64,000 nucleotides of DNA from Desulfobacterales bacterium (lineage in GTDB: Bacteria > Desulfobacterota > Desulfobacteria > Desulfobacterales > UBA2245): positions 1 through 64,000 of the forward strand of contig JAXGZF010000010.1 in assembly GCA_040771865.1 (NCBI GenBank). Direction: 5' to 3'. The position numbers were made by a program, and so were the translations under genes. Numbering within the stretch: the first letter of the stretch is position 1; every line of letters begins with the position of its first letter. The notes beneath the pieces were generated by a model. That model saw only the letters and a list, made by a program, of their open reading frames with translations, did no database searches and was not told the origin of the DNA. Below, in pieces: positions 1-64,000 of the stretch.

Positions 1-68
1 GGGCCAAGCTAACTTTCAGAAATTATGATAAATAATTTCAAAATAGCTCGCGAAATCAGGCTTTAAAC
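1..68. repeat. Direct repeat copy 1 (possible IS/MITE end); may extend left of the window
   Basis: GGGCCAAGCTAACTTTC...CGAAATCAGGCTT recurs at 650-717; 51 of the first 60 nt are identical by manual alignment. Confidence 0.8.
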
Positions 69-111
69 GACCTTGATAAAAGATGGAAAGAAAGGATTGG
101 GACATTTGGAA

Positions 112-278
112 ACGGTTGAGGCTCGCCGCGTGCTGTTGTGCTGCTGGGCAGTGTGGGCGCTTGACCTCGACGCGGTGGAACTGGCCGGAAGGCTTGGCAT
201 TTTTCATCCCACGGCCAGCCAATCGGTCAAACGAAGCGAAAAATCGTAAGAGACAAGGGGCTCAGGGTTCCGAAATGA
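112..278 (+). pseudogene. Remnant of the C-terminal HTH region of a RAYT/IS200-like tyrosine transposase
   Basis: Reads TVEARRVLLCCWAVWALDLDAVELAGRLGIFHPTASQSVKRSEK, then a frameshift to IVRDKGL; resembles the C-terminal tail of deltaproteobacterial Y1 transposases as I recall it. Confidence 0.5.
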
Positions 279-344
279 TTTATGCCAACATATCAATACC
301 CGTCCACAAAAATGACCAAACCGAGTACTTCGTTCGCCATTCGA

Positions 345-567
345 GAAAATCAAACGAACGATGCGGGAACGGATGTTTGGTCCAGCCGTTGGTTTGCCAG
401 GATTCTGGGCTGTGGAGATTACCTCAATTTCGAGGGGGTTGTCGAGAAGGCCAGGCTGGCATGTTTCAACAGCGGCCACCGCATTGAGGATCATTTCGGT
501 GACGTCACCGAAATGATCAAAATCGGCAGCGGTTCAGAACGCTCTCAAAACGGTTCTCCATTCCCGT
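345..567 (+). pseudogene. dinD: DinD (DNA-damage-inducible protein D) N-terminal fragment
   Basis: WSSRWFARILGCGDYLNFEGVVEKARLACFNSGHRIEDHFGDVTEMIKIGSG matches the DinD N-terminus; frameshifted LKTVLHSR follows and the gene is then truncated. Confidence 0.7.
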
Positions 568-633
568 ATCCATGTCGAGCTGGAGGACCTGAACGCCGAG
601 GCCGTGCAACTGGCCGCGACGGTCAAGAAGAAC
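568..633 (+). pseudogene. Type I R-M HsdM extreme C-terminal fragment
   Basis: IHVELEDLNAEAVQLAATVKKN resembles the HsdM C-terminal helix. Confidence 0.55.
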
Positions 634-649
634 ATAGTCTCAGGGGGTC

Positions 650-717
650 GGGCCAAGCTAACTTTCTGAAATCAGGATGATTCATTTCAAAATAACCCTC
701 GAAATCAGGCTTAAATC
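650..717. repeat. Direct repeat copy 2
   Basis: Imperfect copy of 1-68. Confidence 0.8.
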
Positions 718-718
718 C

Positions 719-764
719 AGCTTTTGGGTGCCGGAAAGCGAGCTCAAAGAAAACCGGGTACGAT
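719..764 (+). pseudogene. Second short HsdM-like fragment
   Basis: SFWVPESELKEN(+1 nt)GYD resembles the HsdM SFxV...ENGYDLS motif; very short. Confidence 0.35.
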
Positions 765-856
765 CGAACCGTATTTCTGATTCTGCAAAAGCGCCTTGGT
801 ATGCTTGAATGTGCTGCCGTGAACATTGGTCAGAGGACCCGGTCGAGGTGAGAAAC

Positions 857-1399
857 ATGCCCATGAAAAAACCGTTCCCCCGCAGTTACTGGGTCGTTCC
901 CGGCCGATTTCTGGCCGGGCATTATCCCGGAGACCGGCGCAGGGAGGAGATGGAGCGCAGGATGCAGGGCCTTCTGAATTGCGGCATACGCTGCGTCGTC
1001 AATCTGATGGAACCGGATGAGCGGGATTATGACGGCCTGCTGTTTGTAGATTATGCGCCGGTTCTGAAACGCCTCGCCGGCGGCGAAACTTCCATTGAAT
1101 GCTGCCGCATGCCCATTCGGGATTTCGATGCGCCTTCTCAGGAATTCATGATTCGAATCCTCGACCGGATCGACGCTTTTCTGAATGAAAACCGCTTCGT
1201 CTATGTTCACTGCTGGGGAGGGAGGGGCAGGACCGGCACGGTGGTGGGCTGCTGGCTTATCCGCCACGGCATCGCCGAAGGCCGGAGCGTTCTGGAAAAG
1301 ATCCGGGAGCTGCGACGTTCGGATCCCGGGGTTCGCTGGCCGTCCCCGGAAATGCCCGACCAGGTTCTCATGGTCCGGTCCTGGAAGAAGGGGAAATGA
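857..1399 (+). CDS. Dual-specificity / protein-tyrosine phosphatase family protein
   Basis: CX5R P-loop HCWGGRGRTG; PIRDFDAP acid loop; GAGGTG RBS before ATG 857 (ATG 863 is an alternative). Confidence 0.9.
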   Translation: MPMKKPFPRSYWVVPGRFLAGHYPGDRRREEMERRMQGLLNCGIRCVVNLMEPDERDYDGLLFVDYAPVLKRLAGGETSIECCRMPIRDFDAPSQEFMIRILDRIDAFLNENRFVYVHCWGGRGRTGTVVGCWLIRHGIAEGRSVLEKIRELRRSDPGVRWPSPEMPDQVLMVRSWKKGK

Positions 1400-1432
1400 A
1401 AACGGCAGCCCGGAAAAACGAGCTGCCGTTTT
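1399..1432. terminator. Bidirectional intrinsic terminator
   Basis: AAAACGGCAGC-N12-GCTGCCGTTTT between convergent genes. Confidence 0.8.
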
Positions 1433-1450
1433 ACATGTTGGAATGACGGG

Positions 1451-2719
1451 TCAGGGTTGTTTGGTATCTTTTTCAGCGGACCGGGTCATATAGACGGCCT
1501 GTTCCCGGATTTCAACCAGATCCTTCTGCATCTTGGCAAAGCCGTACCAAGTCGCATAGTCGGGGTTCATGTGAAAACCGGCCTGAAACGCCTTCATCCG
1601 GTGGTCCATGAACATCTCGTAGAGGGTCTGCTCGATCTTGGTGTCCACATCGTAAAAGGTCAGCAGATCCGGGTAGGCAAAGGGCTGGCCCGGTTTCTGC
1701 TTGATGATTCCCTTTTTGTAAAGGTCGGCCACGATCTCGATCGCCTCGGCAAAGATCCTGTCGGTTTCCCGCACCATCTGATCGGCGTTCTTGAAATTTT
1801 CCGCCACAAAGCCCGGGGAGTGGCAATCCTGGCAGATGGCGACAAACCTGGCCCGCTCGGCGTCGAACTCTTCACGGCTCAGCCGCGCGACCTTGCCGGC
1901 CTTGACCACATCCAGCCGGCCGGTGGGATTTCCTTCAGGGTCCAGAACGCCCAGGCCCTTGAGAATGGTGACGCGGTCCTGCATCCACGCCGGGTCGTCT
2001 TCCGGAAGGCGGACGGCCAGAAAACCCCAGGCCGTCATGACCCGGTGGTCGCCGCCGGCCATGTGACAGGTCTGGCAGCGGGGCGCACGGTCCTTGTTTT
2101 TCGGATCGATGATGCGGTTCATCAGATAGGTGACGCCGTGTTTTGCACCGGACCACATTTCCCATTGCGGGTGGTCAAACCCCATGTGGCAGGTCATGCA
2201 GGATTCCGGTTCCAGGGCCTCGGCCTTGGAAAAGGCGTGCCGGGTATGGCAGTTCTGGCAGTCCATTCCGTATTTGTAATACTTCCGGTTTTCCGTCTCC
2301 CGGTCCTTGGCTTCGGCCAGACCCATCGTATGACAGCCGCCGCAGCCTTTCTGGCCTTCAATAAACGCCTTGGGCTGCTGGTGGGTCCTAGGCATGGCAT
2401 CCATGGCAATTTTGCCCAGCGCGTGCTTGCCGTCCAGGTACTGGCCGGCTTGGGCGGCGTGGCAGCGCTTGCAGGTGGCGATCGTCGGCAGAACCGCCTG
2501 GTCCACGTTTTCTTCGCTGTTGTGTTTGCTGCCGTGGCAGGCCGCGCAGGTCAGTTTCTCGGCCATCTTTCCGCGGTTGAAGTCCGTTACCATGGCCGGC
2601 GAGATTCCGGCGTGGCATTCCTCGCATTCCGACGGCTTTGCCGCGACGGCGGCAGGAAAAGACGCCGCGAACATCAGAAGTGCGGCCAGCAGGCAGAACA
2701 CATTTCCGGCTTTGTTCAT
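1451..2719 (-). CDS. Periplasmic octaheme cytochrome c, hydroxylamine oxidoreductase (HAO)-like family
   Basis: Eight CxxCH motifs (CEECH, CAACH, CKRCH, CGGCH, CQNCH, CMTCH, CQTCH, CQDCH); HAO-family motifs CHTRHxFS, GFDHPQWE, HMNPDY; signal peptide; AGGAG RBS before ATG 2719. Confidence 0.9.
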   Translation of the reverse strand: MNKAGNVFCLLAALLMFAASFPAAVAAKPSECEECHAGISPAMVTDFNRGKMAEKLTCAACHGSKHNSEENVDQAVLPTIATCKRCHAAQAGQYLDGKHALGKIAMDAMPRTHQQPKAFIEGQKGCGGCHTMGLAEAKDRETENRKYYKYGMDCQNCHTRHAFSKAEALEPESCMTCHMGFDHPQWEMWSGAKHGVTYLMNRIIDPKNKDRAPRCQTCHMAGGDHRVMTAWGFLAVRLPEDDPAWMQDRVTILKGLGVLDPEGNPTGRLDVVKAGKVARLSREEFDAERARFVAICQDCHSPGFVAENFKNADQMVRETDRIFAEAIEIVADLYKKGIIKQKPGQPFAYPDLLTFYDVDTKIEQTLYEMFMDHRMKAFQAGFHMNPDYATWYGFAKMQKDLVEIREQAVYMTRSAEKDTKQP

Positions 2720-2941
2720 ATGCTTCTCCTTTCCTTCATCAGAATTTCGTGACAAACAGAGGTTGACTTTGCAGTAATTTGCGGTCCGAAGCAGGAGCGC
2801 CTGAAGCGTTGAACGGCCCTGAATTCCGGTCCGAAACAGGTTGAGTTTCATGCTCCGGATGTTGAAATCATATAGCTTCTCTGAATTGAACGCAACTGAT
2901 TTGAAACCATGATTTGAAAACACGGCGGATGAAAAGTCGGA

Positions 2942-2969
2942 TTGACAAACCGGCCGGGCAGGTTCTAAT
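2942..2969 (+). promoter_or_regulatory. Putative sigma70 promoter for the GNAT gene
   Basis: TTGACA-16 nt-TCTAAT. Confidence 0.45.
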
Positions 2970-3027
2970 GAAAGTCATGAGCGGATCGGTTTCTTACTAA
3001 CCCTCGGCCGTTATCGGAGACATCTTT

Positions 3028-3522
3028 ATGCCGGATCTCAAACTCAACACGGGCTATCTGCCCGGCCTGATCGGACGGATTGCCGAGCTTCATGCCCTGT
3101 ACTATCACGAACACTGGGGTTTCGGCGCCTTTTTTGAAGCCAAGGTGGCTTCGGAACTGGCCCAGTTCATTACGCGATACGATGCGGACCTGGATGGGGT
3201 GTGGACCGTGACCTCGGAAAACCGGGTCGAGGGTTCCATTGTCATGGACAGGCCGGATGAAAGCGGGCGGGGCGCTCATCTGCGATGGTTTATCACCTCG
3301 CCGGAAATTCAAGGAAAAGGGTGGGGCGGCCGGCTGATCGATACGGCAATGGATTTTTGCAGGGACAGAGGGTATGAGAAGGTTTATCTCTGGACCTTCG
3401 AGGGCCTTTACCCGGCCCGGCATCTTTATGAGAAAACGGGTTTCCGGCTGGTGGAGCAGCATATCGGCCGGCAGTGGGGCAAAACGGTCAATGAACAGCG
3501 TTTTGAAGCCGTGCTGTCGTGA
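3028..3522 (+). CDS. GNAT family N-acetyltransferase
   Basis: LRWF..P..QGKGWG acetyl-CoA motif; LWTFEGL..ARHLYEKTGF. Confidence 0.9.
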   Translation: MPDLKLNTGYLPGLIGRIAELHALYYHEHWGFGAFFEAKVASELAQFITRYDADLDGVWTVTSENRVEGSIVMDRPDESGRGAHLRWFITSPEIQGKGWGGRLIDTAMDFCRDRGYEKVYLWTFEGLYPARHLYEKTGFRLVEQHIGRQWGKTVNEQRFEAVLS

Positions 3523-3591
3523 ACTGCGGATTGATCCTCGTTTACAGCTGATTTCAATACAGAGGGCCATTCAAGGAGACCGAAAAAACCG

Positions 3592-5592
3592 GTGGGAATT
3601 GCGGCAGACATCGTCATTATTGTGGTTGCGGCACTGGCCGGCGGCCTGATCGCACAGAAACTCAAGCTCCCCCTGATTCTGGGATATATTCTGTCCGGGG
3701 TGCTGGTAGGACCCTACACCGGCGGCGTCACGGTTTCGGACATTCACGATATCGAACTGCTGGCGGAAATCGGGGTGGCCCTTCTGCTTTTTGCTCTGGG
3801 CCTCGAGTTTTCGTTCAAGAAATTAATGCCCGTGCGTCATATCGCCCTGTTCGGCACGCCCATTCAGATGCTGCTGACCATGGGCATTGGGGCAGGCATC
3901 GGCCGGTGGCTCGGCTGGGAGTGGATTCCATCCATCTGGCTGGGCGCCCTGATTTCCCTGTCCAGCACCATGGTCATCCTGAAAACCCTGATGAACCAGG
4001 GCTGGATGGGGACGCTTTCCAGCCGGGTGATGATCGGCATGCTGATCGTCCAGGACCTTGCGGTCATTCCGATGATGATCATCCTGCCGAAGCTCAACGA
4101 CCCGCAGGCCGGTCTGCCGATCCTGGCCTGGGCCGCGGTAAAAGCCGCCCTCTTTCTGGCCGCGACGATTCTGGTCGGCACCCGGCTGCTGCCGCGCGTG
4201 ATGGCCGTGATTGCCGGGTGGAATTCCCGTGAGCTGTTTCTTTTGGCCATTACCGCCCTCGGGCTCGGCATCGGTTACGCCACCTACCTGATCGGGCTTT
4301 CGTTTTCCTTTGGCGCGTTTATTGCCGGGATGGTGCTCAGCGAGTCGGATTACGGGCATCAGGCGCTGAGCGACATCATTCCCCTGCGGGATCTGTTCGG
4401 CCTGCTCTTCTTTGCCTCGGTGGGCATGCTGCTGGACCCGGCCTTTCTGATTTCGGACATCGGCGCGGTGCTGGCGATCGTCGTTGTGGTTTCTGTCGGA
4501 AAGGCCCTGATTTTCATGGCTTTATCGGCATCCTTCGGGTACGGCAACGTGGTTCCGCTGGCCACGGGGCTGGGATTGTTTCAAATCGGCGAGTTCAGCT
4601 TTGTGCTGGCGCGAATGGGCATTCAGACGAATTCGATCAGCCACGAGGTCTATTCCCTGGTTCTGACGACCGCCATTATTACCATGATCGCCACACCGTT
4701 TGTTTCGGGATTTACCGCTCCGCTGTACGCGCTCAGGAAACGAAGGTTCAATCACGAACCGCTTCAGACCATCAATATTCCTTCAACCGGACTTCGCAAC
4801 CATGTGGTGATTGCCGGCGGCGGACGCATCGGCCATCACGTTGCTCAGGTGCTGCGGCGGCTGAACCTCGCCTTTGTGATTATTGAACTGGACTTTCACC
4901 GGCTGGAGCAGGCAAAGGCAGCCTCCCTGCCGGTCATTTACGGGGATGCCAGCCAGCAGGTGGTGCTGGAGGCCGCCGAAATAGAGCATGCGGCCTTGCT
5001 TCTCATCACCGTTCCGGCCAATCTGGTTTCCCAGGCCATCGTCAAACAGGTCCGTCGAATGAACCCGGATCTGGATATCGTCGCCCGAGCCGAAAGCCTG
5101 GATTTGATGAAAAAATTATATCAATACGGCGTTTACGAGGTGGTTCAGCCGGAGTTTGAGGCAGGCCTTGAGATCACCCGCCAGGCTCTGCTGCATCTCA
5201 ATGTTCCGACCGCCGAAATCCAGCAGTACACGGACGCGATTCGAAGGGAATTATACGCCCCGATGTATGAGAAGAACTATTCCTACCGGACCATCTCTGA
5301 TTTGCGGAATGTCGCCGGCATGCTGGAGCTTGCCTGGGTAAATATCGTGTCCGGCAGCGCGATGATCGGAAAAACGATCGGGGAACTCGCTATCCGGAGT
5401 CGAACCGGCGTTTCCGTGGTGGGGGTCATGCGCGGCGGAAACCTGCATTCAAACCCGGACGCCGAATTCCGGTTTATGACGGAGGATATCGTGGCGATCA
5501 TCGGCAAGGCGCAGGAGCGCTGCTCTTTTCAGGCCCTGGCCGGTTCGGGCGCCTGTGATGCGCAAACCGCATTCGGCGATGAAACGCGATAG
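3592..5592 (+). CDS. CPA2 cation:proton antiporter with TrkA-N and TrkA-C (RCK) domains
   Basis: About 12 TM segments with LSSTMV, IVQDL and [16 protein letters not shown] Rossmann motif; C-terminal GKTIGEL RCK_C. Confidence 0.92.
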
Positions 5593-5879
5593 GCGTTTTG
5601 TTCAATTCCCGCCCATCAAAGCTTATGTTGAAACAATGCATAAATGAGTGTAAATTCAATTCATGTGCTGATCCATGAAATCGGCAAAATTGCGCTTGAA
5701 AATCGCCTGTTTCTCCGTCTGACCCCATGCCGAAAATCTCTGTTTTTGGAATGCCGATCCTCTGAGATCGTATCCGGCCTGATATTCGAACGAAGTCGGC
5801 ATTGCGATTTCTGATCGTGCCCGAAGCGTCCTGTCTTTGGCGCAGATGAACGCATGAACATTCAACAAGGAGGCATGAA

Positions 5880-6353
5880 ATGAAAAAGATCATCATTGGC
5901 ATGGCGTTGTTAATTGTTTTTGCGATATCCGGCGCATCGGTTTATGCTGAGATGCCCGGACCCGATCCCGGGGCGCTCTGGAATTACATCGCCGTGGAAT
6001 CTCCTTACCAGAACTGGTCTTTCTGGCCGGATCATCAGGGAATGCAGCCGGGACGAGCCCCGCACGGGCCTTTTCACAAGGTCTTTGTCAATGACCTGGC
6101 CCTGAATTCGCCGAAAGCGCCGGTTCAAAACGGATCGATCGAGGTCAAGGAAAACTACGGCAAAGCCGGCGAACTGGCCGCCATTACCGTGATGTACAAG
6201 ATCAGCGGCTATAACCCGAATGACGGAGACTGGTTCTGGGTCAAATACAGCCCCGACGGCAAGGCCGACGCGGCCGGGAAGATAGCGGGATGCATCGGAT
6301 GTCACGGAACCCGCGCTTCCAACGACTTTATTCTGGTGCACGAATTCAAATAA
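5880..6353 (+). CDS. Cytochrome P460 family protein
   Basis: Signal peptide; GSIEVKENY, VMYK, GDWFW and a single C-terminal CIGCH. Confidence 0.85.
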   Translation: MKKIIIGMALLIVFAISGASVYAEMPGPDPGALWNYIAVESPYQNWSFWPDHQGMQPGRAPHGPFHKVFVNDLALNSPKAPVQNGSIEVKENYGKAGELAAITVMYKISGYNPNDGDWFWVKYSPDGKADAAGKIAGCIGCHGTRASNDFILVHEFK

Positions 6354-6371
6354 GATTCGAACGGATTGCGT

Positions 6372-6800
6372 ATGATTCTGCTGCATGCGGTTTTACAATG
6401 CTTGTCCACTCTGGCGGCCGCTTATGCATTTTATCTTGGAATAGCGCGCTTCCAGGCACTTCACCTGGGCCGGAAGGCCGCCTTCAAATGGAAAAGGCAT
6501 GTATGGGTCGGCTCTATTGCGCTGATTCTGATGCTCGCCGGCGGTTTGCTCGGGGTGATGCTCATATACTTATATTGGAATCGTTTTCTGATGGCAGGAT
6601 TGCATGCCGCAATCGGCGTGGCGATGATGCCCTTGATGCTCTTCGGCCTGGTTTCGGGCTATTTCATGAATCGCGACAGGAAAAGACGGCCCGCGCTCGC
6701 CCTGGTTCACGGCATCAACAATCTGCTCGTCGTCATTCTGGCGGCCTGGCAGATTAAAACCGGTTTGCAGGTTTATGCGCTGTACGTTTCAGCCGGGTGA
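6372..6800 (+). CDS. Four-TM membrane protein with conserved-looking His residues (DUF4079/cytochrome b-like)
   Basis: Four hydrophobic helices; His in LHA, KRHV, GLHA and LVHG. Confidence 0.65.
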   Translation: MILLHAVLQCLSTLAAAYAFYLGIARFQALHLGRKAAFKWKRHVWVGSIALILMLAGGLLGVMLIYLYWNRFLMAGLHAAIGVAMMPLMLFGLVSGYFMNRDRKRRPALALVHGINNLLVVILAAWQIKTGLQVYALYVSAG

Positions 6801-7024
6801 AGAGGGCAAAAAGGATTCAGATTCGATTTTCGACCGTGCATTATTGGATGCGACCGTGCTTCGGGCCATGATTCAGGCCTAAGCACGGTTTTTTCAGACA
6901 GGCCGGTCCTCACCGGAAATGCCGCTTCCTGCCGCATAACCCTGCTCTGCGATTTTGGATGGGTTTTTTGAAACCGCTGTGATATAAAAGCATGTTTCAA
7001 ATAACAAAATCACCTTGAGGCGAT

Positions 7025-7498
7025 ATGCGTGCAGGACTGGGATATGATGTGCACCGGCTGGTCGAAGGCAGAAAGCTGATGCTCGGCGGCGTTGAGATTC
7101 CCTTTGAAAAGGGGCTTCTCGGGCATTCCGACGCGGATGTTCTGCTTCATGCCCTGTGCGACGCCATGCTCGGCGCCGCAGGCCTGGGGGATATCGGCAT
7201 GCATTTTCCGGATACGGACAGCCGGTACAAGGACATCTCCAGTCTGGTTCTGCTCGAAAGCACCCGGGCGATGGTTCGAAAAACCGGGTACCGGGTGGTA
7301 AACATCGATGCCACGGTTTTTGCACAGGCCCCGAAGATCGCCCCGTATCGAATTGCCATTCAGAAATCCATCGCATCCGCATTGCGAATTGAAATCGATG
7401 CGGTGAACATCAAAGCCACGACCACCGAAGGCCTCGGCACGATCGGCGAAGGAGAAGGCATCGGCGCCATGTGCGTGGCGCTGCTGGAAAAACGATGA
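7025..7498 (+). CDS. ispF: 2-C-methyl-D-erythritol 2,4-cyclodiphosphate synthase
   Basis: GLGYDVH, GHSDADVLLHA, GDIGMHFPDTD, KATTTEGLG. Confidence 0.97.
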   Translation: MRAGLGYDVHRLVEGRKLMLGGVEIPFEKGLLGHSDADVLLHALCDAMLGAAGLGDIGMHFPDTDSRYKDISSLVLLESTRAMVRKTGYRVVNIDATVFAQAPKIAPYRIAIQKSIASALRIEIDAVNIKATTTEGLGTIGEGEGIGAMCVALLEKR

Positions 7499-7529
7499 AA
7501 CCGCACCGACTTGAAAGGATTTTCATGCG

Positions 7530-8945
7530 ATGACGCTTCGAGTTTACAATACCCTGGGAAGAAAAAAGGAAGTTTTTGAACCGATTGAACCCGGAAAGGT
7601 TCGAATGTACGTCTGCGGACCCACGGTCTATGATTCCTGCCACATCGGCCATGCCCGTTCCGTGGTGGTTTTCGACGTGATCGTCCGCTATCTTGAGGCT
7701 GCGGGATATGCGGTCACCTATGTGAGAAACTTTACCGATGTGGACGACAAGATCATCAAGAGGGCCAACGAGATGGGCATCGGCACGGCGCAGCTGGCCG
7801 AAAAGTTCATTGCCGAGTTTTACCGGGACATGGATGCGCTGAATATTCGGCGGGCGACCGTCGAACCCAGAGCCACCGAGCATATCGATGCGATCATTCG
7901 GGTTATTGAAAGGCTGTCTGCAAAAGGTCTGGCCTATGTCGTGGACGGGGATGTCTATTTTTCGGTGGCCGATTTTGCGGACTACGGAAAACTTTCCGGC
8001 AGAAAACTCGAAGACATGGAAGCCGGGGCCCGGGTGGATGTGGATGACCGAAAGAAAAACCCGTTTGACTTTGCCCTGTGGAAATCGGCCAAGCCCGGAG
8101 AGCCCAGCTGGGAAAGCCCCTGGGGCAGGGGGCGTCCGGGATGGCACATCGAGTGTTCGGCCATGAGCGGCGTCTTTCTCGGGGAAAGCTTCGATATTCA
8201 CGGCGGCGGCAAGGACCTGATCTTTCCGCATCATGAAAATGAGATCGCCCAGTCCGAGGGCGCATTTGGAAAACCATTCGCGAAATACTGGATTCACAAC
8301 GGATTTGTCAATATCAACCAGGAAAAGATGTCCAAGTCTCTGGGCAATTTTCTGATGATCCGGGACGTGCTCGAGTCCTATCATCCCGAGAGCGTCCGCC
8401 TGTTTCTGCTGTCCAATCATTACCGCAGTCCGATTGACTTCAGCGACAGGGCCATGGACGAATCCACCACGGCGCTGGATAAGATCTATGCGCTGATGGA
8501 GCGTTTCGAGGAGATTCCGGCGGCTGAAAACAGCGGCGCCCTCTGGAACAGCTTTCGAGAGGCCATGGATGATGACTTTAATACCGCCCGGGGGATCGGA
8601 ATCGTGTTCGATGCGGTCCGGAACCTCAACCGCCTTCTGGATGAAAACCTTGACCCGGCTTCCATGCCTGAACTGCGATCCGCCAAAGCCGATTTTCTGA
8701 AAATCGGAGACATTCTCGGCATTCTTCAGGAGCCGCCGAACCAGTATTTTGAAAAGAAGAAATCCCGGGGGCTTGAAAAGAGCGCGGTGGATCCCGAAAC
8801 CATTGACAAGCTCATCGCCGAGCGTCTGGCGGCCCGCAAATCCAAAAACTGGGCCAGAGCCGACGAGATTCGCGATTTTCTGGCCGGCCATAACATTGTG
8901 CTTGAGGATCGTCCCGAAGGCACGGTCTGGAAGATCAAAGATTGA
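7530..8945 (+). CDS. cysS: Cysteine--tRNA ligase
   Basis: CGPTVY, HIGH, GWHIECSAM, KMSKS. Confidence 0.98.
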   Translation: MTLRVYNTLGRKKEVFEPIEPGKVRMYVCGPTVYDSCHIGHARSVVVFDVIVRYLEAAGYAVTYVRNFTDVDDKIIKRANEMGIGTAQLAEKFIAEFYRDMDALNIRRATVEPRATEHIDAIIRVIERLSAKGLAYVVDGDVYFSVADFADYGKLSGRKLEDMEAGARVDVDDRKKNPFDFALWKSAKPGEPSWESPWGRGRPGWHIECSAMSGVFLGESFDIHGGGKDLIFPHHENEIAQSEGAFGKPFAKYWIHNGFVNINQEKMSKSLGNFLMIRDVLESYHPESVRLFLLSNHYRSPIDFSDRAMDESTTALDKIYALMERFEEIPAAENSGALWNSFREAMDDDFNTARGIGIVFDAVRNLNRLLDENLDPASMPELRSAKADFLKIGDILGILQEPPNQYFEKKKSRGLEKSAVDPETIDKLIAERLAARKSKNWARADEIRDFLAGHNIVLEDRPEGTVWKIKD

Positions 8946-8977
8946 CCGATCTGCGCTCATGCTCCACGAAAACATGA

Positions 8978-10972
8978 ATGCCTGATTTTAAAATAATTTC
9001 CGATTTTACGCCCAAAGGCGATCAGCCCGGCGCCATCGACGCCCTGAGCCGGGGGCTTATCTCCGGGAAAAATCACCAGGTGCTGCTCGGGGTGACCGGC
9101 TCCGGCAAGACCTTTGCCATGGCCCATGTGATCGCCCGGGTCCAGAGGCCGACGCTGGTCATCGCGCCCAACAAGACCCTGGCGGCCCAGCTCTACCATG
9201 AATTCAGGCAGTTTTTCCCTGAAAACGCGGTGGAGTATTTTGTCAGCTACTACGACTATTATCAGCCCGAAGCCTATATCCCGGCCAGCGATACCTATAT
9301 TCAGAAAGATTCCTCCATCAATGAGATGATCGACAAGCTCCGGCACTCGGCCACGCGATCCGTGCTTTCGCGCAAGGATGTCCTGGTGGTGGCCAGCGTA
9401 TCGTGCATCTTCGGCCTCGGCGCTCCGGAAGATTACCTGGCCATGCGTCTTGAGCTTAAAGCCGGCACGGAAAAACCAAGGGAACGCATTCTCAAGGATC
9501 TCGTCTCCATGCATTACGAGCGGAACGACTGGGATTTTCACCGGGGTACGTTCCGGGTACGGGGGGATCGGGTTGAAATCTTTCCGGCCTATGAGGAAGA
9601 TGCGGCTATTCGCATCGAATTTTTCGGAGACGAGATCGACGCCATCGCTGAAATCGACTCCCTGAAGGGAACTGTAAAACGGACCTTTTCCCAGACAACG
9701 GTGTATCCGGCCAGCCACTATGTCACGCAGAAAGCCACCCTGAAACGCGCATCCGAGTCCATTGTCGCGGAGCTCAAAGAGCGGATCCGCTTTTTCCGGG
9801 ATCAGGGAAAACTGATCGAAGCGCAGAGAATCGAGGAGCGCACCCATTTTGACCTGGAAATGATGATGGAGCTGGGATACTGCAACGGCATTGAAAATTA
9901 TTCCAGGCATCTGACCGGAAGGAAACGCGGCCAGCCGCCGCCGACCCTTCTGGATTATTTTCCGAAAGACTTTCTCCTCTTTATCGATGAAAGCCATATC
10001 GGCGTTCCCCAGATCCGGGCCATGTATCACGGGGATCGTTCCCGCAAACAGACTCTGGTTGAATACGGGTTCCGCCTGCCTTCGGCTCTGGACAACCGTC
10101 CTTTGACCTTTGAGGAATTCAACGGGCGGATTCGCCAGGCGGTATATGTTTCGGCAACGCCTTCGGAATACGAACTTGAGAAGGCGGACGGCGCCGTTTC
10201 AGAGCTGATCGTGCGGCCTACCGGACTTCTGGATCCCGTCATCGAGGTGCGCTCCGCGCAAAACCAGGTGGACGATCTGCTGGATGAAATCCTTTCCTGC
10301 GCCCGGAACCAGGACCGGGTGCTGATCACCACGCTGACCAAGCGGATGGCCGAGGATCTGACCGAATACTACAAGGAACTGGGCGTGAGGATCAGGTATC
10401 TGCACTCGGATATCAGCACCATGGAACGCATGGAGATCCTGCAGGATCTAAGAGCGGGCAAGTTCGACGTGCTGGTGGGAATCAACCTGCTTCGCGAAGG
10501 TCTGGATATTCCGGAAGTCTCTCTGGTGGCCATTCTGGACGCCGACAAGGAAGGCTTTTTGAGATCGGGGCGTTCCCTGATACAGACCTGCGGCAGGGCA
10601 TCCCGAAACGCGAGAGGCCGGGTGATCATGTATGCCGATACCCGCACCCGAGCCATGGAGCAGGCGATCGATGAAACCGTCCGAAGAAGAACCATTCAGC
10701 AGGCCTACAATGAGCAATACCACATCACGCCGACGACGATTCAGAAGGCGGTTTCATTCGTGTTCGCGGACCTTTACGAAACGCAGAAAACCGCGATTCG
10801 GGCCGTTGAAGAGCCGGTGGACTCCTTTGAGTCTCTCAACGATCTGGATGCGGCTATCGGACGCCTGGAGTCCGAGATGAAACAGGCGGCTAAAGACCTT
10901 GCCTTTGAACGGGCCGCCAGACTGAGGGACCGCATTCGGGAACTCAGAAAGCTGGGGGTTTTTGGAGGATAA
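8978..10972 (+). CDS. uvrB: Excinuclease ABC subunit B
   Basis: [18 protein letters not shown] beta-hairpin, DESH, C-terminal UVR domain. Confidence 0.98.
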
Positions 10973-10975
10973 CCA

Positions 10976-12802
10976 TTGAATGATGAGAATGTGACAGAAT
11001 CGCCGTTTGTGGAGAAACTGCAATCCGTCACCGTCGGGCCGGGGGTTTATCTGATGAAGGACGCGGACGGCGCCGTCATCTATGTGGGCAAGGCCAGGAA
11101 TCTCAAAAAACGCCTGGGATCCTATTTCAAGCCGACCCGGCTTCAGGATTCGAAAACCGCCGCGCTGGTAAAAAAAATCAGCAGTTTTGAAACTATTGTC
11201 ACCCATACCGAAAAAGAGGCCCTGATTCTTGAATCCAACCTGATCAAGCGATACCGGCCCCGCTACAATGTGATTCTGAAGGACGACAAACGGTATGCCT
11301 GCCTGAAGCTGGAAATCCGCAGTGAATATCCTTTTCTGAGCGTGGCCCGAAAGATCGAAAAAGACGGCGCCATGTATTTCGGACCATTTTCCTCCGGGCT
11401 TGCCGTCCGGCAGACGCTGAAGCTGATTGACAAGACGTTCAAGCTGCGAAAATGCAGGACCAAAGAGCTGAAAAAGCGGGCCCGCCCCTGCCTGCTGTAT
11501 CAGATGAATGCCTGCCTGGCGCCGTGCTGCCGGAATGTGAATTCCGATGAATACCAGGAAATCATCCATGAGGTTGTGCTGTTCCTGAAGGGAAGGACCC
11601 CGGAACTGATCGAAAAGGTTCGCAGCCGAATGACCGAAGCGGCCAAGGCCCAGGAATTTGAGAAGGCGGCCGCCTTGAGAGACAGGCTGTTTGCGCTTCA
11701 GGAAACGCTGGAAAAGCAGGTTTCGGTTACGACCGATTTTGCGGATCGGGATGTGCTGGCCGTCGCCGAAGCAGACGGGACGAGCCTGGTCACGCAGATG
11801 ATCGTTCGGAACGGATTTCTGCTGGGCGTGCGCCATTTCGCCTTTTCCGGAACCGTGGTCTCAGGCCGCGATCTGCTGGAAACCTTCATTCGGCAGCACT
11901 ATGAGGCCACGCCCTTTGTTCCCAAAGAGATCCTGATCGCCGAGCCGATCGAAACCGCCTTTGAGCTTTCGGAATTGCTCGGGGACATCAAGGGACAAAA
12001 GGTGCGCATCATTCGTCCGCAGCGGGGAGAAAAACTTCGGTTGACCGAAATGGCCCTGCAGAATGCGATCAACCATCTTCGGGAACTCGTCGACGCTCGA
12101 ACGGCAAACGCGGATATGCTCGATCGTCTTGCCAGGATTTTAAATATACGGTCGGCCAGCCGCATCGAATGCGTGGACAACTCCAACATCGGCGGAACCG
12201 GAATGGTGTCCGGCCTTGTGGTTTACGTAGACGCCATGCCCAAAAAATCAGACTACCGACGCTACCGGGTTCGAACGGCGGCCGGGCCGGATGATTATGC
12301 CGCCATGAGCGAGGTGCTGAGGCGCCGTTTTGGAAAAGAAGACGCCGCGTATCCCGACCTTCTCATGGTGGACGGCGGCAAGGGGCAACTCGGCATGGCG
12401 GTTGCCGTTGCCAGGGAACTGGGCATCGAGGGCCGGTTCCAGATCATCGGGATTGCCAAGAAGGACGAGGCCCGGGGAGAAACTCGGGACAAGATTTATC
12501 AGCCCGGCCGAAGCAATCCGGTCAACTTTCTAGGCCAGGAGGAGCTGCTTTTGTTCCTTCAGCGCATTCGCGACGAGGCGCACCGGTTTGCCGTCTCCTA
12601 TCATCGGAAGAGACGCGGCAAGGCGGCGCTGCAGTCGGTTCTGGATCATATTCCGGGAATCGGAATACAGCGCAAAAAGACCCTGCTTCAGCATTTCGGC
12701 AGCATAAAAAAAATCCGGGCAGCGTCGGTTGATGAACTCAGCGCGCTGCCCGGAATGAATCGAAAGTCCGCTGAAGCCGTGCATCAGGCACTGGCTTCAT
12801 GA
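10976..12802 (+). CDS. uvrC: Excinuclease ABC subunit C
   Basis: GIY-YIG (GVY..IYVGKA), VDGGKGQ, RDEAHRFA, C-terminal HhH; TTG start after GGAGG. Confidence 0.97.
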   Translation: MNDENVTESPFVEKLQSVTVGPGVYLMKDADGAVIYVGKARNLKKRLGSYFKPTRLQDSKTAALVKKISSFETIVTHTEKEALILESNLIKRYRPRYNVILKDDKRYACLKLEIRSEYPFLSVARKIEKDGAMYFGPFSSGLAVRQTLKLIDKTFKLRKCRTKELKKRARPCLLYQMNACLAPCCRNVNSDEYQEIIHEVVLFLKGRTPELIEKVRSRMTEAAKAQEFEKAAALRDRLFALQETLEKQVSVTTDFADRDVLAVAEADGTSLVTQMIVRNGFLLGVRHFAFSGTVVSGRDLLETFIRQHYEATPFVPKEILIAEPIETAFELSELLGDIKGQKVRIIRPQRGEKLRLTEMALQNAINHLRELVDARTANADMLDRLARILNIRSASRIECVDNSNIGGTGMVSGLVVYVDAMPKKSDYRRYRVRTAAGPDDYAAMSEVLRRRFGKEDAAYPDLLMVDGGKGQLGMAVAVARELGIEGRFQIIGIAKKDEARGETRDKIYQPGRSNPVNFLGQEELLLFLQRIRDEAHRFAVSYHRKRRGKAALQSVLDHIPGIGIQRKKTLLQHFGSIKKIRAASVDELSALPGMNRKSAEAVHQALAS

Positions 12803-12808
12803 CTCATT

Positions 12809-13744
12809 TTACTGCAGTTTTTTCATGGCGTCGACAAGACCCTGAACTGCGGCGGCGGATTTTTTCAGAGCCGCATCTTCTTCAGCAGTCATTTTGATTT
12901 CGACGACTTTTTCAACGCCGTTTTTGCCCAGAACGACGGGAACACCGACAAACAGGCCGTTGATGCCGTATTCGCCTTCCAGCAGGACGGCGCAGGGCAG
13001 AACCATGCGTTTGTCTTTAAGGATGGATTCAGCCATCTGAGCCGCGCCGGAGGCCGGTCCAAAGAAAGCGCTTCCGGTCTTGAGCAGCTTGACGACTTCG
13101 GCGCCGCCGTTGGCGGTTCTGTCGCACAGGGCATCGATTCTTTCCTTGGACATCAGTTCAGTGATCGGAATGCCGGCGACCGTGGAGAAGCGGGGCAGGG
13201 GAACCATGGTGTCTCCATGTCCGCCGAGCACGAAGGCGTGGGTGCTTTCCACCGACACATTAAGCTCTTCGGCGATGAAGTAACGGAACCGGGCGGAGTC
13301 AAGAACGCCGGCCATGCCGATGACGCGGTTCTTCGGGAATCCGGAGGTATCGTAGGCCACATGGCACATCGCATCCAGCGGATTGGCGACCACGATGATG
13401 ATGGCGTTGGGAGAGTATTTGATCGCCTTGGAGACGACGTCCCTCATGATCTTGGAGTTGATGCCCAGCAGGTCGTCGCGGCTCATGCCCGGTTTTCTTG
13501 GAACGCCGGAGGTGATGATGATGATATCGGAATTGGCGGAAGCTTCGTATCCTTTGGATGAACCGGTGATTCGGGAATCATGCTTTTCGACCGGTGCGGC
13601 TTCGGCAAGGTCGAGGCCTTTGCCTTCAGGAAGCCCGTCAATAATATCGATCAAACAAACATCGCACAGCTCTTTTTCAGCCAGCCGTTGTGCACAGGTA
13701 GCGCCGACATTGCCAGCTCCGACTACGGTTACTTTCTTGTCCAT
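12809..13744 (-). CDS. mdh: Malate dehydrogenase (LDH-like)
   Basis: [29 protein letters not shown]. Confidence 0.97.
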
Positions 13745-13904
13745 AGAAATCTCCTTCTTGTGTAATTGCGGTTAAAATAAAGCAGTTTAAAATTGGCCAC
13801 TGCAAATAAATACACGCCGATGGGTTGATAAGAGTAAATTCCCGCACCACAAAAACCATCCGTTTGAGAACCCCGCTACATGAAGACCTCAGACGAAAGG
13901 CTTT

Positions 13905-13932
13905 AGAATACCATATATTCTTATTGTGTCAA
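13905..13932 (-). promoter_or_regulatory. Putative sigma70 promoter for mdh
   Basis: Minus strand TTGACA-16 nt-TATTCT with an extended -10 TG. Confidence 0.5.
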
Positions 13933-14173
13933 TACCATAAATAGTAAGGGCGTTTCATTTTTTTATATGGCCTGCTCAACCGGACCGGCGGCGGAAAAAT
14001 TTTCAGTCGAATACGCCATGGATGCCTCGGGAACCTGCGCCGCGTTCCTGCCCCGGCATGGTTGAATAATCTCATGTTGCGATAAGTTAAAAGATAAGGT
14101 ATAAAGTTAAGGCTTCAAAACATGACGTTTTTTGAATGCGTCATTATTATATGTATTTGCATTCTCAGGAATA

Positions 14174-14202
14174 TTGACATAGATTTCAATAAAGGATATG
14201 TT
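14174..14202 (+). promoter_or_regulatory. Putative sigma70 promoter for the mglA operon
   Basis: TTGACA-17 nt-TATGTT. Confidence 0.55.
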
Positions 14203-14349
14203 GCTGAGACTTTTGTTTTTGGTTCTTTCCGTTGAACAGGGTGATTGAGATATTTCTTCTTTTAAGTCAACGGCATAAAAAATAAAGTTGCATGTCCGTT
14301 TCTGGTAAGGCTGATCCTCGGTTCAAACGGGGTTTAGCGGAGTTTTCGC

Positions 14350-15312
14350 ATGGATGTTAAAGAACAGATCAAAATTCTACTCCGGGAAGCCGAAGTTTAT
14401 CAGCGACAAGGACTGCTGGGTGAGGCGAAAATGAAGTACGGCAAAGCGGTTTCCCTCATCCGCGGCATCGAACGTGTGAAAAACAAGGAGCAACTGATAG
14501 AGGGCATACAGGCCAAGATTGAAGCGATTGAACAATCGGTTCAGAAAATTGTCAAGGCCGAAATGCATCCCAAAATATCCGCACGGATTCAAGACCTGAT
14601 TCAGGAGAAGTTTGCATTTTCCGGAGACAAGGATGAGGCCGCCCTGGAAGGCGCCATTGCGCTGGCCAAATTCGGTCAGTATGAGAGAGCGCTGAAAGAG
14701 TTCGACAGTCTGATCGACAAAGACGCCGTAAGGCTCGAGGCGGCAAAAAACATGATCCGTTGCCATCTGGCCATGGCAACGCCGGATAATGCCGATGCCG
14801 CCGTTGAACAGTACAAAAATTGGCTGGACGCCGGCATTTTGTCGGTTGAGGAGTTGCATAAGATCCGTGCTTTTCTGGATACGCATCTGCACCAGAAAGG
14901 CATTTCTGAATTTTTGCCCATACCGGGCGCGGAGGAAACCGCCGCCGGATTCGAGGTCGGCATGCCCGTTTCGGAAACTTCCGATGAGTCCGAATCAGGC
15001 CTGGAAGCTGCCGAAGAGGATATGGTGGATATCAACGCCGTCTCCTTCGCGCTGGATCATGGCCCTTTAAAAGGGAAGAGATTCGAGCTGGAGGTAAGCT
15101 TTCAATCCGGCAACACCCTGAGTTTCATTATCCCCGGTCAGGAGACTTCGCTGCTGAACAATTTGACTGTCGGCCAAAAGATCGGCGATGTCCAGTTTTT
15201 CTCATCGATAGCCATTTTTGAGGCCAGCGCTCTGGTAACGGCCAGAACTGAAATTAAATCCGGCCCCAAGCAGGGCTCTTTCAGCCTAGATCTGAAGATA
15301 ATGAACGCGTAG
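14350..15312 (+). CDS. Hypothetical protein: TPR-like helical N-terminus, acidic linker, beta-rich C-terminal domain
   Basis: LLREAEVYQRQGLLGEAKMKY and AIALAKFGQYERALKEF are TPR-like; Glu/Ser-rich linker. Confidence 0.65.
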   Translation: MDVKEQIKILLREAEVYQRQGLLGEAKMKYGKAVSLIRGIERVKNKEQLIEGIQAKIEAIEQSVQKIVKAEMHPKISARIQDLIQEKFAFSGDKDEAALEGAIALAKFGQYERALKEFDSLIDKDAVRLEAAKNMIRCHLAMATPDNADAAVEQYKNWLDAGILSVEELHKIRAFLDTHLHQKGISEFLPIPGAEETAAGFEVGMPVSETSDESESGLEAAEEDMVDINAVSFALDHGPLKGKRFELEVSFQSGNTLSFIIPGQETSLLNNLTVGQKIGDVQFFSSIAIFEASALVTARTEIKSGPKQGSFSLDLKIMNA

Positions 15313-15377
15313 TTTTGATTCGACCGAACAATGCAATATTAATCAGGTAGAAAGATCTGCAATCGGAGCTGCTCGGC

Positions 15378-15992
15378 ATGGCAATATTTAATATTCAAAA
15401 ACGGGAAATTGAATGCAAGATCGTTTATTATGGTCCGGGCAGATGCGGGAAAACCACGAATCTCGAATATATTTTCAAGTCTTTTAAAAAGCAGATCTCC
15501 GGCGACATGGTTTCCATCGACACAGAAGGAGACCGAACGCTTTTTTTTGATTTTTTACCCATGGGATTGGGCCAGATCAAAGGTTGCGATGTTCGAGTGC
15601 AGCTTTACACGGTTCCGGGGCAGGTTAAATACAGTTCCACACGAAAACTGGTTTTAAGGGGTGTGGACGGAGTTGTTTTCGTGGCGGACTCTCTTGAGGT
15701 CAGACGCAAGAAAAACATGATTGCATTGAAGGATCTGGAGCAGAATCTCAAAGAATACAATATGAGCATATTTAAGATTCCACTTGTGTTGCAGTATAAT
15801 AAGCGAGATTTGGCGGAACAGGGCCTTCCGGTCATGTCGATCGAAATGCTGGAAAACGATCTGAACCGTCAGTTAAAGGCGCCGGCTTTTCCAGCCGTTG
15901 CTTTTACCGGCGAAGGCGTGGGAAAGAGTCTGAAGGAATGTTTGAAATTAACTCTGAAACACCTGCAGAAAAACCTGCAATGGGGGCAGTAG
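15378..15992 (+). CDS. mglA: MglA-family small Ras-like GTPase
   Basis: KIVYYGPGRCGKTTNL, DRTLFFDFLP, LYTVPGQV, LQYNKRDL. Confidence 0.92.
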   Translation: MAIFNIQKREIECKIVYYGPGRCGKTTNLEYIFKSFKKQISGDMVSIDTEGDRTLFFDFLPMGLGQIKGCDVRVQLYTVPGQVKYSSTRKLVLRGVDGVVFVADSLEVRRKKNMIALKDLEQNLKEYNMSIFKIPLVLQYNKRDLAEQGLPVMSIEMLENDLNRQLKAPAFPAVAFTGEGVGKSLKECLKLTLKHLQKNLQWGQ

Positions 15993-16001
15993 AAATCAGC
16001 C

Positions 16002-17183
16002 ATGGAATATAATCAAGCTTTTTCAGGCCATCTGAATTTTCTCAGCCTGGCGGATGTACTGCAGATTCTGGGAACCAGCGGATGTTCAGGTCTGCTTCAG
16101 CTTCACAGCAAATTTGCCGAGGGGCCTGGGGCTGTCTATATTTCCAAAGGCAATCCAATCCATGCCTCTGCCGGAAAATTAGAGGGATTGGAGGCTCTGT
16201 ACGCCCTGTTCGGATGGAAGGATGGGAAATTTGAATTTTTCAGAAAGGCCGTCCATCAGGGGAAAACGATTCGAAAAAACCGCATGGAAATTATCCTGGA
16301 CGGCCTTCGACTTCTGGATGACGGGCAAATTCCCGTTTTGGGGCCATCCGAAAACTTCCTGCCGCATGGAGCGGAAAAAGACGTCTCAGGCATTCCTTTA
16401 ATTAGAGGCCCCTTGGTTGACTATATGTTCGTGGTTGATGAAGAATACTTTGAAGACGAAAACGTGGTCGTCGAGGGCCGATATGGAAGCTGGATATGGG
16501 TGATCCTTGAAGGTGTCGCCGAGATTGTCAAGGAGACGCCTGCCGGCCCGATTCCCGTACTGAGACTTGGAGAAGGCGCTTTCATCGGAAATTTGTCCTC
16601 TTTTTTGCTGCATCAGCATTTTGAAAGAACTTATTCGGCCAGAGCCGCTGGCAAACTGCAGCTCGGCGTGCTCGATTCACAAAGGTTGTCCAAGGAATTT
16701 GCCCGGATCCCGTCAGCTTTCAGAGGATTCCTTTTAAGTCTGAACAATCGTTTTATCCAGTTATACGACCGCGTGGTTGAACTGGCCTTAAACAAACCCG
16801 GTGATTTCCCGCTTTGCCCGAACCAGATCATCAAACAAGGCAAGAGCGATGAAAAACTTTACCACATCACCGAGGGGCACGTCCTGGTGAGCCGATCGAT
16901 TGATCAGAAAAAAAATCTGCCGCTGGTACGCCTTGAAACAAACGACTATTTCGGCGATGTTCCTTTTCTGGATATGGGATTGGAACCCTACGGAGCATCG
17001 GTTTTTGCGTCGGAAGATTTTCAGGTCACGCCCGTGGATATCGAACTTTTTGACTTGGAATTCAATCGCTTGTCCACCACGTTCCGGAATATGCTTGAGG
17101 TGACCGCCTCGTCCATATCCATTACAGCCAAGGTGGCTTGCGATATTTTTAACCGAAAACAAGGCAAGACGAGCATCAAATGA
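16002..17183 (+). CDS. DUF4388 (PATAN-like) protein with two cNMP-binding-like domains
   Basis: FSGHLNFLSLADVLQIL...GKFEF N-terminus; LGEGAFIG..ERTYSARA; second degenerate domain with DYFGD. Confidence 0.8.
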   Translation: MEYNQAFSGHLNFLSLADVLQILGTSGCSGLLQLHSKFAEGPGAVYISKGNPIHASAGKLEGLEALYALFGWKDGKFEFFRKAVHQGKTIRKNRMEIILDGLRLLDDGQIPVLGPSENFLPHGAEKDVSGIPLIRGPLVDYMFVVDEEYFEDENVVVEGRYGSWIWVILEGVAEIVKETPAGPIPVLRLGEGAFIGNLSSFLLHQHFERTYSARAAGKLQLGVLDSQRLSKEFARIPSAFRGFLLSLNNRFIQLYDRVVELALNKPGDFPLCPNQIIKQGKSDEKLYHITEGHVLVSRSIDQKKNLPLVRLETNDYFGDVPFLDMGLEPYGASVFASEDFQVTPVDIELFDLEFNRLSTTFRNMLEVTASSISITAKVACDIFNRKQGKTSIK

Positions 17184-18034
17184 CGGATACGCGAACGGAA
17201 ATCATTCAGAATGGGTTGCGGTTGCTGGATAACGGAAAAATTCCCGTAATCAAAGGCCCGCCAATTGACTATATGTATGTGGTTGATGAGGAATCCTACA
17301 AAGATGAGAATGTGATCTTCGAGGGCCGGTATGGAAACTGGATATGGATGATTCTTCATGGCATTGTTGAGATTATCAAGGAGACGCCCGCTGGTCCGAT
17401 TTCCATTCTGAGACTTGGAGAAGGCGCTTTCATCGGCAATCTGGCTGCATTTTTACCGCAACAGCAGGTGGAAAGAACTGCTTCGGTCAGGGCCATCGGT
17501 AAATTGCAGCTGGCCGTGCTGGATTCACAACGACTGGCCAAGGAATTCGCTCAAAGCTCTCCGGATTTTCGAGGGCTTATTTTAAGTCTGAACCATCGTT
17601 TAATCCAGGCGACGAACCGCGTGGTTGAGCTTGCCTTAAACAAACCCGGCGATTTCCCGCTTTGCCCGAAACAAATCATCAAGCAGGCTGAGAGCGTCGT
17701 TGAACCGCTTTTTCGCATCACAGCAGGACGCGCTCTGGTGAGCCGATCCATTGACCAGAAAAACAATCTGCCGCTGGTGTGCCTTGAAAAAGACGACTAT
17801 TTCGGCAATGTTTCTTTTTTGAATACAGGGTTGGAGCCTTGCGGAGCATCTGTTTTTGCTTCGGAAGATTTTCAGGCCGCACCCGTGGACACCCAGCTTA
17901 TTGAACAGGAATTTGCGCGTTTGTCCACCACTTTTCAAAATATGCTCAAGGTGACGGCCTCGTCAATATCCATCACAAGCCAGGTGGCTTATGACTTTTT
18001 TAACCGAATTCAAGGCAAGACGAAAATCAAATGA
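17180..18034 (+). CDS. Tandem cNMP-binding domain protein; paralog of 16002-17183 lacking DUF4388
   Basis: Colinear high similarity to the C-terminal ~290 aa of the upstream gene; ATGA overlap. Confidence 0.8.
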   Translation: MTDTRTEIIQNGLRLLDNGKIPVIKGPPIDYMYVVDEESYKDENVIFEGRYGNWIWMILHGIVEIIKETPAGPISILRLGEGAFIGNLAAFLPQQQVERTASVRAIGKLQLAVLDSQRLAKEFAQSSPDFRGLILSLNHRLIQATNRVVELALNKPGDFPLCPKQIIKQAESVVEPLFRITAGRALVSRSIDQKNNLPLVCLEKDDYFGNVSFLNTGLEPCGASVFASEDFQAAPVDTQLIEQEFARLSTTFQNMLKVTASSISITSQVAYDFFNRIQGKTKIK

Positions 18035-18399
18035 CGGACAGACGAAAAGACCCAAGACTGGATTCACTGTTGCTCATTTATCTGGAAACCTATGACGGCG
18101 AAGCGGTTGCAGGCCAGGGCATGGGCCGAACCATCGATATTTCGCGTTCCGGCGTTCGCCTTGAAACAAGATTTCCCATCGATGCCGCCGAAAAGAGGCC
18201 GATATTGGTGGCCATTGGCGTGAAAAACAAGGTGGTTGAAATCAGGTCCCAAATAGTCCGCTCCTCAAGTCCTGAACCCGGCGTGTTCCATTATGGCATC
18301 CAGTTTATGGAACAGGATCCGAAGAAGCAGAAAATTCTAGATGCCTACATCCAGGCATTCCAGAATCACAAGAACGGAGGAGCGCCGGAATTCAAATGA
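18031..18399 (+). CDS. PilZ domain protein
   Basis: RRKDPR (RxxxR) and DISRSG (DxSxxG) c-di-GMP motifs; YGIQF. Confidence 0.88.
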   Translation: MTDRRKDPRLDSLLLIYLETYDGEAVAGQGMGRTIDISRSGVRLETRFPIDAAEKRPILVAIGVKNKVVEIRSQIVRSSSPEPGVFHYGIQFMEQDPKKQKILDAYIQAFQNHKNGGAPEFK

Positions 18400-18878
18400 A
18401 AATCGGCGTGATCTCGGATACCCATCTCTCTGCGCCGGACACGACCATCCAGCGGGTTAACGCGGAGATCTTTGAGGGCATTTCTCTGATCTTACATGCC
18501 GGTGATATTACTCATCTGAACGTCCTGGAAGCTTTTACGGGCAAGCAGGTCATCGGAGTCTGCGGCAATATGGATCATGCAGAGGTTGCGCATGCTCTGC
18601 CAAAAAAGCGCATCATCAGCATTGAGGGATATCGCATCGGCCTGATTCATGGATGGGGATCTCCGACAGGCATAGAAGATCGCATACAGGACCAGTTCGA
18701 TTCGGTCCACGCGATTGTATACGGGCACACCCACAAACCGGCAAATCACATCAAAAACGGCATACTCATGTTTAATCCCGGTGCTTTTTCCGGCTCCTTT
18801 CCCATGAGGCGCAATCCGTCTGCAGGAATTCTGACCATCGACGATCAGGGGATTCACGGCGCAATCGTGCCATTATAG
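18396..18878 (+). CDS. YfcE/MJ0936-family metallophosphoesterase
   Basis: ISDTH, HAGD, GNMD, GHTH, NPG. Confidence 0.9.
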   Translation: MKIGVISDTHLSAPDTTIQRVNAEIFEGISLILHAGDITHLNVLEAFTGKQVIGVCGNMDHAEVAHALPKKRIISIEGYRIGLIHGWGSPTGIEDRIQDQFDSVHAIVYGHTHKPANHIKNGILMFNPGAFSGSFPMRRNPSAGILTIDDQGIHGAIVPL

Positions 18879-18919
18879 CCAGCGCTTGCTAACTGATGCA
18901 TATAAAGGAATTCGAAGAG

Positions 18920-19813
18920 ATGAAACAGGCGGTATTTGAAACCAATTTTCCTGGTCTGCGGCTTGTCAGACGCGGAAAGGTGCGCGACATGTATGATCTG
19001 GGCGACGCCCTGTTGATGGTCGCTACGGACCGCATATCGGCCTTTGACGTTGTCATGCAGGATCCGGTACCCGACAAGGGGAAGATTCTGACCCGGATTT
19101 CACGGTTCTGGTTTGGCGTTATGGAACCGCTGGTACCCAATCATATTCTTGAAACGGACGTTCAAAAATATCCGGCTGCATGCCGGCCCTACCAGGATAT
19201 TCTCGAAGGCCGGAGCATGCTGGTCAAAAAAGCGACCCCGCTTCCTGTCGAGTGCGTGGTGCGGGGATATCTCTCCGGCTCAGGTTGGCAATCCTATCTT
19301 GCATCCGGAAAGGTATGCGGCATCACCCTTCCAAAAGGCTTGAGCGAGTCTGAGAAGCTGCCTGATCCGATTTTTACTCCCTCCACCAAAGAGGATGCCG
19401 GACACGATATCAACATTGATTTTGCGGAAATGCAGAATCGCATCGGTTCCAGGCTGGCCGAGAAAATCAGGGCGCTGAGCATTGCGATTTATCAAAAAGG
19501 TGCGGAACTGGCGGGACGGAAGGGAATTATCATTGCCGACACCAAGTTTGAATTCGGACTGTTCAATGATGAGGTGATTCTGATCGATGAGGTTTTAACG
19601 CCGGACTCCTCCCGGTTCTGGCCAAAGGCGTCTTACCAGCCCGGTCGAGGCCAGGAAAGTTTTGACAAGCAATACCTTCGCGACTATCTGAATTCGATTC
19701 GCTGGAATAAAAATCCTCCTGCTCCGGCGCTTCCGTCCGAGGTTATCCATAATACCAGAGAAAAATATCTTGAAGCCTTGAAACGTCTTACCGGTATTCA
19801 TGATGGATTTTAA
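18920..19813 (+). CDS. purC: SAICAR synthetase
   Basis: [35 protein letters not shown]. Confidence 0.97.
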
Positions 19814-20756
19814 CCGTCAAAGCCTGCCGCTCTCATCCATAGATGATCAGACGCAGACTTACAGGATTACGACTGAAGAAAACTGCTCCGATCTGATCGC
19901 ATCCATTGAATATCTCGGATTGATTCATTCTCCGATTCTGATGCCTGCTAACGAGGGGTACGAGGTCATCAGCGGTTTCAGGCGCGTTCGCGCGTGTCGA
20001 AAACTCGGATGGAGTTGTCTTGATGCCAGAGTGCTTTCTGCCGATACGCCGGCTATTGAATGCGCCTGCCTGGCTATTGCCGAGAACTCGATGCCGCGTC
20101 CTCTGAACTGGCTTGAGATTGCCCGATCGTTTGCACTCCTCGATAAAAGCGGCATAATTCCGGAAAGCCTGAGCCGAACCGCCGCCGCGCTCAGATTGCC
20201 CTGTCATCCCGAAATCATCAAGAAAATACGCAGGATCTCCGGGCTTTCCGAATATGTTCAAAAATGCGTTCTTCATGAGACGATTTCGTTCGCCATGGCC
20301 CAGGAACTTGCAAACAGATCTGCAGACGAGGCCGATTGTTTTGCCAGACTCTTCGAGGATCTGAAGCTGAGTTTAAACAAACAGAGAGAATTATTAAGTC
20401 TGACTGACGAAATTTCTCGTAGAGAAGAAATCAGTGTAATGGGAGTGCTTAATGGTCAGCGCTTTCAGGAGATTCTTCAAGATGACCGGCTGGATCGTGC
20501 GCAGAAAGCGCAACAGCTCAGATTCTGTTTGAAGCAGCGTCGTTTTCCGAATATGACCCGCACTTATGAGAATTTCAACGAACATCTTCAGCGGCTTGAA
20601 TTGACAGCCGGCATCGAGCTGTCCCCGCCCGGAAATTTTGAAGGTCGCGATTACACCTTCAGTCTTGTTTTTCATGATTTATTCCAATTAAAGAAACAGA
20701 TTGATTTTCTGAACCGTCTTTTGTCTCACCCAGATCTTCACACGCTGATCTTCTGA
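19800..20756 (+). CDS. ParB/Srx N-terminal domain protein (no adjacent parA)
   Basis: [25 protein letters not shown]. Confidence 0.75.
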
Positions 20757-20828
20757 TAACCTCCTATTAGAAATTTAAATGTTTCAGGCATCTATGTAAG
20801 TATATTTATATAATAATATACAATTTAC

Positions 20829-20856
20829 TTGACAAACATATTATAACTTCTATAAT
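20829..20856 (+). promoter_or_regulatory. Consensus sigma70 promoter of the TetR gene
   Basis: TTGACA-16 nt-TATAAT. Confidence 0.8.
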
Positions 20857-20863
20857 TCCATAC

Positions 20864-20883
20864 ATGAATTAAATGGAATTCAT
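20864..20883. promoter_or_regulatory. Palindromic operator candidate (TetR autoregulation)
   Basis: ATGAATT-N6-AATTCAT between the -10 box and the tetR start. Confidence 0.55.
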
Positions 20884-20886
20884 TTT

Positions 20887-21543
20887 ATGGGAATCAAACA
20901 GCGCAAAAAAAGGGAAAAAGAAAGAAGACGGCAACAGATCATGGTCGCCGCCAAAAGAGTTTTTGCCGAAAAGGGATTCACCAGAACCACCATTGAAGAT
21001 ATTGCCAGAGAAGCTGAACTGAGTCCGGGAACCTTGTATCTTTATTTCAAGAACAAGGATGAACTCTATGCTTCGCTTTCCCTCAGAATTTTAAAATACC
21101 TCCAGATTCGTCTTGAAGATCTGCACATCACAAAAGGCCTGAGCCCCGAGCAACGCGTCGGCTTGCTTAAGGAACTGCTTTACGATGTCTATGAGTTTGA
21201 TCCGACGATTCTGATCAACATGTTTCACCTTCAATCCGGAGACACAATGAAAAATTTATCCCCGGAGTTGCTCTCGGAGATTAAAACCATGTCGGATCAG
21301 GCCCTGTCGATACTTTCCAAAATATTTGAAGATGTCGATCAGAAAGGGGCCTTTGTTGATAAAAATCCACTGGTCCTTGCCAACATTCTTTGGGCGCTTT
21401 TCGCGGGCATCGTTTTGTGGGAAGAAAGCAAGCAGACCGTCTCAGAAAAGAGCAGCAGCAACCTGAAACAGACCCTGGAAACCGCGTTTGATATTTTTCA
21501 CCGGGGTATCTTAAAGATCGAACGAAACGAAAACAACACCTGA
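20887..21543 (+). CDS. TetR/AcrR family transcriptional regulator
   Basis: TTIEDIAREAELSPGTLYLYFKNKDEL HTH. Confidence 0.95.
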   Translation: MGIKQRKKREKERRRQQIMVAAKRVFAEKGFTRTTIEDIAREAELSPGTLYLYFKNKDELYASLSLRILKYLQIRLEDLHITKGLSPEQRVGLLKELLYDVYEFDPTILINMFHLQSGDTMKNLSPELLSEIKTMSDQALSILSKIFEDVDQKGAFVDKNPLVLANILWALFAGIVLWEESKQTVSEKSSSNLKQTLETAFDIFHRGILKIERNENNT

Positions 21544-21836
21544 TACAATCCGATCATTTTTGTAAGCCGATTCCGATTTTTTGCCGCAAGCCGCCATGAA
21601 AACGGGTTTTTCTGCCGTAAACACATATTTACATCAAATATAAAGCTGTGGTATAATTATAAATTATTATATCCATTTATAATAAAAGGATTTTTTGTGC
21701 CAAAGGCGTGGTTTTGACGGCTTGAATTCAGAATACAGCGAGCCGCTCAATTCCTGTGCGAAGTTATCGAGATTTTTTGTTGTGGAAAACTCAGGCGACT
21801 GATGAATTCAGTCGCCTCCTTGAAGGAGACAGGTAC

Positions 21837-23876
21837 ATGCCGGATAAAAAAGTTGTCAAAACAACCGAGGCTGAAATCGCCGTTCATTGGAAAGAAGAGG
21901 AATATTATTATCCTTCGACCCGTTTTATAGCGCAGGCCAATCTGACCGATGAGAGCATCTTCGACCGTTTCGGTCTGGATCGTTTTCCGGATTGTTTCAA
22001 GGAATATGCCGATCTGCTCGATTGGGACCGGTACTGGCACACCATCCTCGATACCAGCGACGCTCCGTGCTGGAAGTGGTTTACAGGCGGAAAACTCAAT
22101 GCCTCCTATAACTGTATCGACCGTCATCTCGTCAAAGACAGGAACAAGACAGCCATCCATTTTGTTCCGGAACCCGAAACCGAACGGATCGAACATATCA
22201 CTTATCAGGGGCTTTACAGAAGAGTGAATGAATTTGCGGCTCTGCTTCGAGATTTTGCCGGCTTGAAGACCGGAGACCGTGTGACGCTGCATATGCCCAT
22301 GGTGCCGGAACTTCCGATTACGATGCTGGCCTGCGCCAGACTGGGGATTATTCATTCAGAAGTATTCGGCGGTTTCAGCGGCAAGGCGTGCGCCGACCGG
22401 ATCATCGATTCCGGAAGCGAGGTACTGATTACCATTGACGCATATTACCGGGGCGGGAAGCTGCTGGATCACAAGAGCAAGGCCGATGCGGCCGTCGAGG
22501 CTTCACGGAAAGAGGGCCACCATGTTAAAAAGGTGCTGATCTGGCAACGGTATCACGGAAAATATTCCTGCGAAACCCCGCTTGTAAAAGACCGGGATTA
22601 TGTCGTCAACGATCTTTTGAAGAACTATCGGGGCAGAATCGTTCCGCCGGTTTCCATGCCGGCCGAGGCGCCCCTGTTTCTCATGTACACAAGCGGCACT
22701 ACCGGAAAACCCAAGGGCTGCCAGCACAGCACCGGCGGCTATATGGCTTATGTGACAGCTACTGCCAAGCATATTCTCGATATTCATCCCGAGGATGTAT
22801 ACTGGTGCATGGCGGACATCGGATGGATCACGGGCCATTCCTATATTGTCTATGGTCCTCTGTCTCTGGGCGGGACTACTGTTATTTATGAAGGCATTCC
22901 GACCTACCCGGATCCGGGACGGGCCTGGCGCCTTGCCGAAGAGCTGAATGTCAACATTTTCCATACTGCGCCCACAGCCATTCGCAGTCTGCGAAAGATC
23001 GGACCGGATGAACCGGCAAAATACAATTGTCACTTCAAACTCCTGACCACAGTGGGCGAGCCCATTGAGCCCGAGGTGTGGAAGTGGTATCAGGAGGTGG
23101 TCGGCAAGGGCGAGGCGGTCGTTGTGGATACCTGGTGGCAGACGGAAACCGGCGGATTTCTGTGCAGTACCGTTCCGGCCCTGAAACCCATGAAACCAGG
23201 AAGCGCGGGGCCGGCAGTTCCTGGAATACATCCGGTAATATTCGATGAAGAAGGCAACGAGATTAAGCCCGGAGACGGCAAAGCCGGCAATATATGCATC
23301 CGCAACCCCTGGCCCGGCGCCTTTCAAACCATATGGGGAGACCGGGAGCGGTATGTTGAAGCTTATTATGCGCGCTATTGCAAAAATCCGAAAAGCAAGG
23401 ACTGGCGGGATTGGCCCTACCTGACCGGCGATGCCGCGGTTCAGGATAAAGACGGATACTATCGGATTCTGGGCCGAATCGATGACGTAATCAATGTGTC
23501 AGGGCACCGGCTTGGAACCAAAGAGATCGAATCCGCGGCACTGGTGGTTTTGGAAGTGGCGGAAGCAGCTGTTGTGGCCGTGGCCGATTCGCTCAAGGGA
23601 ACGGTTCCGGATCTTTATGTTTCATTGAAACCCGGATTCCAGCCCAGCCAGGAAATTGAAAAAAAGGTGGCCGACAGCATTATCGACGCGATCGGCAGAA
23701 TCGCAAGTCCCCGAAAAATATGGATTGTCAGCGACATGCCCAAAACGCGGTCGGGTAAGATCATGCGGCGGGTTCTTGCTGCCATTTCCAACGAGAAAGA
23801 TGTGGGAGACACAACCACCCTGGCCAACCCGGAGATCGTTGAAGAAATTCAGAAAATGGTCGCCGGTCAGCACTGA
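21837..23876 (+). CDS. acs: Acetyl-CoA synthetase (AMP-forming)
   Basis: YTSGTTGKPKG, DTWWQTETG, PKTRSGKIMRR; AAGGAG RBS before ATG 21837. Confidence 0.96.
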   Translation: MPDKKVVKTTEAEIAVHWKEEEYYYPSTRFIAQANLTDESIFDRFGLDRFPDCFKEYADLLDWDRYWHTILDTSDAPCWKWFTGGKLNASYNCIDRHLVKDRNKTAIHFVPEPETERIEHITYQGLYRRVNEFAALLRDFAGLKTGDRVTLHMPMVPELPITMLACARLGIIHSEVFGGFSGKACADRIIDSGSEVLITIDAYYRGGKLLDHKSKADAAVEASRKEGHHVKKVLIWQRYHGKYSCETPLVKDRDYVVNDLLKNYRGRIVPPVSMPAEAPLFLMYTSGTTGKPKGCQHSTGGYMAYVTATAKHILDIHPEDVYWCMADIGWITGHSYIVYGPLSLGGTTVIYEGIPTYPDPGRAWRLAEELNVNIFHTAPTAIRSLRKIGPDEPAKYNCHFKLLTTVGEPIEPEVWKWYQEVVGKGEAVVVDTWWQTETGGFLCSTVPALKPMKPGSAGPAVPGIHPVIFDEEGNEIKPGDGKAGNICIRNPWPGAFQTIWGDRERYVEAYYARYCKNPKSKDWRDWPYLTGDAAVQDKDGYYRILGRIDDVINVSGHRLGTKEIESAALVVLEVAEAAVVAVADSLKGTVPDLYVSLKPGFQPSQEIEKKVADSIIDAIGRIASPRKIWIVSDMPKTRSGKIMRRVLAAISNEKDVGDTTTLANPEIVEEIQKMVAGQH

Positions 23877-23896
23877 ATTGATTTTCAATTGTTTTA

Positions 23897-23928
23897 CACC
23901 CTGCCTTGATTATATTCAGGGCAGGGTG
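23897..23928 (+). terminator. Hairpin after acs (terminator or stabilising stem)
   Basis: CACCCTGCCTTGA-N6-TCAGGGCAGGGTG followed by AATTTT. Confidence 0.55.
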
Positions 23929-23936
23929 AATTTTAT

Positions 23937-25052
23937 ATGAAAGGGCGAAAAACAGGTTTGACGATTTCAAGGGTTTATATAGATGCTTCCATCGCCGATT
24001 CTCCGAAACTTGAGAGCTTTTTGGCAAAGACACATGCTCCCTACCAGGTTGTCGGAGATGCCCGGACCGTTTTTGAAGCGATCGAGGCAGACGATGATCC
24101 GGTCGAAAAGGCCAAGCATATCCTGTATCTGACACGCAACCGGGGCGCCTTTATTCGGGATTGTCCCGGAACCCGAAACTATACCTGCTGCGGGTATCGT
24201 ATTCTGCATATCGGCACGTTCTGCATCATGGACTGTTCCTATTGCATACTGCAGTCTTACTTTCATCCGCCGGTTCTTCAATATTTTCTCAATCATGAGG
24301 ACATGTGCGCCGAACTGGATGCCATGTTTGCTCGAAAACAGACAGTTCGCATCGGAACCGGCGAATTTACCGACAGCATGATCTGGGAGTTGTGGACGGA
24401 TCTGTCTTCTTTCCTGGTGCCCCGCTTTGCTTCGCAGCGATCCTGCGTACTGGAATTAAAAACCAAGGCAACCGTTGTTCAGCCTCTGCAGAGGCTTTCG
24501 CACAACCGAAAGACCATCATGGCTTGGTCGGTCAATGCCGATGCCGTCATTCGGAATGAAGAGAGAAACACGTCCTCTTTGAGCGCAAGACTCAAAGCCG
24601 CCGCGCTTTGTCAAAGCTGGGGATATCCGCTGGCTTTTCATTTTGACCCCATGATCATCTATGAAGGATGCGAGCTGGATTACCTGCAGGCGGCTGAGCA
24701 AATTTTTTCGGCAGTGGATGCCAGAAATATCGTATGGATCAGCATGGGGGCCTTCCGTTTCATGCCGGCGCTCAAACCGATTATTCAAAAACGGTTTCCG
24801 GCCTCCAAAATCGTTTATGGAGAATTTATTCCGGGAATGGACGCCAAAATGCGATATTTCAAGCCGCTTCGAATTGAGCTGTACCGAAAACTGGCAGGCC
24901 GAATTCGGGAAATAGCGCCGAATGTTCGAATTTATCTGTGCATGGAAAGCGATGAGGTCTGGGAAAAGACTTTCGGATACAAACCGGCGGATCTGGGAGG
25001 ACTGCCGTTCATGCTGGACCAGAGCGCCAGGGAGCATTGTGGTGCTGAATAG
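23937..25052 (+). CDS. Radical SAM protein, spore photoproduct lyase (SplB)-like
   Basis: CIMDCSYCILQ (CX3CX2C), GTGEFTDS, ELKTK, FHFDP, KMRYF, YLCME. Confidence 0.85.
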   Translation: MKGRKTGLTISRVYIDASIADSPKLESFLAKTHAPYQVVGDARTVFEAIEADDDPVEKAKHILYLTRNRGAFIRDCPGTRNYTCCGYRILHIGTFCIMDCSYCILQSYFHPPVLQYFLNHEDMCAELDAMFARKQTVRIGTGEFTDSMIWELWTDLSSFLVPRFASQRSCVLELKTKATVVQPLQRLSHNRKTIMAWSVNADAVIRNEERNTSSLSARLKAAALCQSWGYPLAFHFDPMIIYEGCELDYLQAAEQIFSAVDARNIVWISMGAFRFMPALKPIIQKRFPASKIVYGEFIPGMDAKMRYFKPLRIELYRKLAGRIREIAPNVRIYLCMESDEVWEKTFGYKPADLGGLPFMLDQSAREHCGAE

Positions 25053-25686
25053 GAAATGGGTTTTATTCCGAATCGCCGAATTACTGAGCACGCTGCTATT
25101 CCTTGCAGGCTACTGGTCGTGGTGCCATGCAAACGAGTGGGGTTATGTCGATCGGGTGGACGATGGGGACAGTATTGTTCTGGTCGACGGCCGCCGGATA
25201 CGGTATCTTGGAATTAATGCACCTGAAATTCAGCATGCCGGAAAATCCAGCGAGCCTTTCGGCAAGGCGGCAATGCGCTTTAACAGAGATCTGGTGCTGC
25301 ATCAAAAAGTTCGACTCGAGTACGATGCCGAGCTGCAGGATGCCTATGGCCGTGATTTGGCCTATCTGTTTCTTTCGAACGGGGTTTTTGTAAATGCGGA
25401 AATCGTCCGGCACGGATATGCGCACTGTCTGCCGAGCGCGCTCAACAAACGGTATGAAACTCTTCTGCTTTTGTCCCAGCGTGAAGCCATGGTGCAGGGA
25501 AGGGGGATCTGGCAGAAGATGAAAAAAGGCTTCGAACGGCTGGTTGGCAATATGAATTCAAAACGTTTTCATCGACCGGGGTGTCAAGCCGCCAGGAATA
25601 TGCGACAGGCCAATAAACTCTTTTTTTATGGAAAGTGGAATGCCTTCTGGAACGGCTATGCGCCCTGCAAACAATGTCTGCCCTGA
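25042..25686 (+). CDS. Thermonuclease (SNase) with C-terminal Ada-type metal-binding domain
   Basis: VDDGDS, IRYLGINAPE, DAYGRDLAY; FHRPGC...GYAPCKQC; hydrophobic N-terminus; start uncertain (25039 or 25042). Confidence 0.88.
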   Translation: MLNRKWVLFRIAELLSTLLFLAGYWSWCHANEWGYVDRVDDGDSIVLVDGRRIRYLGINAPEIQHAGKSSEPFGKAAMRFNRDLVLHQKVRLEYDAELQDAYGRDLAYLFLSNGVFVNAEIVRHGYAHCLPSALNKRYETLLLLSQREAMVQGRGIWQKMKKGFERLVGNMNSKRFHRPGCQAARNMRQANKLFFYGKWNAFWNGYAPCKQCLP

Positions 25687-25712
25687 AAAAGGAAGCCAGG
25701 ATCAAAAAGAGA

Positions 25713-25752
25713 AACGGCCCGCCTGTTTTGAATCGTTCGCAAGCGGGCCGTT
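25713..25752 (-). terminator. Intrinsic terminator downstream of the EF-G paralog
   Basis: AACGGCCCGC...GCGGGCCGTT stem followed by TCTCTTTTT on the minus strand. Confidence 0.7.
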
Positions 25753-25770
25753 ATGTTATGGTGAATATCT

Positions 25771-27837
25771 TTATTCTTTTTCCTTGTTGATTTCTTCGAT
25801 AATTTTTTGAGAAATCTGCGCAGGGACCTCGTCATAATGGGAAAACTCCATGGAGAAGATGCCTCGTCCGGCCGTCATCGAACGAAGATCCGGCGCATAG
25901 GTCAGGAATTCAGACAGGGGAACCTGAGCGTTAATCACCTGATTTTTTCCCTTGGTGTCCATGCCCAGAACGCGTCCTCTCCGGCTGTTGAGATCTCCCA
26001 TAATATCTCCCATGAATTCATCGGGTGTGATAATGGACACTTTCATGATCGGCTCGAGCAATACGGGGCTGGCATCGACGGCGGCCTTTTTGAAGGCAAG
26101 GGAGCCTGCAATCTTGAAGGCCATTTCCGATGAATCCACCGCGTGGTACGAACCAAAATCCAGAGTGGCCCTGAAGTCGACGCAGGGAAAACCCGCCAGA
26201 ACGCCTCTCAGGGCCGCTTCGATGATTCCTTTTTCAACCGCCGGAATGTACTGCCTGGGAACAACGCCCCCAACAATGGCGTCGACAAATTCAAATCCGG
26301 CGCCGCGGGGGAGGGGTTCGATCTGGACCCAGCAGTCACCGTACTGCCCGTGTCCGCCGGACTGTTTCTTGTGTTTTCCCTGCACCCGGACTTTTTTCTT
26401 GATGGTTTCCTTGTACGGCACCTTGGGTACGGTGAGCTGAACATCCACGTTGAACTTGCGCTTGAGTTTTTCCAGCGTTGCCTCAATATGAATCTGTCCC
26501 AGCCCCGAAAGCAGAATTTCCTTGGTTTCCACATTGCGCGTCAGTTTGAGAGCCGTATCTTCCTCGAGAAGTTTATTTAAACCGGAGACGATTTTATCCT
26601 CATCCCCCTTTTCCTTGGCGCCAATGGCAAAGGAGATCAGGATCGGCAGGGATTCGGGAAAATCAAAGGTCAGCTTGTTTGATTCATCGCAAAGGGTGTT
26701 TCCGGTGGTGGTTTCCTTGAGCTTCGCCACGGCGACAATGGAGCCGGGATATGCCTCTGTGACGGGTTTCTGTTCCTTGCCCGCAATTCTCAGCAGTTGA
26801 CTGAAGCGCTCCCGGTTCTGTTTGGTGGCATTATAAAAATTACCGTCTGAACCCAGCTTGCCGGATATGACCCGGAATATGGAAAGTCTTCCCGCATAAG
26901 GGTCCGCAACGGTTTTAAAGACGATTGCTGAAAAAGGAGCATCTGGGTCCGGCGCAACCTCTGCGGTTTCACCGTTGGATTTTTTGGCAGCGCGGTTTCC
27001 ACGGTCCAGCGGAGATGGCATATAATCAGCGATAAAATTCATCAACTGGTCGATTCCGATATTTTCGGTTGCTGAACCACAGAGGACCGGAACCAGTTTT
27101 CCGGCGGCAATTCCATTTCTCAGGGCCTGCCGGATCTGTTCATCGGATAGTGTTTCACCTTCGAGGTATTTTTCCAGCAGTTCGTCATCGGCTTCCGCCA
27201 CGTTTTCGACCATGGCTTCACGCTCGGTTTCCACCTGGTCCTTCATATCGGAGGGAATTTCACTTTCCTTACCTTTTCCGCCTTCGTAAACATGGGCCTT
27301 CATGCTGAGAAGATCGACAACTCCCTTGAAATCGGCTTCGGACCCGATGGGAAGTTGAACCAGAATCGGCTTGGGCTGAAAAAGCTCTGCGGTTTCGCCA
27401 AAAATCCGGAAAAAATCCGATCTTTCCCGGTTGAGTTTATTGATGAAAATCATGCGGGGAAGTCTGAACTCATCGGCAAATTCCCATGCCTGTTCGGTCT
27501 GTACCTTGATGCCGTCCACAGCGTCGATGAGAACGACCAGACTGTCGGCGGCAAACATGCAGTTCTTGGTATCCGAAAAAAAGTTCTGATCGCCCGGCGT
27601 ATCCATCAGGCTGATCGTATGATTTTTCCATTCAAATTGATGAAAAGCTGTGGAAAGGCTCGTTCGGCGTTTGAGCTCCTCGGGTTCGAAATCCATGACC
27701 GTATTTCCGTCTTCAACCCGTCCGATGCGGGTCGTCACCCCTGCGTCAAAAAGCATGGCCTCGGCTAAAGAGGTTTTGCCGGCCCCGCCATGAGCAACCA
27801 GAGCAATATTTCTGAGTTTTTTGGCCTTTTCAATCAT
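25771..27837 (-). CDS. fusA: Elongation factor G paralog (EF-G2 type)
   Basis: AHGGAGKTSL, DTPGD, KKQSGGHGQYG, DSSEMAF; not in an str operon. Confidence 0.93.
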   Translation of the reverse strand: MIEKAKKLRNIALVAHGGAGKTSLAEAMLFDAGVTTRIGRVEDGNTVMDFEPEELKRRTSLSTAFHQFEWKNHTISLMDTPGDQNFFSDTKNCMFAADSLVVLIDAVDGIKVQTEQAWEFADEFRLPRMIFINKLNRERSDFFRIFGETAELFQPKPILVQLPIGSEADFKGVVDLLSMKAHVYEGGKGKESEIPSDMKDQVETEREAMVENVAEADDELLEKYLEGETLSDEQIRQALRNGIAAGKLVPVLCGSATENIGIDQLMNFIADYMPSPLDRGNRAAKKSNGETAEVAPDPDAPFSAIVFKTVADPYAGRLSIFRVISGKLGSDGNFYNATKQNRERFSQLLRIAGKEQKPVTEAYPGSIVAVAKLKETTTGNTLCDESNKLTFDFPESLPILISFAIGAKEKGDEDKIVSGLNKLLEEDTALKLTRNVETKEILLSGLGQIHIEATLEKLKRKFNVDVQLTVPKVPYKETIKKKVRVQGKHKKQSGGHGQYGDCWVQIEPLPRGAGFEFVDAIVGGVVPRQYIPAVEKGIIEAALRGVLAGFPCVDFRATLDFGSYHAVDSSEMAFKIAGSLAFKKAAVDASPVLLEPIMKVSIITPDEFMGDIMGDLNSRRGRVLGMDTKGKNQVINAQVPLSEFLTYAPDLRSMTAGRGIFSMEFSHYDEVPAQISQKIIEEINKEKE

Positions 27838-27960
27838 CTAATTTCCTCTCTGCATTGGATATTTTCAACAACGCCATATGGATCAAACCGGACTTAACTT
27901 AAAACCTCTATCGATTCGCCCCTAAAAAATCAAGCCTTAAATACCGTTTTGTTCAGGCAA

Positions 27961-28716
27961 TTATATTCCGCCCGACGACCGGTTCAGCAGAAGATAAGTG
28001 ATGAATTCCCTGTTTCCTTTGGGTCCGAGAATGGGGGAGGGGATGATTCCCTGGGAAACCAGTCCTGCCTGAAGGAAAAAATCGCAAAGCCGTTCATTAA
28101 CCTCTCTGTGCAGTTCCGGATCTCTAACCACGCCACCCTTTCCGACCCTGCCTTTTCCCACTTCGAACTGGGGTTTGATCAAAGCGATGATGCCTGCGGA
28201 ATCAGCCATGAATTTCAGGATTGCCGGAACGACGATGCGCAGTGAGATAAAGGATGCATCAATCGTGACCAGGTCCACAGGCCAGGGGATTTTGTCTGCG
28301 GACATGTGACGGATATTGGTTCGTTCAATGACCACGACACGAGGATCCTGACGTAGTTTCCAGGCCAGCTGACCGTATCCCACGTCGACCGCAAAAACCT
28401 TTTCGGCTCCGTGTTGAAGCAGGCAATCCGTGAAACCGCCGGTGGAAGCCCCCACGTCCAGGCAAACCCGGCCTGAAGCATCGATTGCAAAATATTCCAG
28501 GGCACGCTCCAGTTTCAATCCGCCCCGGCTCACATAGGGCATGTTTTCTCCCCGGATGATGATTTCGTCCTCAGACGAGACCAGGCTTCCGGGTTTATTC
28601 TCTGGTTGCTGATTGACCAGCACCTTTCCGGCCATGATCAGAGCTTGGGCACGCTGGCGGCTTTGCACCAATACTCTTTCCACCAGAGTCGTATCGAGTC
28701 TTTTCTTCCCGGTCAC
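27961..28716 (-). CDS. tlyA: TlyA family rRNA 2'-O-methyltransferase
   Basis: S4 domain, YVSRGGLKL, DVGASTGGFTD, LIKPQFE. Confidence 0.95.
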   Translation of the reverse strand: MTGKKRLDTTLVERVLVQSRQRAQALIMAGKVLVNQQPENKPGSLVSSEDEIIIRGENMPYVSRGGLKLERALEYFAIDASGRVCLDVGASTGGFTDCLLQHGAEKVFAVDVGYGQLAWKLRQDPRVVVIERTNIRHMSADKIPWPVDLVTIDASFISLRIVVPAILKFMADSAGIIALIKPQFEVGKGRVGKGGVVRDPELHREVNERLCDFFLQAGLVSQGIIPSPILGPKGNREFITYLLLNRSSGGI

Positions 28717-30623
28717 GCCGGTCCTCTGTAAACGCTTTTGAACTCCGACTTTCGAACCATCAATTCCGCAGCACGAACGATTCCATCCGCATCGATGCCG
28801 TATTTGGCGCGAAGAACCTTGGATGGTCCGTGTTCAACAAAGGTGTCCTGAATGCCGATGCGCCTGATCCGGCAGCCATTTATCTCATGATCTGCCAGAC
28901 ATTCAAGTACCGCGCTGCCGAATCCACCCTGCAACACATGATCCTCGACAGTTATGATACTGGAAATCTTACGGGCTAGCCGAATGATGAGTTCGGCATC
29001 CAGCGGTTTGACAAAACGGCAGTCAACAAGGGTCGGATGAATATTTTGCCTAACGAGCAGGTCTCGGGCCTTTAGAGCTTCGCACACCCCGTGTCCGATG
29101 GCCAGTATCAAAAGATCGTCGCCGGTTTCCAGCACCTCTGCCTGACCGATGGGAACCGGTTGAATATTTTCATCCAAGCCAACTCCAATTGCTGCTCCTC
29201 GGGGATATCGCAAAGCGATGGGTCCGTTGTGTGAAAAGGCGGTTGCCAGCATGCGGACGAGTTCGTTTTCGTTTCTGGGCGCCATGATCGTCATGTTGGG
29301 AATGCTGCGAAGGTACGTAAAATCAAACGATCCATGATGAGTGGCCCCGTCTTCTCCTACGATGCCTCCCCGATCGATTGCAAAAATAACTGGCAGCGAA
29401 TCAAGGCATACATCCTCTATAATCTGATCGTAGGCCCGCTGAAGGAAGGTCGAGTAGATTGCAACCACAGGCCGAAAGCCTTCTGAAGCCATTCCGGCGG
29501 CAAAACTGACTCCGTGCTGCTCGGCGATGCCAACGTCAAAAAAACGATCCGGATATCTTTCGGCAAATTCCGCCAGTCCGGTGCCTTCCGGCATGGCGGC
29601 GGTAACGGCAATAATCTTTTCATTTTTGGCGGCAAATTGAACCATCGCCTGGCCGAAGACCTCGGCATAGGTTGGCATATGGCCGGACTTTTTGATGCTG
29701 TTTCCGGTTTCGACCTCAAAACAGCCCACCCCGTGAAAGAACACGGGATTTTTTTCTGCGGGCGGATACCCCTTTCCCTTTCGGGTGACGACATGAAGAA
29801 GCACCGGTTTCCGCAGCGTCTTGATATTTTCCAGAATATCGATCAGATGGGGGAGTTTGTGGCCGTTGATCGGCCCGAAATACTCGAAATTCAGTGCTTC
29901 GAAAAGCATTCCCGGGGTGATGAAGGTTTTAAAAGACTCTTCCGCCTTTTTGGCGAACTGGTAGATATCGTCTCCGAACTTCGGCACTGACTTGAGAAAG
30001 TCTCCGAGTTCCGTTCGAAAATTCTGAAGGTATTTTGCGGAAAACTTGCGGCTCAAAAAAGAGGATAATGACCCGACATTGTGGGCAATAGCCATGTCGT
30101 TGTCGTTGAGAATGACGACTATGTCTTCTTTTCGGCAGTCTCCGGCTTTATTTAGGCCTTCAAAGGCGACCCCTCCGGTTAAGGATCCATCTCCGATGAT
30201 GCTGATCACTTTTGCGGAGTCGTTTTTCAGCCGCTTGGCGCAGGCAATTCCCAGTCCGGCCGAAATGGATGTGCTGCTGTGCCCGGACGAAAAAGCGTCG
30301 TAGGGGCTTTCGCTGATTCTGGTGAATCCGCAGACGCCATTGTGCTGGCGCAGCGTGTGAAATCGATCCTTGCGGCCGGTCAGAATCTTGTGCGCATAGG
30401 CCTGGTGCCCGACATCCCAGATGATTTTGTCCCGGGGGGCATTAAACACATAATGAACGGCCAGAGTCAGTTCTACAACGCCCAGGCTGGCCGAAAGATG
30501 GCCCCCGTTTTTAGACACCACTTCGACGATTATTCGGCGCAATTCTTCTGCCAGCGCCGGTAATCGATCCCGCCCTATCTTTTTCAGGTCGGCCGGAGAA
30601 TTGATCGTGTCCAGCAATTCCAA
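28713..30623 (-). CDS. dxs: 1-deoxy-D-xylulose-5-phosphate synthase
   Basis: GGHL, WDVGHQAY, GDGSLTGG, DVGIAEQH, DGATHHG. Confidence 0.98.
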   Translation of the reverse strand: MELLDTINSPADLKKIGRDRLPALAEELRRIIVEVVSKNGGHLSASLGVVELTLAVHYVFNAPRDKIIWDVGHQAYAHKILTGRKDRFHTLRQHNGVCGFTRISESPYDAFSSGHSSTSISAGLGIACAKRLKNDSAKVISIIGDGSLTGGVAFEGLNKAGDCRKEDIVVILNDNDMAIAHNVGSLSSFLSRKFSAKYLQNFRTELGDFLKSVPKFGDDIYQFAKKAEESFKTFITPGMLFEALNFEYFGPINGHKLPHLIDILENIKTLRKPVLLHVVTRKGKGYPPAEKNPVFFHGVGCFEVETGNSIKKSGHMPTYAEVFGQAMVQFAAKNEKIIAVTAAMPEGTGLAEFAERYPDRFFDVGIAEQHGVSFAAGMASEGFRPVVAIYSTFLQRAYDQIIEDVCLDSLPVIFAIDRGGIVGEDGATHHGSFDFTYLRSIPNMTIMAPRNENELVRMLATAFSHNGPIALRYPRGAAIGVGLDENIQPVPIGQAEVLETGDDLLILAIGHGVCEALKARDLLVRQNIHPTLVDCRFVKPLDAELIIRLARKISSIITVEDHVLQGGFGSAVLECLADHEINGCRIRRIGIQDTFVEHGPSKVLRAKYGIDADGIVRAAELMVRKSEFKSVYRGPA

Positions 30624-30646
30624 GGCGGTTGAACTCCTTTGGTAAT

Positions 30647-31537
30647 TTATTGATTCCGCTCGATAATGTATTGTGCAAGAGCTCGAAGCGGATCTGCTCT
30701 ATTATCAAAATAATCCAGAGCATTCAAGGCTTCATCTACAAGACGGCGGGAAAAAATTCTGGAATTTTCCAGTCCCAGCAGGGCCGGATAGGTGTTCTTG
30801 CTGCGATCCGCATCGGTTCCCACAGCCTTGCCCAATATGGCTGGATTTCCTTCAATGTTTAATATATCGTCAACAACCTGAAAGGCCAGCCCGATGCGTC
30901 TGGCGTATGTGCAAAGCTGTTCGATCTGATAAGAATCGGCGTCGCCCAGATAGGATCCCACATACACGGAAGCCTCGATCAGCGCGCCGGTTTTGAATCC
31001 ATGCAGGGTTTCCAGGGCATCCAGGTTCAGACGGGCGCCCTCCGAGGCCATATCCTGCATCTGGCCTTCGATCATTCCTTGAAATCCGGCGGCATGGGCG
31101 ATCGAGCGGATCACCTGAAGACGTTTAACAGCCAGATCAGGGGGGTCATTTGAAAATTTCGCTGACACCTCGAAGGCCAGGGTCAGCAGTGCGTCTCCGG
31201 CCAGTATGGCGGTGGCCTCATCAAATTTCATATGGCAGGTGGGCTGTCCCCGGCGAAGTTCATCGTTATCCATGGCTGGAAGGTCGTCGTGAATCAGGGA
31301 ATAGGTGTGAATCATCTCCAGGGCGCATGCCGCATCCATGACCTGTGAAACCAGACCTCCGACCGACTCGCATGCGGCCATGCACAAAATTGGTCGCAGA
31401 CGCTTTCCGCCGGCCATCAATGAGTATTCCATGGCCTGGCGGATAAGCCCGGTATGACCGGAATGATTCAGAATGCCGACCAGGGCATCGTTGATTATTG
31501 CGCGCCGGGTTCCCAAGTAGTCTCTCAGATCAAACAT
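30647..31537 (-). CDS. ispA: Farnesyl diphosphate synthase / polyprenyl synthetase
   Basis: GGKRLRP, HDDLPAMDND, FQVVDDIL. Confidence 0.95.
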   Translation of the reverse strand: MFDLRDYLGTRRAIINDALVGILNHSGHTGLIRQAMEYSLMAGGKRLRPILCMAACESVGGLVSQVMDAACALEMIHTYSLIHDDLPAMDNDELRRGQPTCHMKFDEATAILAGDALLTLAFEVSAKFSNDPPDLAVKRLQVIRSIAHAAGFQGMIEGQMQDMASEGARLNLDALETLHGFKTGALIEASVYVGSYLGDADSYQIEQLCTYARRIGLAFQVVDDILNIEGNPAILGKAVGTDADRSKNTYPALLGLENSRIFSRRLVDEALNALDYFDNRADPLRALAQYIIERNQ

Positions 31538-31573
31538 CGAACCTGCTTCAGCCTTTCAATAAACCGGAGTTGT

Positions 31574-31807
31574 TTAAGTTTCTTCGGAATCCAGAAAAGG
31601 TCTTTCCTCCAGGTTGCCGTCGATATCCTGCATCAGCAGCCGGACCCGGTTTTCGGTTTCATCCAGCTTTTTCGAGCAGAATTTGGAGAGCTGAACTCCC
31701 TGTTCGAATACCTTGAGTGCTTTTTCAAGGGGCAATTCAGGGTTTTCAAGCTCCTGGACGATCTTTTCAAGCTGAGACAGGGCGGATTCAAATGTTTTTG
31801 GAGTCAT
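31574..31807 (-). CDS. xseB: Exodeoxyribonuclease VII small subunit
   Basis: TFESALSQLEKIVQELE...LEKALKVFEQG. Confidence 0.95.
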   Translation of the reverse strand: MTPKTFESALSQLEKIVQELENPELPLEKALKVFEQGVQLSKFCSKKLDETENRVRLLMQDIDGNLEERPFLDSEET

Positions 31808-33170
31808 GATCCTGCTTTCCTTCCACGCGGCAAATCAGCGCACCTCTCGCCAGAGTGATATGCAATCTCTGATCGATCGCCACGAAATCGGCGTTTTTGA
31901 CGATGCCTCCATCGGGCATTGATCTGGTGATGCTGTAGCCGCGATTTAAAATCGACAGGGGGTTTAAGAGAAACAGCTTATCGAACAGCGCCGTAAATCG
32001 GAACCTATTGTTACTATAATTATTATTAAATGATTTTATTAGGTTGGATGTATTTTCATTAAGTTTTGTCTTAAGCTTAACGATCCGATGTATTGGATAA
32101 TTTTTATACAGAAGTTTTTCGTGCCATCGGAAGTGTTCACGCTCTCTTCTGATATGACTGTTGGCCATGTCCACATGCATGCGGTGGGTCAGATCAGCAA
32201 GCCGCAGACGAAAGTCCTGGATTCTTTTTTTGGGATGCGCCACACGGACTTTCAACTGATTCAATTGCAGGGCAAGATGGCTCAGGCAGTGCTGCATGGC
32301 AACAATCAATGATCGTTGAAGCGCACGAGAATGTATCTGCAATTCGGCTTTTACCGGAACGGCAAGTTCAGCGGCGGCCGAAGGCGTCGGCGCTCTCATA
32401 TCCGCGGTAAAATCCGAAATCGTCACATCGGTTTCATGACCCACGGCGGAAATTACCGGAATATCGGACTGGAATATTGCTCTGGCCACGGCTTCGGAAT
32501 TGAAGGCGTGCAGATCTTCCAGAGAACCGCCTCCACGGGCCAGAATAATCACCTCGGCCTCGGTTTTTGCATTGGCCAGATTTAAGGCCGATACAATTTC
32601 ATATTCAGCCCCTTCGCCTTGAACCCTTACCGGTATGATATCGATAGAAATGCCGGGAAATCTGCGGTTGACAATTCTCAATATGTCATGAACCACGGCG
32701 CCGGTCGGCGAGGTGATGATGCAGATTCTTCGCGGAAGAAACGGAATGGATTTTTTGCGGGCCTGATCAAAGAGGCCTTCTTCCTGCAGCTTGGTCTTAA
32801 GCTGCTCGAAAGCGATCTGAAGGGCGCCGATTCCGGCGGGTTCCAGGTATTCTATCAGAATCTGATACGATCCCCGGGGCGGATATACGCTGATGCGCCC
32901 AAGGCAGGTCACTTTCATTCCATCTTCAGGTCGAAATTTAAGTTGTCGATTCTGTCCGCGAAACATGATTGCAGAAACCTGGGCGTTCGCGTCTTTGAGC
33001 GTAAAATAGAGATGACCGGAAACCGGCATGCTGATATTGGATATTTCACCGCAAATCCAGATAAATGAAAATGATTCTTCAAGCAGGGCCTTAATTTCCT
33101 GAGTCAGCTCGGAAACCGTATAAATCCGGCCCCGCTGAATGGACTGCGCATTCAATTCTGCCACCTGCAT
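31788..33170 (-). CDS. xseA: Exodeoxyribonuclease VII large subunit
   Basis: SGHLYFTLKD, ARGGGSLEDL, SAVGHETD, PTPSAAAE, RGYSI. Confidence 0.97.
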   Translation of the reverse strand: MQVAELNAQSIQRGRIYTVSELTQEIKALLEESFSFIWICGEISNISMPVSGHLYFTLKDANAQVSAIMFRGQNRQLKFRPEDGMKVTCLGRISVYPPRGSYQILIEYLEPAGIGALQIAFEQLKTKLQEEGLFDQARKKSIPFLPRRICIITSPTGAVVHDILRIVNRRFPGISIDIIPVRVQGEGAEYEIVSALNLANAKTEAEVIILARGGGSLEDLHAFNSEAVARAIFQSDIPVISAVGHETDVTISDFTADMRAPTPSAAAELAVPVKAELQIHSRALQRSLIVAMQHCLSHLALQLNQLKVRVAHPKKRIQDFRLRLADLTHRMHVDMANSHIRREREHFRWHEKLLYKNYPIHRIVKLKTKLNENTSNLIKSFNNNYSNNRFRFTALFDKLFLLNPLSILNRGYSITRSMPDGGIVKNADFVAIDQRLHITLARGALICRVEGKQDHDSKNI

Positions 33171-33326
33171 TCAAGTGATATGAAAAAACATATATTCTTC
33201 ACGATACGTAAGGGTCTTTAGCTACCATAGAAGGCCCTTTGATTCAACGTCTGAATTTAAGTTTAATAAGGTCTGATAAGATATATTATGTAAACTAATT
33301 AATAGACGATGAAAGATGTGGATGCT

Positions 33327-33590
33327 TTATACTGTATTTTCGATGTATTCTCTTATGGCCGGCATCACGTAAATGCCGTCTAAAGGAAGCTTTTTCAGAA
33401 AAGACGCCAGCTGAACGCACTTCACCCGCATCGGCAGATGTTTGTCGAGAATATAGACGCTTTTTCCCCTTACCTTGCAAAAGCCGCTTTGAACCTTGAC
33501 GACGGGATTGGCAAGATTTTGCTCCGAAACCGTGATGTCGAATTTTTCCAATACTGCTTTAAGGAGCGGATAGCATTGTTCTGGCGTCAT
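33327..33590 (-). CDS. Small hypothetical protein
   Basis: ORF with plausible composition (SGFCKVRG...DGIYVMPAIRE); start uncertain (33590 or 33620). Confidence 0.55.
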   Translation of the reverse strand: MTPEQCYPLLKAVLEKFDITVSEQNLANPVVKVQSGFCKVRGKSVYILDKHLPMRVKCVQLASFLKKLPLDGIYVMPAIREYIENTV

Positions 33591-33718
33591 GACATCTATA
33601 CCGGTCAAAAATTCTTGCAATTATGATAAGGGCCTTATAAATTTAAAAACAATTTGTCGCAAATGCTTTTTTACAGACTCGGTTTTTTTTGTGAAATATT
33701 CTTCTTAAGGAGGAAATA

Positions 33719-34423
33719 ATGAACGCAGTACCCTTGAGGCAGACCTATGCCGAGGTTCAGGTCAGTGGATTTATTCGAAGTGTATACAACTGGATGGCCG
33801 TTGGACTTGGCCTGACCGGTTTGGTTGCTTATACTGTTGCCAACAGCGAAACGATGACAAGTCTGATTTATGGAAATCCCGTATTGTTTTATGGGCTGAT
33901 TATCGGTGAACTCGTGCTTGTTTTTTTTATCAGCGCGCGGGTGAACAAAATCAGCAGTTCCACGGCTACCGCGCTTTTCGTCTTGTATGCCGCGCTGAAT
34001 GGCATAACGCTTTCCTTTATTTTTCTGGTTTTTGCCAAAGCCACAATTGCTTCCACCTTCTTTATCTGCGCCGCCACCTTTGTTGCTTCAAGCATCTATG
34101 GAATGGCGACCAAAAGAGATTTAACCTCAGTTGGCGGCTTTATGATCATGGGCCTTTTTGGTATCATCATTGCCTCTGTTGTAAATATATTCATCAAAAG
34201 CTCCGCGATGAGCATGATTATCAGCTATATCGGCGTACTGGTTTTTGTCGGCCTGACGGCATACGACACACAGAAACTGAAAACCATGGCCATGACGCAG
34301 CCGGAAGGGCTTGAGGCCGGTGTGATTCGAAAAGGCGCCATCATGGGCGCCCTGTCTTTGTACCTGGATTTTATCAATCTCTTTCTGATGCTGCTGCACA
34401 TCCTGGGGGGGAATCGGGACTAA
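33719..34423 (+). CDS. Bax inhibitor-1/YccA family membrane protein
   Basis: VYNWM, AYDTQKLK, GALSLYLDFINLF; strong AAGGAGG RBS. Confidence 0.95.
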   Translation: MNAVPLRQTYAEVQVSGFIRSVYNWMAVGLGLTGLVAYTVANSETMTSLIYGNPVLFYGLIIGELVLVFFISARVNKISSSTATALFVLYAALNGITLSFIFLVFAKATIASTFFICAATFVASSIYGMATKRDLTSVGGFMIMGLFGIIIASVVNIFIKSSAMSMIISYIGVLVFVGLTAYDTQKLKTMAMTQPEGLEAGVIRKGAIMGALSLYLDFINLFLMLLHILGGNRD

Positions 34424-34530
34424 CGCCCCCAGAGGTGGTCCTTTTCGCAATCTGAAAATGCCCCGCTTGCTGATGAGAGCCGGTCTGACAAAACTGGAAA
34501 GCGACTTGGCGTCGTGTTGCTGAAAGCTTA

Positions 34531-35562
34531 TCAGGCCAGTAATTTCCAAAAAAGACTTTCATATTGACCCAGCACAAGATCAGGAGTGTAATTCTGAGAA
34601 AAAATCTGATGCGAAAAGGCAGCACGTTGTCTGGCTGAATCAGGATTCTGAATTCCGTTCAGGATTGCCATTGCCATATCTTCATGATCATCAATTTCAC
34701 AAAAGAAAGCGCTCTTTTCACAAAGAACTTCAAGCGGTCCCCTGGTGCGTGTAGAAATAATACAATTTCCACTGGCCATGGCCTCAAGGACAACGATACC
34801 AAAAGGTTCATTGCGTGATGGCAAAACAAAAAAAGGGGCCTTTTTTAAGAAATCTTCAACATTATCCACCCACCCGCAAAAATGGACAAGATCTAATACA
34901 TGCAAATTCGAAGAAAGCTTTTTGAAAGATTCAAGTTCAGCCCCCTCCCCACCCAGAAAAAGTTCAAGATCCACTCCTTTTTGTCTAAGCAGGGCTACGG
35001 CTCTGATCAAAACATCAAATCCCTTTTTTTGAACAAATCGGCCAAATGCAACAAGCTTTGGTATTGAAAAATCATGATGAGAGGGTGAAGTGTTTTGAAT
35101 TCGAGTAAAATGAGGAATTACCGTGATGTCTTTTTCAGAAACTCCATTTGATTTCAGATAAGAGGCCTGATGCTCCGTTCCGGGAACAAAATGATCGATA
35201 TGTTTATAATATTTTAATTTTATATAGTTATGAATATTTGCGATTATCGGCTTGAAACGCCCTCTTAACGCAGCTCCTGTAAGTGAGGCTGTGCGCGCTA
35301 GATGTGTATGAATAACTTCTGTATTAAAAGAGGAAATAAGCCTTCTCAGTTTCATTTCAGCAAATGGATTACGATCCCAGTGGCTGTTCACCGCTTCAAT
35401 GCAAATATCAGGACCCACATCCAACAAGGAAATTCCCTGAAAATCCTCAGGGCATATGGCAAGAATTTTGTGCCCTCTCATTGCCATTCCGTTGCAAATA
35501 TCTACAAAAAGACGTTCAGCGCCACCGAAACCTGAAGAAATGAGAACCTGTGAAACCCTCAT
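34531..35562 (-). CDS. Glycosyltransferase family 4
   Basis: GGAER, GRFVQKKGFD, PSRNEPFGIVVLEAMA; visibly AT-richer than its neighbours. Confidence 0.92.
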   Translation of the reverse strand: MRVSQVLISSGFGGAERLFVDICNGMAMRGHKILAICPEDFQGISLLDVGPDICIEAVNSHWDRNPFAEMKLRRLISSFNTEVIHTHLARTASLTGAALRGRFKPIIANIHNYIKLKYYKHIDHFVPGTEHQASYLKSNGVSEKDITVIPHFTRIQNTSPSHHDFSIPKLVAFGRFVQKKGFDVLIRAVALLRQKGVDLELFLGGEGAELESFKKLSSNLHVLDLVHFCGWVDNVEDFLKKAPFFVLPSRNEPFGIVVLEAMASGNCIISTRTRGPLEVLCEKSAFFCEIDDHEDMAMAILNGIQNPDSARQRAAFSHQIFSQNYTPDLVLGQYESLFWKLLA

Positions 35563-35644
35563 ATAATTTCCAATATCCAACTTTTTCGAATGTCCGGATG
35601 CCGCCTCATTTCCGACAGATTAACAGGATAAGTTACGACTTGTG

Positions 35645-36895
35645 TTACGTTGTATAAAAATTTGACAGCTCGTCGGAATGGGCGGTCATTCCGATTAATA
35701 CCAGAATATAAGCTACCAGTGTCAGGTACCAGCTATCGTAGATGTTAAATCCAGTCAATCCAAAAACAAACATGACAATCGGCAACGTCATCAGGCCCCA
35801 CCGCCATCCGTCTATTTTTTTGCACGTCATCTTAACGGAGTTTACAAAAAGCCAGCCGAATGTCGTCACGCCTAAAATCCCGGTCGTGGACATCAACATC
35901 AGAACCGTATTGTGTGAGTGAGACGCCCATGACAAATTAATCAATTTACCGTGGGGCGACAGATAGGCAATAGATCCAGAGGTTGAAATCGCCGTAAAAA
36001 CATCCTGAAAAGCGGATACTCCCACGCCGATCCATGGGTGATCTCGCCACATCATCAAGGATATCTTCCAAATATAAAAGCGGTAGTGCAGGCTGCTCAA
36101 ATCTTCCATTTTTCGAAAATGGAAAAAAATTACCACACAGGCGATCAAAAATATGCCAGTTCCCATTGCCGTCAGCCATGAAAATTGTTTTTTAACCCTG
36201 TATAATAAAACAGGGAATAGACCGGTCAGCATGGCAATGATTGCAGTCCGGATACGGAACTGAAAGGTTAGTGCCACCGCTATCAAACCGATAACTGTAA
36301 TGATCTGTTTTACTCTTGGAGTTAATCGTTTATCCATTAATGCCCAGGTCAGGGAAAAAGACGCGGCGTAAGCGCAAAGTCCTGTAATTCTTCCTGCTTC
36401 CTTGAGCTTTCTCGTATACCGAAGAACCAGTGGATTTCCGAGCAGATCAAATCCCATTATATAGGCACTGAGCGTGTTAATAGCGGATAGTACTACTCCG
36501 GCGGCCAATCCAAAGAGACAGTATCGAACCACAGGTCGACGACGGCTGGAATCGATCATAGCAAGAGCAAACAGGGGGAAACGTACAAAACTGACGTCAT
36601 GCGCCCATCCCTTACTGCCTTGTCCGTTTAATATCAGGCTGAGTGCGATGCATCCGAACCAGATCATCCAGGGTAATATTAGAGGATGCCGGATTAAATC
36701 CGGCAAAGGATTTTTCTTCGCAACAAAACAACGGCCGATCCAGAAGAGTCCAGTGGCGGCAATAAGGGTTTCAAAACCGATATTTCCAACTACCAACCCT
36801 ACCGGAATCAGGGCGCCGGTTACGCTGACAAGATCGTCAAGTCGCCGTTCTATATGCATTTTTTTGTTTGAAAGTGCTGCAATTTCTGGCATCAT
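35645..36895 (-). CDS. O-antigen ligase (Wzy_C) family membrane protein
   Basis: Multi-TM; R..IW....WRDHPWIGVG; HSHN...TTGILG. Confidence 0.85.
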   Translation of the reverse strand: MMPEIAALSNKKMHIERRLDDLVSVTGALIPVGLVVGNIGFETLIAATGLFWIGRCFVAKKNPLPDLIRHPLILPWMIWFGCIALSLILNGQGSKGWAHDVSFVRFPLFALAMIDSSRRRPVVRYCLFGLAAGVVLSAINTLSAYIMGFDLLGNPLVLRYTRKLKEAGRITGLCAYAASFSLTWALMDKRLTPRVKQIITVIGLIAVALTFQFRIRTAIIAMLTGLFPVLLYRVKKQFSWLTAMGTGIFLIACVVIFFHFRKMEDLSSLHYRFYIWKISLMMWRDHPWIGVGVSAFQDVFTAISTSGSIAYLSPHGKLINLSWASHSHNTVLMLMSTTGILGVTTFGWLFVNSVKMTCKKIDGWRWGLMTLPIVMFVFGLTGFNIYDSWYLTLVAYILVLIGMTAHSDELSNFYTT

Positions 36896-37109
36896 AGTCC
36901 GAATTGAAAAATCTAATTTGAAAATAAAATTTAAAACAGAGGTCGTATTTATACACTAAAATAAAGATTTTCAAAACGACAGATGGTAAAAGCAAAAAAT
37001 AATTGCGTGCTGCGAGTGGGGATATGCCCATGGAAAAAACGGGGATCTGTAAAGGCAAGCAAGTGCGGCAACCGGGGAATCGTCAAATTGCGTTTGAATG
37101 AGAAATAAG

Positions 37110-37157
37110 AGGCGGCCTTTTCTATTTACCGCATGCTGATAAATGAATCGGCCGCCT
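37110..37157 (-). terminator. Putative terminator after comEA
   Basis: AGGCGGCC...GGCCGCCT stem with a weak U-tract. Confidence 0.4.
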
Positions 37158-37180
37158 GTAGAGCTATTAGGATAGCTGTT

Positions 37181-37501
37181 TTATTTTTTTGTTGATTTGG
37201 AGCCTTTTTCAGCGGTTTCTCCGACAATGATCCTGTCTTTGTTGAGTTCCCAGATCTTTGGCCCGATGCCCTGCACTTTCATGATATCCTCGGGAGTTTT
37301 GAACATTCCATTCTCATTTCGGTAGGCCACAATTCTTTCGGCATATTTATCCCCGACCTTGTCGAGCTGGGTCAGCTCCTCAACCGTTGCCGTATTGATA
37401 TTGATCTTGGTGCTTTCTTCGGCAAACAATACCCCGCTCATTACGACTCCCAGTATTGCAGCAGCGCAGAACAACTTTAAGATCAAATGGTACTTTTTCA
37501 T
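37181..37501 (-). CDS. comEA: ComEA family helix-hairpin-helix DNA-binding protein
   Basis: Signal peptide; KININTAT.EEL..L..VG...AERI..YR...G.F....DI..V.GIG. Confidence 0.92.
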   Translation of the reverse strand: MKKYHLILKLFCAAAILGVVMSGVLFAEESTKININTATVEELTQLDKVGDKYAERIVAYRNENGMFKTPEDIMKVQGIGPKIWELNKDRIIVGETAEKGSKSTKK

Positions 37502-37619
37502 GTTTTCCTCCTGACTTCAGGTGTTTATAAAACGACGCCGAATTTTTTAACCCTTTCATGGCGTCCGACATCAGCAACAAAAAGTAAAAAAGATTTGTTC
37601 ATTTTAAATCGTTCGCCAA

Positions 37620-37952
37620 TTAATTCTCGGCAGCTGCCTCCGGTACTTCATCATCCACGACGATTCGATCCTTATTCAGTTCCCAGGCTCTCGGACCAAT
37701 CCCCGGAACATTGATAATGTCTTCCGGCGATAGAAAGGGACCATGTTCGTTGCGATAGGCTATGATCCGCCGGGCGTGTTTAAGCGTCACGCCTCTGAGT
37801 TTCACAAAATCCGTGAACGAAGCGGTATTAATATTGATTTTTTCCTTCGAACCCGAACCGCTTTCAGCGTTTTCCGCCTGAATGGACGGGATGAAAACCA
37901 ACAAAACAGCGGTCATGCACAAGGTGATCAGAAATAGTTTTTTAAGACTCAT
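37620..37952 (-). CDS. comEA: Second ComEA family HhH protein
   Basis: Signal peptide; KININTAS, GPFLSPEDIINVPGIG; AAGGAGG RBS before ATG 37952. Confidence 0.88.
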   Translation of the reverse strand: MSLKKLFLITLCMTAVLLVFIPSIQAENAESGSGSKEKININTASFTDFVKLRGVTLKHARRIIAYRNEHGPFLSPEDIINVPGIGPRAWELNKDRIVVDDEVPEAAAEN

Positions 37953-38252
37953 TTTTTCCTCCTTGTCGGTTGCAGACATAAAAATTATTCCACATAACAT
38001 TGGCAGAGTATAGAAAAACCGCCCCAAGACAACTCTTTGTCATCAGCATATTGATTGCGCCAATTATAAACGTAGAATAAACCATGTCTACGAATTTTTC
38101 GCGACAACTTTTGGAACAAACACTTAAATAAACGTACGGAGGTTCTAAAGAAAAGGCCTTTATATTATCGGCCTATAACGAACACCGGCCGGCAGGTCGC
38201 GGCATCGGCTGGAACAGTGAAATTTAATTATTAGAGATTTTCTGTGAAAAGG

Positions 38253-38765
38253 TCAAGTTAAAATTTTTTCGAAGCTTTCAACCATGTTTTGAAAATCTTC
38301 AATCCCCTTTTCATCGACGATTTTTAATCTGCGAACCATCTCAAGGTTCACCAGGGCAAATATGCCGGTAGCCCGGCAAGACAGCTGATCGTTTTCGTTA
38401 AAAATAAGCCCTTCCAGGGTCGCTTTTCGCTTGTTGACTTCAATCATTCTTGCCTCTGCCCGCAACCGTCGGCCGACGGCAACGGGATTCTTAAAATCCA
38501 CGGCAATGGATTGCGTCAATATAAATGAACGCATCATGTAAATCGCCGTCCAGCTCATGATCTCGTCGAGAATGGTGGACAGCACCCCGCCATGCGCCAG
38601 ATTGTTCCATCCGCACAGGTGTTCCGGAATGGTGAGCCAGGAAAACAGAGACTTTTCATCGGTATAAAACCGCATTTTCAGGCCGTGTGGATTTGAGGGG
38701 CTGCAGGCAAAACATCGATGCGTCTGTCTGACCGGCAATGGTTTATAAGCGGGGTTAATAATCAT
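38253..38765 (-). CDS. PaaI family hotdog thioesterase
   Basis: CFACS..NPHGL, HGGVLSTILDE; overlaps the tyrA stop. Confidence 0.88.
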   Translation of the reverse strand: MIINPAYKPLPVRQTHRCFACSPSNPHGLKMRFYTDEKSLFSWLTIPEHLCGWNNLAHGGVLSTILDEIMSWTAIYMMRSFILTQSIAVDFKNPVAVGRRLRAEARMIEVNKRKATLEGLIFNENDQLSCRATGIFALVNLEMVRRLKIVDEKGIEDFQNMVESFEKILT

Positions 38766-39618
38766 TTTTTTCACTTTCCCGAGCTTCTTTCTGGTAAATG
38801 GCGCGAAGCATGCGATTGCTTTCGTCCAGCCCCTGCTGGCAAAACGGCCCCAGAAAATTGCGAATGCTTTCCAGATACTCAAGGCCGGCGTGATTGCATC
38901 CGGAAAGCAGCTTGGTTCTGGATTCGTTTAAAGCCGCAAAATAAGCCTCCAGAACCGGTTCGACATGAGGATTGGATGCCATCAGCGTCCGGTAAAGCTC
39001 CAGGTCCTGGGCAAATAAACGGGCGGTCAGATTCATGTTGGCCCTGAAAACCGGAGTGGCAATCAGCAGGGATTCCTCGGGATTGACCGCCAGCATCTCC
39101 AGAGTCCTGGCAAAAGAGACCGTGATCATATGCGTGAGGCCCTGCACAACCGCCATGCACCGGTCATGCTTCTGAGGATCCATGTAGTTGACCGCAGCGC
39201 CGTAATTTTTAAACAAGGCGATCATCCATTGAACAAGGGTCTCCCCCCTGCCCGGACAGACGATAAGATTCTGGCCCCGAATGGTTTCCGTGAAAGGCCC
39301 GAACAGGGGATGAACGCCCATGACCTGCGCCGGGCTGCAACGCAGCATTGCATCCAGAACGGGAGCTTTTAGAGAGCAGACATCCATCATGAGCTGGTCG
39401 GACGAAAGCAGCGGTCCAACCTGTCCGCACATGAGGATCGCGGTTTGAATCGGCAGGCTGAGAACGATCACATCGCAGGATCGGGCCAGCATTTCGGGGG
39501 TCTGATCCGTATTCAGATCACAGATTTGCACCGAATGACCGGCCAGGATGAAAAAACTTTCAAACCACCTTCCCATGTTTCCCTTGCCGCCGATGATACC
39601 GATGCGAACCTGTTTCAT
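38755..39618 (-). CDS. tyrA: Prephenate dehydrogenase
   Basis: IIGGKGNMG, DVCSLK, HPLFGP, HDRCMAVVQGLTH. Confidence 0.93.
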   Translation of the reverse strand: MKQVRIGIIGGKGNMGRWFESFFILAGHSVQICDLNTDQTPEMLARSCDVIVLSLPIQTAILMCGQVGPLLSSDQLMMDVCSLKAPVLDAMLRCSPAQVMGVHPLFGPFTETIRGQNLIVCPGRGETLVQWMIALFKNYGAAVNYMDPQKHDRCMAVVQGLTHMITVSFARTLEMLAVNPEESLLIATPVFRANMNLTARLFAQDLELYRTLMASNPHVEPVLEAYFAALNESRTKLLSGCNHAGLEYLESIRNFLGPFCQQGLDESNRMLRAIYQKEARESEKNDY

Positions 39619-40667
39619 TTGAACGCCTTTTGTCTGAGAAGATGATCGGCCAGCACGAGGTTGACCATGGCCTCGCATACCACGTTGATTCTGGGAATGG
39701 CGCAGACGTCATGGCGTCCCGCTATCTGAATCGCGGTCGGGCTACCTTTCCGGTCGATGGTTTGCTGAATTTTTCCAATGGAAGGAATCGGTTTGACCGC
39801 AGCTCGAATAATGATGTCCTGGCCACTTGTGATTCCGGCGAGAATCCCTCCCGCATGGTTGGATAGAAATCCGTTATCCGAAATCGGATCATTGTGCTGA
39901 GAACCCAGCATGCGGGCGGATTGAAATCCGGATCCGATTTCAACGCCTTTAACCGCACCAATGCTCATCAATGCTTTGGCAATATCCGCGTCCATCTTGT
40001 CAAACACGGGTTCTCCCAAACCAGTGGGTACGCCTTGCGCGAGAACCTCAACGATGCCTCCGACCGAATCCTGCGCCTTTCGGACCTCGTCGATTCTGCG
40101 GGCGATTTTCTCCGCAGCCGACATGTCGGGACACAAAAAGGGATTATTCGTTACAACGGACAGGTCCTTTTCCTGAGCCCGGATTCCACCGACTTCCAGA
40201 GTGTAGGCCCTCACTCGAATCCCTTGGACTTTTAATATTTCAGCCGCTACCGCTCCTGCGGCAACTCGGGCCGAGGTTTCACGGGCAGAAGCGCGTCCGC
40301 CTCCTCGCCAGTCGCGAATACCGTATTTGGCCTCATAGGTGAAGTCACCATGTCCGGGACGGAACACATCGGCCAGGGGGGCGTAAGCCTTGGATTGTGC
40401 GTCGGAATTTTCAATCAGAATCGAAATCGGAGTTCCGGTGCTGCGACCCTCGAAGACTCCGGAAAGGATGCGGATGCGATCCGATTCCCTGCGCGAGGTG
40501 CTTGCGGTGCTGGAACCGGGTTTTCTTCGATCCATCATGGGCTGAATGACGGATTCATTGAGCACAATGCCCGGCGGGCAGCCGTCGATGACGACGCCAA
40601 GGGCCGGGCCGTGAGATTCACCCCAGGTGGTGATTCGGAAAAAAGATCCAAATGTGTTTCCCGGCAT
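39615..40667 (-). CDS. aroC: Chorismate synthase
   Basis: WGESHG, RPGHGD, GGGRASARET, GRHD. Confidence 0.97.
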   Translation of the reverse strand: MPGNTFGSFFRITTWGESHGPALGVVIDGCPPGIVLNESVIQPMMDRRKPGSSTASTSRRESDRIRILSGVFEGRSTGTPISILIENSDAQSKAYAPLADVFRPGHGDFTYEAKYGIRDWRGGGRASARETSARVAAGAVAAEILKVQGIRVRAYTLEVGGIRAQEKDLSVVTNNPFLCPDMSAAEKIARRIDEVRKAQDSVGGIVEVLAQGVPTGLGEPVFDKMDADIAKALMSIGAVKGVEIGSGFQSARMLGSQHNDPISDNGFLSNHAGGILAGITSGQDIIIRAAVKPIPSIGKIQQTIDRKGSPTAIQIAGRHDVCAIPRINVVCEAMVNLVLADHLLRQKAFK

Positions 40668-40685
40668 AAGACAGACTCCAACAAA

Positions 40686-41225
40686 TCAGGCGATACGGAT
40701 CATCGGGTTTTGATCCGCCAGAATTTTTAAAATCGCATCGCCGATTTCTTCAACTGATGCATCATCGGTGTCAACAAAAAAATCCATGGCCTGGGAATAA
40801 ATTGGATTTCGCACGGCCAGCAACTCGCAAATTTCCTCAAGGCTCCCCTTTTCCGTCAAAGCCGGTCTGAAATTCGATGTATTGACGTCTTTCCGCATTC
40901 GATGATCAATGGTTTCAGGCCTGGCGCGCAACCAGATCAGCAATCCGCAGGATTTCATTTCAAGAACGTTTTCAAGATTCAGAATAACGCCTCCACCGGT
41001 TGCAATCACCTGACGGCCCGAAAGACAGAGACGTTTCAAAAGCGCGGTCTCTTTTTCACGAAAATAGCGCCATCCCTGCGCCTGAACGATTTCCCGAATG
41101 CTCTGGCCGAAATCGTCGACGAGCACCGAATCCATGTCGATAAACGGCCAGTGCAAATGATCTGCAAGCCAGCGGCCGACGGCAGTTTTGCCGGAACACC
41201 GATACCCGATCAAAAAGATATTCAT
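40686..41225 (-). CDS. aroK: Shikimate kinase
   Basis: GYRCSGKT, FREKE, ATGGG. Confidence 0.93.
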   Translation of the reverse strand: MNIFLIGYRCSGKTAVGRWLADHLHWPFIDMDSVLVDDFGQSIREIVQAQGWRYFREKETALLKRLCLSGRQVIATGGGVILNLENVLEMKSCGLLIWLRARPETIDHRMRKDVNTSNFRPALTEKGSLEEICELLAVRNPIYSQAMDFFVDTDDASVEEIGDAILKILADQNPMIRIA

Positions 41226-42526
41226 GTTTGCCCCTTGCCCGCATTCTGCTGGTGAAAATCGTACAGGCTTTCAAAAACATGCCAGAAGTTTGGAAATGAC
41301 TTGACGACGCACTCCCTGTTCTCAATCACGATTCCCGGTATATGCAAACCGGCCAGAGCAAAGCTCATGGCCATTCGATGGTCGTTGTATGTATGAATCA
41401 AGGCACCTGAAGGCTTGCCTCCGGCAATTTGAAGCTCGGAGTCGGTGCATGACGCATCAATTCCCATTCTGTTCAATTCGGCAACCACGGCAGCAAGCCG
41501 GTTGCTTTCCTTTTCCTTTAAATGTCCGACGTTTCGAATGGTCGTGACGCCGTCTGCAAATGCGGCCACAACCGCAAGGGTGGGAACCAGATCCGGCATG
41601 TCGCCCATATCCACATCCACACCACGAACGGCCCGACCGCATACCTCGATGCCCTTTGAAGATTCGACAATGCGGCATCCCATACGCTCCAACACTCCGG
41701 TAAAGCGCACATCGCCCTGCCTGGACTGTCTGTTCAGCCCATTGACGGAGACGCAGGCACCGGTAATTGCCGCGGCGGCCCAAAAATAGCCCGCCTGGGA
41801 AGCGTCCGGTTCAACGTCGCAGATTCCCGACCGGTATACCTGGCCCGGCGGAACATAAAAACGATCATATCCGTTTCTTTGTACAGTCACACCAAAGCGT
41901 TCCATTACATCCACGGTCAAATCGATATAAGGCCTCGACACGACCCGGCCCTGAGTAAAAATTTCCATTCCGGAACGCGCGCAGGGCGCAATCAACAGTA
42001 AGGCGGAAAGATACTGGCTGCTTTTGGTACAGTCGAGCCTAACGGTGCCCCCGAATGCCGAACCGCCGGTAATAATGATCGGCGGGCAACCAGTGCCGTC
42101 GACCGATCGAGCGCTTACTTTTATCTGGTTCAATGCATCCAGAAGATCCGAGATCGGGCGCTGATGCATCCTCGACGTGCCGTAAAACCGGTAATCGCCG
42201 CTGCCAAGCGCAGCAACCGCGGCCAGCAGACGCATGCTGGTGCCCGAATTCCCAAGAAAGATGGGTTCCGTGCAAGGCGCCAGCCTGCCGCCGGTTCCAA
42301 AGACCTTTGCCGAATTTTCACAAGCTTCGATGCGCACGCCCATCCGCTCAAGGGCATTGATGGTCAGAAGCGTGTCTTCGCTGAACAGCGGATGGTTGAT
42401 GTTGCAGATTCCGTCGGAAAGCGCCGCGGCGATCAGGACGCGATGGGTAAAACTCTTGGATCCTGGAACACAAACCTCGGTCCTGGCGCGAACTGGCCCA
42501 TTAACAATCTTCACATCGATGGACAT
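41222..42526 (-). CDS. aroA: EPSP synthase
   Basis: PGSKS, GNSGTSMR, SSQY, KESNR, DHRMAM. Confidence 0.97.
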   Translation of the reverse strand: MSIDVKIVNGPVRARTEVCVPGSKSFTHRVLIAAALSDGICNINHPLFSEDTLLTINALERMGVRIEACENSAKVFGTGGRLAPCTEPIFLGNSGTSMRLLAAVAALGSGDYRFYGTSRMHQRPISDLLDALNQIKVSARSVDGTGCPPIIITGGSAFGGTVRLDCTKSSQYLSALLLIAPCARSGMEIFTQGRVVSRPYIDLTVDVMERFGVTVQRNGYDRFYVPPGQVYRSGICDVEPDASQAGYFWAAAAITGACVSVNGLNRQSRQGDVRFTGVLERMGCRIVESSKGIEVCGRAVRGVDVDMGDMPDLVPTLAVVAAFADGVTTIRNVGHLKEKESNRLAAVVAELNRMGIDASCTDSELQIAGGKPSGALIHTYNDHRMAMSFALAGLHIPGIVIENRECVVKSFPNFWHVFESLYDFHQQNAGKGQT

Positions 42527-42549
42527 GGTTTATACCCTTCTGACGATTA

Positions 42550-43395
42550 TTACTGTAAAGCCTTCAGCACCGCCGCTCGCATCGCGTCGATCGGCGCTTC
42601 TCGGCCGGTCCACCATTGAAACTGCAAAGCCCCTTGGTAAACAAACATGGCCACCCCGTCTATCGCAGTGCAACCCCTTGCTCCGGCTTCCTGAAGCAGG
42701 GCCGTTTTTAAGGGTCTGTAGACAATATCCATAACCACCATACCGGGTTCAAGGTTTTCGGAATTTATGGCGAGCTCGTGAACATTCGGAAACATTCCCA
42801 TGGGTGTGGTGTGAATCAGAATATCGCAACGAATTGTTTCACTGTCCTCAAGCGGACGAAAATTTGCATCCAGGTCCCGAGCCAGCGTTTCCCCTCTTAT
42901 CCGGCTGCGATTGTAAATGGTCAATTTGCCGGCTTTTTTCCGGATTTCAAACCCTATGGCCCGGGCAGCTCCTCCGGCGCCGATGATGGCCACATGTTTT
43001 CCATTCAGGCTTGTTCTGGATTCAAGCGCGAGAATCGCCCCTTTACCGTCGGAATTACAGCCTTTCAGAAGTCCGTTCAAATTGACGACGGTGTTGACCG
43101 CTCCGGTTATTTGAGCTTCCGGGTCCAATTCATCCAGGGCGGCGATCACGTCGACTTTATGTGGAATGGTGATGCTCGCGCCTTTAATGTCCAAGGCCCG
43201 CATCGCGTTCATGGCGACCCGAATGTCTTTGACATCAAAAGCCATATACGCCGCATTGATCCCCGCAGTCATAAAGGCGCGGTTGTGCATGACCGGACTC
43301 AGGCTATGGGCCACGGGATGCCCGAACACGGCGTAAAGATCGGTATTCGCCGTGATGGATGTTCTGAAATTATCTTTTATTTCCGTTTGGTTCAT
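42550..43395 (-). CDS. aroE: Shikimate dehydrogenase
   Basis: HSLSPVMHN, TIPHK, GAVNT, GAGGAARA. Confidence 0.96.
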   Translation of the reverse strand: MNQTEIKDNFRTSITANTDLYAVFGHPVAHSLSPVMHNRAFMTAGINAAYMAFDVKDIRVAMNAMRALDIKGASITIPHKVDVIAALDELDPEAQITGAVNTVVNLNGLLKGCNSDGKGAILALESRTSLNGKHVAIIGAGGAARAIGFEIRKKAGKLTIYNRSRIRGETLARDLDANFRPLEDSETIRCDILIHTTPMGMFPNVHELAINSENLEPGMVVMDIVYRPLKTALLQEAGARGCTAIDGVAMFVYQGALQFQWWTGREAPIDAMRAAVLKALQ

Positions 43396-43401
43396 TTTCT
43401 G

Positions 43402-44493
43402 TCAACCCTGGGCCCTGGGATAAGAACCCAGTATTTTAAGGTACAGACACAGAGAACGCATCTGATCGATGGCGGTATGCACCGGAGGGTCCTGCTGGTG
43501 CCCGTCGAGTTCCACAAAGAAGAAATAACTCCAGTTCTGCTGCTTGGTCGGCCGGGATTCGAGCTTGACCATGTTGATGCCAGCATCGGCAATCGGTTGA
43601 AGCGCATGATAGAGAGCGCCCGGCCGGTGCGCGGTGACCAGCATGATCGAAGTCTTGTCGTTTGCCGTGGGCGCCGAAGCGTCTTTTCCGATTATGATAA
43701 ACCGCGTGGTGTTCCGGCTTGAATCCTCAATAGCCCATGCCGCCACTTGAAGCCCGTAGATCTGGGCCGCCTCGCTGCTGGCAACGGCCCCGGCATCGGG
43801 ACGTTCCGCCGCCATTCGGGCCGCATATCCTGTGCTTTCGCAGGTGTGAATAAGGGCGTCGGGAAGATGCCTGTCCAGCCAGCGGCGGCACTGAGCCAGA
43901 GCCTGAGGATGAGAGAAGATCTCTCGAATATCCTCCGGCCGTCCATTTTTACACAACAGGGCGTGAGATATGGGAGAATAGATTTCACCGCAAATCGACA
44001 CGGTAGATTCAAACAGAAGGTCCAGCGTGTGATTGACCGCGCCCTCGATGGAGTTCTCCACCGGGACGACCCCGTAATGGCATTTGCCCCTCTCAACCTG
44101 CGAAAAAATCTCGTAGATGTTTTCCTGTGGCACAAATTCATTCAGATGGCCGAAATGCTTCAATGCGGCCAGATGGGTAAAGGTCGCCTCCGGTCCCAGA
44201 AAGGCGATCTGAATGGGGCGCTGCACTCTTCGAGCGGCGGCGATGATCTCGCCGAATATATGTCGCAGTTCCTCGGTCTTCAGAGGCCCTTCGTTGGTGT
44301 CACACAAAGACTTCATCAGCCTGGCCTCCCGATCCGGATCCAGAACAGGCGTCCCGTTCAGGCCTTTCAAGTGGCCGATCTTTCCGGCGATGGTCAACCG
44401 CTGGTTGATCAGTTTCAGAATATTTTGATCGATCAAGTCGATTTGAGTGCGCAAATCTTCGATCGATGTCCGATCCTCTTTATTTTCTGTCAT
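43402..44493 (-). CDS. pheA: Chorismate mutase / prephenate dehydratase
   Basis: LRTQIDLID CM domain; PVENSIEG, NTTRF, ACT domain LESRP. Confidence 0.96.
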   Translation of the reverse strand: MTENKEDRTSIEDLRTQIDLIDQNILKLINQRLTIAGKIGHLKGLNGTPVLDPDREARLMKSLCDTNEGPLKTEELRHIFGEIIAAARRVQRPIQIAFLGPEATFTHLAALKHFGHLNEFVPQENIYEIFSQVERGKCHYGVVPVENSIEGAVNHTLDLLFESTVSICGEIYSPISHALLCKNGRPEDIREIFSHPQALAQCRRWLDRHLPDALIHTCESTGYAARMAAERPDAGAVASSEAAQIYGLQVAAWAIEDSSRNTTRFIIIGKDASAPTANDKTSIMLVTAHRPGALYHALQPIADAGINMVKLESRPTKQQNWSYFFFVELDGHQQDPPVHTAIDQMRSLCLYLKILGSYPRAQG

Positions 44494-44510
44494 GCGGCCA
44501 CCGCCATGAT

Positions 44511-45503
44511 TTATTTTTCGGAAATGGTTTCATTAATGGCATATCCAAAATGTCTGGCCCCTTCCTCCATCGCCACAAGCACCTTGTCGCCAGGGCAAAG
44601 GCTTGCCACCGACAACGGCGAGCCATCCGGAGCCGTCAGGCGTATGGTTTCGGCATTTTGAAGCAAAACGGAGATTTCCTTTCCGCTGCAGACCGCTGCA
44701 ATAAGAATCAAGGGCCGTTTTTCGATCTTCAGACGACCGATCACCGCCTCGGATGCCTCTCCTTTATGATTAACGATCTGCACGGCATCACCGGCCCGAA
44801 GCTCAGAAAGATACCGGGTCTTGCCCCCCGGCGTCCGGGTATAGGCATGCACCGGACCGGCATTGACGCGAAAAGGCCGGGGCGCTACATAGGGGTTCTC
44901 GATGCTTTCCGCATGCACCAGAAAAAGGGCGTTGCTACTGTTTCCCACCAGCATTCCCTCTCCCTGGGTCATTGTGGTGCAGGTATCCACGCATACCCGA
45001 TCTCCCATGCCAACAGGGCGAATCTGTTTGATTTCAGCTTCCGAAAGCGCAATGCTCTCGTTGCCCCGGTTCAGCAGGGTCAGAATCTTTGCCAGTTGAC
45101 CCGGATCCTGCGTGTCGACCAGAATATGATTGACGCCTTTTTCCAGAATTCCAAATGCGGTCTGGGCTTCGTCAAAATCACGCACATGGGCGATGATTCG
45201 AGCCCCCCTGGCGATAAGGTTCTCAAGGGGAATCACGCTCCAGTCGGAAAAGGTCACCACGACCTGTTTGTGCCGGGAAAGCTGAAGAATTTCGGGCTCA
45301 TCCTCCGCGCTTTGAATTTGAAAAAACACCACCTGCTCGCCGATCTTCAGATCTCCGTCCTCGGAGACGGTCTGAATTCTTCCCAGTTCCTTGACCTTTC
45401 CGGAGAATCCCTTGGGAATCATCACCGCCTCTGCACCGCCTTCAAGCGCCGTGGTTACCAGGGATTTATTCCAGGGGTCCGCCTTTACCCAGATTGTCCG
45501 CAT
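44511..45503 (-). CDS. 3-dehydroquinate synthase II (AroB')
   Basis: WSVIPLENL, GDRVCVDTC, RPFRVNAG.VHAY, GRLKIEKRPL, QNAET, ARHFG. Confidence 0.95.
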   Translation of the reverse strand: MRTIWVKADPWNKSLVTTALEGGAEAVMIPKGFSGKVKELGRIQTVSEDGDLKIGEQVVFFQIQSAEDEPEILQLSRHKQVVVTFSDWSVIPLENLIARGARIIAHVRDFDEAQTAFGILEKGVNHILVDTQDPGQLAKILTLLNRGNESIALSEAEIKQIRPVGMGDRVCVDTCTTMTQGEGMLVGNSSNALFLVHAESIENPYVAPRPFRVNAGPVHAYTRTPGGKTRYLSELRAGDAVQIVNHKGEASEAVIGRLKIEKRPLILIAAVCSGKEISVLLQNAETIRLTAPDGSPLSVASLCPGDKVLVAMEEGARHFGYAINETISEK

Positions 45504-45518
45504 ATTTCCACTCCCTGC

Positions 45519-46325
45519 TCAGGATGATGCATTTAAAATGTCCAATGCGCTTTGAACATCCGTCCCATCGTGAACAATGGCCGATATGGCCCTGACCATT
45601 CGGGAAGGATTGCGATGCTGAAACACGTTTCTTCCGATTGATGCGCCGGCGCCGCCAGCATCGATGGACCCCTTGACCATTTCCAAGATATCCCGGTCCG
45701 AATCCATCTTGGGACCGCCCGCGATTATAACGGGAATCGCGCATCCAGCCACCACCTCTTTAAAGGTTTCGACAGAACCCGTGTAAGAAACCTTGACCAG
45801 GTCGGCACCCATTTCGTATCCAACCCGGGCGGCATGTTTGATGACATTGACGTCGAACTCGTCCTTGATGCGTTCGCCTCGCGGATAGATCATGGCCAGA
45901 AGCGGCATGCCCCATTCCCTTGCCTCATAGCTGATGCGTCCGAAATCCTGAAGCATTTCCTTTTCCTGGCCGTTTCCGATGTTGACGTGGATCGATACCG
46001 CGTCCGCACCCAGCTTGATCGCCTCTTCCACGCTGCACACCAGGGTTTTCGAATTTGGATTTGGAGACAGCGAGGTGGAGGCCGAGAGATGGATGATCAG
46101 TCCGATATCCCCTCCTTCCCCGCGATGCCCCTCGGCTACGAGTCCCTTATGGGCGACCACGGCATTTGCGCCGCCGCTGACGATCCTTCCGATGGCCTGT
46201 TTCATGTCTCCCAGGCCCGCAATCGGGCCCATGGAAATTCCATGATCCATTGGAACAACCACTGTTTTTCCGGTGTTTCGATTGATGATCCGTTCTATAC
46301 GGATACGCTTCCCCAACAAGCTCAT
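45519..46325 (-). CDS. 2-amino-3,7-dideoxy-D-threo-hept-6-ulosonate (ADH) synthase, AroA' (class I aldolase)
   Basis: PMDHG, LGADAVS.H.N.G, GADLVK, AGGPK, GRNVFQ; adjacent to AroB'; AAGGAG RBS. Confidence 0.92.
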
Positions 46326-46343
46326 GATAGATACCCTCTCCTT

Positions 46344-46380
46344 AAAAGCAAAAGGCTGTGAGGATTTCCCGCTCACAGCC
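46344..46380 (-). terminator. Second (downstream) attenuator terminator T2
   Basis: Minus strand GGCUGUGAG-N9-CUCACAGCC-UUUUGCUUUU, directly before the AroA' RBS. Confidence 0.75.
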
Positions 46381-46390
46381 CCTGAAAATC

Positions 46391-46426
46391 AAAAAGCCGT
46401 GAGCAGAGTGTCTGCCCACGGCTTTT
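46391..46426 (-). terminator. First attenuator terminator T1
   Basis: Minus strand AAAAGCCGUGGGCAGA-CAC-UCUGCUCACGGCUUUUU. Confidence 0.88.
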
Positions 46427-46444
46427 GCGCTCAGTTGATGATAA

Positions 46445-46516
46445 TCAGCGCACCAAGGGCAGACCTCTGGTGAAATAATAATACCAAAAATATCCGCCCG
46501 AAAAATTCTGTGTCAT
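46445..46516 (-). CDS. Aromatic amino acid attenuator leader peptide MTQNFSGGYFWYYYFTRGLPLVR
   Basis: 23 aa with seven consecutive aromatic codons; GGA upstream; alternative in-frame ATG at 46528; below the ORF track cutoff. Confidence 0.9.
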   Translation of the reverse strand: MTQNFSGGYFWYYYFTRGLPLVR

Positions 46517-46593
46517 CTGATCATCCATTCAGTTAATAACTGATACAATTCCTTTTCTCAATTATCCAAGCCGATCCTGTTTGTCAAGAAAAT

Positions 46594-47781
46594 TTATTGA
46601 AAGGATTCGAGTGGAATTGAAGCCTTGTATAAAACAGCCTGGCCCCAAATTTCATAACGCTTTACGGCTGCGGGAACGACCAGCGATGCTCCCCGGGCTA
46701 TTCTGATCGCGCTCTTCGCCCCCGCGTCCACGAACTCCGCAGTTCCTTCAACGCACAGAAGAATCTCCATGCTTCTCTGTCCGGCGCTGGAATAGCGGCA
46801 TCCGTCCTGAAGCGAAATTGTGGATAGCGCAAATTCCCGGGCGCAAACCGGGTATATCTTTTCGCATTCCCCAACCGATCCCGGATAAAGGACGGATACC
46901 GGTTGCACGTCAAATTTTACAACACGCATCAGTTCGACGCAATCGATATGTTTACTGGTCAGACCGCCCCGAAGCACGTTGTCCGAATCGGCCATCAGCT
47001 CAACACCCATTCCTTTGAGATATACGTGAAGCTCCCCGGCTTGAAGAAAGATCGCCTCTCCGGGCTGAAGGCAAACCAGGTTCAGAAAAAACGGCGCCAG
47101 CATGCCGACATCATTCGGATACTCCTGATTCAGATGCAAAGCCCATTGAAACGCCGGATCATCATATTTGCCGGCACTGGATACCGTTTCAGCAATCAGA
47201 TCGGCCCGTTGAAGGCTGGAAAGCGTCATGAGCGATTTGAAAAAACTTTTCAGCCCGGAAATATCAAGATTGCGTAAATTCCTTGGACAGGCTCTGTTCA
47301 AGAGGCGTTGCGTTTCATCCAGACCTCGAAAACCTTTTAACGCCCAGAACGGCGTCAGGGCGCAAAGACATTCGGGTTTATGGTTGTCGTCCCGGTAATT
47401 CCGGTTGAAGGCGTTTATGGCGATGTTTTTCCGGTTTTCCCGAAAAAAACCTTCCACGGCCTGTTCCTTGTTCGGGTGAGCCTGAATGGAAAGGGGCTTT
47501 TCAGCGGCCAGCACCTTGAACAGGTAGGGAAGTTTCCTATGAAACCTTTCCGATGCAATTTTTCCCAGAATCTGTTCCGGAAATTCTGCAATCAGATCGG
47601 GCAGCAGAACCCATCTGTCGTTTATCCTGACCCTGGAAGGCCCTCGGGGGTGAGTACCCATCCAAAGCTCTGCCTGAGGGACGTCTGAAAAATTCGGATT
47701 TCCCGTCAATTCGGCGATCGCCGAACGGGAACCCCACGCATATGGCTGCACTGTATTTTGAAGAATGCCAAACGTATTCAT
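46594..47781 (-). CDS. manA: Mannose-6-phosphate isomerase class I
   Basis: YAWGS, AELWMGTHP, LSIQAHP, DDNHKPE, SDNVLRGGLT. Confidence 0.96.
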   Translation of the reverse strand: MNTFGILQNTVQPYAWGSRSAIAELTGNPNFSDVPQAELWMGTHPRGPSRVRINDRWVLLPDLIAEFPEQILGKIASERFHRKLPYLFKVLAAEKPLSIQAHPNKEQAVEGFFRENRKNIAINAFNRNYRDDNHKPECLCALTPFWALKGFRGLDETQRLLNRACPRNLRNLDISGLKSFFKSLMTLSSLQRADLIAETVSSAGKYDDPAFQWALHLNQEYPNDVGMLAPFFLNLVCLQPGEAIFLQAGELHVYLKGMGVELMADSDNVLRGGLTSKHIDCVELMRVVKFDVQPVSVLYPGSVGECEKIYPVCAREFALSTISLQDGCRYSSAGQRSMEILLCVEGTAEFVDAGAKSAIRIARGASLVVPAAVKRYEIWGQAVLYKASIPLESFQ

Positions 47782-48062
47782 TCAATCCTTCAATAAGTCT
47801 TCGTAGTCAAAACTGATTTTTGATTATTATATTTTATATGCAATTTCAAGAAGTTTGACCCTCAGGGCCAATGACGGGTCAGGCATATTGCCTTGTCACT
47901 CAAGACGATCTGTGGTAGCGAACACCATAATTTCATGTTTTTTTGAAACCAGAACTTGAACTGACGCATGAGATTTCCCTGGTTTGGCGGCATGTGCTGT
48001 TGAATACGGGTTGATGGATCAGCATTGAACGAACTGCAATTATTTTTTCATTTTTCCAAATT

Positions 48063-49667
48063 ATGATGAACGCATCCAATGTTTTTGAAAAAGTTTGTCT
48101 GGCCTTTGCGAATCCCGCTTTTTATCCGCATCCTGCTTCTGGAATTGAGCGGCGCGATACCCATATTTCAGCGGTTTTTCTGACCGGCCCGTGGGTCTAC
48201 AAACTCAAAAAAAGCGTGGATTTCGGATTCCTTGATTTTCGAACCCTGAAGGCACGAAAACACTTTTGCGAGATGGAAATCCTTTTGAATCGCAGACTCA
48301 GCCAGGGCATCTATGATGCAGCGGTACCGGTATATATGGATGCCGACGGGCGCATCAGTCTCAGACCTGAAGGGAATGTGGTTGAATATGCCGTGAGAAT
48401 GAAGCAGCTTTCCGATGAATGCTGCATGGCAACCATGCTGTCCGAAGATCAGGTCCGCGCAGAGCATCTATCGGGTCTGGGGAAATATCTGGCGGACTTC
48501 TACGCTCGAAGCCAGCGCAATTCTGAGATCGACTCCTTTGGAAGCATCAAACAGGTGGAATTCAATGTCGAGGAAAACTTTCAGCAGGTCGCGCCCTATG
48601 TCGATGCTTTTCTGGATCCGCAACAATGGGAGCATATCTGTAAAACGAGCCGGGCTTTTCTCAGAGACCGTGGGAGTTTGTTTCAGAAACGGATCCGCGC
48701 GGGTCGCATTTGCGACGGACACGGAGATCTTCGGGCGGAACATGTATATTTTCAGGACGGGATTCAGATTCTGGACTGTATCGAGTTTAATGACCGCTTT
48801 CGGTACGGGGATGTTGCCGTGGATCTGGCCTTTCTTCATATGGATCTGGAATATAGGGGATATTCCGAAAAAAGCCAGGGATTGCTTCGTTCTTATGTAG
48901 AGCGGGCGAACGATGCCCAGCTTTATGCGATGCTGGACTTTTACGGCGCCTACCGGGCCGTCGTCCGCCTGAAAGTGTCCTGCTTGACCCTGGACGGACT
49001 GAAACCGGAAGCGGCCGCTTATATGAAAAAGGCCGTCTCTCACTATCAGGATCTTGCTTACGAGTACGCCCTGCGATTCAGCCGCCCAACCCTCTGGATT
49101 TTTTGCGGCCTTCCGGCAACAGGAAAATCATCACTGGCCAGGGAGGTTCAATCCATACTGGATATTCCATGGCTTCAATCCGATAAAATCAGAAGACTGG
49201 AACTGTCTAAAACCCCCGAAGTCACCGCTTACGGACAGGGAATTTACCGCCCCGAATCCAGAGATCTGATTTATCAGCGGCTCCTGGAGGAAGCCGCAAG
49301 ATATCTGGAAAATGGAAGTTCGGCAATAGTGGACGCCACATTTTCACGGAGCGTGTGGCGGGAACATGCGCTTCGAATTGCGAATGAGTGTGAAAGCGAC
49401 ATTATTTTTGTGGAATGCCGGTGCAGCGAGGATCAGATCGTTCAACGACTTCGGCAAAGAGAAATCACCCAAGGACTTTCAGATGCGCGGCTGGAGCATC
49501 TGCCGGACATGATCAGGGAATTTGAGTCCATGGAGACCATTGAAGGGCAGTACCGCATTGCCATCGACGCCTATGGATCTGTTTCTCGATGCGCACACCA
49601 CATTGTTTCCCAGGGATATGACCGCAAGTGCGCCCGGATCAAGCAACTGATGAAAAGACCAGCCTGA
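48063..49667 (+). CDS. Bifunctional aminoglycoside-phosphotransferase-like / AAA_33 P-loop kinase protein
   Basis: THIS..FL..VYKLKK, HGDL, DCIEFN; GLPATGKS, VDATF, SDA. Confidence 0.88.
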   Translation: MMNASNVFEKVCLAFANPAFYPHPASGIERRDTHISAVFLTGPWVYKLKKSVDFGFLDFRTLKARKHFCEMEILLNRRLSQGIYDAAVPVYMDADGRISLRPEGNVVEYAVRMKQLSDECCMATMLSEDQVRAEHLSGLGKYLADFYARSQRNSEIDSFGSIKQVEFNVEENFQQVAPYVDAFLDPQQWEHICKTSRAFLRDRGSLFQKRIRAGRICDGHGDLRAEHVYFQDGIQILDCIEFNDRFRYGDVAVDLAFLHMDLEYRGYSEKSQGLLRSYVERANDAQLYAMLDFYGAYRAVVRLKVSCLTLDGLKPEAAAYMKKAVSHYQDLAYEYALRFSRPTLWIFCGLPATGKSSLAREVQSILDIPWLQSDKIRRLELSKTPEVTAYGQGIYRPESRDLIYQRLLEEAARYLENGSSAIVDATFSRSVWREHALRIANECESDIIFVECRCSEDQIVQRLRQREITQGLSDARLEHLPDMIREFESMETIEGQYRIAIDAYGSVSRCAHHIVSQGYDRKCARIKQLMKRPA

Positions 49668-49743
49668 AATGCCGCATGTATCCAATGTGTCGGTATTGCT
49701 CAGTCCCGGATCCGCCGTCTGAATTCTTCAAACCGTTGCCGTT

Positions 49744-50793
49744 TCACGGCGCTACTCGAATTTTTTCCGAATCATCGGATAAAATGGTTCCGATGTCTGC
49801 CGCAACAATCTGCTTTTTCTCAAGATCGCTGATCAGCGAAACGGTATCCTCCTCTTTGAGGCAGATCAGCAGCCCCCCGGAAGTCTGCGGGTCATAAAGG
49901 ACATCACGCATGACGTCGTCTATGGCCGGATCCATAATTACCATGGGCTCCCGGAATGTGCGATTCTTGTGAGCGCCGGCTGGAACAAGGCCGATGGCGG
50001 CATATTCCATGGCTTCAGGAAGGACCGGTACACAAGCGCTTTTGAGTAAAACGCTGCATCCTGAACCGGCGGTCATTTCGGCCATGTGGCCCAACAGTCC
50101 GAAACCCGTGATATCGGTGCAGGCATGGACGGTATATTGCTTCATGATTTCCGCCGCCTGCCGGTTCAGGGCCGCCATCAGACGGGTCGCTTTTTCAATA
50201 ACCTCCGGACCGGCCAGCCCCCCCTTGACAGCCGTATTGATGATCCCCGTTCCAAGGGGTTTGGTCAGCACCAGATGATCGCCCGGAATCAGTCTGCTCT
50301 TAATCAGCACCTCCCGGGGATGAATAAATCCGGTGACCGACAACCCGTATTTGAGTTCAGGGTCTTCAACGCTGTGACCGCCGACAAGAGCAACGGCGGC
50401 TTCCTTGAGCTTGTCTATGCCGCCCTGAAGGATCTGGCGCAAGATGCCGACATCCATCTGCTTGATGGGAAAGGCAACAATATTCATGGCGGTCTTGGGA
50501 ACTCCGCCCATGGCGTAGATATCGCTCAATGCGTTGGCCGCGGCAATCTGTCCAAACCAGTAAGGATCATCCACAATAGGCGTGAAGAAATCCAGGGTCT
50601 GAATCAGGGCAAGCTCGTCGTTTATTTTATAAACTCCGGCGTCATCGGCTCGATCCATACCTACTATGACGTTTTCATCTGTGGGAAACGTCAACCCGCA
50701 TAAAGCCCGGTCCAGGTCCCCTGGCGCCAGCTTGGACGCTCAGCCGGCTCCTGAGACGGTCTCGGTTAAACGGCGCGGCTCAATACTGCCCAT
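49744..50793 (-). CDS. selD: Selenide, water dikinase (selenoprotein; UGA-Sec at codon 18)
   Basis: MGSIEPRRLTETVSGAG-U-ASKL in frame upstream of the ORF-track start; DDAGVY, DFFTP, GGHS, DITGFGLLGH, DPQTSGGLL. Confidence 0.95.
50705..50739 (-). promoter_or_regulatory. Candidate bacterial SECIS element
   Basis: Directly 3' of the UGA at 50742-50740: CCAGG-GGA-CCUGG stem-loop, with alternative GUCCA/UGGAC pairing. Confidence 0.55.
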
Positions 50794-50978
50794 ACTCGCA
50801 CTTCCTTGCTTAAAAAAATAAAATGGTCATATCTCATCGGCTTGTGGAACTCCGATACAGCTTGACATGTAAGGCTATAGTTTATAGTTTTCTATAAAAT
50901 TTATTCTAAACGATATTTAGACTTTATTCAACCCGAGAGCCGGTTCTGCTCATTGATTCTTTTCGTGGAGGCTGAATT

Positions 50979-51353
50979 ATGAAAGGCTATCTCTATATCA
51001 TCAGCACGATGTCGTTTTTATTCGGAATCGCCCTGGTTCTTTACACAGATACTTTAAGAAATCGGCATAGGTCCCTTATGTCAATAGGCAAAACGGCAAG
51101 ACGTGTCATCTCGTTTTTCGTTCTTGCAGCAGGCGTAACGCTGGCCTTTGCCGCAGTGGACAGCTTGAATTTTGAGTTTATTCTCGGTTCGGGAATTATC
51201 GTTGCCCTTGCGGGGCTGGTTTTTTCAATCAACCCCCGACACATTTTTGAAAAGACTGTAGAATGGTTTGTTGATAAGGCGTCATCTCGGGTTTTGCGGC
51301 TCTGTGCCGTGCTGATGATTGTGATGGGCGAAGCGATTTGGTTTTTGACTTAG
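50979..51353 (+). CDS. Small four-TM hypothetical membrane protein
   Basis: GGAGG RBS; four hydrophobic segments. Confidence 0.7.
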   Translation: MKGYLYIISTMSFLFGIALVLYTDTLRNRHRSLMSIGKTARRVISFFVLAAGVTLAFAAVDSLNFEFILGSGIIVALAGLVFSINPRHIFEKTVEWFVDKASSRVLRLCAVLMIVMGEAIWFLT

Positions 51354-51467
51354 TGCCAACATGTTTATTATTTAAAAACAAAATGTTAGATATGAATATA
51401 TTAACATAATATTTATAAATATATTCTAACACACTAAGATATAAGAATAATTTGAAATAATTTTATA

Positions 51468-52994
51468 TCATAATATTTCAGCTACAGGGATTGTGGCGAT
51501 ATCGGCAAATTTGAAGCTGGGCTGATCGTGTTCAGCGAGCATATCGGCCACGCGTGCAAAAGAATTTTCAGTAAAAACCGTTCTTTCTCCATTTTTCCTT
51601 TGAATGCCGAATCGAATTGAGGAAAGATCTTCGGTTCCCAACTTGTTGATTACGTTTTTCGTCACCCAGATAGAGCCGTAACGGGCGAAATCCGAGAGTC
51701 GAGCGGCATAGTTGATGGTGTCTCCCAGCGCGGTAAATTCAACAAATGAAGCGCAACGTATTGTTCCACAGAATTCCTGTCCCTCATTGATGCCGATGTT
51801 CAGGTAAAAATCATTAAGCCAGCCTTTGCGAACCCGCCACTTCTCGCTGAAAACCTTAATTCTTTCACGCATCTCTCTTGCGCAATTAATGGCATTCAAC
51901 ACATGGTTGCCGCCATTGGGACGATTGAGGAAATAATAAACGAACCCGTCTCCGGCGTGCTTCCCACAGATTCCATCGTGTTTTTCAATGCAGCCTGTCA
52001 GGGATTCCCACAACTGGTTGATCATCTCGAAATATTCGGCAGGAGGCAATTCTGCGCAGATTCGGACGGAATCCTGCAGGTCCGCCACGAGCACGCTAAG
52101 CGATTCCAAGGACGGAATTCGTTTCCGGAGCAGATCGGCGATGATATTGCGGCGCTGTCCCAAAAAATCCAGAACATGACCGGGGGATTCTTCAGCAGGC
52201 ACATATACAAGAAACAATCCCTCCCGAAAATGCACGCAATAAATGTGGTAGACCTGAGTGGTTTCATCCCTCAGCTCGAATCGCCCCCAAAGGTCACAGA
52301 TCTCCTTGTATTCCACCGCTACGGCATCATCATACAGGTTTTTCAGCAAATGGATTTCGCTTTCTCCGACCCCGGAAAACAAAGTGGGAATGTCGGTCCT
52401 GGGCAGGTTGTTTTTAACAACACTCAGATGGAGGCTAATGATTTGCTGCCAGTTTTGAACATGGTCATGAAATTGCCATTTGAAAAAAAGCTTGAAAATA
52501 TTGCGGGACGCCAGTTCTTCAATGGAGCGGAGAGGTTGATTGAAAATCTTTTCCTGAGCCGCGTCATTGATCCATTCAATCTCAAAATGGTGATTAATTA
52601 AGTAAGCTGGAACATTGAGTTTGTCGACGGTCAATGTCAGGCGGGAATCATCGCTCGTTGTTTCAGGAGCCTGAGTTGGAGAATTGGTTCTTCTGTCATC
52701 CGTATGACCGTCGTCATTTCTGTTTAAAGGATCGATTTTTTTAAAACGGGCCGCAATTTCATCAATGGTATGATTTTCCCGTTTCAACTGTTTGACCTTC
52801 GAAATTCTGTCAAGGACTTCCTTGGGAAAATAACCGATCTGTTTTACCCCTTTGATGGTTGCACCAGGATTTTTAACGATTGGACGCGGCAAAATTCCCA
52901 ATTTGATATAATTGTTGAGAGTGGCTCGGGAAATGTTTGACTGTGCTAAAACCTCCTTACTTGAAATCCATCCGCATAAATCTGTCGGATTCAC
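51468..52994 (-). CDS. Class III adenylate cyclase with N-terminal MerR-like HTH and PAS-like segment
   Basis: ISRATLNNYIKLGILPRP HTH; VADLQDS, KHAGDG, IGINEG, TALGDTINYAARL; GTG start after GGAGG. Confidence 0.88.
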   Translation of the reverse strand: MNPTDLCGWISSKEVLAQSNISRATLNNYIKLGILPRPIVKNPGATIKGVKQIGYFPKEVLDRISKVKQLKRENHTIDEIAARFKKIDPLNRNDDGHTDDRRTNSPTQAPETTSDDSRLTLTVDKLNVPAYLINHHFEIEWINDAAQEKIFNQPLRSIEELASRNIFKLFFKWQFHDHVQNWQQIISLHLSVVKNNLPRTDIPTLFSGVGESEIHLLKNLYDDAVAVEYKEICDLWGRFELRDETTQVYHIYCVHFREGLFLVYVPAEESPGHVLDFLGQRRNIIADLLRKRIPSLESLSVLVADLQDSVRICAELPPAEYFEMINQLWESLTGCIEKHDGICGKHAGDGFVYYFLNRPNGGNHVLNAINCAREMRERIKVFSEKWRVRKGWLNDFYLNIGINEGQEFCGTIRCASFVEFTALGDTINYAARLSDFARYGSIWVTKNVINKLGTEDLSSIRFGIQRKNGERTVFTENSFARVADMLAEHDQPSFKFADIATIPVAEIL

Positions 52995-53003
52995 GGTTCA
53001 GCC

Positions 53004-53036
53004 TCCATAAGTAGTTGAAGTCCATAAGTAGAAGTC
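53004..53036. repeat. Direct repeat overlapping the cyclase RBS
   Basis: TCCATAAGTAG at 53004-53014 and 53021-53031, each followed by GAAGTC. Confidence 0.7.
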
Positions 53037-53288
53037 AATTTTAACACTAAATTATACAGACCGTTATATCTGCCTAAATAAACCGTTTTAGTAGCCATGT
53101 CAAGCAATTTATAGTGTCCAAGCAGTATTATTTTGTTTTTATCACGAGTTGACATAAGACTGTACGTCCTACAGCCAAACAGTATAATTAAACTGGCTAT
53201 AACAAATTGTCGATTGCTGCCTTCTGGATTTTCTGATATAGAATCACTCTTTAATTACCATCAGAACCAAAGAGAATCGGAATTATAT

Positions 53289-53660
53289 ATGGATGCAAAA
53301 TACATCGGAGCCATTGTCGGCTTTATTTTGGGAATAGCTGGATATCCATTGGCCAAATTCTGGATAATACCTATCATAAGATTTAAACAGGTCCGGAGTC
53401 GGACGCTGAAATTGATGTCTTGCGTTGAAGACGCTTTTGACTTCGGCAGACTTCAGGAAACCATGGTTACTAAACTTAGACAGAACAGCATTCTGCTGAA
53501 CGAAAAGTATAATCGCTTACATCCTGCTTATCGGTCCTTTCTTGTAAATAAGGGCGTTTCGGTTAACGATGCGGGTAAACACCTATTAAAGCTTGCCAAT
53601 ACGCACAATTCAGAGCATGCCAGAAACCATGTTTCAAAAATTATAGACTGTCTAAAATGA
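53289..53660 (+). CDS. Hypothetical protein with N-terminal TM helix
   Basis: MDAKYIGAIVGFILGIAGYPL TM followed by a helical soluble domain; AT-rich. Confidence 0.55.
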   Translation: MDAKYIGAIVGFILGIAGYPLAKFWIIPIIRFKQVRSRTLKLMSCVEDAFDFGRLQETMVTKLRQNSILLNEKYNRLHPAYRSFLVNKGVSVNDAGKHLLKLANTHNSEHARNHVSKIIDCLK

Positions 53661-53674
53661 TGAACGGCTCCACT

Positions 53675-55060
53675 TTATCGGTATACGCGCATTCTTGCTT
53701 CCGCAGCGGATTTCAACACGTCAACCCGAATGTCTACATAGTCGAAAACCCGGGCTTGGGACTTTCCGGGCGCAGGCCTGAGAATCCTCCCGAGATATTG
53801 AAGAACTCTGCCGCTAAAACGTATGGGCGTTGTCATGAATAAGGTAGACAGATTACTGCAATCAAACCCTTCGCCTATCAGCTGACCGGTCGCCACAAGC
53901 GCCCTGGCCTGTCCGGAATTAATTCTGTCCAGAACCGTTCTTCGTTCCGAAGCCGACATGTCTCCGGTCAGAAGCTCCGCATCAATCTTATGTCCATAGG
54001 TCAGCAACGCATGAAGCGTTCGACAGTGGTTTTTACGATCGGATAGTATCAGACTTACTCCCGGACGAGATTGCACCTCCCGGGCCACATCCGATGCGAT
54101 CAGGCGGTTGCGCGCATCGTCCGCCACGAGTTCGGAAAGCATTCGACTGTATTCCTTTACCGGATCAAAATAGGGCTTGAATTCGGTTTCTCGGACCACG
54201 ACCTCGGCCTTTAACACGGCGCCGTCTTCGATCAGCTTCTCGGCATCCATTTCATGATGCACACCGCCCAGATGCCAGAAGATGAGACGGCTCAGCCCGT
54301 CCCTGCGCCAGGGAGTCGCGCTCAGGCCGAGCATGTATTTGCAGTCAAACCCGATGACCGCTTCGGTGAAAGTGCGGCTTGGAATTCGATGGCATTCATC
54401 TACGATCAGATGGCCGGTCTGCTTGAAAATTTCTTCCACGTGTCGATACAGGCTTTGAACCAGAGCAACGGTAATAATTTCACCCACCCGGCGTTTGCCG
54501 TCTCCAATAAAGCCGATCTCGTTTTCGGAAAGTCCCAGAAATTGTGCAATACGCTCTATCCACTGGAATGCCAGTTCCTTGGTGTGAACCACGATCAAGG
54601 CGGGCTGGCGCCGTACGGCGATCATGTAAAGCGCCATGATGGTTTTGCCGGAACCGGTCGGAGCGCTCAACGTGCCGAAATCTTTGGCCAGCATGTGGTT
54701 GACAGCGACCTGCTGATACGGTCTTAGACTTCCTGAAAAGCAATATTCCACCGGAGCCAACGCTCTCCGGCGATCAACAATTTCATAGGCTACGGAATGC
54801 CGGCGGCAAAGATGAATGATCTGTCGAATGCATCCTCGCGGAACGATCAGTGCATTACCGGCGCCCTTGGAGTAAAATTTAAGGATTTTGGGTGTGCCGC
54901 GGTTCCACCGCCCCATTCGGTGATTTTCTATCCATTTGGGGTTGTCAAAGCTGAGTCTTTCCATCACCTCGTTGCGAAAATTCTCCGGCATGCCGGTGAT
55001 CCTCAGCCTGTCTTTCAGCGTCAACTGGATGGAATGGACCTGTGTATGGTCTGTTGTCAT
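53675..55060 (-). CDS. SF2 DEAD/DEAH helicase (ResIII/XPB-like)
   Basis: LRPYQ, APTGSGKT, DECH, SAT, EGFD, QYLGRILR. Confidence 0.93.
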   Translation of the reverse strand: MTTDHTQVHSIQLTLKDRLRITGMPENFRNEVMERLSFDNPKWIENHRMGRWNRGTPKILKFYSKGAGNALIVPRGCIRQIIHLCRRHSVAYEIVDRRRALAPVEYCFSGSLRPYQQVAVNHMLAKDFGTLSAPTGSGKTIMALYMIAVRRQPALIVVHTKELAFQWIERIAQFLGLSENEIGFIGDGKRRVGEIITVALVQSLYRHVEEIFKQTGHLIVDECHRIPSRTFTEAVIGFDCKYMLGLSATPWRRDGLSRLIFWHLGGVHHEMDAEKLIEDGAVLKAEVVVRETEFKPYFDPVKEYSRMLSELVADDARNRLIASDVAREVQSRPGVSLILSDRKNHCRTLHALLTYGHKIDAELLTGDMSASERRTVLDRINSGQARALVATGQLIGEGFDCSNLSTLFMTTPIRFSGRVLQYLGRILRPAPGKSQARVFDYVDIRVDVLKSAAEARMRVYR

Positions 55061-55252
55061 CTTGATACCCCCTTGTTTGTCAAAAATTTAATACATCAAC
55101 GCCACGGTAAGAACAAGCATTCGAATCAAAAAGCAGTCTTTATCAGCAGTTGTTTTGGGGATGTTGCCATCCAATTGGACTGCGGCCAGTTTTGATAAAA
55201 AATTTTTCCATACAGAAGATGCGGGTCAATAATTCAGGTCATTGAGAGCCAG

Positions 55253-55368
55253 CCTTCAAGGCTTCTTTTGCCGATAGTGTTTGCCGCCAATCCCAGGCCC
55301 CGGGCATGCTCAACCTGATCGGATCACCTTCCAATATCGTGATCAGCGACGACCTGGTCGGCGCGGGC
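55253..55368 (+). pseudogene. Internal remnant of an SLC13/DASS permease gene
   Basis: PSRLLLPIVFAAN..GMLNLIGSPSNIVISDDLVGAG with a frameshift; aligns to 59526-59636. Confidence 0.75.
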
Positions 55369-55589
55369 AGAAGCCGTATTGATTTTGTTTTTTCCCTTTG
55401 GTAAAAAGAATATACATGAAAAAATCCTGCCTGCCGGGCACAGCGGCGAGCTTCGGGCAGTCAGAGTAAATCCCTTTATCGTTGTATTCCGCTATTCAGT
55501 TAAGCCAATGCCGACTGTTTCCCGAAGGGTCTTTGTGCAACAAAAGCCCGCCATCGCTTTTGAAAACAAGCCATATCAGGGAGGCATAC

Positions 55590-56531
55590 ATGAAGAAACC
55601 CCTTTTGGATTTGCTGATCTGCCCGGCCTGCCTGCCGGATGAAATTCAATTGAAGGAAACCATCAAAGAAGCCTCGGAGGGCGACATTTTCAAAGGAAAG
55701 TTGGCCTGCCCGCAATGCCGCAAGGCCTATCCCATCGAAAACGGGATCGCCAATCTAAATCCGAATGCATCTTTCGGCAAAACTTCGACCGAAAACAAAT
55801 ATGAAACTCCACAGGTGGTCTCCACCTACCTGTGGAGTCATTACGCGGATATTTTAAACGATGAAAATGCTTCGGACGCCTATTGCCGGTGGGCGGACCT
55901 GATGCAACCCCATGACGGCGTCGCGATCGACGCGGGGGCCGCAGCGGGAAGATTCACCTTCGAAATGGGGCAAAAAAGCGATCTCGCAATTGGCCTCGAC
56001 AATTCGCATGCCTTTATTCGAACGGCCAGAGAGTTGATGAAGCGCCGTGAAATAAGGATAGCGCTGAAACAGGAGGGAAACATTACCACCGATGTCGCCT
56101 TGTCCCTTCCCCCGGAATGGAACAGCGAAAAGGTTGAATTCATCGTCGCCGACGCCCTGGCGCTGCCTTTTCGAACCGACAGCGCCGCGTCGCTTTCCTC
56201 TTTGAACCTGATCGACAAGGTGCCGCGACCGATCCTGCACCTCGAGGAAATGAACCGGGTGGTCCGCAAGGAGGGCGCCCAGTTCCTCCTTTCAGATCCA
56301 TTTTCATGGTCCGAGGAGGCCGCCAGTGAAGCGGAGTGGCTGGGCGGCAAGACCAGCGGTCCTTATGCCGGCAGAGGCATTGACAATGTCATGTCTCTTC
56401 TGAACGGCAACCTGAACCGGCTGACTCCCAGATGGAACATAACGTCGTACGGGCATGTATGGTGGAAGATTCGTACGCATGCCAACCACTTTGAACAGAT
56501 TCGAAGCTGTTATGTAAAAGCCGGCAGGTAG
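55590..56531 (+). CDS. SAM-dependent methyltransferase with Trm112-like Zn ribbon; resembles the OvoA C-terminal mercaptohistidine N-methyltransferase
   Basis: CPAC..CPQC; YET..VSTY..HY; DAGAAAGRFTFE; GLDNSHAFI; KVEF..DA; NLID; DPFSWSEE...WLGG; GGAGG RBS before ATG 55590. Confidence 0.8.
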   Translation: MKKPLLDLLICPACLPDEIQLKETIKEASEGDIFKGKLACPQCRKAYPIENGIANLNPNASFGKTSTENKYETPQVVSTYLWSHYADILNDENASDAYCRWADLMQPHDGVAIDAGAAAGRFTFEMGQKSDLAIGLDNSHAFIRTARELMKRREIRIALKQEGNITTDVALSLPPEWNSEKVEFIVADALALPFRTDSAASLSSLNLIDKVPRPILHLEEMNRVVRKEGAQFLLSDPFSWSEEAASEAEWLGGKTSGPYAGRGIDNVMSLLNGNLNRLTPRWNITSYGHVWWKIRTHANHFEQIRSCYVKAGR

Positions 56532-56559
56532 TTCAACAAATCCAGAGGAGATCAACCCG

Positions 56560-58614
56560 ATGAAACTTGATACCATCTGTCGTTTATGTTCTTCCTGCTG
56601 CCCGATTGAAGCCGAAATCGAAAACAACCGGCTGATTTCCGCCAAAAGAAAATCGATTTTATCTGAAGACAAACAGCTGATCTGCCCGAAATTAAAAGCG
56701 GCCGCCGATATCGTCTATTCTCCCAAGAGGCTGAAAAAACCGCTGATTAAAGACGATGCCGGTAACTTTCAGGAGGCGTCCTGGGACCAGGCGCTCGATG
56801 CAGTTGCCAAACGGTTTCATTATTTTAAAAAAGAAAGCGGCGCTCAATCCGTCTGCTGGCTCAGAGGCATGGCGGCTGACTGGGGCGCGCCCTGGGACTA
56901 TGTCAATCGCCTGATGAACGCCTTTGGTTCGCCCAATGCCATCGGAAACGGTTCGGTCTGTCACGTGGGGCGCGAATTTGCCCATGCGATCACCTACGGC
57001 GCCATGACCCTCCCCCTGCTGCCAAGCGCCCGCTGCATCCTGGTCTGGGGCAAGAACGACCGGGACACCAATCCGGCCGCCGCCGAAGGCATTCTGCAGG
57101 CCCGACAAAACGGCGCAAAGCTGATTGTGGTCGAACCGATCAAAACCCACCTGGCAGCCAATGCCGACATATGGCTGCAGATCAAACCCGCCCATGACGG
57201 TCTGCTGGCCATGGCCATGATGCATGAAATCATCTCGCAACAACTATACGACGCTGATTTTGTCGGCAGATGGACCGTCGGCTTTGAAGCCTTGAAGCAA
57301 TCAGCGGAAAAATTTCCGGCCAAAAAGATCGCCAGGGATATCTGGCTGGATCCGCAAGCCGTTAAAGCAGCGGCCCGGCTGTACGCGACCGCCCGACCGG
57401 CCTGCATTGTCGATGGCAATGGTCTGGACATGCAACTGGACACTTTTGACGCGACCCGCGCGGTTTGCATGCTAAGAGCTCTGACCGGCAACCTGGACGT
57501 CAAGGGCGGAGACTTTATCCCGCAGCCGGTTCCGGCCCGCAATCTTCAGCTCAAAGACCGCCTGCCCGCCGGCATCAAGCCGATCACCGCCGACTACCCG
57601 CTGTTTAACGAATTCAGCGCGACTTGGGGCCATCACGTGCAGTCCTGCGTGATAGACGCGATTCTGGACGAAAAACCGTATCCAATCAGAATGCTCGTGT
57701 CGCAGTCCGGCAATCCGGCCGCATCGCTGATGGATTCCGGCCGCGTGATGCGTGCGCTTGGAAAACTCGATTTTCTGGTGGTCATCGATATGTTCATGAC
57801 GCAAACCGCTCAAATGGCCGATGTGGTGCTGCCTGCCTGCAGTTGTTTTGAAAAAACGCAGCTCAACCGCGCTTACCTGCGCAACAGCCTGGTTCGCATT
57901 CAGAATCAGGTCATCGAGCCGCTGGCGGACAGCTGGCCGGACTGGAAAATCATTTTTGAACTGGGCCGCAGAATCGGCCTGGAAAAAGAGTTTCCCTGGA
58001 AAAGCGTCGAGGAAGCCATCGATTATCAACTGGAGCCGGCCGGCATCACTGTGAAAATGCTGCGGGAAAATCCAGACGGCGTTCGGACCTCGGACATGCA
58101 GTTTGAAAAGCATAAAACCAGCGGATTCAGAACCCCCACGGGAAAAGTGGAATTTTATTCCGAAAAACTTGCGGTAAATGGATTTTCGTCCATACCTTAC
58201 GCCGACGGTTTTCTGGCAGAACCGATCAGCTTCAGCGATCAACAGGACCAGTATCCGATCATAGGCGTCAGCGGTGCCCGCGACAACCGCTTTACCCATT
58301 CCCAGTTTCACCAGATTCCATCGCTTTCGATGAACCAAAAGGGTTGCGCCGTTGATGTTCATCCAGACGATGCGAAGACGTACGGAATTGTCGACAACGA
58401 CAAGGTTCGGGTGGAAACCCCGCGCGGATGGATTGCGATGCCGGCCAGAATTTCCGAAGTGGTTCATTCGGGATCGATTCGAATCGCCTGGGGCTGGGGC
58501 GATGTAAATCCGGAATGCGGCCTGAACCGTTTGACCGACGACAACCGGCGCAACCCGATCATCGGTACGCCGTCAGGCCGAAGTTTTATGTGCCGGATCT
58601 CAAAGGTAGAATAA
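56560..58614 (+). CDS. Cytoplasmic Mo/W-bisPGD oxidoreductase (DMSO reductase family), stand-alone catalytic subunit
   Basis: CRLCSSCC...CPK 4Fe-4S motif; SWDQALD; GSVCH; VIDMFMTQTAQMADVVLP; VHPDDA; no Tat leader. Confidence 0.92.
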   Translation: MKLDTICRLCSSCCPIEAEIENNRLISAKRKSILSEDKQLICPKLKAAADIVYSPKRLKKPLIKDDAGNFQEASWDQALDAVAKRFHYFKKESGAQSVCWLRGMAADWGAPWDYVNRLMNAFGSPNAIGNGSVCHVGREFAHAITYGAMTLPLLPSARCILVWGKNDRDTNPAAAEGILQARQNGAKLIVVEPIKTHLAANADIWLQIKPAHDGLLAMAMMHEIISQQLYDADFVGRWTVGFEALKQSAEKFPAKKIARDIWLDPQAVKAAARLYATARPACIVDGNGLDMQLDTFDATRAVCMLRALTGNLDVKGGDFIPQPVPARNLQLKDRLPAGIKPITADYPLFNEFSATWGHHVQSCVIDAILDEKPYPIRMLVSQSGNPAASLMDSGRVMRALGKLDFLVVIDMFMTQTAQMADVVLPACSCFEKTQLNRAYLRNSLVRIQNQVIEPLADSWPDWKIIFELGRRIGLEKEFPWKSVEEAIDYQLEPAGITVKMLRENPDGVRTSDMQFEKHKTSGFRTPTGKVEFYSEKLAVNGFSSIPYADGFLAEPISFSDQQDQYPIIGVSGARDNRFTHSQFHQIPSLSMNQKGCAVDVHPDDAKTYGIVDNDKVRVETPRGWIAMPARISEVVHSGSIRIAWGWGDVNPECGLNRLTDDNRRNPIIGTPSGRSFMCRISKVE

Positions 58615-58840
58615 CGGCAAGTCCCTCTGTTCTGAAAAGGCCTTTCTAAACAGCTCCCCTTTCGACTCATCGAGGCTCGCAATCCCGAATTTATGGTATT
58701 CAGCGGCACAGTATGGATGTTCTCGTTCGGAATGATGAATCCATATGAAAAATTTTTCCATGTTGACTCCTCCGCTGGGTTCTGTTTGTGATAGGAAAAT
58801 CGGAAGGCATTTTTCAACCTCGTTCTCTCCGGATATTCTC

Positions 58841-59140
58841 ATGAAAAACAAAGACCATATTGTGCGCAAAGAGGCCCTGAAGGATTTGCGGTCTATACCG
58901 GGCGTGGGTAAAAGCATAGCGGAAGATCTTTGGGATATGGGTTTCAGATCGCCCGCCGACCTGAAAGGGCTTGATCCCGAGAAAATGTATCTTGAGCTTC
59001 AGAAGATTCAGGGCCGCCCGGTTGACCGCTGCATGCTGTATGTTTTCAGATGCGCCGTATATTATGCCTCGGAAAAAAATCATGATCTCGAACTGCTGAA
59101 GTGGTGGAACTGGAAGGACCGGAAGCTGCAGGAACCCTGA
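58841..59140 (+). CDS. Helix-hairpin-helix protein (Cdd1/TfoX-C-like)
   Basis: LRSIPGVGKSIAEDL, DPEKMY, DRCMLYVFRCAVYYA, KWWNWKD. Confidence 0.85.
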   Translation: MKNKDHIVRKEALKDLRSIPGVGKSIAEDLWDMGFRSPADLKGLDPEKMYLELQKIQGRPVDRCMLYVFRCAVYYASEKNHDLELLKWWNWKDRKLQEP

Positions 59141-59141
59141 A

Positions 59142-60977
59142 ATGGAAATAACATTTATCATACTCGCCGCGACGATCGCATTGTTTGTCATCAACCGCCT
59201 GAGACCGGACCTCGTCGCCCTGCTCTCCCTGATTTCGCTCTACATTGCCGGCGTGGTCGATCTGAAACAGGCGTTTTCCGGTTTTTCAGACAGCGTTGTG
59301 GTCATGGTGGCGGGTCTTTTTGTCGTAAGCGAGGGCCTGACCGCAACACGGGTCACGGCATGGATGGGCCAGAGGCTTTTCACCCTTGCGGGCAGAAGCG
59401 AACTGCGCCTGATGGTGCTGGTAATCGGGTTTACCGCCTTTCTTTCGGCCTTCATCAGCAATACGGGCACGACCGCCATACTCATGCCGGTCGTGATTGC
59501 GGCGGCATGGCGAATCGGCAGCTACCCTTCAAGGCTGCTTCTCCCGATGGCGTTTGCCGCCAATCTCGGGGGCATGCTCACGCTGATCGGAACCCCTCCC
59601 AACATCGTGGTCACAGACTACCTGGCCGGCGCCGGACTGGAACCGTTCGGATTTTTTGAATTCACCGTCATCGGTCTTCCGGTTTTAATGCTCGTTACGC
59701 TGTTTATCACCACGATCGGCAGAAGAATTTTGCCCGTGCATGCCTCCGTTGCCAGGATTCCTGATTTGGACAGCTCGGTTGGCGACCTTGCCGGTTCATA
59801 CAGTCTGAAGGGCTATCTTTACCGGTTGAGGGTCGGGTCCGATTCGCCGCTCTCGGGCAAATCCCTCAAGGAGATGCGGTTCGGAGGCGATTACGGCGTG
59901 AACGTGCTCAGCATTGAAAGGCCGGTTCGCTCTTTCGGCAGAACCTTGATGCGAAAGATTGTGCCTGAACCGCGCACCATAATCGAGGCGGGAGACTGGC
60001 TGGTCGCGAACGGAAACGGAACAGACATCGACAGGACGGTTGCCCATTTCCGTCTTGAGATTGATTCAAAAAACCCGATCGATGAAAATATCCCTGCCCT
60101 TCTGCTGAACTCCGAGGCAGGCTTGGCCGAGATCATCATCGCCCCCCGAAGCGAATATGCCGGACAGACCCTTGAAGAGAGCCGTTTCTCTGAAAAAAAC
60201 AAGCTTCAGGTCGTCAGCATTCGACGCAACGGCAGGGTTCTTCCGGACAGAAAATCCCGCATTCGATTCGGAGACTCCCTTCTGGTCAGGGGCACCTGGG
60301 CGGCGGTTGAAAAGATACGCGGCGAAGAGAGAAATTTTGTGGTTGTCGGCAATCCGGAGATCATGGCTCGCCAGGTGGTTGAACTCACGCCGAAATCCGT
60401 TGTAGCGGTCGTCATGCTTGCCGCCATGGTTGCCGCCATGGCCTCCGGCGTTCTTCCTCCCGCCGTTGCCGTGCTCTGCGCGGCCGCCGGAATGGTGCTG
60501 ACCGGATGCGTCCCGATGGATCGGGCCTACGGTTCGATCGGCTGGCAGACGGTGATGATTCTTGCGGCATTGCTCCCCATGGGAACCGCCCTTCAGACGA
60601 CCGGCGGCGCCCTGTTTATTGCCGACGGGCTGGTTAAAAGCATCGGCGTCCTGGGAAACCTGCCCCTGCTGGCCTGCATCTATCTGATGGCCGCGGGGCT
60701 GAGTCAGGTGATCAGTAATACGGCCACCGCCGTTCTCATGTCTCCGATCGTGCTGCAGAGCTGCGCCTCGCTCGGCGTGTCGCCCTACCCCTTTCTGATG
60801 ATGGTGGCGCTCGGGGCTTCTTCCGCTTTTCTCACCCCGATATCGACGCCGGTCAATACTCTCGTTTTCGGGCCGGGAGGATATTCTTTTGGAGATTACG
60901 CCAAAAACGGACTCCCGCTGCTTTTCATTGCCTTGATCACAGGGCTTGTTCTGATACCCTGGGTCTGGCCATTTTAA
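59142..60977 (+). CDS. SLC13/DASS family permease with two TrkA-C domains
   Basis: SAFISNTG, GGMLTLIGTPPN, SQVISNTAT, FLTPISTPVN, GGYSFGDY. Confidence 0.93.
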   Translation: MEITFIILAATIALFVINRLRPDLVALLSLISLYIAGVVDLKQAFSGFSDSVVVMVAGLFVVSEGLTATRVTAWMGQRLFTLAGRSELRLMVLVIGFTAFLSAFISNTGTTAILMPVVIAAAWRIGSYPSRLLLPMAFAANLGGMLTLIGTPPNIVVTDYLAGAGLEPFGFFEFTVIGLPVLMLVTLFITTIGRRILPVHASVARIPDLDSSVGDLAGSYSLKGYLYRLRVGSDSPLSGKSLKEMRFGGDYGVNVLSIERPVRSFGRTLMRKIVPEPRTIIEAGDWLVANGNGTDIDRTVAHFRLEIDSKNPIDENIPALLLNSEAGLAEIIIAPRSEYAGQTLEESRFSEKNKLQVVSIRRNGRVLPDRKSRIRFGDSLLVRGTWAAVEKIRGEERNFVVVGNPEIMARQVVELTPKSVVAVVMLAAMVAAMASGVLPPAVAVLCAAAGMVLTGCVPMDRAYGSIGWQTVMILAALLPMGTALQTTGGALFIADGLVKSIGVLGNLPLLACIYLMAAGLSQVISNTATAVLMSPIVLQSCASLGVSPYPFLMMVALGASSAFLTPISTPVNTLVFGPGGYSFGDYAKNGLPLLFIALITGLVLIPWVWPF

Positions 60978-61082
60978 CTCCCTTTCAGCCTTGCATAGAA
61001 ACAGCCCGGGGCATTTTCATCGGTTTGCCCGCACCAGAATAAGGCGTTCATGTGAAACATGACAGAAAATGCAATGAGACGA

Positions 61083-61718
61083 TCAGAATGAAACAGAAAC
61101 GTTTGCTCTGGGTTCAAGGAGATTGTTGGTGGGGTTGCATTCCGGACGGCATAAACCGTTCTTGAATGCAAAAATCAGATCGTTCCGGGATCGGACCGGC
61201 GTGGAGAACCGAGTGCAGACCGTACCCAGCTCATCAAGCGAGTGGGCATCGCTTCCCCCACAGCAGGTCAGGAAATGTTCTTTGCGCCATTTTTTAACCT
61301 GCTGATTTTCAGAGGGAGTATTCCGGCCGTTCACGCTTTCGATGATCCGGCAAAAGCCTTTCCGTACAAGGAATTCACTGACTGGCCGGTCGTTTCTGAA
61401 AGGATGGGCCGCGATTGCAACCCCGCCTTGTTCTCTGACCTGTTCCAAGAGTTGAATTGCCGGCAGGTCTTCAGCAATATCCTCAAAGGGCCCGAACAGT
61501 AAAAAATCTCCGTGCGCAGTGGCATACTCGATTCCGAAGACAACGCACAGGCCGTTATACTGAAGCCCCTCTCGAAGATGTTTTCGAATTTCCATGGTCT
61601 GGTGATCGGTAATGCACACCCCATCCAGGCCACGCGCTTTCGCCTGTTTCAGAGCATCTGCTATGGATAAATCGCTGCAGGGGGAAATTTTGGTATGAAC
61701 ATGAATGTCGAAAAGCAT
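61083..61718 (-). CDS. PHP domain metal-dependent phosphoesterase
   Basis: DIHVHT, ITDH, GIE, AHPFR, GGSDAH. Confidence 0.9.
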   Translation of the reverse strand: MLFDIHVHTKISPCSDLSIADALKQAKARGLDGVCITDHQTMEIRKHLREGLQYNGLCVVFGIEYATAHGDFLLFGPFEDIAEDLPAIQLLEQVREQGGVAIAAHPFRNDRPVSEFLVRKGFCRIIESVNGRNTPSENQQVKKWRKEHFLTCCGGSDAHSLDELGTVCTRFSTPVRSRNDLIFAFKNGLCRPECNPTNNLLEPRANVSVSF

Positions 61719-62010
61719 GTAAATATATTACCGAATCTTCTCTATAAATCAAATTTTTTTAATCAATATATAAATATGAAATAATTGAGATGGTCTATCA
61801 TTTTATTTGGTCGCGGAAAGAGGTGTTGATTCCAACTCAATACAATCCGAATTGGATCTGATGGCTGGTTAACTTGTTGAAATATAGCCGGATCATGTGC
61901 GAATGAACCGGGTCGGCCATATCGTTTCAAAAAGCACCGGAAGCACTCAATTTGAACTGGCGTAGAATTCTGGTCAGCGGAAAAACGGGCTCTTCCATCG
62001 CGGCAGGCTT

Positions 62011-62090
62011 TATCTGGATCATCTCATGGAAAGGCAGATAAGAGCAGCGGTTGCGGGCTGTCTTTTCCATGATTGAGGATAATCCAGATA
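62011..62090. other. Long intergenic stem-loop
   Basis: TATCTGGATCATC/TCATGGAAA...TTTCCATGA/GATAATCCAGATA inverted repeat. Confidence 0.65.
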
Positions 62091-62182
62091 GTATATGATT
62101 TCAAAGAACAGCCGCGCAGCGCGGGCTGGCTAAAATTTGGGAAATCACAGCTTCTTTGATTATTTGTGAATATTGTAATAAC

Positions 62183-62968
62183 TCATTGTCGAAGCGCTTC
62201 AAGGAGAGTGCGGCAGAGAACGAGAAATTGAGTGGTATCCATTTCTCGAGGCCGTGGCAGATCGACAGCCATATCCTTTCTTATCCGGCCGGGGTCCTTC
62301 CCCATCAGCAAGATTCGATCGGCCATCTTGACGGCTTCCTGGACGTCGTGAGTGACAAACAGAATCGTATGGGAAAACTTTTGCCATAACGATAGGAGAA
62401 GATTCTGCATCTCTTCGCGGGTTTGTGCATCCAGAGCGGCAAATGGTTCATCCATAAGAAGCACCGCAGGTTTCAGAATCAACACCCGCGCCAGGGCCAC
62501 CCGCTGTTTCATGCCTCCAGAGATTTCCCGGGGCAGGTAATCGCGAAATTCCGTCAATCCAACCAGCGAAAGAAACCGGTCTGTCTCCTCTCGTACTTTG
62601 CGTCTCGTCCCTCCCAGACCAAAACCGATGTTCTCTTCAACCGTCAGCCAGGGGAAAAGAGCATCTTCCTGGAAAACCACACATCGGTCCGGTCCGGGCT
62701 TCGTAGCCGAATGACCTCCAATCAGAACCTGACCGGCTGTCGGTGGAATAAATCCGGCCAGAATGTTGAGCAGCGTTGTTTTGCCGCAACCGCTGCGTCC
62801 AAGGATGCAGATCATTTCCCCCTTATTCACTGAAAAATGGATCTGTTCCAGAACCGTGGTAAACTTTCCGGAGACTTGGAAGGTTTTCCGTAACTCCCTG
62901 ATTTCCAGAATACCTTCCGTCGGCCGGTCGGGGACCTCCTGAGGAACCAACTTCAAGCGAGTTCTCAC
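62183..62968 (-). CDS. ABC transporter ATP-binding protein (SsuB/TauB/NrtD type)
   Basis: GRSGCGKTT, VFQE, ISGGMKQR, LMDEPF, VTHD; GTG start overlapping the permease stop. Confidence 0.93.
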   Translation of the reverse strand: MRTRLKLVPQEVPDRPTEGILEIRELRKTFQVSGKFTTVLEQIHFSVNKGEMICILGRSGCGKTTLLNILAGFIPPTAGQVLIGGHSATKPGPDRCVVFQEDALFPWLTVEENIGFGLGGTRRKVREETDRFLSLVGLTEFRDYLPREISGGMKQRVALARVLILKPAVLLMDEPFAALDAQTREEMQNLLLSLWQKFSHTILFVTHDVQEAVKMADRILLMGKDPGRIRKDMAVDLPRPREMDTTQFLVLCRTLLEALRQ

Positions 62969-63801
62969 GTTAACCTCCGGGCGCTTTTGAAACACAGACG
63001 CATGAAGTGGTAAAGAAACAGATCGCTGATTCTGCCGACGACCGCGATGATGATGATTCCCACAATGATGATATCGATGCGTCCAAGCATGCGGGCATCC
63101 ATAATCACGGCGCCCAGTCCGTTGGGAACCCCTGTCAGTTCCCCCAGAACCAGATAAGCCCATGCAATTCCAAGACCCAGCCGCAAGCCGCTGATGATTT
63201 GAGGCATGGCGGAGGGTATAAGGATGGCAAACACGCCGCGAAGCCGTGTAACACCCATCATGGCCCCCGCCTGATAATAAATGGGTTTGACCTGGCGGGC
63301 GCCCGAGGCCGTGTTCAGGTAAATCGGGAAAAATGCGGCCAATGCCACCAAAAATACGGTGGTCTTCATGCCGATGCCAAACCAGACCATGGCTATCGGA
63401 AGCCAGCTGATTCCTGGAACGGCGCGGACTGCGTTGAACGTATTACTGAACAGTCGATTCACCAGAGTGATGCGCCCCGAAAACATGCCGGCCGGTATGC
63501 CGATGGCCGCCGCCAGCCCAAAGCCAAGCGCCACACGCGAGAGGCTGCTGAAAAAGTCATCCATGAACCGTCCGGCATACGGCATCTGCCCGGGAGAGCC
63601 CAGAATATAGCTGTAGGCGGCTTTTCCGATCTGAAAAGGATGGGGCAACAGGTAAATCGGCACGGCTCCTGTTTCACTGACAGCAAACCAGAGCAACAGT
63701 ATTCCGAGCGGGATTATCCACGGTTGCAAAGTGCTGGCGGCGTTTTTCGAGCTGATGCGCTTGATCACCAAAAACCTCCTCTGAGCAGATATGCCCTTCA
63801 C
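62965..63801 (-). CDS. ABC transporter permease (SsuC/TauC type)
   Basis: SSLSRV, VPGISWLPIA, FFPIYLNT, GLRLGLG.AW..LV.GE. Confidence 0.93.
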   Translation of the reverse strand: MKGISAQRRFLVIKRISSKNAASTLQPWIIPLGILLLWFAVSETGAVPIYLLPHPFQIGKAAYSYILGSPGQMPYAGRFMDDFFSSLSRVALGFGLAAAIGIPAGMFSGRITLVNRLFSNTFNAVRAVPGISWLPIAMVWFGIGMKTTVFLVALAAFFPIYLNTASGARQVKPIYYQAGAMMGVTRLRGVFAILIPSAMPQIISGLRLGLGIAWAYLVLGELTGVPNGLGAVIMDARMLGRIDIIIVGIIIIAVVGRISDLFLYHFMRLCFKSARRLT

Positions 63802-64000
63802 CCGTCCCGATCAGGGGCCATGCTGCCGATTGCTTTCCGAACAAAGCGCAAGTCGAATAGTTTCTCATAGTCGGGCTGACGTTCGATCATGCCCAACGCT
63901 TGCATGCGCTCGCCCAGCGCACGGGTTCTGGCAACAAAATCTTCATCCATCGACCACGCCAGCTCCATGTTGGGCGCTGCTTTTTCTAGGACGGAAAGGG
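63798..64000 (-). CDS. ABC substrate-binding protein, C-terminal part (runs off the window)
   Basis: ...KAAPNMELAWSMDEDFVARTRALGERMQALGMIERQPDYEKLFDLRFV...*; GTGA overlap with the permease. Confidence 0.75.
   Translation of the reverse strand, partial: LSVLEKAAPNMELAWSMDEDFVARTRALGERMQALGMIERQPDYEKLFDLRFVRKAIGSMAPDRDG

Follow-up and report, generated by a model that had tools for sequence, protein, structure and literature searches.

Two adjacent genes of a Desulfobacterales genome encode a Zn-ribbon methyltransferase (gene 1), whose nearest kin are the C-terminal domain of OvoA (OvoA-C), OvoM and OvsM, and a cytoplasmic, stand-alone Mo/W-bisPGD enzyme (gene 2; bisPGD, bis-pyranopterin guanine dinucleotide), and this pairing is conserved across genomes. 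We tentatively propose that the two genes form a single operon and that the pair provides an oxygen-independent route from histidine to an N-methylated thio-imidazole amino acid, i.e., an ovothiol-like thiol. To these two statements, taken jointly, we assign a probability approaching, but not reaching, an even chance. An earlier note on this DNA had described the pair and offered the same interpretation; the observation of the gene pair is confirmed, and the interpretation is partly supported. We found no description of the gene pair or of its pathway in the literature.

The pair lies in the window, the whole stretch of 64,000 nucleotides that was analyzed, and has the following features. The clade names MoA and, below, MoB were coined in this analysis.

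55578..55584, + strand: Shine-Dalgarno-like AGGGAGG, 5 nt ahead of the gene 1 ATG, read directly in the sequence
55590..56531, + strand: gene 1, 313 aa, Zn ribbon (Trm112-like) plus OvoM/OvsM/OvoA-C-like SAM methyltransferase
55590..55769, + strand: N-terminal Zn-ribbon/Trm112-like domain, residues 1-60 (invariant Cys, Pfam, predicted fold)
55794..56528, + strand: class I methyltransferase domain, residues 69-313, with OvoA-C signature residues
56532..56559, + strand: spacer, 28 nt, with AGAGGAG at 56544-56550 before gene 2
56560..58614, + strand: gene 2, 684 aa, from ATG, cytoplasmic stand-alone [4Fe-4S] Mo/W-bisPGD enzyme, clade MoA
56578..56685, + strand: codons of the cluster cysteines C7, C10, C14 and C42 (N-terminal [4Fe-4S] motif), invariant in 48 orthologs
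56959..56961, + strand: codon of Cys134, predicted protein ligand of Mo/W (invariant in orthologs; alignment to acetylene hydratase and MES)

The ORF list gives gene 1 as 55482..56531 from a TTG; its true start is the ATG at 55590, because AGGGAGG lies at 55578-55584 and 313-aa homologs align from Met1. The coordinates confirmed the two-gene unit with a 28 nt gap (56532-56559) that had been described. The pair is flanked by a divergent helicase gene upstream and by genes for a Cdd1/HhH protein and a CitMHS/TrkA_C transporter downstream, and Pfam identified no FeS or membrane-anchor subunit among its immediate neighbors.

The methyltransferase encoded by gene 1

The Zn ribbon that the earlier note had read in gene 1 is real. 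Its cysteines C11, C14, C40 and C43 show no variation in an alignment of 64 sequences, and the N-terminus scores 30.1 bits against Pfam Trm112p (PF03966), above the cut-off of 22, and 54.8 bits against the archaeal Trm112 equivalog NF038101, under the cut-off of 77. In the AF2 model of gene 1 (pLDDT 92.1) this domain is beta-rich, with pLDDT above 90, and the ribbon is confidently seated on the methyltransferase domain (pTM 0.91).

OvoM, OvsM and OvoA-C are 5-thio- and 5-selenohistidine N-pi-methyltransferases. By HMM, sequence and predicted fold, they are the nearest kin of gene 1, and generic methyltransferases follow about ten orders of magnitude behind. The top NCBIfam match was TIGR04345 (ovoA_Cterm, E 2e-25), the next methyltransferase models having E values of at least 4e-4. 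The best solved relatives in a phmmer search of PDB were OvsM (7e-17), OvoM (1.1e-14) and OvoA (2.7e-14), followed by the next methyltransferase at 6e-5. Foldseek ranks 1-11 for the gene 1 model were all OvoA, OvsM or OvoM (E 4e-23 to 3e-19), with rank 12 at 4.8e-11, and the model superposed on OvoM and OvsM with TM 0.79-0.87 and rmsd 2.6-4.3 A. The earlier assignment of gene 1 to the OvoA-C type thus stands with respect to its closest relatives and its distance from generic class I methyltransferases, but gene 1 is no orthodox member of that group. Its score of 89.7 bits against TIGR04345 (model positions 1-218 of 242, residues 71-283) is below the cut-off of 170, true OvoA-C domains of the same phylum score 337-355 bits, and a long branch sets gene 1 apart from them in the tree.

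Conserved positions agree with this kinship. Half of the columns invariant in the gene 1 family (20 of 40) are equally invariant, and for the identical residue, in a set of 9 true OvoA-C domains; conversely, of the 84 columns invariant in those 9 domains, 20 keep their residue without exception across 28 gene-1-like proteins. The OvoA-C signature residues found in gene 1 are Y71, Y80, H84, G116, G120, R121, D137, E162, G163, N206, P237, W240, W250, G252 and G253, and the residues likely to line the substrate side are probably common to gene 1 and OvoA-C, judging from the alignment. All eight motifs previously listed for gene 1 are present in the order given, but the spacing had been misstated by 1-3 residues in YET..VS, KVEF..DA, EE...WLGG and IR....F. 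The C-terminal tail (approximately residues 288-313) is strongly conserved and is a property of the gene 1 family itself.

Since OvsM, which methylates selenohistidine, heads the PDB sequence matches of gene 1, the pair might carry out a selenium version of the same chemistry, drawing on a reduced selenium donor to make a 5-selenohistidine derivative similar to ovoselenol. We consider this quite improbable. The margin of OvsM over OvoM is small, Foldseek does not separate the two, and the loci show no linkage of the pair to selenosugar or SenB/SenC-type genes. Furthermore, sulfide is much more plentiful than selenide in the carrier organisms.

The Mo/W enzyme encoded by gene 2

Pfam assigned a Molybdopterin domain (162.4 bits) and a Molydop_binding domain (72.2 bits) to gene 2, and its Fe4S4 domain scored 22.6 bits, marginally below the cut-off of 22.7. 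Its N-terminal sequence contains no Tat motif or signal peptide and has no space for a Tat signal, because the protein begins with MKLDTIC and the first cluster Cys is residue 7. Gene 2 is without a signal peptide or a conserved redox partner gene, like its non-redox relatives acetylene hydratase and MES, and the earlier description of a non-exported Mo/W-bisPGD enzyme with no adjacent FeS or anchor subunit was correct. This stand-alone state does not prove non-redox chemistry, because ferredoxin-dependent Mo reductases of one subunit likewise lack partner genes.

Cysteines C7, C10, C14 and C42 align with the Cys4 motif of MES and of acetylene hydratase, Cys134 aligns with the metal-ligand Cys of both enzymes, and all five are unvaried in 48 gene 2 orthologs. 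Since 90% or more of a set of 117 other relatives also keep the cluster cysteines and the Cys ligand, these residues do not discriminate for MES. A kinship of gene 2 to MES, which the earlier note had entertained, was not borne out: gene 2 belongs to a clade of its own that is not specially related to MES and is separate from the MES clade in both trees (FastTree and IQ-TREE). Its identity to the MES module is 29% over a full-length alignment, and it has 8 of 79 MES-clade-specific columns, compared with an average of 8.9 (sd 3.1) among the 117 other relatives. More than 140 other clusters at 50% identity, all uncharacterized, score above MES for gene 2 and are also closer to it than acetylene hydratase. 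Among the best 150 representative matches of gene 2 there was no desulfurase-fused protein; four of these matches exceeded 900 aa, and the three that were checked all had other fusions. Gene 2 itself, as had been claimed, lacks a fused cysteine desulfurase, its 684 aa comprising only the Molybdopterin and Molydop_binding domains, to which the MES protein P0273 adds Aminotran_5 (Pfam). Because the gene 2 clade is separate from that of MES and is without MES-specific residues, we infer, rather than read directly, its role in sulfur transfer.

This position of gene 2 also suits a different function for the pair, to which we give a low but appreciable probability: the substrate would be a small molecule other than histidine, gene 2 would hydrate, hydroxylate or thiolate a compound that is unsaturated or heteroaromatic, in the manner of acetylene hydratase and the transhydroxylases, and gene 1 would methylate the product. 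Among solved structures, acetylene hydratase (2e7z) comes closest to gene 2 both in sequence (266.7 bits, 4e-78) and in fold (Foldseek E 1.5e-55, TM 0.90), and the gene 2 clade stands among the many uncharacterized clusters just described. Ten of the nearest paralogs of gene 2 in the phylum sample occur in mixed gene contexts (nitroreductase in two, a B12 radical-SAM gene in one, housekeeping genes in the rest). This reading would also accommodate the average level of MES-specific residues in gene 2 and the score of gene 1 under the OvoA-C cut-off. However, acetylene hydratase has an Asp immediately after its second cluster Cys, a residue that we take to be catalytic, and the corresponding position of gene 2 is Ser11, just after Cys10 and invariant in 48 orthologs. 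The likely substrate-side residues that gene 1 has in common with OvoA-C also speak for histidine, as do the other partners of the gene 1 family described below, an MES sister clade and a system with a Cys-His peptide.

The closest annotated families suggest instead that gene 2 would be a PhsA/PsrA/Arr-like reductase, soluble and supplied by ferredoxin, that acts on a sulfur, selenium or arsenic compound, whether inorganic or organic, with gene 1 methylating the reduced product for detoxification or volatilization. Thiosulfate reductase PhsA was the top NCBIfam match of gene 2, at 295.7 bits, although this is far under the cut-off of 694; PsrA was the second-best PDB sequence match, with a fold TM of 0.85; and carriers of the pair are mainly sulfur-cycling Desulfobacterota. 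Such a reductase appears improbable to us, given that gene 2 lacks both a Tat signal and neighbors of the PsrB/PsrC type and that the closest relatives of gene 1 are ring-nitrogen methylators. In addition, arsenite methyltransferases need several Cys, whereas gene 1, leaving aside the four cysteines of its Zn ribbon, has a single nearly invariant Cys, C307.

Distribution of the pair and other partners of the gene 1 family

Non-conservation of the pairing had been named in the earlier note as grounds for abandoning its proposal. The pairing proved to be conserved: a gene 2 homolog (55-88% identity) lies directly downstream on the same strand in 73 of 80 genome loci, with a gap of 10-245 nt, and contig ends explain 3 of the 7 loci without it. 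There is no conserved third gene, as no other gene cluster is common to more than 12 of 81 loci, and neither a conserved redox partner gene nor a linked sulfur-donor gene was found across the gene 1 loci. The methyltransferase is present and a gene 2 ortholog wholly absent in 2 of the 80 genomes. It adjoins hemB, without gene 2, in three genomes of one genus, and aconitase B in two OvoA-bearing genomes.

The earlier note had reported no non-heme-iron synthase in the window, which we confirmed and extended to the whole genome (2.98 Mb, 98.3% complete): it contains no match to the FGE-sulfatase domain PF03781, the catalytic domain of OvoA and EgtB, and none to the EgtD domain PF10017. Two NifS/IscS-like genes, possible sulfur donors, lie elsewhere in this genome. 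Of the sampled genomes, 12 have a gene 2 ortholog and 27 have EgtD, with no overlap between the two sets. Against the proposal, OvoA and the gene pair occur together in one genome (G160). The carriers are mostly Desulfobacterota and include the cultured strains Desulfobulbus elongatus DSM 2908 and Desulfogranum japonicum DSM 18378; some of them, going by their record titles, are not strict anaerobes (a Nitrospinaceae MAG and Thiotrichales/Gammaproteobacteria MAGs).

A distant branch of the gene 1 family (41-43% identity) is found directly upstream of another Mo enzyme of 735-741 aa, MoB, which is the sister of the EgtD-linked, desulfurase-fused MES (47-53% identity; FastTree support 100, IQ-TREE SH-aLRT 100). 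In a sample of 301 genomes of the phylum, all 3 unfused MoB adjoin a methyltransferase of the gene 1 family, and the fused MES gave 19 matches in 18 genomes, all 18 with EgtD, in open frames of 1132-1186 aa (one cut match excepted). Among metagenome MoB loci with enough upstream DNA to be counted, the methyltransferase lies 14-143 nt upstream in 34 of 37, or in 30 of 33 groups once near-identical loci are merged. A third context was observed in four of four further loci, where the methyltransferase is preceded by a B12 radical-SAM gene and a short ORF with 5-10 Cys-His-x-Pro-x repeats; such a peptide provides exactly a Cys sulfur beside a His ring. The MoB pairing and the radical-SAM pairing point the same way, namely to a thiohistidine reading of the gene 1 family.

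These pairings also bear on whether gene 1 might methylate a macromolecule (rRNA, tRNA or protein), like Trm112-activated methyltransferases or RlmA(I), with the Mo enzyme co-transcribed for an unrelated reason. The Trm112-like domain above the Pfam cut-off, the Zn-ribbon rRNA methyltransferase RlmA(I) as first non-Ovo fold match, and the retention of the methyltransferase without gene 2 in some genomes would fit such a role. However, RlmA(I) ranks about eight orders of magnitude below the weakest Ovo match, and chance co-transcription cannot account for the combination of 73 adjacent pairs in 80 loci and a separate association of the family with a second Mo clade in 34 of 37, which makes this explanation very improbable.

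Proposed pathway and comparison with known systems

In the ovothiol-like route that we favor, gene 2 would carry a [4Fe-4S] cluster and a Mo- or W-bisPGD cofactor held via Cys134 and, by analogy with MES, would transfer a terminal sulfido ligand to a carbon in the ring of either histidine or a methylated histidine. It would then be re-sulfurized in trans, either by the persulfide of a housekeeping cysteine desulfurase or by sulfide or polysulfide. Gene 1 would methylate a ring nitrogen in a SAM-dependent manner, as do OvoM, OvsM and the OvoA C-domain. The sulfurized carbon might be that of ovothiol (C5) or that of ergothioneine (C2), and methylation might follow sulfurization, as with OvoA, or precede it, as EgtD does for MES. 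The study of MES proposed attack on Mo(VI)=S by the imidazole ring, and raised the possibility that heterocycles are sulfurized by further, functionally uncharacterized Mo enzymes (PMC9516567).

If this proposal is true, the pair may give anaerobic sulfur bacteria an ovothiol-like sulfur antioxidant without oxygen. A broader generalization, which we regard as possible but doubtful, is that Desulfobacterota anaerobes and a few other lineages make ovothiol-type N-methyl-thiohistidine without O2, using at least three interchangeable sulfur-inserting modules around one Zn-ribbon OvoM-like methyltransferase: MoA, MoB (the unfused MES sister clade), and the B12 radical-SAM enzyme, whose substrate would be a ribosomally made peptide of Cys-His repeats. 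On that view, gene 2 would be a second, independently evolved Mo/W-dependent enzyme that forms C-S bonds, and the first for the ovothiol class.

Compared with OvoM, OvsM and OvoA-C (TIGR04345; PDB 9bxl-n, 9bxh-k, 8khq), gene 1 has the same class I methyltransferase fold at a sequence identity of 20-23%, and carries an additional Zn-ribbon/Trm112-like domain that OvsM and OvoM lack. Those enzymes work with the OvoA N-domain or OvsA, whereas the genome of the window has no PF03781 match and the gene 1 family never adjoins a non-heme-iron sulfoxide or selenoxide synthase, adjoining instead a Mo/W or B12 radical-SAM enzyme. The Zn ribbon matches Trm112 of the Haloferax complexes (PDB 6f5z, 6zxw), but Trm112 is a separate subunit in known complexes and is fused in cis in gene 1, whose methyltransferase domain belongs to the OvoM lineage and not to the RNA or protein methyltransferases known as Trm112-activated.

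Gene 2 and PsrA/PhsA are both Mo-bisPGD enzymes with a Cys ligand, and the handling of sulfane sulfur is a feature of PsrA/PhsA; these are exported by Tat and have FeS and membrane subunits, whereas gene 2 is without all three. Acetylene hydratase of Syntrophotalea (Pelobacter) acetylenica resembles gene 2 in being stand-alone, with an N-terminal cluster and aligned Cys ligands, but has Cys-Asp at the second cluster Cys where gene 2 has Cys10-Ser11. To our knowledge, acetylene hydratase has no methyltransferase partner. MES of Caldithrix abyssi, which functions with EgtD (Beliaeva and Seebeck 2022, PMC9516567), has the Cys4 motif and the Cys metal ligand in common with gene 2, and both are cytoplasmic, partner-less, and encoded directly downstream of a methyltransferase gene. 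The two differ in that MES has a C-terminal fused PLP cysteine desulfurase, which gene 2 lacks, and in that the methyltransferase paired with MES is the alpha-N-trimethylating EgtD, whereas that paired with gene 2 is OvoM-like and, by kinship, of the ring-N type.

The methyltransferase–Mo/W-enzyme unit and its conservation

The ORF listing and the translation placed the two genes of the pair as follows:

55590-56531, + strand: gene 1, a 313-aa Zn-ribbon and SAM methyltransferase protein, with an ATG start and a TAG stop
56560-58614, + strand: gene 2, a 684-aa predicted Mo/W-bisPGD enzyme, starting 28 nt after gene 1 and preceded by AGAGGAG

As listed, the gene 1 ORF opens at TTG 55482. ATG 55590 was taken as the true start because AGGGAGG lies ahead of it and because homologs align from Met1; the database holds more than 1,500 of these, nearly all of 309-313 aa. 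The gene pair described in the earlier note is confirmed. The eight motifs that the earlier note had described for gene 1 were all found in the translation and in the order claimed, but the spacing written into four of the strings was wrong by 1-3 residues.

An Rfam scan of 54900-58900 revealed no riboswitch, its single match being at chance level (E 0.97). Around the pair, 4 promoter-like sites were found versus 2.8 (sd 2.0) in shuffled sequence, none of them convincing, and 7 terminator-like sites versus 5.4 (sd 2.0). Three short contigs from RNA libraries, at least 99% identical to the pair, matched gene 1 (55894-56086) and gene 2 (57331-57523 and 58243-58549). They stem from two runs of metatranscriptome sequencing in a single study of an anaerobic digester, where DNA carry-over is possible, and none of the three bridges the two genes.

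Elsewhere in the window, two divergent genes may form a cyclic-nucleotide defence-like pair:

51468-52994, - strand: 508-aa protein combining a C-terminal nucleotide cyclase domain with a weak MerR/DUF4004-like match at its N-terminus
53133-53660, + strand: 175-aa protein with a weak match to PycTM, a Pycsar effector (E 0.007)

The earlier note had named conservation of the gene pair as a check on its proposal. We scanned one genome per species for gene 1 relatives and kept the best 80 loci of 236 relatives. The results showed that the pairing is conserved: in 73 of the 80 loci the methyltransferase gene is immediately followed, after 10-245 nt, by a co-directional gene 2 homolog of 55-88% identity. 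Among the seven misses, three had less than 500 nt of contig remaining, one genome carried its gene 2 ortholog on another contig, and two genomes had no ortholog, the best match being 34% identical. The gene 2 copy was fragmented or truncated in two of the 73 loci, L031, where the homolog is broken into three ORFs (7148-8623), and L048 from a Thiotrichales MAG, where it is cut to 176 aa (1317-1847). The methyltransferase is intact in both, and either partner decay or assembly error would account for the broken copies.

Clustering of the ORFs from the 80 loci and the window revealed no third conserved gene; the next-largest cluster, whose example ORF runs antisense within gene 2, covered 12 loci. 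A 550-aa protein (P0274) was considered as a methyltransferase-Mo enzyme fusion and rejected, as it reflects a frameshift after the SDPF motif with read-through across the spacer. No true fusion of the two proteins was found in the database searched.

The carriers were mostly Desulfobulbales, Desulfobacterales, Syntrophales, Desulfatiglandales, Desulfobaccales and Desulfuromonadales, together with a Nitrospinaceae MAG and Thiotrichales/Gammaproteobacteria MAGs. Cultured carriers are Desulfobulbus elongatus DSM 2908, D. rhabdoformis DSM 8777, Desulfuromonas sp. CSMB_57, Desulfogranum japonicum (DSM 18378), D. mediterraneum and D. marinum.

The genome of the window, which is 98.3% complete, yielded no match to EgtD or to the FGE-sulfatase domain, the catalytic domain of OvoA and EgtB. 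Of 301 genomes sampled from the phylum, 27 have EgtD, and the 12 that carry the pair are not among them. The pair therefore does not represent an ergothioneine pathway that has been split. In G160, one of the 12, a full-length OvoA is present alongside the pair. The genome of the window also contains two NifS/IscS-like genes away from the pair.

Relationship of gene 1 to the ovothiol and ovoselenol methyltransferases

Residues 2-52 of gene 1 matched the Trm112p Zn-ribbon in Pfam (30.1 bits, cut-off 22), which also returned generic methyltransferase domains. In NCBIfam, the top model by far was TIGR04345, the 4-mercaptohistidine N1-methyltransferase domain from the C-terminus of OvoA, which was matched over model positions 1-218 of 242 (E 2e-25) with a score of 89.7 bits, under the curated cut-off of 170; the next-ranked methyltransferase models were at E 4e-4 or worse. 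The best matches among PDB sequences were OvsM (7e-17), OvoM (1.1e-14) and the C-domain of full-length OvoA (2.7e-14), versus 6e-5 for the next methyltransferase. A structural comparison gave the same ranking: an AlphaFold2 model of gene 1 (pLDDT 92.1, pTM 0.91, built on 64 homologs) retrieved only OvoA, OvsM and OvoM at Foldseek ranks 1-11 (E 4e-23 to 3e-19), with TM scores of 0.79-0.87 normalised on OvoM/OvsM, and RlmA(I) followed at rank 12 (E 4.8e-11). The likeness to the OvoA C-terminal domain proposed in the earlier note was thus borne out by the HMM, PDB sequence and fold rankings, at a score below the curated cut-off.

We then aligned 28 members of the gene 1 family with nine true OvoA C-terminal domains from the same phylum (337-355 bits). 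Twenty columns held the same invariant residue in both groups; these included the SAM-site glycines, D137, Y71, Y80, H84, R121, E162-G163, N206, P237, W240 and W250-G-G. In a tree, a long branch separated the two groups. Its score below the cut-off places gene 1 outside the OvoA C-terminal family by the curated test, and gene 1 represents a distinct sister family of the ovothiol and ovoselenol methyltransferases.

Gene 2 and its position relative to MES

Pfam analysis of gene 2 identified the Molybdopterin and Molydop_binding domains, with the Fe4S4 domain slightly below its cut-off. All NCBIfam matches were far under their cut-offs, the top one being PhsA (295.7 bits vs 694). The closest solved relative by sequence was acetylene hydratase (266.7 bits), followed by the polysulfide reductase PsrA (207.8 bits). 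Acetylene hydratase was also the best fold match of the predicted model (pLDDT 89.2; Foldseek E 1.5e-55, TM 0.90), the formate dehydrogenases being eight orders weaker. In 48 orthologs, the predicted cluster ligands C7, C10, C14 and C42 are invariant, as is C134, which aligns with the metal-ligand position of acetylene hydratase and MES, the metallopterin-dependent ergothioneine synthase. After the second cluster Cys, acetylene hydratase has an Asp, whereas the gene 2 orthologs have an invariant Ser. No signal peptide was found in the translation.

Gene 2 and its orthologs make up a compact clade. They occurred in 12 of the 301 genomes of the phylum sample, at 56% identity or more and with at least 883 bits, and the next match fell to 36% and 463 bits. 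In a library of representatives of 1.84 billion proteins, gene 2's own cluster scored 762 bits, and the next score was 494 bits; at 300-494 bits lay well over 100 clusters, made up mostly of stand-alone enzymes of ~690 aa. An ESM Atlas search returned generic Mo-enzyme clusters only. No common gene context was found around ten near paralogs (34-37% identity). At one locus holding a near paralog (36%; L154, G026:C19, 2489-6372, minus strand), downstream of the paralog come a small 4Fe-4S protein and a 473-aa B12-binding radical-SAM enzyme, a further combination of a Mo enzyme with a radical-SAM enzyme.

For comparison with MES, we used a natural example from the phylum sample, P0273, a 1,166-aa ORF directly after EgtD with the domains Molybdopterin, Molydop_binding and Aminotran_5. 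A full-length alignment of gene 2 with the Mo module of P0273 showed 29% identity. No desulfurase-fused protein was found among the best 150 representatives for gene 2; four of these hits exceed 900 aa, and the three of them that were inspected all had other fusions. The gene 2 and MES clades were apart in two trees. An MES signature in gene 2 was looked for and rejected, gene 2 having 8 of 79 MES-clade-specific columns versus a mean of 8.9 (sd 3.1) in 117 other relatives. On these alignments and trees, gene 2 is not specially close to MES.

Other partners of the methyltransferase and the proposed function

Methyltransferases resembling gene 1 (70-114 bits to TIGR04345) were present in 29 of the 301 genomes, versus 12 with gene 2. 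Twelve of the extra loci were fetched: three pair the methyltransferase with an unfused sister clade of MES, which we call MoB, four with a radical-SAM enzyme, and five have no obvious partner.

At the MoB loci (L125, L126 and L131), a full-length methyltransferase including the Zn ribbon, 41-43% identical to gene 1, lies directly upstream of a 735-741-aa MoB. MoB is 48% identical to P0273 and 47-53% to fused MES, and grouped as the sister of MES with a FastTree support of 100; IQ-TREE gave SH-aLRT values of 100 both for the MoB clade by itself and for MoB with six MES, and 97 for the MES clade by itself. The hits from a search of the phylum sample with MoB separated cleanly into three unfused MoB (68-100% identity), all adjoining a methyltransferase, four members of a third unfused group described below, and nineteen fused-MES matches (47-53% identity). 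The fused matches have open frames of 1132-1186 aa, except for one that is cut, and lie in 18 genomes, each of which has EgtD. The three MoB genomes have no EgtD, and EgtD does not adjoin MoB in the loci. In a metagenome scan with MoB, which yielded 59 loci (L160-L218), 37 were informative (at least 60% identical, with at least ~940 nt upstream). In 34 of these, or in 30 of 33 groups once near-identical loci were merged, a co-directional methyltransferase gene precedes MoB by 14-143 nt. The two MES-type loci in the scan both had a fused desulfurase, and one had EgtD upstream. MoB and its methyltransferase may themselves constitute a second, so far undescribed thio-imidazole pathway. The M19 dipeptidase was rejected as a general partner of the Mo-linked loci, since among these loci only L131 and L176 have it next to the methyltransferase.

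A third unfused MES-like group, 41-44% identical to MoB, was seen in G246:C138, G169:C54, G025:C296 and G028:C86 (L146-L149), with neither a methyltransferase nor EgtD found near it at the four loci. In two of these four, the match is interrupted by a single in-frame stop (TGA in G169, TAG in G025), which could reflect selenocysteine, sequencing error or decay.

At the radical-SAM loci, L127 (G141), L128 (G087), L132 (G288) and L133 (G231), the methyltransferase (46-51% to gene 1) follows a 674-686-aa B12-binding radical-SAM enzyme, whose top NCBIfam match was the RiPP enzyme ApyD (250 bits vs a cut-off of 750) and which in L128 has a weak RRE-like C-terminus. In all four, the spacer between the two genes contains a small ORF with 5-10 Cys-His-x-Pro-x repeats, for example:

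L128 6549-6947, - strand: region between the radical-SAM and methyltransferase genes, with the Cys-His-x-Pro-x repeat ORF

No such ORF was found in the genome of the window or in any Mo-linked locus fetched. An M19 dipeptidase follows the methyltransferase in L127 and L128. The arrangement resembles a route in which thiohistidine would be made on a peptide template without oxygen.

The five loci with no obvious Mo or radical-SAM partner nearby adjoin hemB or aconitase B. The three hemB loci (L122, L123 and L124) belong to three genomes of one genus, a fourth genome of which keeps the pair with gene 2, and their methyltransferases nest within the gene-2-linked branch of the tree, which suggests that these genomes lost the gene 2 partner. 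Both genomes with the aconitase B arrangement (L129 and L130) also have a full-length OvoA.

The methyltransferase family, closest in kinship to the enzymes that complete ovothiol and ovoselenol, was found in three O2-independent contexts, with gene 2 as its commonest partner. The other two independently point at imidazole-sulfur chemistry, one through the sister clade of MES, the only Mo-dependent enzyme known to form a C-S bond, and the other through the Cys-His peptide. For gene 2 itself, we infer sulfur transfer from just the general fold, the Cys ligand and the absence of partner subunits, all of which single-subunit ferredoxin-dependent reductases share. In the simplest reading, gene 2 would fill the same role as the other partners and put sulfur onto a histidine-type ring, and gene 1 would methylate a ring nitrogen. 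The thiohistidine pathway proposed in the earlier note therefore gains partial and indirect support from the MoB and radical-SAM/Cys-His contexts, neither of which was visible to the earlier note. Gene 2 lies outside the MES clade.

In the parts of the sources consulted, every described ovothiol route begins with the O2-dependent iron enzyme OvoA, and the O2-independent thio-imidazole routes described, those of EanB and MES only, lead to ergothioneine (PMC9516567, PMC11030361, PMC12631010, PMC13674229). The literature searched, which excludes most subscription journals, contained no account of this pair or of an O2-independent route to ovothiol. The pair would be a new form of a known type of biosynthesis, that of thio-imidazoles. 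If it makes a methylated thiohistidine, an anaerobic origin would be added to the ovothiol class, the formation of C-S bonds by Mo/W enzymes would reach beyond MES, and one branch of a very large orphan group of cytoplasmic Mo/W enzymes would gain a function. The presence of the two-gene unit in cultured strains makes this directly testable.

The known systems differ in the order of their steps: EgtD works ahead of MES, the OvoA methyltransferase follows sulfurisation, and histidine is not methylated by OvsM (PMC11030361).
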